DNA from: Cyanophora paradoxa CCMP329
Taxonomy: Eukaryota; Plantae; Glaucophyta
Direction: 5' to 3'
Length of the DNA stretch: 64,000 nucleotides
Assembly (NCBI GenBank): GCA_004431415.1
Contig: QPMI01000297.1
Coordinates: 1-64,000, forward strand
In this document: positions 1-64,000 of the stretch, in pieces
Position numbering within the stretch: position 1 is the first letter of the stretch
Layout: every line of letters starts with the position of its first letter
The notes under the pieces: generated by a model
What the model saw: the letters and a program-made list of their open reading frames with translations, nothing else
The model's database searches: none
Told to the model about the DNA's origin: nothing
Position numbers and translations under genes: made by a program

Positions 1-3000
1 TGGCGCGGCGTTGCCCGCGAGCGGATGACGGAGGCGCGGGCGAGGGCGCACCATGACTGGCAGCTGACGCGCTCCGCGTGGGCGGCGTGGCGGGGCTTCT
101 TGGAGCTGCGGCGGGAGCGCTGGCGCGGGGAGGTGCTCGCCCGCGGCCACGCGCGCTTCCGGGCGATGGCCCGCGCCCTCGCCGCCTGGAAGCTCTTCCT
201 CCGCGCCCGCTCCCTCCGCAGCCGCCAGGAGGCCCGCGCCGCCACACACGGTCCGCCCCCGCCCCGCCAGCCCCGCCGGGCGTGACGCCCCGCAGCGACG
301 GCGGCCCTCGCGGGGCGCTGCTGGTCCCGCTGGCGCCGCTTTGTCGCCCTGCAGGCCGCCGGGCGCGAGGCTGGGGCCTGCGCGCAAGAGCTGCAGCGGC
401 TGCTGCTGGCGCGCCGCTCCCTCGCGGCGTGGAGAGCGGCCCTCGAGGCGCGGCGGGCGTCCCGAAAGCGCTCGGCGCAGGCGCTGCTCCACTGGGCGCG
501 GCGTCTGCTGGCAGCGGCGCTCGGCGAGTGGCGGCGGCGGGCCGGGCGAGGCGCTGCAAGCGAGAGCTGGAGGCCCTTGCCGCCCGCCACAGGCACCGCG
601 CCCTCTTTCAGCGCTGGCGCCGGTGCCCCCTCGCCGCCCGCCCCCGCGCCGCGCCGCGCCGACCGGCGTCGGCCAGGTACGTCGGGCGCGGCGGAGAAGG
701 CGGAGCTCTACCGGGCGGCCGTCCGCCACTGGGCGCGCCGCGTGCGGCGGGAGGCGCTCCGCGCGTGGGCCGCCTGGCGCGCTGCTCGGAGCCGAGAGGC
801 CGCCCAGGAACACGCCGCCGCCGCCCTGCACGCCCGCCACCTCAAGCGCCGCGCCCTCGCGCGGTGCGGCCGCTACGCAGCCCTCTCTCGCGGCGCGGCC
901 CGCTGAGCGCCGGCAGGTGGCTGGCGTTCCCCGCGGCGCTGGAGGCGCGGCGGCGGAGGAAGTCTGCGGCCGGGAGTCCGGTCGGCGGCGCCGTCTGCGG
1001 GTCGCCTTGGCGGCCCTCGCCTGCGGCGCGGCCGTCGCGCGCGAGCGCCGGGCGCGCAAGCGGGCGGCCGCGGTGCTCGGGCGCGGGCGCGGGCCCGGCG
1101 GGTGCTGCGGCGCTGGCTCGCGGCCTGCGTCGAGGCGGCCGAGGCGCGCATCGTCGCCCTCGGCTCCGCCAGCGCCCTCCGCCGCCACTGGCGCCTCTGG
1201 CGCGCCTTCCTCCACCACCGCCGCCGCCGGTGCGACCGTGCGCCGGCGCCGCGGGCGGCGCGGGGCGAAAGGGCGGCGCAGGGCGGCGATGCTAGCGGCG
1301 GCGGAGGTGCACTGGCGGGCGGGCGGGGCGGGCGTGCCTCGCGGCGTGGCGCGGCGCGCTGCGGGAGGCGCGCTGGAGGAGTTCGCCGAGGAGCGGGCGC
1401 GCGTCTTCCGCTGCCGCGCCCTCGCCGCCGCCGCCTGGCACGCCTGGCGCGCCGCCCTCAATGCCCGCCACGCCGCCCGCTCCGTGCCCGCCCGCCCCGC
1501 CCCGCGCCCCGCCGCCGCTGATCACGGGGCCGCAGAGGGAGGGGCGCGCGGGGGCGTGGACGAGGCGGCGGCGGCTGCAGCGCGCGCTGGACGCCCTCAA
1601 GGTGCGCGGCGATCGCCGGCGGGCGGCGCCGGCGGGGCCTGAGTGCGTGCGGCAGCTCTACACGGCCGCCCGCAACGCAAAGCTCCTGCGCTGGCGCCGC
1701 GGCGTGCGGCATTCGTGCGGCCCTCCCCCGGCGCCTGCCCCGCGGGGCGCTGAGGCGCGCAGGTACCTGGCTGCGCTGCGCGGGGCCTGGCGCCGCTGGC
1801 GCCTCTACTGCGCCGCCTCCGCCCTCGCGCGCCGCCGCGAGCGCCTCGCCGAGGAGGCCCGCGCCCGCGCCCTCGCCGCCGGCGCGTGGCGGCGCTGGGC
1901 GAGGCCGTCGCCGAGGGCCGCCGCGAGCGCGCCCTCTGCTCCCTCGCCCTCGCCGCCTGGCGGGAGCGGCTCCTGCGGCGCGCCCTCCTCACCTGGAGCC
2001 TCCACGCCTGCGAGCACGCCCACGCCCGGTGCGGGGCCCCGCGCCTCCTCGCGCAGCGTGGCCGAGTGGGGCGCAGGGCGCAGGGCGGCGCGCGGCAAGG
2101 CGTGGCGGCAGCGGGCGACGGGGCGGGTGTGGGCGGCCTGGCTCGAGTTTCTCTACGAGCGCCGCGCCCGCCGCGCCGGGGACGAGGGCCGCGCCGCCGC
2201 CGCCCGCTGCGCCCTCGACGCGTGCGCCGGCCCCCGCCCAACGCCGCGCCGCCCCCGCCGAGCGCGCGCAGAACGAAGCGGCGGCGGGCCTTCGAGGCGT
2301 GGCGGGAGGCGCACGCCGCGAGCACGCTCCGCCGCCTCGAGCTGTGCGCTCCGCCCATCGGCCCCGCGGCTTCCGCGGTGACCGGTGGGCAGGGCGCGGG
2401 CGGAGGGCCACTGGGCGCGCGGGGCGGCGCGGCGGGCGCTGGGCGCTGGCGACGGTGGACGGAGGAGCGGCGGGTGGCGGGGCGGGCGGCGTACGTTGCG
2501 GGCCTTTTCCTCCGCCGCGCCCTCCTCGCCCGCTCTCTCGCCGCCTGGCGCGCCCGGTGCGCATTTCGCCCCGCCCCGCCCGCCCAGCCCCGCCGACCGC
2601 CTGGCAGACGAGAGGAGTGGGCGGAGCGGCGGCTGCGGGTGACGGTGGCGTTGCGGCACTGGAGTCTGCAGCTGCAGGGGCGCGCCTTCCGCGCCTGGCT
2701 AGCCTACCGCCACCGCAAGCGCGCCAAGCGGGCCCTGTGCGCCCCGCGCGCCAGCGGGTGGAGCAGGGGCGCTGACGGCGCGGCAGGGAGGCGGAGGCGC
2801 TCGGGGCGCGGTGGGAGCGGCTGCAGCGGCGGGGCGCGGCGCAGTGGCTCCGCGTCGCCGTCGACCTCAAGCGGCGCCGCTCCGAGGCAGCCCTGCAGCG
2901 CCAGGCGCGCCCGGCCCTGCGCCCCGCCCCGCCTCCTGACGCGGCGGCAGACGGAGCGCTCGGGGCGCGTCTTCCGCCTCGTCGAGCGCATTGCCCGCCA

Positions 3001-3595
3001 CTGGCGCCGCCTCGTCCGCCCGCCCCGCCCCGCCCGCCCCGCATCCCTCACCCCGCCCCAGGCCCTCTCCCGCCGCCGCCTGCGGGGCCCGCTCGGGCGG
3101 CCGCCGCTGCCGTCGCACGCGCCGTGGCTGGCGCTGAAGCCCGGCGAGCGGGGGGCGGCGGCGGGTGGGCGTCAGGGGCGTGGCGGGGGGAGGGGACGTG
3201 TACGACGCGCTGGCGGGGCTGGGCCTGCGGGCCCCTCGCCCCGCGCCCCGCCTCCCGGCCTTCGTGCTTGCCGAGGGCGGGGCGGGGCGGGGCCGGGGGC
3301 CGGCGGGGCGAGGAGGAGGTGCGGGCGCTGGAGGAGGCGGTGGCGGAGATCGAGGGGCGGCGGCGGCAGCACCGCGCCGACGCCGACGAGCTCCGCCGCC
3401 TGCGGCCCCTCCTCGAGGCCGCCGCCCGCGCCGCTGAGCGGGCGGGGCGGGCCGGCGGGGCGGCTGGCGCGGCGCGTGGAGGAGCTGGAGGGGCGGGAGG
3501 CGGCGTACCGGGCGGCCAAGGCGCACGACGCCTCCCTCCTCGCCGCCTGCGCCGCCCGCATCGACGCCCTCCGCCACGCCGGCGCCGGCGCCTGA
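1..3595 (+). CDS. SFI1: SFI1-like centrin-binding repeat protein (5' part outside window; multi-exon)
   Basis: Regularly spaced Trp repeats (AWAAWRGFL, ALAAWKLFL, SLAAWRAAL, AFRAWLAY). The C-terminal segment VALRHWSLQLQGRAFRAWLAYRHRKRAKR...RVFRLVERIARHWRRL resembles SFI1. Short introns, e.g. gt..cag at ~251-295. A few frameshifts fall in G/C runs. Confidence 0.8.
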
Positions 3596-4745
3596 AGCGC
3601 CGCCCCCACTCCTCCTGCCCGCCCGCCCCTTTCTTCTCTTCACCCCCCCCTCCACCCCCCCCCCCCACCCACCCCACCCACCCACCCGTCGGCCCGCTTC
3701 CCCGCCTCAGACCTCGCGAGGCCGAGTCGGATCTACCGCAGTGCGGAAGGCCTGTACACGTGAAATCAACTTAGTTGAGCCCGGGCGTAAACGACGTGAC
3801 CCGGGCGGATCCCGGATCCGGAGTCCTAACTTGGTAGCTCACTGGTAGCCACGTGAACCCGTGAACCCGGCTCAGCCTATAGCTATAGCTAACTTGGTAG
3901 CTCATGATCACTGCCAGGCTGAGCATTTCAATTCGAATTTGTCGCCTTGGCGGGGGACTTCGAACTTCGGAATTCGGAAAGCCCTTCAAGGCTTCAACAG
4001 TGAACGCCTCGGCGAAGGGGGCCCGGGGCCCAGGGTCAACGTTAACGCAATACGCATACGTCCGGGGCCTTCAAAGGCTTTATATAATTAGCAAGTTTCA
4101 AGTCTCAAGCCTTGAAGTTTGAACGTTAACGTTTGATTCAAGTTTTGCTAGTAGGCTAACCCTAAGCTGAAGGCCCTGAGTCTCATGATCATCTGCTCTG
4201 CATGCCTGGTGATCGGATCATGCGATCGGATCATAAGCGGCCAAATCATGCCCATGCATATGACGTCACCCGGTGTGACCCCGAGACTCTCTGAGAACCG
4301 TGAATATTTGCTTCAAGGCTTCACTGTCACAGTGTCAGAGGCCCCGCGGCCCACGCATACCGTCGCCGAGTCGTACGGCTAAAGGGCCGCGGGGCCCCCA
4401 GCTCCAGGGGCCCGCGGCCGGGGCGGCCGGCCCGGGCCCCGGGGGTTGTGATCAATGACACTGATGATGACGAGATGGCATGGGCACGTTCCAATCATTG
4501 CCAGTTGAATCACTGAGTCATTGAATTTGCCAGTTGGTTCGAAATTTGAAATTAAAAAACTTCAATCGCGGTACTGCCGCAGTCACTGAGTATACGGAGT
4601 ACTAGGGTCGCCCCCCCTGCGGGGCAGCGGCCTCCAGTACGCATACTTGACAATTGTAAGTTGACCATTGTATACGTAAAGAGTCAGCAGTGTGCGACAC
4701 ATCAGCGAGCTTCGGGAGTTTATTATTAGGAGACAAGACTCCTGA

Positions 4746-7552
4746 TCATGAAATGCAATAAGCCGAGAGAGCAAGAAAGCAATCGTAAGCACTGACGAGG
4801 CTAGGCGCCGCGGGCGCGGGCGGCGGGGCGACCGGGGCGGCCGCGGGCGCGGGGCCCGAGGGCGGGGCGCGGGCGAGGCGCTGGACGACGGCCTCCTCCC
4901 GCGCCCGCATGCGCTCGAGCAGCAGCGCCTCCCGCGCCGCGCCCCCCGCGCCTGCTCCCGCTCCACCTCCGCCCGCGCGCCTGTGCAGCCGCCGCCCGCC
5001 CCGCCCGCGCGCCCCGCCGAGGATGCTGGGGGCCGATACGGCGCTCTGGGGGCGGTGAGGCGCGGCGGGGCGGGGGCGGGGCGGGGCGGGACCTCGACTT
5101 CGACGACGCTGCCGCCGGGCTGCTCGAACGCCTCCGGCGAGCTCCCCGGCGGCCGCCCGCGCCCCGCCCCGCCCCGCCCATCGCCCCTCGCCCCGTCCGC
5201 GCCACGCCCTGCAGGCGGCCCGGGGTCGCCTCGCGCCGCGTGGACCCCTGGCGCCGGTCGTCAGCGAGGGGCGGCCTTCGGAGAGGGGCGGCAGGGCGCA
5301 CGGGAGCGGGGCGGGCGGGTCGAAGAAGACGGGGGCGGGGCGAAGGCCGGGGGGATGTCCTGCGGGGGGGCCCCGAAGAAGGGCCACGTGCACGCTGCTG
5401 GCCCCCCAGGGCCGCCGCCGGGGCGGCGGGGCGCCCCAGGGGGCGGCCGGTGGGGGCAGGTGCGGGAGGGGCGGGGCGCGGGGCGGGGCGGGAGGGGCGG
5501 GGCGTCGGGGGCGGGGCGAGGAGGAGGGCCGGGGACTCGACGAGGGACGCCCGCCCCGCCCGAACGCCCCCGCCGCCCCGCGCCCCAGCCCCGCCCTCCT
5601 CCCACCCCGCCGCCCCGCCCACGCCGCCGCCGGGTGCGCGGAGGCCAAGGCGGGGCGCACGGCCGCCTGCAGCGGGGGGCCGGCGTACGGGTCGAAGGGG
5701 TGCGGCGGCTGCACGTGCGGGCGGCCTCGTGGAGGGCCCCCGGCAGGGGCCGCCCCGCCCCGAACACCTCCCATGCTGCGGCGGCTGCGGCTGGGGCGGC
5801 TGCCGGTGCGGGGCCTGCCGCGGCAGCCGCCCCGCCCCGCGCGCCGCACTCTCCTGCCCCTCCTTTTCCCCGCCGAGCTGCCGGTAAGGCGGCTGCGCGA
5901 GCGGGGAGCGGGTGTGCGCTGGCGGCTGCTGGTGGCGCAGCTCGTCGCGGCGCGGGGCCGGCTCGGGGTCGGCGACGTGGGCGGCGGCGGCGCTGCGCTC
6001 CACGTGGCGCTGGAGCACCTTCTCGTAGTACCCCGCGCTGCGTGCGCGTCAGCCCCTGCCATCCTTCCCCGCTCCCCCGCCCCCGCACCTCGGCGGCGGC
6101 TTGCGGCGCTGCGCGGCGGGGCCGAGGGCGGATGCGATGGTGGTGGGACCGGGGCCGGGGCGGGGGCCGGGAGCGGGCGGGTCGTCGCCGAAAAGGGCGG
6201 CGCGCGTCTCTGCGTCGATCGCCTGGTTCCAGCTGATGGCGCCGGCCCCGCTCCCCCGCACCCCGCCCCGCGGCCCCTCCTCCCGCCCCTCCTCCGCCGC
6301 GCTGCTTACGGAGGCCCGCGGCGGCGCAGCGGCCCCTGCCCGCGCGCCGCCGCGTGTCGGTGCATCGCCGCGGCCGGAGAGGGGCGAGGCGGGGTCGATG
6401 GAAGCGGCGCGCGGGGAGACTTGCGCGGGGGCGCCCCTGCGGGACCCAGGCGCGCTCCAGGCGGTGGTGCGCCGGCGAGTCGCGCCCCGGCGTGCGCGGG
6501 GGCGGTGAGAGGAGCACCGGCGGCGGGCCGCGCTGCCGCGCGGGCCCCGAGGGGGCGACGGGCTCGCCCCGGGCGAGTGGGCCGCGCGGGGCGGGGCGTC
6601 GGGGAGGGCGGCGGGGCTCGCGGAGGGTGGCCTCCGGGGCCGGCGAGGGCGAGGGCGGCGTGGCCGGCCCCGCGGCGGCACGGCGCCCGACGCGAGCCTC
6701 GGGAGCTGCCGGCGGCGGAGGCGCCGCGGGGTGCGGCGGCGAGGGGCCGGGGCTCGGGGCTGGGATGGGGCGCGGGGCGGGGGCGGGGCGGGGGGCGGGG
6801 ATGGCGGCGTGCTGGACGAGAACCTGCGGGCAGTCAGGCGGGCGGCTGCGCGGGGCGGGGCGCCGGCCGGCCCGCGCCTCGCCATCGCGCCGGAGGAGCA
6901 CGTCCAGACCTCCGCCCCGGCCCGCCCTGCGCGCCCCGCTCCGGTGTCGGCGCAGGCGCGGGCGGGGCGCGCGGGCGGGGCCGCACGGGCTCGACGCGGA
7001 TGCGCAGGCGCCGCCCGTCGGGACGCAAAACTGTCAAAGCCACCTCCTCTCCCTCCCCGTCTCCGCCCGGTGCAGGCCCGGCGACGGCGCAGCGGACGGC
7101 GGCGCGGCATCGGAGGTGGCGGGGAGTGGTGGGGCGGGGCCGGGGCCGGGGGGGGCGGGGGCCGGGGCGGGTGGCCTGCGGGCCGGGGGCGCGATGAGAA
7201 AGCCGACGGGTGCGGTGCGGGACGCGCGCCTCCGGCGCCCGCGTCGCCCCCGGCTCCCGCCGGGCCGGGCCCGCCCCGAACCGGCCGCACCGGGCGCGGG
7301 CGGCGCGGGGGAGGGGGCAGTAGAGGTGGGGGCGGGGGCCGGGGAGGGCGGGGGCCCGGGCGGCCCGGCGGGGGCGGCGAGGCGGGGCTCCTCGAGGGCG
7401 GCCCGCGGGCCCTTGCGCTCCGGCCGCTCCGAGTGGCGCGGCGAGGCCGGCTTGCTCGGCCCGGCGACCAGAAGAGCAGGTGCGTCGGCCGCTCCGTCGT
7501 GGCCCCCGCCCGCTCCCCGTGCTCTCGTACAGCGCGCGCTCCCGCCCGCCGC

Positions 7553-7583
<31 letters not shown>

Positions 7584-8092
7584 ACGGGCCGCGGGATCGA
7601 AGCCTGCGTCGCCGGGGCCGGTGGCAGCGCCGGCGCCGGAGTCGGCGCCGCCGTGGGGTGCGCAGCAGGGCTCGCTGCCGGAAGAGGGGTCGACGAGGCC
7701 GCTGGCGCTGGCGCGGTGGGCGGCGCGCGGGGGGCGGGCGGTGCTCGCGGGACGGAGTAGGAGAAGCTCTGGTTCACAGCCCGCTGGACAGCTGGCTTAG
7801 CTGGCTCCGGCACATCTGCTGGAGCCGGCTCCGGGGCGTAATCTGCTTCTTCTCCATGAACGAAGCTCGGAAGCGGGGCCGGAAGTGAGCGTAGCGGCAG
7901 GCGGGCAGGCCGCTGCTCTGCACGCTCTAGCTTTGCTGGCTCGACCGCGGGTCCCTCGCCTCCTGGGGCCTCGTCCACTGTATCTAATGCATCCGGCCGA
8001 GAAAACGAGTCCATCTCGGCCCCCGGGTCAGTCGTGTCGGCCTCGGTGCTGTGCTGGTGGGCCGGGTGCTGGGTTGCGTCAGCTTCTTCCAT
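4746..8092 (-). CDS. Large low-complexity Pro/Ala-rich uncharacterised protein (multi-exon)
   Basis: ATG at 8092 (MEEADATQ...), protein-like blocks (AISWNQAIDAETRAALFGDD; EKVLQRHVERS; REALLLERMRAREEAVVQRLAR). No domain recognised; exon boundaries uncertain. Confidence 0.45.
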
Positions 8093-8556
8093 GCTGTAAG
8101 CTGTGCATGCTGCGCTTGTTGTTTGAAAGAGAAGAAAGGTGGCCTTACGTATACTAGAAGAAAATAGTGCCTTCGGCTGGGTACGCAAATTGCGATCCAA
8201 AGCTAAGCGCTGCCGCAGGCGAGCGCGCAACGTGAAAGAAGGATCGATCATTGAAGGCATCTCAACCACGAGCGCGTCACGATCGACCTGTGCATCTGAG
8301 CGAATCGCTTGCTCGTCGGCCGCGCGGCCAGCGCGTCGGCTGCGCCCACTCCCTGGTCGCGCTACGCAAGACTCCTGCCGCGACCTGCACCCGCAAGATC
8401 TGAGCGCGCCACCAGCCTCTCCCCGCCTCTCCCCACCCGCGAACCACCCGGTGCGCCAGTACGAGCACTGTCACAATCAAGCGCGCCTCACCGCACCGCT
8501 CGCGCCTCTGGACCTCGCAGCCAGGCACCACGTGTTCGCAGCCAGGCCGCGGCGTG

Positions 8557-11500
8557 ATGGAGAAGAAGGCCGGCGTTCGCTATCGGTCCGTTCTAACTGC
8601 CCGGCGGGGTCGCACCGCCTCCAGCCCCCCGCGCCGCCCGCCGCGAGCTATAGACTGCCCGCGCCGGCGCCAGCGGGGAGAAAGCTTGGGTGGGAGGGGA
8701 AGGCGGCCGCGGGCGGGCGGGGGGGGGGCCCGGTGGAGGGGCGCGGGACGGCGGGGAAGCCGGCGAGGGCGAGCTGCGCGAGGAACTGCTGCTGGAACGC
8801 GAGCTAGCTGCCCGGCGGGGTCGCACTGCCTCCAGCCGCCCCGCGCCGTTCTAAACTGCCCGGCGGAGTCGCACCAACTCCACCCCGCGCAGGGTGGTCA
8901 CCTTCACAGGCGACAAGCTCGGGGCCGGGACATCGGCAAACGTGTTTCTATCTGTACGCGACGCGCAGGAGGACCGCGGGGCGGGCTGAGGCGGGGTGGG
9001 GCGCGCGGCAGGTGAATGGCTCGAACGGGATCCTGAAGAAGGTGCCGCTGGAGAGCGAGGTGACGGGGAAGGAGCGGGAAGACCTCTTCGACCGGGCCGG
9101 CGTCGACTCCTTCGACATCGTCTCCGGCGACCTTGGCGACATCGAGAGCATATCCCTGGAGCACGACAACCGCGGCTTTGGCAGCGGCTGGTTCCTCGAC
9201 CGCGTCCGCCCACCCCCCAGCGCCCCGCCCCGCCCCCGGCCGCCGAAGCCGGCGGCAGGTCGTCATCAAAGCGTACTCGCTCCCGGCGACGCGGCCGCCG
9301 ACGCCGACGGCGCCGCTGGAGGGGGCCGGGGCGGGGGAGGCGGAGGGGGGGCGGGAGTCGCCGGCGCCAGAGCACGAGTGGTCCTTCCTGTGCGGCCGCT
9401 GGCTCGCGACGGATGAGGAGTGCGCGGGGCGGGGGCGGGGGCGGGCCGGGGCGGGGCGGGGGGTGACGGGGCCGGCGCAGCGACGGGTCGCTGGTGCGGG
9501 AGCTGCACCCCGTCAACGCCGTCGTCGAGCGCGCCTCCGTCGAGGACGGCGGGGCAACCCTCCAGCGCCGGCCCCCCGGCGCCCCGCGCCCCGCCCTCCA
9601 CCTCAGCGCCCACGGCGCCAGCGTCCAGATCGTCGGGCGGCCCGTCGGCGGGGCGGCCTTCGCCGTGCTGCGGGTGGCGGTCGTGGAGTGCACGGGGCTG
9701 CGCTGCGGCCCGATGGGCGGGGCCGTCGAGGTCTCCGTCGCCCTCACCCTGCACGGCGTCGAGGCCCAGACGGGCGTCGCGGCGGCGACGGGGACCGACG
9801 CCGCCCACTTGAACGAGGAGTTCTACCTGCCGCTGGTGGAGCCGCGGGGGTGCCTACTGGTGCGGGTGCTGGAGCACGGGGAGGCGGGGGCGGAGGGGGA
9901 GGTCGCCGGCTGCGCGCGCGTGCCCCTCTGCGACGAGCTCCTCGACGGGCGGCCCCGCGACCGCCTCTACGAGCTCCGCGCCCGCCGCTGGGCCTTCACG
10001 CCCCTCTACGCCACCGAGGGCCCCGAGGGCGGCCGGCGGCGGGGCAAGGAGCGGGAGGGGCGGGGGCGGGTGCGGCTGGAGCTGCAGCTGCTGCTCGCCA
10101 GCTGGCCCGCCTTCCTCAAGAACCACCTGCTCCCCTACTTCGTCCGCCCCCGCCCGCCCCGCGCCCCGCGCCCCGCTCCCGAGCCCGAGTCGCCGGCAGC
10201 CGGATCCCAGCGGCGAGGCGCCCCGGGCGGAGGAGTTCTCCTGGGACGAGTTCAAGGCGAACGTGCGCCGTGCCGGGGCCGCGCGGGCGGACGGGGCGGC
10301 GGGGGCCGAGGGGCGGGGCGCTGCTGGGGCAGGTGGAGCGCTCGGCGGCGGTGATCGCGCTCTTCCGGCCGGCGTTCGACTTCGCGGAGGGGGTGCTAGC
10401 CTGGCGCAGCCCGCTCCTCACCGTGCTGCCCCCGGCCCCCGCGCATTCCGGCCCGGCCCGACGCGCCCCGCTCCGCCCCAGGTCGCCTCCCTGATCGTCT
10501 CGGCGGCCCTCGCCTTTCACATTCATCTCGCCCCCGCGCTCCTGGTCCTGCGCGCTCCGCCCCCCCCGTCGCTCCGCCGCCGCCGTGACGCCGCGCAGGT
10601 ACCTCGCGATCGCAATCGCGACGCCGCCGCTGCAGGCCCGCGCTGCCGAGCGCCGCGCCAAGGCCGCCGCCCGCGCCGCCGCCGCCGCCCGGCCGCGCGC
10701 CCGAGGCGGCGCCTCCCGGGGCGGGGTCGCCGGTGGGGAAGCGGCAGCGGCGCTCGCCGCTGGTGCGGGCGATGGGGCTGAGCAGCGGAGAGGCGGCCGC
10801 CTCCTCCGCATCCGCCTCCGACTCGTGCGCCTGCCGCCGCGCCGTCTCCGACGCCTCCGTCGACCGCCCGGCAGGGAGGGGCGCAAAGCGGGGGCCCCGG
10901 GGGCGAGGGCGGGGCGGGGCAAGAAGAAAGGGGGGCGCGGGGCGGGGGCGGGGGCGGGGCGCTCGAAGTCGGGCTCGTCGGCGTCGTCGTCGGGGGGCTC
11001 GTCGAGCTCGAGGGAGGGCCTGGTGGAGCGCTTCGAGCGCGTGCGCGCCCGCATGTTCGAGATCCAGCGCGGCATGGACGCCGTCTGCACCCTCGTCGAG
11101 CGCTGCCAGGCCCTCGGCTCCCCCGCCTCCCCCGCCCGCAGCGCCCTCGCCGTCGCCGCTCTCCTCCTTCTCTTCCTTCTCCTCGTCCTGCTCCCGGGCC
11201 GCTGGCTCGCCCTCGCCGCCATCGCCGTCGTGCGTGCCGTTGGTGGCCGGCGTGTGGCCGGGGAGGCGCGCCTGATGGAGCGCGCGCAGGTGTACACCGT
11301 CCACTTCAGGCCCGAGGAGAGGTCCCGCCCCGCCCGCTCGCCCCCGAGGCCTCCCCGTGCCGCCTCTCATGCTCGCGCAGCCCCCTCTCCGCCTTCTTCC
11401 GCCGCCTCCCCGACCGCCGGCCTGCCCTCCCCGCCTCCCCCTTCACCGAGCTGCACCCGGAGCCGGCGCCCGTGCTGCGCCGGCCCTCCGCCCCGCCCCG

Positions 11501-11588
11501 CGCCCCCCGCTCGGAGTCCTTCAGGGTGCCCCGCCCCGCCCCGAACCCCCGATCCGCCTCCTTCTCCGCCCGCTCCCTCGCCCCCTGA
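8557..11588 (+). CDS. PLAT/LH2 + C2 + MCTP-type C-terminal membrane domain protein
   Basis: PLAT motifs YRVVTFTGDKLGAGTSANVFL, DLGDIESISLEHDNRGFGSGWFLDRV, FLCGRWLATDE. C2 region LRVAVVECTGL...LNEEFYL...LLVRVLE. MCTP-like tail VLAWRSPLLT...IQRGMDAVCTLVERCQAL...PLSAFFRRLP. Confidence 0.75.
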
Positions 11589-11795
11589 CCCTCAAGATCC
11601 CCTCGCCCCTTTGCTCCCCCCGCCGCCGTGAACGCTGTGTGCCGTATCTGCCCCAGAGAGTCCCCAGCCCCATTTAGTGTCCACTGGGATCCGGAGGCCG
11701 CTGACGGGCGCTAGAGCATGATCAGCCATGATGCCGTGAGGCGGGTGAAAGCTCGACACGGCTTCCCGCTTTCGACAAGCAGCTGGCTAGCGCCT

Positions 11796-13961
11796 TCAGA
11801 AGTCGAAGATCTCGTTGGGGGAGAGGGGCCCCGTGAGGTTCTTCTCGCGCAGGCGCCGCTCCTGCGGGGCGGTGAGCGGGGCATGCGGAGGGCCGGCGGC
11901 GGGCTGCGCGCCTGGTAGTACTCGAGGGCCTCCAGGCGCGCCTGCCGCCGCGCGAAGGCCGCCCCCACAGCCTCCCTGCCGCCCCTCGTCAGAGCACCGC
12001 CGACGGGGCGCAGCGGTCGCGCACAGAGCCTGGCGCTCGTCGACGGCGGCGGCGGCGGCGAGGCGGCGGCGCGGGGCGTCGCGGGGTCGGCGAGGGCGGC
12101 ACGGGCCGCGTCGAGGTCGATCTCCTCGCTGCGGGGCGTCGGGGACGGGGCCGTGGGGCGGGGCGGGGCGGGGGCGGACCTGGCGGCGCGCCAGGCGGCG
12201 AGGCGGGCGAGGGCTGCCTCCACCACCGCCGCCTCGTTCTCCGGCGAGACGGCCCGCTTGAAGTGCCCTGCTCCCCCCCCGTCTGCGCCGCCCCGCCGGG
12301 CCCGGGGCGAAGGGCCGGCGGACCCTCCCAGGCGTCGGCGCGGAAGAGAGGCTCCAGGTGGAAGCAGTCGGGCCCGTCGAGCGCGACCAGGCGTGCGTAC
12401 GCGAGGAAGTCGGCTGCGGGGCGGCGCTCGCAGAGGGCGGCGGGGCGGCCGGTGCGGGGCCCGGACCTTCGGGCTCGCCGTCTGTGCCCACGTAGTCGAC
12501 CGGCCTGCGCGGCGTCAGGACGGCGGCCGCGGAGGGCCGGCCGGCGGCGCACCCAAATGGCTCCTCCGGAGAGAGGGAGAAGACCTCGCGTTGGGTCGGG
12601 GAGGAAGGGGGGGGGGGGGGGGGGGCGGGGGCGGGGCGGGGGGGGGCGGGGCGGGGGGGGTGGGGAGCGGCGGGGCGAGGGGGCACCTCGCGGGGCCCGT
12701 AGCCGGCGCTCGCGGCGACCTCGAGGCGGTCGAAGGCGAAGCGCACTGTCGGCTCCAGCGCGAGGGCGAACGCCAGCGCCGGCCCGGGCGCGCGCAGGCC
12801 GTAGTCCAGGGGCAGCAGCGCCCCCGGCCCGTACGACATCTCCACCGCCTCACCCGCCGAGTGCGCCCGGCCCGCCTCCAGCTTCACCACCGCCTCCCCG
12901 CCCTGCAGCCCCGCTCGCCCAGGCCCCGCCTGGCGCCCGGCAGCCGGCGGGGCGGGCGCACCATGCCGAGGATGCCGCCGACCTTGCCGAGCTGCAGCTC
13001 GGCGCCGGGGCCGGGGGCCGGAGCGGCGGCGGCGCCGGGGACGAGCATGCAGCGGGTGGTGGTGCCGGAGCGGACGGGGAAGCAGCGTGCGCGGGCGGTG
13101 GCGTAGGCGCGGAGGAGGTCCTCGAGGGTCGGCTTCGCGCCGAAGAGGGCGGCCTCCTCGAGGGCCTCCTCCAGCGCCGCGTACACCCCGGCCACGTACG
13201 CCCGCCGCTCCCCCGTCGCCTCCCCCAGCACCGTCCCCGCCGCCCCCGCCAGCTCCTCCTCGCTCCTGCGCCCCGTCACGCCCCCGCCCCGCCCCGCCCC
13301 GACCCGTGCCCCGCGCGCCAGAAGAGCGGGGCGTCGCAGGGTGCCTCCACGGCCTCGAGGATTGGCGCGTACTGCGACTTCTCGCCCCTCGCGCGCTCAT
13401 GCAGCAGCTGCAGCGCAATTGCCATGTGCTGCACCCGCGCCCGACGGTCGGCCCCAGCGAAGCGCGCGGCCGGCGGAGTGGGGAAGGGGCGCGGGCGGAG
13501 GGGAAGTACGAACGTCCTCCGCGATGTCGTACTCGGCGAGGAGAGGGCCGATCTCGGATTTTTGAGCCGATTCTTTGGACATGCAAAGCCGCTCAGGCAC
13601 GCTAAAGACGAGCTCTCCCTTGCTGAGCGCCCCGTCCGCCTTCAGAACGCCCCCCTCCCGCTTTACCTTCTTGCCTAGCGTCTCGACCGGTTTCGCTGCC
13701 TGCGCGCTCGTGCGCTCTCAACCTGACGCACTCTGGTGGCGGGGCAGTTATTGAGGGGCGCCTCCGTACCGCGACGGCGTGAAACCGAATAATAGAGCGC
13801 TTGCAACTGGAGATCTGCAGCCGGGACACAGGCCGGACCGCCGGCGCACCCAAGAAGTCGGACCTCCGCGCGCATCTCGCGGATGGTGAAGACTGACCCG
13901 GCGCCACTTGCCTAAAACGCGCGGCCTCCTCGAGGGGCGCGGCAGCTGCCAGGAAGGCCAT
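11796..13961 (-). CDS. Plastid-targeted Rubisco LSMT-like SET-domain protein
   Basis: Transit peptide MAFLAAAAP...RSDFLG; LLHERARGEKSQY..PLFWSEEEL; SYG..LPLDYG; FLAYARLVALDGPDCFHLEPLFR; LEYYQERRL, typical of LSMT-like proteins. Confidence 0.8.
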
Positions 13962-14224
13962 TTCGACTAGGGAGCTAGCGCGGCGTGCGAACGAAGTGCG
14001 CTTACCCCCGGCCCCCAAGTTTGCTTGCGCTAGGCGGTGCACTTCGAGAAACATACAGGCTGCAGACAGAACACCTTCAGCTAGACGGATCTCAACTTTC
14101 GGGCTCCAGTTCGTGGGATTGGACCACGAGCCTCGATCGCACCGTGGCACCGAGTCGCACGAGGGGGGGGGGGGGGGGGGGGTACTCACGGTGGAGGCTG
14201 GCGGCGCCTGGCGCGGCACCTCCG

Positions 14225-17200
14225 ATGGAGTTTCCGGCATGTCTCGCACGCTACAAGGTAGGTAGTGCTCCCCACTGGCCCCTTTAGCAGCCGGCCCTTG
14301 ACGGCCAACGCCGGGCGTCCGCGCGCTCACTGCCGCCCTGCGCAGGAATGCCTGGACCAGGCGATTGCTCTGAACGCGTTCGACAAGGCCCGCGAGTACT
14401 GCGTCAGTAAGATGCAGCGCCAGGCGCCGGCGAAAAGCGAGGCGGCGGCAAACGAAGAAGCCGCGCTCACGCTTGCGTTCCGAATGAAGCTGGAGACGAT
14501 CATGGTACGCGGGGACCGCACCGCGGCTCGTTCGGGGCCGACGTGGCGCAGGGGTCGGCGCTGCAGCGCGGCGTGAGCCTGCAGGACGCCGGCTTCGATC
14601 TTCTGATGGACGTGGCGGTGGGCGTGGCGGAGGCGGGGCTGCTAGACCCGACGGCTATCTTTCAGCTGCTGAGTGACGCGGCGGAGGGCCAGACGGTGCG
14701 GCACTGCGAGCAGGTCTTCCGGTACCTCGAGGAGCGGCAGGCCTCCCTCACGAAGGCGCGCCCGCCGCGCCGCGCCGTCCGCGGGGCGGCGAAGGGCGCG
14801 CAGGAACTCTTCGTGGGGAAGCAGGCGGGGCGGCTGCAGCTCCTCAAGCTCTGCAACGAGCTGCTGCGGCGCCTCTCCAAGGCGGCGAACACTGTCCTCT
14901 GCGGGCGCATCCTCGTGCTCCTGGCGTTCGCGATCCCGCTGACGGAGAAGTCCGGGGTGAACCTGGCGGGGCGCTTCAACGAGGGGAACGTGACGGTGGT
15001 GGAGGGCGGGGGCGAGGAGGGCCCCATCGCGAGCGACGCCCTCGCCGAAATCGCCCTCGCCGAGGAGCTCCGCCAGCACTCCGCCGGCCCGCCCCGCCCG
15101 CCCCGCCCCGCCCGCCCGCCCGCCCGCCCCTGACGCCGCGCAGAGGCGGCGCCCATCGACTACGCGTTCCACCGCACCTTCTGGTCTCTCCAGAAGTACT
15201 TCGCCAACCCCGCCCTTGCTGTCCAGGCGCCCTCCCGCGCCCCGCCCCGCCGCGCCCTGTGCCGGGCGGGCCTAACGCGAGGCAGGCGGAGGGGATGGCG
15301 CGCATGCTCGCCGACCTCGAGACGGTCCTCGCCTGCTTTGACAGGTGCCCCGCCCGCCGCCGGCCCCGCCCACGCCGCCGGCGCCGAGCGGAAGCAGCCA
15401 CTCGCTGGGGGACGCGGAGGAGGGGGACGAGGAGAAGGGGGAGGGGTACGCGGTGGCGGACAACTCGTCGTTCGTCAAGTTCCTCACCTCGTCGCGCCTC
15501 ATGTCCCTCCAGGCGCGCCCCGCCCCGCCCCGCCCCGCCCCGCCCCGCCCCGCCCCGCCCCGGGGGCCGAGCGCGACGGGGCGCAGGTGAACGACCCGTA
15601 CTTTCGCCGCCACGTCCTCCTCCAGTTCCTCGTCCTCTTCCAGGCCCGCCCGCCCCCCCGCCCGCCCACGCACCGCTCATGCCCGTGCAGTACCTGCGGA
15701 CGGGGAAGAAGCTCGAGGCACAGGCGCCGGCGACGCCGCTCGGCTCGACCACCTTCCTCCGCACCAAGGCCCTCGTGCGCCCCGCAGACGCCCGCCGCGC
15801 CGCCGCCCCGCCCCTGAGCGCCCCGCAGGAGGAGCGCGTGGTGGGCGCAGAGGCGCGCATCTACGGGCTGCTCGAGCGCACGCCGCCGCGGGGCCGCCAG
15901 TTCCGCGAGCTCGTTCGCCAGTCCCTCCACCGCGAGCTTAACTGGGTGCGCCCGCCCGCCCGCCCGCCCGGCCGGCCGCCCACGCGCCCGCCGCCGCCGC
16001 CGCCTCCGCCTCCGCCTCAGCCGCCGCCGCTGCCGCCGCTGCCGCCGCCGCCGCCGCGCCTCACGCTGCGCAGGTCGCCTGGAAGAACAAAAGCTGCTTC
16101 AACTTTGAGCGGGGCGGGGCCGCCCCAGCCACCCCCGACGGCCCTTCGTCCGCCAAGAAGCGCAAGGCAGCTGTGCGATGCTTCGCTTCCTTTTCCGCCA
16201 GGGCCGCCGCGGAGGGAGCCGGTGCGCAGGGCTCGGACGGCGGGGCAGGGCGGCGGGCGGCGGGGCCGGCGGCCGGGGCCGTGGACATCGCGAAGAAGCT
16301 GGACGCGAGCACGAACACTGCGGCGGTGCGCGGGGCGGGGCGGGGCGGGGCGGGGCTGGGCGGGGCGGGGCGGGGCGGGGCTTGAAGGGGCGGGGCGGGG
16401 CGTGAAGGGGCGGGGCGGGGCGGGGCGGGGCGGGGCGGGGCGGGGCGGGGCGGAGCGTGAAGGGGCGGCGGGGCGCAGCTTACAGACGCGGGGCGGCTGC
16501 CGGCGGTGTCGCTGGAGAAAATGCTAGAGCCGGTGCGCGAGGAGGCCGACCCCCAGCACGCCATCGAGGAGGAGTACAAGCTCAAGCGCAACAAGGCAAG
16601 GCCCGCCCCCGCGCCCCGCCGCCTATGCTCGAGCAGCGCGCAGAAGTTCGTGTGGCGCCTGCTGCGCGTCATGAAGCGCGAGGACATGAACATGGTCGAG
16701 GCGCGCCTGCCCCGCCCCGCCCGAGCGGCCGCACAGCGCCCCGGCTGAGCGGCGCGCAGACGCTCGCCACCAAGGGCGACCTCGACGCCGTCATCCGGCC
16801 CGCCCCGCGCCCCCTGCCGCCCCGGCCGCTGCCGGCCCCGCCGCCCCCGCCGCCTCACCCGCCGCCTCCGCACCCTCACCCGTCCCTGCCGTGAGCCTGC
16901 GCAGCGCTCCGCGTCGGGCTCCGCCGACGCCTGCCCCTGCAGGATGCCTCAAAGGCGCCGCACGTGCCCGGCGCGGTCCCCGGCGGCGCCCCGGCGGCCG
17001 GACCGCCGAAGGGGCCCGCCGCCGAGGGGGCGGGCCCGAGGGTAGGGATGGGGACGAGCTGGAGCAGGCGCCGGCGGCGGAGCCGGTGCCAGAGGTGCCC
17101 GAGGGGGAGGGCGGGGAGGGGGCGGAGGGCGAGGGGGCGGAGGACGGGGAGGCCCCTTCCGCGATGGCCGTCGACCAGGCGCCCCCGGCCCCGCCCGCCG

Positions 17201-17559
17201 TCCCGCGCCCCTGACCCCGCCGGCAGGAGGGAGGCCCCGCGGAGGGCGCCGACGCCGAGGGAGATGCCGAGGGGGACGGGGAGGGCGAAGGCGGGCGGCG
17301 TGCGGGGGCGGGCGTGGAGCGGCGGCGGCGGGGCCGATCGCCGGCACACTCGGAGGCGGGCTCGCGCGGGGAGGAGGGCGAGGTCTCCGTCGCCGTCGAC
17401 ATTGACGACGCCGGCGCCGCCAGGCACCCGCCCACGCCCGCCCCCCGCTCCCTCTCCTGACCCCGCTCCCCGTCCTGACCTAACCGCAGCGACACGAGCG
17501 CCGGCCCGCCGGGCGCCGGACCCGACGCCAAGGCGGAAGAGGGCGAGCTTGCCGAGTAG
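14225..17559 (+). CDS. THOC1: THO complex subunit 1 (Hpr1)
   Basis: LLKLCNELLRRLSKAANTVLCGRILVLLAFAIPLTEKSGVNL.G.FN; FWSLQKYFANP; KFLTSSRLMSLQ; ELNWVAWKNKSC. About 17 introns. Confidence 0.92.
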
Positions 17560-17626
17560 ACCAGCGCTTGGCAGAGCAAAGGAATACGCATTGGACGCGC
17601 GATGCCCTCTAATTGTTTAACTGACA

Positions 17627-17741
17627 GCATATCTGTGATCTACGCTGGGCGCAATTGACAAAGCGGCTCTCTAGCTGTTCAGAGATCGCAGCACATCTGT
17701 GATCTATCATAGTATGCTGGGCGCAACTGACAAGGCGGCTC
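17627..17741. repeat. Two ~44-bp direct repeats; second copy carries an 8-nt palindromic insertion
   Basis: gcatatctgtgatctacgctgggcgcaattgacaaagcggctc versus gcacatctgtgatctat[catagtat]gctgggcgcaactgacaaggcggctc. Confidence 0.9.
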
Positions 17742-17807
17742 GAAATCGAAGTGGACGCAGAGCGAGATCGCTTGCTCTTTCTGGCTGAGTGCGGCCCTAA
17801 CCTTGGC

Positions 17808-18752
17808 TTATAGGCGACGAGATGCCACTACTGGGAACAGCGTGCCGTCCTGGCGCCGCTCGTACGCCTGCCAGGGATTCAGTGAGCTCGATGCACTGTT
17901 AGACCTGGCAGGGGGGGGTGGGGGGGGGCTACTTACCCGCCCTTCAAACATGATGATTTCGCCAGACGGTGCAAGAGCGCCCGCTTCATCCGCCCCCTCG
18001 GCAGGAACCGCGGCAGCACGACTTGGACGCGAAATGCAGAGCGAGAATGCGGCCATCAGGCTGCGGAGAGCGGAAGCAGCAGTGTTGCCATCGGCCGCCT
18101 GGCCGTTGGGCGCCGGCTTGGCAGCCGGTTCAGGAGGGCCAAAGGATCCGAATGCGTCCATAGCGGCGAGAATAAGGAGCACCAACGAGCAGGTGTTGAA
18201 GATGAACATCAAAATCGCGAAGGCCGCAAGGGATCGCAGTGCGTTTTCATCGGAATTTGCAGACGGAGTCCCACGAGATGCATTGAGGACGTCGACCGCG
18301 CGGCACGCCGCTCCCAAGAAAGACAAGGAGAGCACCTCGGCCGTCCATCCCAAGATTCGAGTCTGAGGGCACGTCAACCGCCTCCCCCAACGGCTGAGCT
18401 CCTCAAATCTGCCCCCGCCCCCGCCGGCCCCGCCTCCCGGGGCGGCGCGATAAGCTGCGGACCTCGCGCCGGTCAACCAGAGGCAGAAAAGCACCAGCGA
18501 TGGCGTGGATCGCGAATAGGAACTGGTCCGAGAAGATCAGCGTGAACCAGAACGGCGCGGGCCCAAGACATATTATTTTTTAAGCACCGATAAAGGGGGC
18601 GAAACGAAGACCAGTGCGGAGACCACGCCGGCGAGCGCTATCGCCCTGAGATTCGCGCCGAGAATGCAGACAACGACGAGAGCCGAGAGAGCAGTCAAGC
18701 ACGAGGACGCAGTCAACAGGACGCGGACAACAGCTCTAGATCTGCTCTCCAT
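17808..18752 (-). CDS. Small ~4-TM membrane protein (MARVEL/CASP-like topology)
   Basis: MESRSRAVVRVLLTASSCLTALSALVVVCILG..., FLFAIHAIAG, WTAEVLSLSFLGAAC, LAAFAILMFIFNTCSLVLLILAA. GT-AG introns join the segments. Confidence 0.55.
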
Positions 18753-18837
18753 CTACGCGTAAGCGCGAGGCTGGTTGGGTCGGTTAGCAGGCTGGAGCAA
18801 CGCTTTGTTTTTCGACTCGATCACCTATTACCCCCCA

Positions 18838-18950
18838 ACTAGCTAAGCAGCCTAAGCTGCTAAGGCTGCTAAGCCTGCTAAGGCTGCTAAGGCTGCTAAG
18901 GCTGCTAAGGCTGTATAAGCCTGCTAAGGCTGTATAAGCTGTATAAGCCT
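18838..18950. repeat. 9-bp-period minisatellite (ctgctaagg / ctgtataag variants)
   Basis: About 12 tandem degenerate units in a divergent promoter region. Confidence 0.9.
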
Positions 18951-19076
18951 TGTTCAGCAGCCTGCTCGTCCTCGAACCAGCTCTGCCCGCGCGGGGCCTC
19001 ATCCGCGGCCTGGGCGCTTAGCTAACGGACGCTTTGAACTCGGATCCGCTCTTGGAGACGCGCCCCAACGAACGGA

Positions 19077-21754
19077 ATGGCCGCACGCTACGTGCCGCCC
19101 GCGCGGCGCAAGGAGCTTGAGAGGGAATCCCGCTCCGAGGTGGTGACCGCAGCGCAAGGGGTCGGGAGGGTCGATACCGCCACCGGCACCGCGCCGATGG
19201 GCGCAGTGGTCAGCCCGACGGCGCCGAGCGCCGCGCTTGGCGAGGCGCCCGAGAGGGCTGCGCAGCTCGAGAAGCGAGAGGAGGAAGAACTTGAAGAACA
19301 GGAGCAATCGCGGAACAACGCTCTGCATCGATAGTCCGCCCCCGCGCCCCCGGCCCAGCGCTCTCATCCCACACGTTCCGGCAGCTTCCTGGAGAAGAGC
19401 GAAATATACAGGTGCGCGTGTGTGCGTCTCGCGTCCCGAGAGACTGACGGCTGGCAGCAGGAAATTCGTAGAGTTCAGCGACGCCGTGCGACAGGACAAA
19501 ACCATAGACCACGTGTTCGAGGCCGAGAGGCCGCAAGGCGCGACGATCAAAGGGCCAAGCGCTCTTGATCTCGGTATGCATTCGAGCTTTCACTTCCCGG
19601 CGTTCTCTGCCACTGGCCCCCAGCGCCCCCTCGTTTTTTTCTTCACTTTTGATGTACGTATACCCAGATGCCGAATTCCAGCTGCAAAAGTTCGAACAGG
19701 CGCGAGCGCCCCGCCCCGCGGGCGCGTGCACATGCGTCGCGCCCTGACGGCTGTGCACCGGGGCGAAGTTCACGAAGCTCATCAGCGAGGTGGATCGCTT
19801 CATCCGCTTCACCGACGTCCTCCGCGCCGGTCGCAACAAGCGCTTCCTTGATGTGCGCAAGCCGCCCCGCCCATGACCTGTTCTCGTATCATGGAATCCC
19901 TGGCAGGTTTGCTGTGCTCCGGGGGGGTTCAGGTGCGCGTGTTCACAGTGCGTCTCGCGCCCCGGAGTCCGATCGTACGGTCGGCAGCCGCTATATCGTG
20001 CAGAGGATGGCCGACGACTGCACGGGGGTGCGCTTCGCTGGAAATTAAATTGAAGGGTGGCTGTGGACCACTGGACCAGCGTATATACATTCTTCTGTGA
20101 GTTCAGCTGTCCGAATCTTCGTGTGCGCAGGTGGGCTTAGCGCTTCCCGTCAGCAAAGGTGCGAAGTGAAACATTTAATTTGACCGAATGTATTTTGACG
20201 TCGCGTCCTTCGCAGGCGGTTTTGCAGTCCTCTTCCGGTCTCCAAGGTTCACAGCACTCGATGCCGATGTACTCAACGTTCAGGTACGCCGCTCCCGCAA
20301 CCGCAACCGGAACGCCGACGAGGGGCCGCCGGGCTGCAGGAGCCGGGCCAGGGCCAGAGATGGGGACATGAGCTTCTGCGGTACTACGCCTCAAGTCACT
20401 TTGACCTCGTCCTCTGCGACGGACAGTTTATGCAGGCATTTATTTTGAGCCATACGCAGTTCGACCTCACGCGCTGCGCAAAGTGACTTGCTCTTAGAAA
20501 AACGAGGGTATCACGAGGGTACGGGGCTGGCGGCTTTTGCTGTTAGCGCAATTCGCCGTCGCTGTGAGTATCTCCCGCCCCGATGCCGTTGGCCACTCGA
20601 TTTATGCCGTCCACGCAGTTCGACAATCTTTCGCCGGGCGGAACCCTTCTCTTTCGCGCGCGCCACACTTGTTCGTTCCTTTCTTAGCATTTCTGTCTTG
20701 CAGTAGGTGTTTTCTGACAACCGGGCGCAGCTTCCCGGCTCCACGCGTCCTGCCTGTATTTGTTCTCAACGTGTTTTTCGGACATCCGTTTCGCAAAGCC
20801 GCAGTTCGCAACGCACAAATCAGTTCGTTCCGAAATTCTGCACTTCGCAACCGCACATAAACCCTGAGTCGCCTCAGTTCGTTTACATCTCCTGCACGAA
20901 CTTCGACGCCTCCCGGCGCTCGGAGGTCCTCGCAATCCTGTCGGAGAAGATCGGGGCTCTCCGTAGCTCCGCTGAGATGGTGGAGGTGCTTCGCGGAGAG
21001 GACGAGGAGGAACTCGCTCAGACCATGGCGCCGGGCCTTCTGCGCGAGTTCGAGCCCATGTGGGGCATGCAGTTGCAGGCCCTCGCACGGTGGTACAGGC
21101 GCATTAAGGCCAAGGTCCGCGACGCTTGCATTTTGGAATGACACGCAGTGTCATCTAGCGTGGTCCCGCTGAACGTGGGCGCCCCAGATCGATCCCAGGG
21201 CGCACGTGGCCGTCCCCGAGCTCCCCGAGGTGGGCGACCGCCAGCAGAAGCGGGCAGGTGGCCAGGAATCCCAGGATGCAGAGGTCGAGGAGGGCTCGAA
21301 GGGCGGCCCACAAGATTGGCGCGCCGACTCGCGCTACTCCGCGGCTAGCAGTGGGGCGCGGCCCGCCCCCTCTGGGCCCTCGCGCCCCTGCCCCGTCCCT
21401 CCCGCGCGTCCGACGCCCTCGAGCGCTGCCGACGAAGGTGGGCGCCGCTGGGCGGCCCGCGGGAGCTCATGGGCGTCCCCTCCCGAAGCTCGAGGCGAGT
21501 CTGGCGCCAGCGATCGCGACTCGAGGAATGAGAGGCCAGCTCCCAGGTCCGCCTCTTCTTGTCCACATCTCCATCCGCTCCGTCGGAGTCCAGCGCCCAC
21601 ACGCCGCAGCGGTCAAGCCGAGCGGAGCGAGACAGGCCGGAAAGACGAGTCCAGGGCGTTTCGCGGGGGCGACGGGTCATCTCAGCCAGCGTTCGGCACC
21701 GGGGGCAGACCGTCTAGTTCTCGGGGGAGCTCGTGGGCCCAGGCACGTTGGTGA
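19077..21754 (+). CDS. FtsJ/RrmJ-like ribose 2'-O-methyltransferase-domain protein
   Basis: Spliced motifs FTKL...RFLDVCCAPGGFS (SAM-binding), FDLVLCDG, LLLAQFAVAFDNLSPGGTLLFR, FAKP....SFVYI, FEPMWGMQLQAL. Confidence 0.75.
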
Positions 21755-21831
21755 TTTGATTCGTGCATGTGTGCTGTCCAGACTCGCTAGTTGGTTAATC
21801 ATGAAAGCAATAACATCAAAGTCATGTGCTC

Positions 21832-23931
21832 CTATGCTGCGGGCTCCTCTGCAGCCTCTGCGGGCGCCGCCTCCCCACCCTCCGCTGGTGCCGCCTCGGC
21901 ATTCTCGGCGGCAGCAGCGGCCTCCTCGGCAGCGCGGGTCTCGGCGGCCAAGCGCTCCTCCTCGAGGCGGCGCGCCTCTTCCTCCTCGGCGGCGGCGGCG
22001 CGGCGGGCGGCGATCGCCTGCTTGCGGAGAGCGAGATTGACCTTGACCCACTCGAAGAGGAGGCCGGCCGCCTTGGAGGCCTTGTTGACGGCCTCCTGCG
22101 TGAGGCCCTTGACTGCGGCCTGCGCGTTGAGGCGGTTCGCCTTCGGCTGCTTGTGCGCCGGGTCGAATTCGCGAATCTCCTCCAGCAGCTCCTCCCCTAC
22201 CATCTGTGCGCCCCGCACCCCAACCCCCGTGAGCGCCGGGCGGCGGGGCGGGGCCGGCGCGCTCGCCATCTTGAGGACGTGGAAGTCCTCCAGCTCGTGC
22301 CGCTTGTGGCCCAGGAGGAAGTAGACGCCCTTGAGCGCCTCGTGCACGCCCTTCGGCGGCACGTTGTATGCGCGGATCTCCGCGGCCGCCTGCCCAGCGG
22401 CTCAAGCGGGGCGCAGCGGGGCGCCGCCGCGATGGCGGACCTTCTTCATGTCGAGCTCGAAGATCTTGCTCGTGATGGCCTTGAGGAGGGCCCGCCCTTC
22501 GCTCTGCTCCTCCTCCGCCGGCAGCTGGTCCCCCTTCTCGCCGCCCTCCTCGACAACCTCATCCGCCTCGGCCGCTGCATGGCGCGCGTCGGCCGCGGGG
22601 CGGCAGGGCCGGGTGCGGGGCGCGCACGGTCCACGCCCTCGGGGATCTCCTCGTCGGGGATGAGGGCGGCGGCCTGCTCCTCGAGGAGGCGGGCGGCCTC
22701 CTCGCGGCGCTGGCGCTCCTCCTCTTCGCGGGCGAGGCGCTCGGCCTCCTCGCGGGCCAGGCGCTCGAGGTAGAGCTGGTGCCGCTCGATGTGCGCCGCG
22801 TACATCGCCTCCGCGACCCTCTGCACGAACTCCATCTCCTCCGCGTCGAAACCCTTCCCCGGCATCAGAGTGTCGCAGCCGATCAGCTCGCTGTAAACTC
22901 CGTCCCATTGCCTAACCGGCGTCGCCAGGTAAGCTCCGACGCCCTTCATGCGGAAGAAGTGCACTCTGCCCCGCGCGTCAGGGTAGGGGTCTGGGCGACC
23001 GCGGTCAGGTGGAGAGGGCGCGCACCGCGGGTCGTTCAGCACGTTGGGCACATGACGCTGCTCGAAGGCTCGGAGAGCCTCGAACGACACGAGCGTCGTC
23101 TCCTCGGAATAAGGAAGAGTTTGGTTGAGCATGAAGAGATTGTCCTTATTCGCCGCAACATATTTCAAATTCCCGGGGTGGAAGATCTTCTTCGGGGGCT
23201 TCGGCTCCGCTGGCGGCGGGGGCGCGGCTGGCTCAGCCGGCCCCGCCTCAGCCTCTGCCTCGCCTTCTTCACCCTGGTCATCTGCTGGTTTCTCTTCTGC
23301 GGGCGCTGGTTCGGCCGCCTCTGCGGAGCGAGGGGTTAGCTATGCGGTGTGCGGGGTTCGCCGAAGAGCATTTTTCGGACCTGCAGCGCCTTCCTCGCCC
23401 TCCGGCGGCTTGTCCTCCTCGTCCACAGGAGGCTGCCAGTTCGGATCCCGCTCCACCTCGGCTATGTACACGTTCTTCGCCTTTGTGAAAGTCTTAATAC
23501 AGGCCATCACGGCGGCGTACATCCCTGCCGGGTGTCAGAGCGGAGTGCCGGCAAGGCGCAACGCTGCGCGCGTACCTGAAGCATCCTCATCGATCATCTG
23601 TGCAATGGCAGCTAGCCAATCCTCCTTCGCTTTGTTCACCTTGGCCCGCTCTTCGGACTCCTTCTTGGCTCGTTCTGCGCTCTCTCGTGCCACCTTCTCT
23701 TGCTTTTCTTTGAGCGCGTGGAGCTGCAGAAAGCGCCGGGGGGTCAGCTTCCGCCAGCGCGTCCAGGACGAGCCGGGCGCCAACCTCGCGCTGCCGTTCC
23801 TGATCCTTGACATAGTTCTTAAGCCAGTAGGCAAGGTACTCTACGCCATCGCTGGGCTGAGCTATTGCCACAGCCGCCAGGCCGGCGGATAAAACATCGC
23901 CGACCGCGTCTTTCAGGTAGGCGCTGTCCAT
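21832..23931 (-). CDS. Dpy-30 motif + GAF-like protein, radial spoke protein 2-like
   Basis: N-terminal Dpy-30 motif MDSAYLKDAVGDVLSAGLAAVAIAQPSDGVEYLAYWLKNY, then a GAF-like region (GAYLATPV...LIGCDTL) and an acidic Ala-rich tail, as in flagellar RSP2. Confidence 0.7.
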
Positions 23932-24455
23932 CCCGCCACGGCAGCGCTAGCTATGAGCGTTTGCCTACACGGCGGAGCACCGTGCGCTTGTCCGGGGTGA
24001 TGCTCAGAAGCGCGCTGTTTTCGGCCACTTTCTGTTAGATGGTCTACCCATCAACGGGGGGGGGGGGGATGTAGCTCTGCGCAGCTTATATTTAATTTCG
24101 CAACTAGCTGTACTGACTCGGAGACGCTAGATCTGTAGCTAGATCTGGCCATATGCATGCATATAAATGGTTCGAGCACGATCATCGATATCGAGCTCGA
24201 GCAAAAGAAGAAAGAGCCGGCTGCAGCTGCAACTGCCAGATCAGGCTCCCCTTAGGGCTGGACTCCATAAAAATATAAGGGCTGGCCAAGCGCGAGCTCG
24301 GTGGAGTGGTCCCGTGGCAACGCAGAACAATATACATTCCACGCTTGTAGCCCGGACGTTGCGATTGAGTTCGTGTCCAAACGCTGTAAAAACTACAATC
24401 CTGAAACAAGGGGAGCTAGAGGGAGGCTTTCGCAAAGATGTTGAAGGTTTCGGTT

Positions 24456-25081
24456 TCAGGATTTTCTCTTCAGCCTGAATTCGGCCAGCCAATCCTGGTT
24501 GTTGCGGATCCCGGTTCCTGAGCAACGGCGGCACGTCTCCCGGCCATCGCCCAAGCACTGCGGGCATGTAACTGTGTCCCGTCCATCCTCGGGGCCGACC
24601 CGCACGGTCCCCTGTTCGCGGCAGAAGAGGCACTGCGACCGGCAACCATGTGAGCGGCAGCGTTTGAGTCTATAATGCCCGGCGAGCGCACCCTGATGTA
24701 GCCGCGCGAAAGGCACACCATGCACGGCTTTCCACTCGACGATTCCTGCGAAAGATAGCGAGGTCGGGGGACCGACCGGTCGACAGGCTGCGACAGCGCG
24801 TGCACGCGCGCACGAACCGATGCGCCGGAGTTGGAGGACGACTGCGGGACGGCGGGCTCAGCGACGCCCGCTGCGTTGCTGGAGTTGGAGGCTTCGAAGG
24901 ACACGCCGGCTTTGGAGCCGCTCTGCGCGCGAGCGCCGCCCGTGGTCGCGACGGAGGGAACGCCGGCCTCGGCGCGGATATGGAGTCTGGAGCGCGAGCA
25001 GCAGATGGACGGGGATGCGGGAACGCTGCTGCCACGCATCCACGTGCCAGGCGCTGGGCATGTGAAAGCTGTGTTGTTCAT
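24456..25081 (-). CDS. Plastid-targeted DnaJ-type cysteine-rich zinc-finger protein (DnaJ-E family)
   Basis: Transit-peptide-like MNNTAFTCPAP..., then four CxxC(xGxG) motifs: CMVC, CLFC, CPQCLGDG, CRRCSGTG. Confidence 0.75.
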
Positions 25082-25242
25082 GGCCTCTCCCGCTCTGGCC
25101 GTGTCTGAAGTACACTTCTTCGTGCGGCCGGAAGCGTCCTGTCGAGACCTTGTCGACGGGGATTCGACGGGACGGGTACGTGTAACAGTTTTCGAAAAAA
25201 GTTGGCTGTTCACTAGTCGCACCGCGGCGTGGCCTCGAGCAG

Positions 25243-27534
25243 ATGGCGGCCGCACTAAGCGAGAGCGCAATGCTGGAAGCTCGCCGGGTGAGCTCGTTCC
25301 GCGAACGCCTGCTGGAGCTGGATGCGTCGTTGTCCGCGCTAGCCGGGGCGGCTCTGGGCAGCGCCAAGGACGCCTTGCGGCTCGGGGCGTCCAGTGCGGG
25401 CCACGTCGAGCCGCTCTCCCGGCCCGCTCCGCGCACGCCAGACCGCTCGCACACAGCTTCGCTGTTGTTCTCGCCCAACGACGCCCACAGCACGCGCTCC
25501 GGCCCCAGCGCCAGTAGCGAACTGGGCGTTCAGCAGCGGCGGCCACCGTCACCATCACTGCCCCAGGACATCCAAGCTATTATGCTTCGTCACTCATTCG
25601 ACAAGGAACGCCACGCGAACTCTAGCCGCGGCTCCAGCCCCCTCAGGAACGCCATGCCACTCACGCAAACTTCCCTTGTCTCCGTCACACGCATGCCTCA
25701 GCCCACCTCGGCAAGCGGGGCCAGCCCGTTGCGGAGCGCGCTGCCCCTCGCCCAGACGTCCCTTTCATCGCTCCCTCGGATGGCACAGTCAAGCTCAGCG
25801 GCCCTGCCCCCGCACGTGGAGGACCCGAGCCACACCAGTGCTGCTATCAGGCCCGTCGCGACGTACTCGGAGGTCCGTTCGCATTGCGCACACCTAAGGC
25901 GTGCCCAGGTAATTGCGGCTTATTCAAAGCCCGCAGGACTTCATCCAAGAACTGCAGCGGCAACACAAATCTAGGATAGACGAGATGCAAGAAAGTGCGC
26001 AGCAGCTTCTTCGAAGGTGCGTCTGCAGGAGCCCCCCATTCTCGGTTCACAGTCTCATGCCCACCCCAGAAAAGAAGAAGAGATTACGCTTCTAACGGAG
26101 GCACGACCTGCCACACTCTTGAAGCGTTTGCGTTGATGCCCTAACCTTGCCGTGGCAGCGATTCCGAGATCTTCAGAACATGAAGGCTGAGTCAGACAAT
26201 AGATCGACGGATCTGGAGAGGATGTACGAACAGAAGCTGAGCGAACTGCTTAAGCGAGAAACGAAGCAGGAGATTGAGGTTCAGCACTTTGCAAGGAGTG
26301 CGTTGTGCCCAGACTTGGCATTGCTGAATCCAAACGGGAAACTGACTGAGGCAACAGAGCAAGCGGAGACCTACGAGGAGGACCTTTCGGCTCTTAAACA
26401 ACGTTACGAGCGTGAAATCGAGAAGCTGATTATGGAGCATAAAGACGAAATGGAGCGGAAGCTCCACGAAGCTCGGCGGCAGGCTGAATTGAAGGAGCAG
26501 GCAATTGCTCTTTCTAGCTACGGGCGCGCCGGACACTACTCTCCTTACCCGTGCTGCAGGCTATGTGCGAGAATTTTCGGACTCAGCATGAGCTTATGGA
26601 ACAGACTTTTGCTGGTGCGGCACACGCAGCCCCTGCCTCGCTGATGGCCGACGGGGCACGGCATTGCAGAGAAATTGAAAGAGAGTCAAACACAGTACCT
26701 TGCTCACATATCGGACCTTCACCGCTGTCTGAATCAGGAGTCCCAACGTTTAACAACTGCCCGTGAGGATCTCACAAGCTCAGCGATGGCTCATCGTAAT
26801 GAGATAATGGCTCAGCAAGTTCGCATCGATGAGCTGCTGCGAGATGCAGCAGAGCGGGAAAAGGTTCACTCACGCGCCCTCAACAAGCTCCAGGATGAGC
26901 TAGCCCATGCGACTGCGGATTTCAAGAAGAAAGAGGTGAGGGAGAAGGCTTGGCCTGTGCCTGCATGTGTGCCGATCACTTCGCAGATGGACTACCAGAC
27001 TCTACTGAGGTTCATCAGGCAGGAGGCAGCTCTGGAGAAGGAGCAGCAGGCCGCACTCCTGGTGAAGAAGGAAAGGCGTATCGAAGACCTTTCAGCCCGT
27101 GTGAAGGAGCTTACAGCACAGCAATCCGCCTGGAGTGAGCAGGTGGAGCACCTGAACACGTCATTGGACAAGAATCACCTCACAACCCAGAAGCACATTC
27201 AACAGAATAAAGATCTGTGCGAGCTTGTGAGGACTCTCCAGGTGCAGGACTGACATCGTCAGAGGGGCTGGCTCCGGCCAGTTCCTCTGAGTCAAAATGC
27301 ATTGACCCACACACCTCAGCGGGACCTGAGCCTGGCGCAATCAGAGCTAAGCCTGGGCGAAAGTGAATTAAATCGGCTGCGTAACGAAAGTGCGTGCAGC
27401 CTAGAATTAAAATAAACCAGCACTCTCTTCGCATTCAAGAGTTAATTCACTTTCGCCCAGACTCTGCGCTTTCAAAAGAACTCCAACGCTTGGATCAAAT
27501 TCTGTATGGTAGCAAGCCACGAAAGCAGCGTTGA
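25243..27534 (+). CDS. Uncharacterised long coiled-coil protein (multi-exon)
   Basis: Ser/Pro-rich N-terminus followed by E/K/Q/L heptad-rich exons joined by short introns; ends ELQRLDQILYGSKPRKQR*. Confidence 0.7.
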
Positions 27535-27723
27535 GAGCATTTGAAAACAGAGAGTTTCTTTCATCGGATTAAGATTGCACCCCATTTCCCAATATTTTGT
27601 TATCTTCGGCTGGACTCAAGCATTCGGACGTGAATTTTAAATGCAATGACTCAGTTTTAAAAGCACTCGGTTTTTGGGAGGTCGGGACATTTCATTTTGG
27701 CCTAGGGTGGACACCCGAACACC

Positions 27724-28200
27724 CCCAAACAGCACGGGTATAGTTGAAGCGTTGACGGTCTAGGAGTGGTCCCGCGCGCCCGTAGCTTAGAAAGAGCAGT
27801 GATCACTTCAACGGTTGCTTGCGAGCTGCAGACCCCGCGCTGTGGCGGGCCGGGTCCCGGGCCCTAACGATCGCGAGGGGAATTCGAAAGGGGAATGGGA
27901 GCTTGCAGCTGGGTACCGGTGTATCGTAGTAGCTGCAGTTGGGCGAGCTGCAGACCCTGCGCTGTGGCGGGCCGGGTCCCGGGCCCTAACGATCGCGAGG
28001 GGAATTCGAAAGGTGCACGGAAGCGATTTCATCTTTGGCTAATATTATATTATTATTAATGCTATATTAATGCTCCGATCCCCTTTTCTCCATCAGGGCA
28101 CCAGTCCCTGCGGGTTACGCTCTATCCCAAACAGCACGGGTATAGTTGAAGCGTTGACGGTCTAGGAGTGGTCCCGCGCGCCCGTAGCTTAGAAAGAGCA
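27724..28200. repeat. A-B-B-A composite repeat (A = 75 bp identical at 27724-27798 and 28126-28200; B = 71 bp at 27821-27891 and 27943-28013)
   Basis: Direct sequence comparison; the B copies differ by one base. Confidence 0.92.
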
Positions 28201-28268
28201 AATGCTTTGATTTGGTGATAGCTTTCGATACTCTGATTATTGTTTGGTGATAATTGGTATAGACTAGA

Positions 28269-31203
28269 CTAACTACTGCAACTCAATGATTCACGAAGCC
28301 AATTCTTCTGCGGGCTAAATTCCTCGCCCTTCTCAGTCTTCCCAACCTCCTTTGCTTGGCAAACCGAACAGAACCAGGGGGCTGGTGGCAAGTTCTCAGG
28401 GTCAACCTGAGCAGCAGAATGCAGATCAACGCAGAGACAAAGACAGCCACAAGCACATACACATAGCATACCCCAATGCAGTCGAGATGGAAGGCACGCG
28501 GGCATCCATCACAGCTTTGAAACAATCAGCACGTTACTGAAAGAAAAGAAGAAACTTCTCAAACAAACCAGAGGAGATGCCCTTCAGTCCCTCTACACGT
28601 ATCACACCAGTCGTTGTTCGGATCAGAGTCGCCATCATCTGCCTGATGTATACCACCAATCGGGAGCTTGGCAGACGCACTGCCAGCAACCTCGAGCGGC
28701 GCATCGGGCTCAGAGCGTGGAGGGATGCGCCGTTGGTCTCCATCCAAAGGTTCGAGTTCTGAAACAGCACTGCTCGTTATGAGCCCGTCGTCCGAGGCGG
28801 CCATGGACAAGACCAGTGGAGGAACATCGCATGGCGGGCACAAATGACGGCTGGATGCGTCTGCTGAATGAGGCGTCTCGTCTGTGAGCACGGAGATTCC
28901 CGGTGAGGAAAGGATGAGGCTCGGGGAGTGAATCGTCCGGGCTCCTGAAAGTTCTGATGAGGTGAAGCTCAACGCAGCTCCAGACATCAAGGGAGACTCT
29001 GCCTGCCGACCGAGCGCCGCTTGAACAGCTGCCATCTCTGGCGTGGCACCACTAGCAAAAGTCCCAGATCGAAGGGGCGTTGTCAGCCCGAGCAGCCGTC
29101 CAGTCGAGTCTTCTTCGGGCTGGACGAGAGTCACGTGACATCCAAGTGCAACGGAAATCGGGCGTACGGGGGAGAGAAACTCGAAACCACTCGGTAGGTG
29201 AGGAAGAGATGGCGTGGAAGGGGTTGCGAGAGGAGCCTGTGGGGGTGTGTGTGGTGGTAATGTGAGGTGAGACTGCAGGCCGACAGCTGTGTTCTCTTGC
29301 TGCCCCTGCGATGCACCCTCCAGAGCGCGAACCTCTGGCAAAGGGTTTGATTCCTGGTAGAAGCAGTTTAAACCAACTGGGCACCATGAAACGAAAACAA
29401 CGTACGAGACTGGTGCCAGGGACATCGCGAGCGAGAGGGGTGCTCGACAACGAGTCTCCTGAAGCTTCAAGGCCGTTCGATACAGTCGACGAGGGTGCGG
29501 AAACTGGGGCGGGTGGTGGAGGTGGGATAGCGAGGGCAGGAAGTGAAGGCGACGCAAGAACTTCTGCGATTGGGGCGGGAGCCATCGGGGCTGGTGGCTG
29601 AGCAAGGCACGTAAGAGGGGGACCCATACAGGCAAAGAGGACATGCATACCTCGAGGGATAATGCCAAAGATGCACGAGTGCGCTTGATGTAGTCGTTCC
29701 AGGACGTCAAGTGGGCATCGATGGCAAGCCGGCGTGCCTCCAGCACCCGCCGCACCATGGCAGCAAGCAACTGCTTGTCCTGAACGCTGAGATCAGCTTC
29801 TATGTCCCACAGAATGGCGAGAGCATCAACGCACACGCTCGAGCTCAGCGAGATGCCGCGCATTCAAGCGCTTCACCCATTCCGACAACTGCGCCAGCTG
29901 CACCCACCCAGGCTGCACCTCGCGCTGCGGCAGAGTTAAGAGGTCACCAGGCAGGAAAGGAGGAACACGACGTGCCTGCTGGTGCAGGATGAGGCGGCTG
30001 AGATTCTCAGTCTGCGCTGCCCCCAGAGCATCGATGTACATGGTGCGAGCACTCATAACCTCCATTGTCTGAGCCGAGTGAGCAGTAAGAGCAGGAAAAG
30101 AGGGGGAGGGGGGTTTGGGGGTTGCGAGGGGAAGGAGGAGGGTGAGGGGTAGCGAGGGGAAGGAGGGGGGGGGGGGGGGGGTGGAGGAGGGGGTAGGGAA
30201 AAGAGAGAGGGGGAGCGGGCGGGAGGAGTGGATAGAGAGGGGGGGCGATCACCTCGTCCTCTTGATGGCACACGAGATCCATGAGCTCGGTATGTTGCCT
30301 CGCCAATATTTCCTGAACTGAGACGAAGTGCTCGGACCCGAGCGGGGCCTCGTTCTGCAAAGCAAGCTCTTCCTCTGTGGGCTCCCGAGGAGGCGGTGGC
30401 GCTGGTGGAGGCACTGTTGAGCGCATCGGCACATGCGGTGGGGGCTGCAGTGGCCCACTTCCTCCAGCCCCGGCGGCGGTGGATCGTTTTTCAACTGCTT
30501 TTGTATCTGGCTGGTTGCTCGTTGACCCGCGGCCCGCTGGAGGTCGCCCGACGCCATTGGAGTCCCCGGGTTGCCTCAAAGTATGAGACCGGCCACCCGA
30601 GGATGAGCCGTGCCCGGGAGGGCGACCCCGGCTCCAACTCCCGTTCGACTGCTGGGGAGGTCGAAGCGGCTGGTGCGGTTTGGGTGGGGGGGGAGGCTGG
30701 TATGCGCGACCGGCCGCCGGAACGGAGGGTGGAGGGCTGGCTGAGACAGGGACGGTGGGGATCACCGCGGGGACGGTTGGAATGACCGCCGGAACCGTAG
30801 CTATTGGGCCGGAGTGAGGCGGAAGAGCGGAAGATACAGGAGGAGGTACCACGGCCAGCGGGGAGGAGCCAAGCATGAGAACGTGCGAGTTTGCCCCTGC
30901 GCCCGGGGGAATGGAAGGAGGGAGCGAGCTTGGCCGGGAGGCAACCGCTCCGGATGCGAGGATGTGCTCCATGCACGATGCGGGGCCGCCGGAGGAGCTC
31001 GGCAGTGCAACGGTAGCGGCCGCGCCGGGCGGCGGGCCGGGGCCGGTGCCGGAGCTTACAATCCCTGCCCCAGGCCAGTCGGGAAGGCGGACGGTTCTTT
31101 CCGCTCCAGCTTCCACGAGGTCAGGGGGCCGTGGCGTGGCCGGAGGAACGCTCGGATCCGCATCTGCTACTCCTTCCAGCTTCGGGCGCTTCTCCGCTCG
31201 CAT
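28269..31203 (-). CDS. Pro-rich protein with C-terminal PHD finger
   Basis: NNDWCDTCRGTEGHLL|CDGCPRAFHLDCIG|VDPENLPPAPWFCSVC is a C4HC3 PHD finger; NLS-like EKRPKL at the start. Confidence 0.8.
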
Positions 31204-32203
31204 CGTGGGGCGCTGCGCCGGAGCGCTCGCGCCCAATCTCAAGCGCGCCCAAACGCGCCTGATGCCGCTGCTCAATCAAGGCTGGAGCTATGCCGCTGTG
31301 ATTTCTTTTGCCAGCGACGGGAGGCTTTGCAATGAACAACGCAGCGGCTCCGCGCTCGCTAAACGAGGGGGCGGCTTCGGCGCTCGCTGGCGCCTTGCGT
31401 AGCGCGCAGAGCTGTACCCCCGTGTGAGATCAAATTTCATCGAAATTCATACCGTGCGCGCCGGCAGGCGCGCTATTTCCGCCGCCCGCAGCTATATATT
31501 GCCCACAATTACGTGATCACCGCCGCCGTTTGACGTCTCGCTCTGGCTTGCGTTCAGCAATAATTATATATATATAATATTGACACATGTACATATAAAC
31601 GTACATGTACACGTGCACCCCGCGCTCTGGCGCTGGCAGGCCACTGGGCCTGGGCCACCCGCCGGGCCGGCCCAATCCTGCGTGCGCTTTTCAGCGAGCA
31701 GCACCCACATCGGGCAACAGTGTGCTCTCTGCGCTCTCTTCGATTTTGATATTAGCTATCATAGACTTCGATTTACATTTCAGAAATTTGATTTCGATCT
31801 GACCCAACGACCGTGCCCGCTCGCAGGCGAATCAGCGCTATCTCTGTATCTGTCTGTATCTGTATCTCTGTGTGCACCGTGGCACAGTCTACTCCAGCAC
31901 CCGTGCACGTGTGCTCACATATTCGAGTGCATTTGGGCGCAGGCCTGGCCAGTTCTACGCCTAGCGAGCGTAGATCTAGACAGCCGCTGAGCATTATTTG
32001 ATTGTTGTATACATTCTGTCAACGCTCTACTTTCAAGTTTAGACCCCACCTTGCACCTCCTGAGACAAGCGGGGGCGGGGGCGAGTCGAAGACCTCGTAA
32101 GCAATTGAGATTTAGGACACCGCTAGCTTTTCCGCTGGTCTTCATCCAAAGGTTCGAGCCCTGAAACAGCACTGCTCGTTATGAGCCCGTCCTCCCAGAA
32201 TCG

Positions 32204-35200
32204 CTATGAAAGCATCTGAGAAAGGAAGGTGCTGATCTGGGAGACGAGCTGCTTGTCCTACGTTGCCCCGGCCACAATGAGCGACCTCGCACACTCGCCA
32301 TGCGTTGCAAGAAAAGCACCTTCTTTACATCTTGGACCTTCTTTTGCTGCATGTTGAGGATGCGAGTAGCGATGGCATCCAGCTCCAGCCGCCCCCGTTC
32401 ATTCACTTCATCTGTTCGGCTGCTGTTAGGCAGTTCAAAGAGAACTACGATCCCATCAATGCAGACCAAATGCACGAGAGAGGTTGATTGCCTCTTCCCT
32501 CAGCAGTTCTATGTCTGTGTTGATTTGCTTCTGTGCCTTGCTGCGGTTCAGCAGAGCTCGCTTGAAGTCCCCAGCATCGTTTTGAAGGCTCTTGATCTCA
32601 GCTGTGAGTGTGGCCATCAATATTTTAATGGACTCTTTGGTTCCTTTGATAAAACACATTGCCTTACCCAAGAAGCTTGCTGAAAGTCTCTGCTGTTGAG
32701 CATTGTATTTCGATGCCAGCACATCTCTGCAAACATGTGAACGATGAAATCGGAAATTTGCGAGAGGGCAAGCAAGCTTCAAAACACGAGCCTTTGTTTC
32801 TGGGTTCGGTCACTCGCAGAGGCACACACTGCAGAGAGCTGAGCTTCAGCTTGCTTCGTAACCGTCACGATCCTCGCGTGCTTCTTGGATGCGGCTTTCG
32901 CAACAGCGTCCTGAATAACTGCAGGAGAGAGACTCATCAAGCCGCCATGGGTTTCCATTCAGTCTTCTAGAGGACAGACCTCGGAGGATGTGGCCCACGC
33001 TGTCATCCTTAGTCGCTCCGCGCTCCATACCATCGTCCGACAGGCTCTCTTTGCAAACTGTGAGATACCGAAATGTTTTGAGCTTGTTACACATACCATC
33101 GGCAGTCTCCCGCTCGGTCTCTTCTTCCACCTGCACAGGCGACGAGAAGCTCACAGTCGAACGCTCTGGGCGGAAACAGTCAAAAGGAGGACGAACGAGG
33201 CTGGGGGCAGGCATAAGCACGTGAACCAGCTCCCATCCTCTTGCTGCGAGGGCCAGCACCACTTCTCTCCTGCAAACGCTCTTCTGGTAAATTGGGTGCT
33301 GTCTCAACTGTTGAAGTGCGACCATTGGTCTTCTCCAAATCATCCCAATCTGGGAGGGATGGCTCTTCAAGCATGGCTGCGTCACGATCTCGTTTCGAAG
33401 AAGACAGTTTTAGAGAAGGAGGTTTGGTGGTCCCCAGAGAGCCGCTGGCAGGTGCCGATTCTGTGGTTCGAACTCTGACAGCCGCTGGTTTAGCTGGTTT
33501 GGCGGCCTTCCTTGGTGTCACGTCTTGCTCTGTGAAAGAATAAGCAGGTTGAAAACCTGTGCCCGCAACCAGGTACGTGCACCTTGCACTGGCCGTTTAC
33601 GTTTGGGCCCTGGCACTTTTGCAACGATAGCAGTTGTCTTCTTGGATTCCACAGCACGTGAACTCCCCTGATGGCCGGCATCAGCATGACAAAGGAAGCA
33701 CGGGGAAGAATGCTCAAAGAAGCGAGCCTCAGAAGCATCGCCAGGACCTGCATTGGTGGCAATCTTGCTGGAGGCACGCCCCGTTTGCTGAGTGAATATT
33801 ACTTAGTGCGATATTCATGGTCGTCCCTTCATCAAAACGAGAGCTTACCTTGCGTCCTCTGGGCATGGGTTCTGGCACGCGTGGTTCGCCAGAAGCTATC
33901 CTGGCATGTGTCGACATGTCAAAGGAAATAACCAAACATAGAATGTTTTCTCAACCCACTCTGACGATTGCAGCGGCGCTGCCTTTGCCTCGCCTGTCAC
34001 GATGTCTGCAAGGCGGACTCCAGGCTTCCCGCGACCTGCATCTACCTGGTGGACTCCTGCCTCGGCACTGGACTGCAAAGCACTGGGCTGAGATCCTCTT
34101 GGGGCTTTGGCTGCAGCGTTTCCTGACACAGCGCTAGCATCGCGAGATGATCTCGAGTCCTCCGCTTCAAGAGCTGGTTCTGGGGCCACTGCAGAGCATA
34201 ATTTACCTTCTGAAAAAGGAAGCATCGGAGGCGGGGCACCCGTTTTCGGAGCAGGGTTCTGCTCCTTGGCAATCTCGTTGACAGGAGATGGCGGCTCTCC
34301 CTGCTCTTGGGCTCCAACCGATTTGTGATCCTCCTTGGCAATGTCGCCTACAGGAGACGAAAGCTTTCCCTGCTCTTGAACTTCGACCGATTTCTCGACT
34401 GCACCCGAGGTCCCCTGGCGAAATTGAAGAGCTTGCCGGTGCTTTGGTCCTTGGCGCAGCACGGCTCGAGAAACCTGACGCATGATGTAACTGAAAGTTG
34501 TTGGCAGAAGAACCTTCGTATGTGCACCTTGGTGAACTCAGAATGGGGTTTCTCGGACTGCTCGCTTACATTCTTCCTTCGATTGTCCTTCCAAGTTCAA
34601 GAGGAAAAGGTTGTCAGCATCGGCACCGATTTCGATTGCAGTGCAAGTCACCTGCTCCGAGGGCAGGGCCACTCTCGACCCTTCAGCAGGTAGAAACATC
34701 GGTCCGTCTTCCTGATTTTTGTGCGCCTGATGTTCGTTATTTTTTAAGAATTTCTTTAAAAATGCAGTTAATGCATGGGCAAGCATACCACTTGCTCATC
34801 TCGCGACTTGACGATCTGCCCACTCGCCCACTTGACGCCTGCAGATGCTGTATTGCGGCGCATGAGTACTGCTGGTTCGTACAAAGAGCACCCTGGAGCA
34901 CCATGTGGCGCTATTGGGAAGGTGATCGTGGCTTCCAGCCCGGTTTTCCGGCAGTCGTGCAGTAGTCCATCGTATCCACTGTCAGTAAGCTGATGCTACG
35001 TGATCAGCTGCCGATGAAAAACGCAGTGCCAAAGCAATAAGAAAGCGAACCTGCAAGGAGATGTTATTGCCAGATTTGCTCATCCTATGCACACCATGGT
35101 ACATCAAGTCGATACGGGCCGGCTGCACCCGAAGTGAGACCCTGGCCAAGGCAAACTGCAATACGGAACAAGCAAACGCACATTGTTATTGTCCAGGTAA

Positions 35201-36958
35201 TTGATTGAAAACCCAGAGAGGCCAAAGTCGATCCAGCACGACTCAAAATGTTCCGATCCACACACCACTTTTGGGGAACTCACACTGTACACCCTGTTCA
35301 CGGCACATCGACAATAAACAGATGCTAGAAGAGCCCCGAAAATAATAATATCATAAATGCACGTTCTCTCCGGACCATAAGATGCATTGAGTTCATTCAA
35401 GAATATCCGGACGCTCTGTTTTGAGCAATCAATGGGTATGTGGGCAAAAGCAGGCCAACAAACTTTGAGAAAGCATAACAGGACACTCGCACACAAACCT
35501 TGTAGAACCCAAGGTGCTGATCTGTGCTGATGTCACCCCAGGCTTTGAGAACTTGTGGTTGCTGGAAGGCTGCAGCAGCTGCCGCCCGAAGGGCTTCTTC
35601 GATTTCTCCTCGCTTTGTACTAACGCGGACCAGCAGCTCTACACGGAAAAGGTTAAGTATACGTTAAGTATACACGGAAACGGAAAAAAACGTTCTAGAT
35701 GTAAAGTGCAGGACACAGGCACCGATAATTGATCCCTGTGTAGCATAATCCCCCGCTAATCGAATTTCATTTACAAGCTGCTCAAACAGCGTCAGCACAA
35801 AAATGGTAGCTTTTTTATTCGCAATAATCACATTTGACAGGAGTCGACCTTCCAGTATAATGCCGGCCAGGAGCTGTCCGGGTCAGTGCAAGTAAGTAGT
35901 TCATCCAAAAACCTCGAAAAAAAGCAACCTGGAAGCCTCACAACTTGGATAAAGGAAGGGAAAAACGTTCACCTCTTTATTGGGGCGGCATTTTTCGACC
36001 AGTGATGTCAGAACTGGGAAAATTGTTGTAAGGAAGGATTCGAAGCAGGGAGCGAGAAGGAAAAATCATACTTTCCACGGCCGTCCTGCGCACAGGAGAC
36101 TGCTCGCTTTTGTCAAGGAGGACTCCCAGCAACAAGTGCAGAAGTTGACCGAACGCCCTTTTTGCTGTGTTGTGAGTCAAGACATTCAATTACTCATGGC
36201 GTTACTTGCAGTGTAACAAAAACAGACAGTCAATGGAGGCATGTGTCAGATTCTGTGCAAGTAACAGCGTGTCCATCATGACTTCGAATTGGAAGCAAGG
36301 GTTGACCCGTCTTCGCCCAGCGAGGATTTTTTTGCATGATGTGATGACCTGTTCATAAGGTATTCAGGTCACCGAGAAGGATTTACAAGTGAATAAAACG
36401 AGCCTCCTGGACTGCGCGTGGCTCAGAGAGGCGCTCAAGCACTGCGTCTTCCTCCGTAAGCCTCACAACGCAATCAAATACTTCCACTAGGCGACCGCCG
36501 GTGTTTGGCTCGGAGGCACTTTGAAATGCGAGCGCAGCGATCTGCGTCGATGTCAACGTGCGGGTCGGATTCACACTGCGACCGAATGCCGTTCGTAGAC
36601 ACAGCACGTACTCGGTCGATGACGCTCAACAGCGTCTCTGCAAGAAGGTCCCTGTCCTGAGGGCCGCATTCGAAAGCCTGTTGCGGCCCTGCGAGAGGCG
36701 GCGCGGACCTTCTCGGTAACCGCAACGCCATGGCGCTCATAAGAGAGCGCATCCGCGTCGCCGGAAAGCTCGGGGGCACCACTCGAGAACCTGGCATGCG
36801 GAGTCGGCGCGGATTCCCCGGTGTTGCGCGCGCGATGTTTGAATGGGGAGCGACGAGAAATGATTCGAGAAAGCTCGACGACACGCGGAAGCTCGAAAGA
36901 CGGAAGGCGCGCCGCACCGCGAGAGAGCGCCGAGAAGCCCACCGTCCTGTAGCACCAT
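32204..36958 (-). CDS. SYCP2/Red1-type meiotic chromosome-axis protein (ARM-like + PH-like N-terminus, disordered middle, C-terminal coiled coil); start approximate
   Basis: Spliced LVNEIRLAGDYATQGSIIELLVRV...FYKSVRIFLNELNASYGPERTVYS...CWIDFG matches recalled SYCP2 motifs (AGDYxxQ..I.E.L.R; RIFLNxxN...RRVF; WIDFN). Coiled coil at 32.2-32.9 kb. Confidence 0.75.
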
Positions 36959-37181
36959 GCTGAACGACAGGGCAGCCACAGCGGGCTCCAAATCGGATGC
37001 GTACGCGCTGGAACGGTGCGGGTTTTGCGCCTGCACTTCCTGCGTTCTCGTACCCCGTTTCCTCTATTCACGTACCGTATGGATTTGTTAGTTGGTTATA
37101 TACATCGTTCAATGTGTTATATATATAATCGTAAACAGCCTGGCCGCGCCCAACCAAATCGTAATTGAAATCAAAGTGAGT

Positions 37182-38552
37182 CTAACCTAGGTCTTCATCA
37201 TACTGGTCACCATATAATCCCTCACCGCCGATCGTTCTGCTGTCGCGCGCCACGCTCATCTGTGCCAGCATGGCGTCCAAAGCTGCTGCAGGGTCGTCTG
37301 TCTCCTGCTGCTGAGGCGCCTGCTGCTGCTTGGGAGACTTGCCCCCTCTGCTGGTAGGTGCCTGCGAAAGCGTGGACGACATCCAACTGGCTTGGTACTT
37401 GTCCTCCCGTATCCTCTCAATATTGTGTTGCGCTTCAAGCTCCGCCTTCACGTTTTGGTATCGTTGCAGCAGCCTAGAGAGAGTGTTGGATGCACAAGAT
37501 GAGCAAAAAAAATGACGATGCACCTCTCTAGATCAAGCTGCCGTTGCTTCTTCTGCTCCTCTCGCCCAGTCTGCACGCGTTTATGCAGCGCCTGCATTTC
37601 CATCATCTGCTTGCTCTGGAACTTGGAGATGAGATTCGCAATCTTCTGGTCTCGCTGATTCCGCAGCTTCTCCAGCTCCCACGCTTCCTGCAACAGCTCT
37701 GCTCGGAAACAACAAGCGGCTTGGGTAAAGTATATTGCGAACCAGGTTGTCAGCTTTCAATTTCACTTTATGTGCATCTGCGTATTCTTTCTGCTTGGCG
37801 AGTACTTCCTGTATTCTCCGCAGGTTCAGGAGCTCCTTCGAGAACTTTGGACTATGTTCTGGCTTCATCTGGAGCTGCTCAATGAACTCAGCGTACTCCG
37901 CCGCATGGCGATCCTGGGCAGGAAATCAAATTCGGGGCACAGAAAATAGGGGCCCAAGAAAGCTCACCCGCATCGCTTGCTCCAGCTCCTGCGCTTTTAT
38001 TTCGTACTCCATCATTTTCTTGTCCCACATCTGGTTGAACTGTTGAAACTGCCGGCCGCCGTTAGCCCGCGGGCGTACTACAGGCAGAAAACACCTACTT
38101 CAAGCATGTGTGCTTCCTCGACTCCAAGCCGCTCAGCAATCTGCCGAGACCGCATAGCTTCGCGCCTCCTGTTCTCTTCACTGCACGCGCCCTGATTTAG
38201 CCAAGGCGCGCGAGTTTCCGGCCGAGCGCTGTCAGGCGTGGCGCTCACTGGCTGCGCAGCTCTTGAAGCCTGTTCTTAGCTATCTCTGCTTCGACGTATT
38301 TCCCTTGCCGCTCACAGCTTTTGCGGTGCTCCTCAAGAATTTGTCTGCGCGGCCTGTTTACGGAGAGCGGGATAGCGCCGGTTGCTAAAGTACGCACAAA
38401 AAGTCCCGAATCGCTGCCTGCACGGAGGTGGCGGTGCGTCAGGCCGCGTCAGGGAACGCACACGGTGCTTTGGTCAAGGTCACGCGGCAAGGGCAGCTGA
38501 CCTCATCGGGCTCTACCGGCGGCGGCTGCCCGTAGTCTACGGCGTCGCCCAT
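37182..38552 (-). CDS. Conserved uncharacterised coiled-coil protein of the type seen in flagellated protists
   Basis: ILEEHRKSCERQGKYVEAEIAKNRL; PKFSKELLNLRRIQEVLAKQKEYADAHKVK; RLLQRYQNVKAELEAQH; clean introns. Confidence 0.75.
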
Positions 38553-38786
38553 GGTTTCCCAATTGGTCGTCGCCGGGGGTACGTCGATATCTCTCTACAC
38601 GCGTACCCTCATTCTAAGATGAATTTTGACAAATTTGAGTGTGAGTGGCAGCACATCGAATTCGACGTGACTCACGCAATGTCAGCTAGCTGTTTTGACT
38701 AGCTGCGTGTACGGTCTACTCCCATAAGCGGGCAACACAGGGCCCGCATAAAAACTTCCAAAATTTTCCCTGCTTCCCTGCCTGAT

Positions 38787-39540
38787 TCAGGATTTTGCTG
38801 ATATTTTCCCTGCCTGAACCAGGTGGGGCACCTCCGCAGCCAACCATGGGGAGAGCTGCCGAGAAAGCTCAGCAACAGACCCAGATATACGCAAGAAATG
38901 TCGAGGTCACCCCAAGGGCAAGCGCGTGGGCGATGCCGAAGTGCGGAACATTGCGAGCCCACAGCGGTTGGAAGTGGATGGTGAGACAGATCTTGCCGCC
39001 CCTGCCATGCACATGAAGGCTGCGATCGGCGAGCAGACACCGCATACGGAGTACGTACCTGTACATTTTTGCAGTCATGCCCTCTAGCTCAGGGATCTCG
39101 ATTTCCGGAGCAGTGGCAGGGTAGGCGATGGGGATCTGCAATTTGTCAGCGGGCCATAGCGATGAAACATGCGGCGTTCGCACATCGAACTGGAAATCGA
39201 ATTCGTACTTGATCAGGTTGTAGATGTACCAGCACTTGCCTGTCCACCTGAGGCGCGCGGCACTCAGTCGCGCGCAATCAATTGCGCGGAGGCGCAAGGG
39301 CTGGCCTAGTGCCTTGAGGGTTGGACTCGATAGTGAACCAGTCGTTGTCCGACTTCTTGTTGTTTTCGATGTACTGCGCACGCGTCAGCTCTTCTGGAAA
39401 GGAGGCGAGCGCTGTCGCACCGTGATGAGCGCTTTGTACTCCTCTTTCAAGCGCTCCTTGTAGGACTCGCCATCGCGCGGACCGGCCCTCACAGTCAGGA
39501 GAGGGATCTTTTGCACTGTCTGCTTTGTTTGTTCGTCCAT
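38787..39540 (-). CDS. UFC1: UFM1-conjugating enzyme
   Basis: [12 protein letters not shown]...[10 protein letters not shown]; NDWF.IESN; WTGKCW; [46 protein letters not shown]. Confidence 0.97.
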
Positions 39541-39635
39541 GTGCGCCGCCCTTGCGACCTTTTTTTTCGGGCCGGGTACTGAGCGCGAGCGGCAAGGCCG
39601 ACGGAAGCAGCCGCTCAGCCGAAACCCCTTCGTCT

Positions 39636-41094
39636 ATGGAGGTGCGTGCGTAGCGATCGGGGCGTTGCGCGGGCGGAGACCTCGATCGGGGTCTGGTCTC
39701 AATCAGGGGATGCGAGCGCATAGTCGGCATTCCAGCGCGTAGTCGGCACGCCAGTGCAACGTGGCCAGATCCTCGATGCGTTGGCTGCGGTGGCTGTAGA
39801 GGCGCAGATTGAGCCGTGCCGCGCAGGTCTTCGGTGTGGACGGAGTAGGAGTGGCTGCCGACCCAAGGATGACACTGCGCGTTGCTTTCCAGGGAGAGCC
39901 TGGGGCGTACTCTGGTGCGCCCTTCGTGTGGCGCCGGAAAGACGTCGCTAACGACGCGGCAGAGGGCGCCGCGGTAGACGTGTTCGGCAGCGACGTTCAG
40001 ACGATTCCTTGTGTGTCGTTCGAGAAGGTAGCGAGCTTGTAGACTTCCGCGAGCGCCCGCGAGTCTCACGCCCGCGCAGCTGTTCGACGCGGTGGAGAGT
40101 GGGATGGCCGACCGCGGCGTGCTCCCTATTGAAAACAGCCTGGCGGGAACGATTCACCACAACTATGATTTGCTTCTGAAACGTAATCTCTGCATCGTTG
40201 GCGAGTATGACTATCCAGTGAGGTGCGGCAAAGGAGCCGCACGTAATTTCTGTGCTTGTCCATGAGCGGCCTTCGCTCTTCAGACACTGCCTTCTCGCGC
40301 TGGAGGGCGTCCAAATGTCGGACATTAAGCGCGTTCTTAGCCACCCGATGGCCCTTGCACAGGTTAGTCTGTGTGCACTCACTGCGATGCACTTCGAACA
40401 TATCTGCAGTGTGATGGCTACTTGAACAAAATGGGGCTTCATCGAGAGGCTACGTATGACACAGCCGGAAGGTCAGCGTGTTTAAATGTCAGTGCACACG
40501 CGGCTCACCACCTGAGCAGTGCAAAGCGGCTTCGGGATGAGCATTTGATGGATGCTGCGGCAATTGCAAGGTGGCTTTTTGTTTCTGCCGAGCTGGCTTG
40601 CATGGCTCTCTAATTTCCAAGTATCTAGTGCTCGGGCTGGGAAGCTTTATGCCTTGAATGTGCTGGCCTCCAACATCGAGGATGATCCTAAAAACTTCAC
40701 CCGTTTCCTGGTGCTGGCGAGGGAGCCTGTGAGCCCGCCCCTCACCAAGCCTTGCAAGACGTCAATCGTGTTTTCTCTCAAAAACATCCCGGGTGAGAAC
40801 GATTAACCACAGCGATTGCTTTGCAACACTAATCAACGTTTCCCAGGTGTTTTGTTCAAGGCACTTTCCGTGTTCTCGTTGAGAGACATTGACCTCACAA
40901 AAATCGAGAGCCGCCCATGCAGACTTGCATCCACCAGCCCATCGGAGCCCATCAAGCGCTGGGAGTACCTCTTTTACCTGGATTTTGCGGCCAATGCAAA
41001 CGATGAGGTGGCCAAGAATGCTCTTCGGCACCTCAGCGAGATAGCACCCTTCGTCCGAGTGCTTGGAACATACACGAGGCATAGCGATAGTTGA
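39636..41094 (+). CDS. Prephenate/arogenate dehydratase (PDT + ACT domains), no transit peptide evident
   Basis: [13 protein letters not shown]; [19 protein letters not shown]; SHPMALAQC; NFTRFLVL; KTSIVFSL; [10 protein letters not shown]; YLFYLDF. Confidence 0.95.
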
Positions 41095-41518
41095 ATTGAG
41101 TTTTGTCTGGTGTACGCTATTAGCTAGCTGCATCTGTGAACTCAGCCTGTGTGGGCTACACATAGGCAGGTGCAGCCCTCACTGGCCGGCACGGCTGTTC
41201 CCCCCCAAGGCTTGTAAGGGAGCTTCGGAGGTATCACTCTGATGACTCCCCAAGGGTGCAGCATCGCGTCGACGTCGTCGGTGCCACGGTGGGCAGTGGG
41301 AGTTCCTGCAGATTGACGTCAGTGCACGTGGGGCCGCCGGCCGCCGGGCCGGGGCTGTACGATGGTCGGAAGCCTGTGCACGTGCCTGTGCGTGATCGAA
41401 GGCCGCCGGGCCGGGCTGGGCCTCAATGTTTTACTCATTGAATCGAACTCAAATGTTAACCTGTCACAGTGTTACAACGCCGTGACGTTAACCCCCCTGT
41501 TTCTGTTTCGATTCAAGT

Positions 41519-41709
41519 TTCAACTGCCGCGCTGAAGTGCGACCACTGGCCCAGTGGTCTTCTCCAAATCACTGAGTCATCCCAATCTGGGAGGGATGGC
41601 TCTTTAATCATAGCTGCGTCACGATCTCCGAGGCTCGTTTACGAGAAGACAGTTTCAGAGAAAGGGGTTTTGTGGTCTCCAGAGAGCCGCTGGCAGGTGC
41701 CGATTCTGT
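41519..41709. repeat. Intergenic copy of exon segment 33303-33464 carrying three 8-nt palindromic insertions
   Basis: Colinear alignment with few substitutions; insertions at 41547-57, 41569-79 and 41626-36. Confidence 0.92.
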
Positions 41710-41897
41710 AGCCCAGACAGGCGTAGTTCACAGATGCAGCTAGCTAATCGCTGAGCCCAGGTGTAGGTCCATCGCTGGGCACGTAAATCCACGTGAAAAC
41801 AGCTCCTCAAAACAGCAATGTAAGCTAACAGCTCGTCAAAACAGCTAGCTGGCATTGTGTGTCACGTCGATAATGTAGTGGTACTCACAATCGAATG

Positions 41898-44193
41898 CTA
41901 GTCAAGGTCCAAGGGAGCTTCCGAAGCCTGGGCTGAGCCTGGGCTTGGGCGTAGGATGGGGCGAGCTTCTTCCTGTTGCGGTGGCTGGGAGAACTGGGAG
42001 GCGAGGGGGAAACGTGTCGACAAGTTGAAAAGCTCCTCGTCACTCCTCAGCCGGGACGCCAGTTCCCGACCGACGAGCTGGTTGTACAGCTGCTGAAGGC
42101 GATGGCTGCTTGAAAGGCGATCAGCAGCCAGGGGCCCCAATCCCGTGCCTTGCACAGACTCGCGAACTACTGTGTTGAAGAGTGCTATCGTGTCCGAAGG
42201 AGTACGCCGCCGTTTCGTGGAATCGCCACCACGATAAGCACAGCTGAAGGGAGCCTGTTTTTGCATATGCTCCTGTTCGGCGTCATCTTCCGTAATTGTC
42301 GCCCGCCAGTAGGCCACATCCTCCTGCACCCAAGCGCGTCATTCACGGGTCCAAGGAATCCAGGGCACCTGTGTCACCTGCGGTAATTGCGCCACCCAAT
42401 CTTCAGTGGAGACCGACCGAACCGAAGAATCCTGCTGGTAAGCCTACATCCTCATCAGCTGAAAGATAGGCCCAAAGCAACAACGAGCCTGGGCACCTGG
42501 TATGTTGTGAGCACGTAGTTGGAGATCATATTAGAAGCCATTCCGCCCATCATTCCGATGCCTGAAGGTGGCTGGCCGGTGCCAGGACCATTCAGATCGC
42601 CAAGGATTCCGAAAGAAGATGTCAACTGGTTAACTACAGATCGGATGACAGCTGGGACATCGGAGATGCCACCGCGTAGGCATGGGGCAAGCGCCTCCAC
42701 CCATTCTCCAATCATCCGGGTAACCCATCTCTTCAACGCAGAAGAGAAGGGATGCGGGCTCTCGGGTGTAGGCAGAAGAGGGTCCGCAAGCAACACAGTG
42801 TCCAACAAAGTAGAGAGATGGATGCGAACAACCCCGGCAGTGACACCACGAATGTCACGCCCTGCCACAATGCGTGCACGAACATCCTGGTGACAGAATC
42901 CGTAAGAAATGGCCTCGCATCTTGGAAAGCCTCGTACCTCAGGGAGTGCTGTGTCAGCAACCGAGTCCAAAAGCCCCCCAACGAGGTCATCTACTGCTTC
43001 ACGGCGCCGAGCAGGACTCCGATCATTCTCGAGCAAATCTTCAAGAGCGTGGCGGCGCAGGGGTTCCTGCAGCCGCTCAAGCGGAGCCATGTTTCCACCA
43101 ACAACCTGAATCGCAGGTTCTCAGAAGCAGGCCACGAACACGTCAGGGGGCATAAAGTACCATGAGCATGTCAGGAATCGAAAGTGTATCCATTACAACG
43201 TTGATGATCCGTTCAACAGGCCCCGCCATCTCTGCGATTCCAAATTAGGTGCAAACTTCGCTCTTTGCCTTGCCATGCACACCTGAATCGTCAAGAATAC
43301 CCTCTGCGTCCAAACCCCTGGCAATGTTCCGGACCATTGAGCTGAGTGATGTTGGGCCGCTTTCAGTCGACCCTTGAGGGGCCCCCGCATTGCTCGCAAC
43401 TCCAGATATCATCTGCATCATTTGAGGAAGCATTTGCTGCATCAGGCGAGCAATGTCAGGCTGAGCAGGCCGAGGTTGTTCCGAATGACTCCGAGGAGTC
43501 TGCTGGGGCGAGCTCTGCAGGTTTGACGATGTTGAGTTTGCCGACTGCTGCCCTTGATTCGTTGTCGGAGATGCCCCAACAGCCTGTGCATTTACCGCAG
43601 GTGCTCCCTATCGATCTATTAATGCTGTGGTGCGATGATTCATGCAAAAGTCCACACACCTGAGGGGCTAAGCCGCCTGTGAAAGCTTGGAAGAGGGAGG
43701 CAAGATTCGGCGCAGGGTGCTGGCCAGGAGCCTGTGGCTGCCCTGCCTGACCAGCTGATGATGGTAACCTTTAGCAAGGCATTTGCGAAGAGCAGAAAGG
43801 GGTACGAAGCACCTGGGCCGAGGAGAGACCCCACCATCTGAAACATTCCAGCAAGCGGATTAGGCTGAGGGGTGCCACTACCAGGCATGGCACCTGCGTG
43901 GCAAAATCCGATATCAGTTTTATGTTCACTCGACGAAGTCATGTCGTACCCTGGCCTCCCAGCAGTCCTGTGATGAGATTGGAAAGGTTTGGAGGAATAG
44001 GCGGCGGAGCAGCAGGCATCTGCCCTGGCTGGGGTGGGTGAGCAGGAGCTCCATAGGTCGAAGGGCTTGTCTGCTGTTGCGAGTGCACGTGTGGCTGTTG
44101 TTGATTGATAGCCACCCGATCTGGGGCTTGTTGGCGGCTGTCAGCTTGCCCAGGTTGCCCGCTCTGAGCATTGGCTGTCGCAGGCGGTGGCTG

Positions 44194-44284
<91 letters not shown>

Positions 44285-45804
44285 TGCTGATGATGATGAT
44301 GATGCGGCTGCTGCTGCTGCTGCTGATGCAGTTGCTGATGCAGCTGCTGCTGCTGTTGAAAGAATGGCTGTGCAAACGGCGTGCCGTGCTGCGCCTGCCC
44401 AGGGCCATTGTGGACGATGTGGATTGTATGGCGCCCAGCAACATTTCCAACAGCTGGTTGTCCGGGAACTGTACCAGGCGGCATTCCAGGCACATGCACA
44501 TGCTGTCCGTCAGCTTGGATGTGAATGGCGATGTTCTGCCCGGCAGGGAAGTGGATCTGCGCCTCCCCAGGGCGTTCACGCATATCTGCCCGAGCACAAG
44601 AGCGTTTCAAGAACAGGTGCACGGGAAAGACGAACACGAGGTGCATACCAACGCCCCACAGAAGAGGTGCAAGACGGGTTAGCGTCACGCCCAGGTTTTG
44701 AATGACGGGAGCCAGCTGCCGAGCAATCTCCTGCGTGTCTCTCCGCTCTGCAGGGACGACCATCTGGGCCTCGCTGCTCAAGCGTGTGCTGAGGCGCTCC
44801 GCCAGCCTGTAGATTGGATTCAGAGAGGAGCAAGAAGATAGCAAAACCCGGGGCAAGCCGCACCGTTGCGATCGTGTCAAAACAGGCTCTAGCGCTTGTA
44901 ATACCGTCCTAAGAAGCTCAGGGTGGTTCGCCGACGGCAATGGTGCCGTAGTCACAGGCTGATTCGCTGATGGTGGGACTCCATCGAGATGGGCCGTAAT
45001 ACGCTCAAGCATAATCCTGATTTGATTCAACTCCATGCTCGCGAAGGCCCCAGGCGGGGGCGCGGCGGGGGCTGGCTGCTGGCTTCGGGGCGCGCCAGGC
45101 GGGGGCGCGGGTGGGGCCGCAGCATGCGCGCCCTGAGGGACCGCGCCGACAGGAAATTGAGGAAATCCCCCCATCGTATTCAAGACGTCGGTGACAATCT
45201 GCAGGGTCGCTTAATGCCGGCGGAGCGCCGCATTCAATACGACACAATACGGACCCGCCCGATATCCGGCACCTGGCCTTCTGGGAGGTTGATTGCTCCC
45301 ATCACTATACCTGGTCCAGGCACCACTCCGGCGACGCTCGGGGCCGCACCCGGCGCAGACCGCGCTTGTGGAGATGGCTCGTTCACAGAGTGAGACGGGT
45401 TTGAGTTGGCGGGGCGCGAAATGAGGTGTATTGTGTGGCCATCCTTTACACCTGACCGGGCGTTCGTCTGACATCTAAGCGAAGGGCGCGGACGTGCACA
45501 CCGGCCGCAGAGAGGAGCCCGTCGCGGAGGACTCGACCTTGAAAGATGAGGCGCTGTTGGTCGGGCGCGACGTTCGCTTGTGCGGCGATGCGCTCTTTCA
45601 GAGCGCCGATGTCAATCTGCACCTTCAATGAGCGACCGCTTATAATGGAGCAGGAGACGGCGCACGTCTTTGTGAACGCGCAGCTTGAACGAGCTTGCAT
45701 CGAGCATTCGGATGGTAACCTCCACGTCCGCGCCATCTGACGGGAGCGGGCATCAGCGCGCGCGTGAGCAGCCGGCAGAGAGTCAAGGCACCGTCAGCCT
45801 GCAT
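41898..45804 (-). CDS. BAG6: BAG6/BAT3/Scythe-like protein (N-terminal UBL, polyQ)
   Basis: UBL VEVTIRMLD...LKERIAAQANVAPDQQRLIFQGRVLRD...GHTIHL; Pro/Gln-rich middle; C-terminal W..TI.ED...Q.PFSCAY motif. Confidence 0.8.
44190..44356 (-). repeat. CAG/CAA polyglutamine (and CAT polyHis) tract within BAG6
   Basis: (ctg)n/(ttg)n on the + strand; encodes about 30 consecutive Q. Confidence 0.95.
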
Positions 45805-45985
45805 TCGCTCACGCGAGCGGTCGGGCGTAGGGCTTGGAGCGCAGAAACTCGCGCTCGCAGCACGAGCGGTCGTCGCCGTCAACGCAGTGACTTCTGTACC
45901 CCCAAAAGAGATCGAGTCTCATGACTCTCATCATCGAGATCATTGCGGCGACGTTGTAAGGGTTCATGTCTAAATGTCAATGAAA

Positions 45986-47863
45986 TTACGAACAGCTGTG
46001 GCGACTACAAAAAGCCGCTATCCTGTTGCAAGCCTCTCCAAGCTTGTCCAGGGGGGCACAAAAGACGAGTCGCACATATCCCTCAAGGCCAAAACACTGT
46101 CCTGGGAGTACGAAGACGGACTCCTCAGACAAAAGTTGCCTCGCGAACTGACGATCGTCACATATGCCATCAAGCTTTTGAAAATCTATCTCCAGCATGA
46201 GGTACATGGTGCCCTGGCAGGGAACCACGCGAAGCCCTGCAATGGCTGTTAAGATACGCCTGGCTTGGAAGAAAAGCCCAACATACCATTGATTGAGCTC
46301 AGCTTTTCTTCCAGAAACATAGCATTCCTCTGCAGCGTTGCTACTGTCTCCCGAAAGAATTCACTCAAGTTTAGGTCAAATATTTCTGGAAGGACTGCCT
46401 GGATGAGCGAACATGGTCCAAGAATGAGCCCAGACAGGCGAGCCAGCCCCTCCCTGATCTGCAGATGCGGCATCAGCCCCGTCTGGCCCTTGAACTCGGT
46501 TCTTGCAACTACGGCGAACCTGCTGGAAAGCCTGGTGTCGATCGTGTATGCAGATCCAACCCATTCGCCACCCTGTTGCCACGGTTACCATTTACCACAG
46601 GCGGCACAACGAAGCGACAATGGCAGACCAGGGACAATAAACTGTTTGGCAAGCCCTCCAACAGCGAGAATCGGAACATTAACCGAGAGGCTTGCGAGGG
46701 GATGGAATACAGAGCCCTGAAAGACCATGTCTGCGTAGATCTGACAAGAACAGTGAGCACACAGAAAAATACATCTGATGAACACACCTCATCGCTTATA
46801 ATAGGAATCCGCAGACTCTCTGCAACTGCAAGAAGATCAAGCAGATGCTCTCGACTGTAAACGCTCCCACACGGGTTCGATGGGTTGTTCAGGACTATTG
46901 CGGAAGTGTGCTCGTCGACCAAGCTTGCTAAGTGGGCAAGGTCGATCTCCCAGTTCTGATGGGGCTGGGAAAAAGATATTCTGATGAGATTTGCAGCGCA
47001 AAAGCTAACGGAGAAGCGCACAAGAAGCCTGTAGAAGCGGCACTGTATTGCGTAATGTGTACAAATCGTCTGGTAGAGTGGAAATGATGGCTTCGGGATC
47101 AGAATGTTCTGCCCCGCATTCGCAAGGACCGATATCGCCAAGTCCAGCGCATGGGAGCAGCCGCTGGTAAGAATGACGTCGGCTGCACACGAAAAAAGTC
47201 AGAACACGCCAAATTCGAATCCTTGTGATGCGGGCTGCACGTGCTAGTACCCGCAGTCAAAGGCGACGAGAGTCTTGAATGACGCTTCGCTACAGCTGCA
47301 CGTGCGCGCTGATCGCCGGTGGACTGCAAATATCCGTTTGCAGTCGCGCTTCGCGCCCGTTTGACCAGCAGCTCGGTCACCGCATCCGGCACGACGAGGT
47401 TGCCGAATGCCGTTGGGTCGCCTGTGCGCATGCGCACGTTAGGAGTGCGCACGTAGGTTTTTATTTGCATACCGATCGAGAGAGGGATGGTCGGTTTTTC
47501 TGGGTTAGGCCGCACGTCCATGCCCTCGAGGACCTCTCTGCGGGACGCACTCGCATGTGAACTGGATGCGCATGCGATGCGCGTGCAGCCGACAATAGGG
47601 AGAGAAACCTCTAGTTAACGGGAGCGGCGCTCGCGTCCCCGCCGCAAGGCAGGCGAAGCCCGGCACGCTGCCCACGCACGCGCGCTCTGCTAGCGCTGTT
47701 CCCGCCGGCGGATGCGCGCATGGAGCGCGCATTAACACAATTCGATCCGCAACGCGCACCGAATCTTGTTCTGGGTGGCGAGGGCGCGATCCGAGGCCTT
47801 GACGCGCCAGGCCGGCTTCTCCGCCGCCGGGCCGGCATCGTCGGGCGGCGGCGGGGCCGGCAT
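45986..47863 (-). CDS. TAT: Tyrosine/aromatic aminotransferase (class I PLP)
   Basis: [14 protein letters not shown]; NGYLQSTG; [12 protein letters not shown]; [16 protein letters not shown]; DEIYADMVF; [17 protein letters not shown]; [10 protein letters not shown]. Confidence 0.93.
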
Positions 47864-48095
47864 GCTGCAAGGCCGCAACTGCAAGGCCGCAATGCTGCAA
47901 TGCGGCTTCGTGCACGTGCGCTTCCGCGCGATGCGCCCGCCGCGCGATGCGCCTGCCGCGAGATGCGCCTGCCAGTTCAAGCACGCAGCTCCGTTGAGAG
48001 CGCTCGCCTCCGCCGAGTAGTAGCTCGTTGTTTCGCACCCCGCGGTATACCCCCCCAGGGCGGCTTCCGAAGGGCTTCGGCGCTTCTATTCAACC

Positions 48096-48902
48096 ATGCT
48101 CCGCCAGGCAGTCGGTGGACTCGCCCGGAGAGTGAACGGCGTGCGGCACACGACCTCTGCACCCGATGTGGCTGTCCTCTCTGGAAATCCGGCTGCCACA
48201 TTGAAGCGGTGCGTGGCCTTCGGCGCCGCCGCTCTAGTTCGCAGCATAGCTGTAGCTGTAGATGTCTCTCGCGCTCATACCGCGCCCCGCAGGAAGGCCA
48301 TCATCTACAGGCCGACGCCGAATCCGATGCAGGTGCGCGGTGTGGTCGAGCTCCGAGGTGTTGGGCGACTCTGTTAGTGCTTGAGAATACTGTCGGCCTG
48401 CGTGTTCTGCATCCGTTCGGAACGGCCTTACTGTTTTTGGCTGCTTACACTGCTCGCGCACAGCAAGGGCGCGGGGACAAGACGCAGCAGTGGAAGCTCC
48501 GCTTCGAGCCCGGCCAGCGATGGGTGAACCCGCTGATGGGCTGGACGGTGCATGCAGCCCCCCGGGCCTGAGCAGCTACGGCTTCTAAGCGATTCCTGCA
48601 GTCCACGAACGACACCCTCGGGCAGACGAACCTTTTCTTCCAGAGCCGCGATGCAGCGGTTTCGTACGCCGAGAGGAACGGTGCGGAACCTGTGTGCCTG
48701 CATTAATACGTCTAATGCTCAGCTCGCAATGCAGGTCTCGATTTCACGGTGTGAAGAGCCACGCTCTTGGATCCCTGGCCATACCTTCGTCTCACAATCG
48801 CTCCTGCAGATCGAGGACACTCCCCAGGAGGAGGAGCACGTCATCCACCCCTACGCCAGCAACTTCAAGTGGAAGGGCCCGCCGAAGAGCGAGGATGACT
48901 AG
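48096..48902 (+). CDS. NDUFS4: Mitochondrial complex I 18-kDa subunit
   Basis: IIYRPTPNPMQQG; WKLRFE..RWVNPLMGWTSTND; F.SRDAAVSYAERNG; YASNFKW. Confidence 0.92.
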
Positions 48903-48967
48903 TAGTCAACATGTATTTTGACGTGACACGCGATATCAGCTAGATGTTTCTGACTAGCTGTGACCTC

Positions 48968-49315
48968 TTATTCGTCTTTACTCTTGTCTGTCCTGCTTGC
49001 CTTCGGCGGTTTTTGACCTGGGGGCCCAAGGTAGAGCAACAAAGCGAGGATGGGGATGAGTACGACGACGATGCCGATGAGGTACTCGTCGGGGAGAAAT
49101 CCTAGCGAAACGAGAGCAATCGTGGCTCCAAACGCTAGGTACACGGTGGACGCAGAGGGGATGCGAGAGCGACCAGGATCCTCGTCTTCGCGCATGGCAG
49201 CAGCGGCCTGTCGCAGCAGATCCTCGTCGACCTCGGAATTAGCTTCGGATGAGCTCCCCGCGCCCGCGTCTTGGCAGGACGGCGCGGCTCCGTGCTTTTC
49301 TCTGCGTCTCGCCAT
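48968..49315 (-). CDS. Small 2-TM hypothetical protein (115 aa, intronless)
   Basis: ATG-to-stop ORF with acidic N-terminus and two hydrophobic segments. Confidence 0.6.
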   Translation of the reverse strand: MARRREKHGAAPSCQDAGAGSSSEANSEVDEDLLRQAAAAMREDEDPGRSRIPSASTVYLAFGATIALVSLGFLPDEYLIGIVVVLIPILALLLYLGPPGQKPPKASRTDKSKDE

Positions 49316-49748
49316 GGGCGAGGTCGACGAGCGCGAAAAGTGGAGGGCGCTTCAGACAGCGGACGCGGCTGGACTCCGCCGGATGCGGTGTCTGAGCTGC
49401 TGGCTACCAGACCCTGACCCTAACCCTAGCTAGCGCTGGAGCGCTCGCACTGAGCGCCAGGAGCGGAGCGCTGCGCCGCGCTGAAGCTGAAGCGCTGATA
49501 AAGAGGGCTTGTGCGGTGCTGCGCGATGCAGCGGTGCTTTTGTACGGTGTACCCCCTAAACTAATCCGTTGCCTGCACACTGCCGGTCAACCAGAGGCAG
49601 GAAGGCTCACGGGGGACCGGCTCTGGACAAACGTGGCCCGCGGAGCTGGCTTCTGCGCGCCCGGCTGAGATCCAGCAAGCGAGATCCAGCGAGTTTGCGG
49701 GCCCTCTAGCTGCCGGAGAAACCCGGCCCGCGGATCTGGCTTGCCACG

Positions 49749-64000: not shown

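Follow-up and report, generated by a model that had tools for sequence, protein, structure and literature searches.

How does one and the same eight-nucleotide palindromic insertion come to be written repeatedly, around ever-different triplets, into the DNA between two genes? The question arises from a spacer at 41 kb in a 64,000-nt stretch of the Cyanophora paradoxa genome (hereafter the window), where a triplet X is found expanded to X-C-rc(X)-G-X. The window is gene-dense, with short introns, 62% GC and a TTAGGG array from 62658, and the spacer (41095-41897) lies between two convergent genes: the 3' exons of a prephenate dehydratase gene on the left (40630-41094, plus strand; PF00800, E 2.8e-8) and, on the right, a gene whose last open frame (41898-42329, minus strand) has no Pfam match. 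A preliminary description had listed ten of these motifs, all of which were recovered at their positions, and had read them as the scars of a very active cut-and-paste system.

Insertions between inverted-repeat arms

The scars at 41 kb lie between two inverted arms, the left at 41107-41160 (plus strand; recognised by its family likeness up to ~41221, its outer end being uncertain) and the right at 41707-41761 (minus strand), which are only 85% complementary; the left arm begins 12 nt past the prephenate dehydratase stop. In all four sequencing runs the summed contig depth of the arm core is ~20-30 times the single-copy level, and the host element therefore belongs to a dispersed multi-copy family. 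Adjoining the right arm is a captured piece of coding exon (41534-41709, plus strand) whose source gene is 8 kb away. Inverted-repeat arms, a captured exon piece and the lack of a transposase are likewise features of Pack-type non-autonomous TIR elements, although here the ends, the target site duplication (TSD) and the superfamily remain candidate readings only. The arm sequence had no match in the metagenome or viral contigs searched.

It is the captured exon that gives the polarity of the change. With three +8 scars (X=TGG, 41547-41557; X=TCA, 41569-41579; X=CTC, 41626-41636) taken out, no gap is needed to align the copy to 33313-33464, and 12 of 152 bp are mismatched; the three insertions were thus described exactly, and the source segment correctly apart from its start, since the clean alignment begins at 33313 and not at 33303. 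The source segment falls within an open frame (33180-33521, minus strand) of a long gene with introns, and because the three scars break this frame in the copy, the changes are insertions in the copy. Short-read contigs from the four runs show no differences over 38450-41708, and a paralogous contig carries the source's substitutions without the eight nucleotides at 41569 and at 41626, so that assembly error is excluded. The captured exon bears 3 scars per 12 substitutions, a ratio with a wide error (roughly 0.05-0.7 per substitution).

Two further sites bring the empty and scarred pairs for the +8 insertion to five. One is at 17705-17715 (X=TAT), within a short local duplication whose other copy (~17627-17670) is empty at 17632. 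The other is at 41281-41291 (X=GTG); a further copy of the host repeat in the genome lacks this scar as well as a shorter, six-nucleotide insertion at 41268-41276 (X=GTC), one mismatch being left after collapse, and in the contig that holds the empty allele of 41281 the joint runs from 41180 to 41287, with the intervening letters present. Other copies of the host repeat have scars of their own where the 41-kb copy is empty, namely a +8 (X=GAA) and a +6 (X=GTA, with one extra base). The empty and scarred alleles foreseen in the preliminary description were thus seen five times for the +8 class, whereas the occupied allele was never met. No polymorphism was detected at the 41-kb locus across the four runs, which span 2012-2024 and whose contigs drop rare variants, and the system can be called very active as a matter of historical rate but not on the evidence of these runs, which are identical at the locus.

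Local duplications elsewhere in the window provide related observations. At 3830-3925, a +6 scar (X=TCA) stands beside a +8 scar (X=CTG) in one of two duplicated segments, and this +6 is missing from the second. The spacer at 27724-28200 contains two local duplications (75 and 82 bp) with +6 scars in both copies, which indicates that these scars are older than the duplication. In the right-arm region (41707-41761) and in the family's loose ends there seems to be a +8 scar (X=GCT), old and fixed, that has decayed in different ways in the 41-kb copy and in the family consensus. Finally, a diverged inverted-repeat pair (38633-38705 and 41829-41896; 78% over 73 bp) flanks the UFC1 and prephenate dehydratase genes, shares a AGCTAGCTG core with the inner arms and is single-copy at 80% likeness; these are possibly older ends of the host family.

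Two scar classes with a free triplet

The window holds 37 matches to X-C-rc(X)-G-X where 6.2 +/- 2.7 are expected from local shuffles that preserve trinucleotides, and the excess is sharper for triplets containing A or T (23 against 1.2 in the same shuffles). The triplet is free, with 19 strand-merged classes among the 37 matches, and the two middle letters are fixed as had been proposed: for a 3-bp unit, the pair C/G accounts for 37 matches in the window, C/C for 13 and every other pair for 0-6. Units of 4 and 5 bp have almost no matches in the window, and units of 6-8 bp have none in four spacers. Taken over 2-, 4- and 5- to 8-bp units, other middle letters and +10 forms, there is no convincing excess, the mild surplus of a +4 class and of a 2-bp-unit class consisting largely of degraded scars and repeat-arm motifs. 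GC-only +8 matches outside the clusters, including the previously listed one at 31659, may be due to chance.

The remaining +8 scars of the 41-kb spacer are recognised by motif match. Those at 41339-41351 and 41401-41413 can each be read in two frames (from 41339 or 41341, and from 41401 or 41403; X=GGC or CCG) and each represent a single event, with no empty allele seen; another lies at 41462-41472 (X=TGT), and iterative collapse reveals one at 41477-41487 (X=ACG) nested in a +6 scar (X=AAC, 41476-41492). With the two-frame readings counted once, the interval 41281-41636 contains eight independent +8 events. The motifs are concentrated in two convergent-gene spacers, 3700-4750 and 41095-41897: those with A or T number 15 in these 1.95 kb, as compared with 4 in the ~5.9 kb of further spacers and another 4 in the 54 kb that are left. 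The cluster in the former spacer (3911-4581), which was absent from the preliminary description, is as dense as that at 41 kb; the whole spacer 3700-4750 has 12 +8 and 13 +6 events after collapse. When both classes are collapsed, the two spacers have one event per 42-55 bp; their removal takes away 16.6% of the sequence at 3700-4750 and 13.4% of the 41-kb hotspot and exposes nested events. Together, +8 and +6 scars account for roughly a seventh of the letters in the two spacers.

The second class, X-rc(X)-X, had also gone unmentioned, as had the host inverted-repeat element. It coexists with the first class, as at 41322-41330 and 41376-41384 (motif matches, both X=GTG), and is in excess: the spacer at 3700-4750 has 11 motifs where 0.2 are expected, the 41-kb spacer has 3 (0.1 expected), and 59 lie elsewhere (12 expected). 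Were the C to vary independently at each end, ~73 hybrid +7 forms would be expected; 9 were seen, where chance alone would give ~8, and most of the hotspot examples are nested scars. There being no excess of +7 or +10 forms, the description of the scar as nearly deterministic is borne out. The ratio of +8 to +6 is 15:14 in the two convergent spacers and 4:24 in other spacers (Fisher p=0.004, with regions drawn by hand). Given the lack of a +7 excess and the different class ratio in the two types of spacer, it is likely that the +8 and +6 scars come from two separate generators.

A proposed hairpin model and its rivals

We think it likely that the +8 motifs are the repaired donor sites of a cut-and-paste transposon with C...G ends and a 3-bp TSD. 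A C before and a G after the motif are found in only 1 of 23 cases, and none of the three source sites is so flanked; since the flanks do not template the C and G, both letters must come from outside, most simply as the element's first base at each end. Such a transposon would duplicate a 3-bp target without triplet preference. Its transposase would nick the non-transferred strand at a point one base into the element from either end, so that the terminal C stayed attached to the flank, and the resulting 3'-OH would attack the opposite strand at the element boundary to form a flank hairpin, X-C-rc(X). If host enzymes then opened both hairpins some three or more bases beyond the tip, the identical TSD on both flanks would provide the 3' tails with a shared 3-bp complement, and end joining would yield X-C-rc(X)-G-X; it is this guaranteed complement that would make the product nearly uniform. 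A second enzyme nicking exactly at the boundary would yield X-rc(X)-X. In a toy simulation, which picks the longest microhomology and shows sufficiency only, a nick at +1, with the hairpins opened 3-6 nt past the tip, reproduced the scar exactly for 75-88% of random sites, whereas a nick at 0, the boundary, led to +6 and a nick at -1, in the flank, to +4. The anatomy originally proposed (TSD, first base, inverted TSD, last base, TSD) is thus reproduced by the nick at +1. As haploidy is indicated for the C. paradoxa genome (PMC6704402), there would probably be no homologue from which to restore the empty site, so that scars would accumulate in tolerant spacers.

By analogy, the scar works like a hairpin footprint of the hAT/RAG type. 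Transposases of the hAT, Transib, RAG and MULE groups are known to form flank hairpins (PMC5499845), and hAT elements such as Ac/Ds and Hermes also leave palindromic insertions at the empty site through flank hairpins and microhomology joining (PMC5873905, PMC5499845). The inverted copy of the TSD in every scar here would correspond to hAT-type P-nucleotides, with a hairpin as their presumed source. However, Ds palindromes, which likewise reflect microhomology-guided repair, have at their centre the base complementary to the flanking one beside the element and vary, with 28 footprint types in 128 excisions (PMC5873905), whereas the product here is uniform and centres on a fixed C/G; a hAT-like centre would call for the flanking C and G found at 1 of 23 motifs, and the nick at -1 led to +4 in the simulation. 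The hAT TSD is also 8 bp rather than 3 bp, and it was units of 6-8 bp that had no match in the four spacers. In the case of RAG1/Transib and MULE (Muta1), the flank hairpin is opened by host enzymes (PMC5499845). Their boundary nick reproduces the +6 class in the simulation but not the +8 class, and Muta1 excision is mostly precise, unlike the scars here. TSDs are ~5 bp for Transib/RAG and ~9 bp for MULE, and there is no excess of ~5- or ~9-bp units in this DNA. Footprints of Jordan in Volvox may measure 3-9 bp.

Other superfamilies share single features with the scar. Tc1/mariner elements also leave element-end bases between two TSD copies (PMC4561436), but they do so at a TA target and without a hairpin or an inverted TSD copy, as opposed to the free 3-bp unit and inverted middle seen here. 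PIF/Harbinger elements (mPing) have a 3-bp TSD as well, and microhomology steers their repair (PMC4561436), but their target is TTA/TAA and their excision precise, whereas the scars in this DNA add 8 or 6 nt and impose no particular triplet. The CACTA/En-Spm (CMC) group, with its 3-bp TSD and C...G ends (PMC3193017), was the one named in the preliminary description, and it shares both the 3-bp unit, as read from the scar and not from an element, and the terminal bases. Of the CACTA/CACTG termini the scar reveals only C...G, and no CAC-ended element with a 3-bp TSD is present in the window; nor did we find a description in the literature of CACTA cleavage geometry or of a uniform +8 footprint. 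Because the fit is limited to TSD length and one terminal base, the scar is not assigned to CACTA.

Several observations weigh against the transposon model. No occupied allele was met and the four runs do not differ at the locus; known hairpin footprints are varied and the scar here is uniform; the rate needed is high, the captured exon having 3 scars to 12 substitutions; and no precedent for a hairpin nick one base inside the element was found in the accessible literature. Short perfect TIRs with 3-bp TSDs occur at chance level in the window, and the earlier statement that it encodes no transposase holds for the part compared with Pfam, none of the 26 ORFs or exons having a transposase domain. 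As C. paradoxa repeats are reported to be mostly methylated (PMC12344493), present transposition activity may be low.

Could the scars arise in the absence of a resident element? One such route, in our judgment an unlikely one, is that the same hairpin and microhomology chemistry is started by a nuclease or an abortive transposase: a 3-nt staggered break would be filled in, acquire one untemplated C or none from a polymerase, be sealed as a hairpin, opened and rejoined. This would give both products and would account for the lack of occupied sites and for one event per 42-55 bp, but C addition at each end separately predicts the ~73 hybrids of which no excess is seen, the two classes differ in location, and more unprecedented steps are needed. 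Short inverted insertions can also arise by replication template switching, which makes an element unnecessary and to which the preliminary description would have fallen back; the polymerase would copy the opposite strand for five bases and resume three bases back. For the +8 class this demands C-X-G in the target, which again is the case for 1 of 23 motifs and none of the three source sites, and the simple form of the idea is thereby removed; template switches moreover vary in length, and only the 3-bp unit is enriched here. We accordingly regard it as very improbable overall, largely refuted for the +8 class and formally possible for the +6 class. Least credible of all is a sequencing or assembly artefact or a selected cis-regulatory palindrome. 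The motifs do cluster near gene ends, but no binding site would allow 19 strand-merged triplet classes in 37 matches, and the artefact is refuted by independent short-read contigs of four runs, which reproduce the scars exactly.

A special case of the transposon-excision explanation would make the host inverted-repeat family (41107-41761) itself the scar-maker, moved by an enzyme supplied in trans and inserting into other copies of itself. The family is multi-copy, scars are present in other copies, and in a window-wide search for inverted repeats with TSD(3) and C...G ends it was the top candidate and the sole one outside GC-rich low-complexity DNA. Locally, the element may be read as TGT|C...G|TGT, which is the predicted occupied site, but this tentative reading requires a 1-nt gap between the arms, which are imperfectly complementary as noted above, and the match to TSD and C...G has an estimated 5-30% chance of arising. 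Other family copies diverge beyond 41746 and before 41121 and have GTGT at the supposed right TSD. With ends that differ in this way, the standing of 41107-41761 as an occupied site is weakened, and we consider it improbable that the host family makes the scars. Excision of some transposon with C...G ends remains our preferred explanation of the +8 class.

A possible record of excision

It is tempting to speculate that a transposase that closes the flank hairpin over the terminal base of its element, or a host system descended from such an enzyme, has acted as a nearly deterministic, genome-wide writer of eight nucleotides, a proposition to which we would give even odds. If so, the rate of 8-nt insertion would be about a quarter of that of point substitution in tolerant DNA, and excision scars would be a leading mutational process in C. 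paradoxa and would preserve past transposition in a form that can be counted. Once the element is lost, excision footprints are as a rule too diverse to be recognised, and how much they contribute to sequence evolution has for this reason been difficult to gauge. A scar of constant form lends itself to counting and to dating by substitutions (3 per 12 in the captured exon), and here scars amount to 13-17% of two spacers; the old idea that footprints generate sequence diversity would thereby become testable genome-wide. The scar also predicts, for a transposase group with 3-bp TSDs, a cut one base inside the end, a chemistry that we did not find described. In practical terms, scar palindromes in the C. 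paradoxa genome will look like regulatory motifs and lead alignments astray.

Neither this scar grammar nor a genome rewritten by uniform footprints is described in the literature searched, from which subscription papers were mostly absent, and in the C. paradoxa genome paper (PMC6704402) the word palindrome does not occur and footprints of this kind go unmentioned. New here are the polarity obtained from a coding source, the local rate, the flank and hybrid tests and the empty alleles in paralogous copies. A narrow test for the paired-scar pattern returned two metagenome matches and one bacterial match, none of them scar-dense, and thus gave no hint that the grammar occurs in other organisms. 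In a bacterial contig (L003, 3020-3130) the motif occurs seven times with a 17-bp period, as a tandem array apparently unrelated to the scars.

The window has other features that may be recorded. GC content drops from ~80% (1-25000) to ~55% (25000-62600) toward the telomere as introns pass from GC-rich to AT-richer, and at 62198-62660 only ~460 bp separate the end of a katanin-p60-like AAA gene from the TTAGGG array, which leaves hardly any subtelomere. A direct repeat of ~500 bp (53419-53922 and 55445-55966), identical over ~400 bp and starting with GTAAGGGG twice, is read as a recent duplication or conversion. A 67-bp repeat of 91% identity links two neighbouring minus-strand regions (28730-28796 and 32132-32198) and is perhaps another captured piece, and a spacer at 18852-18950 holds a 9-bp tandem array with the unit CTAAGGCTG.
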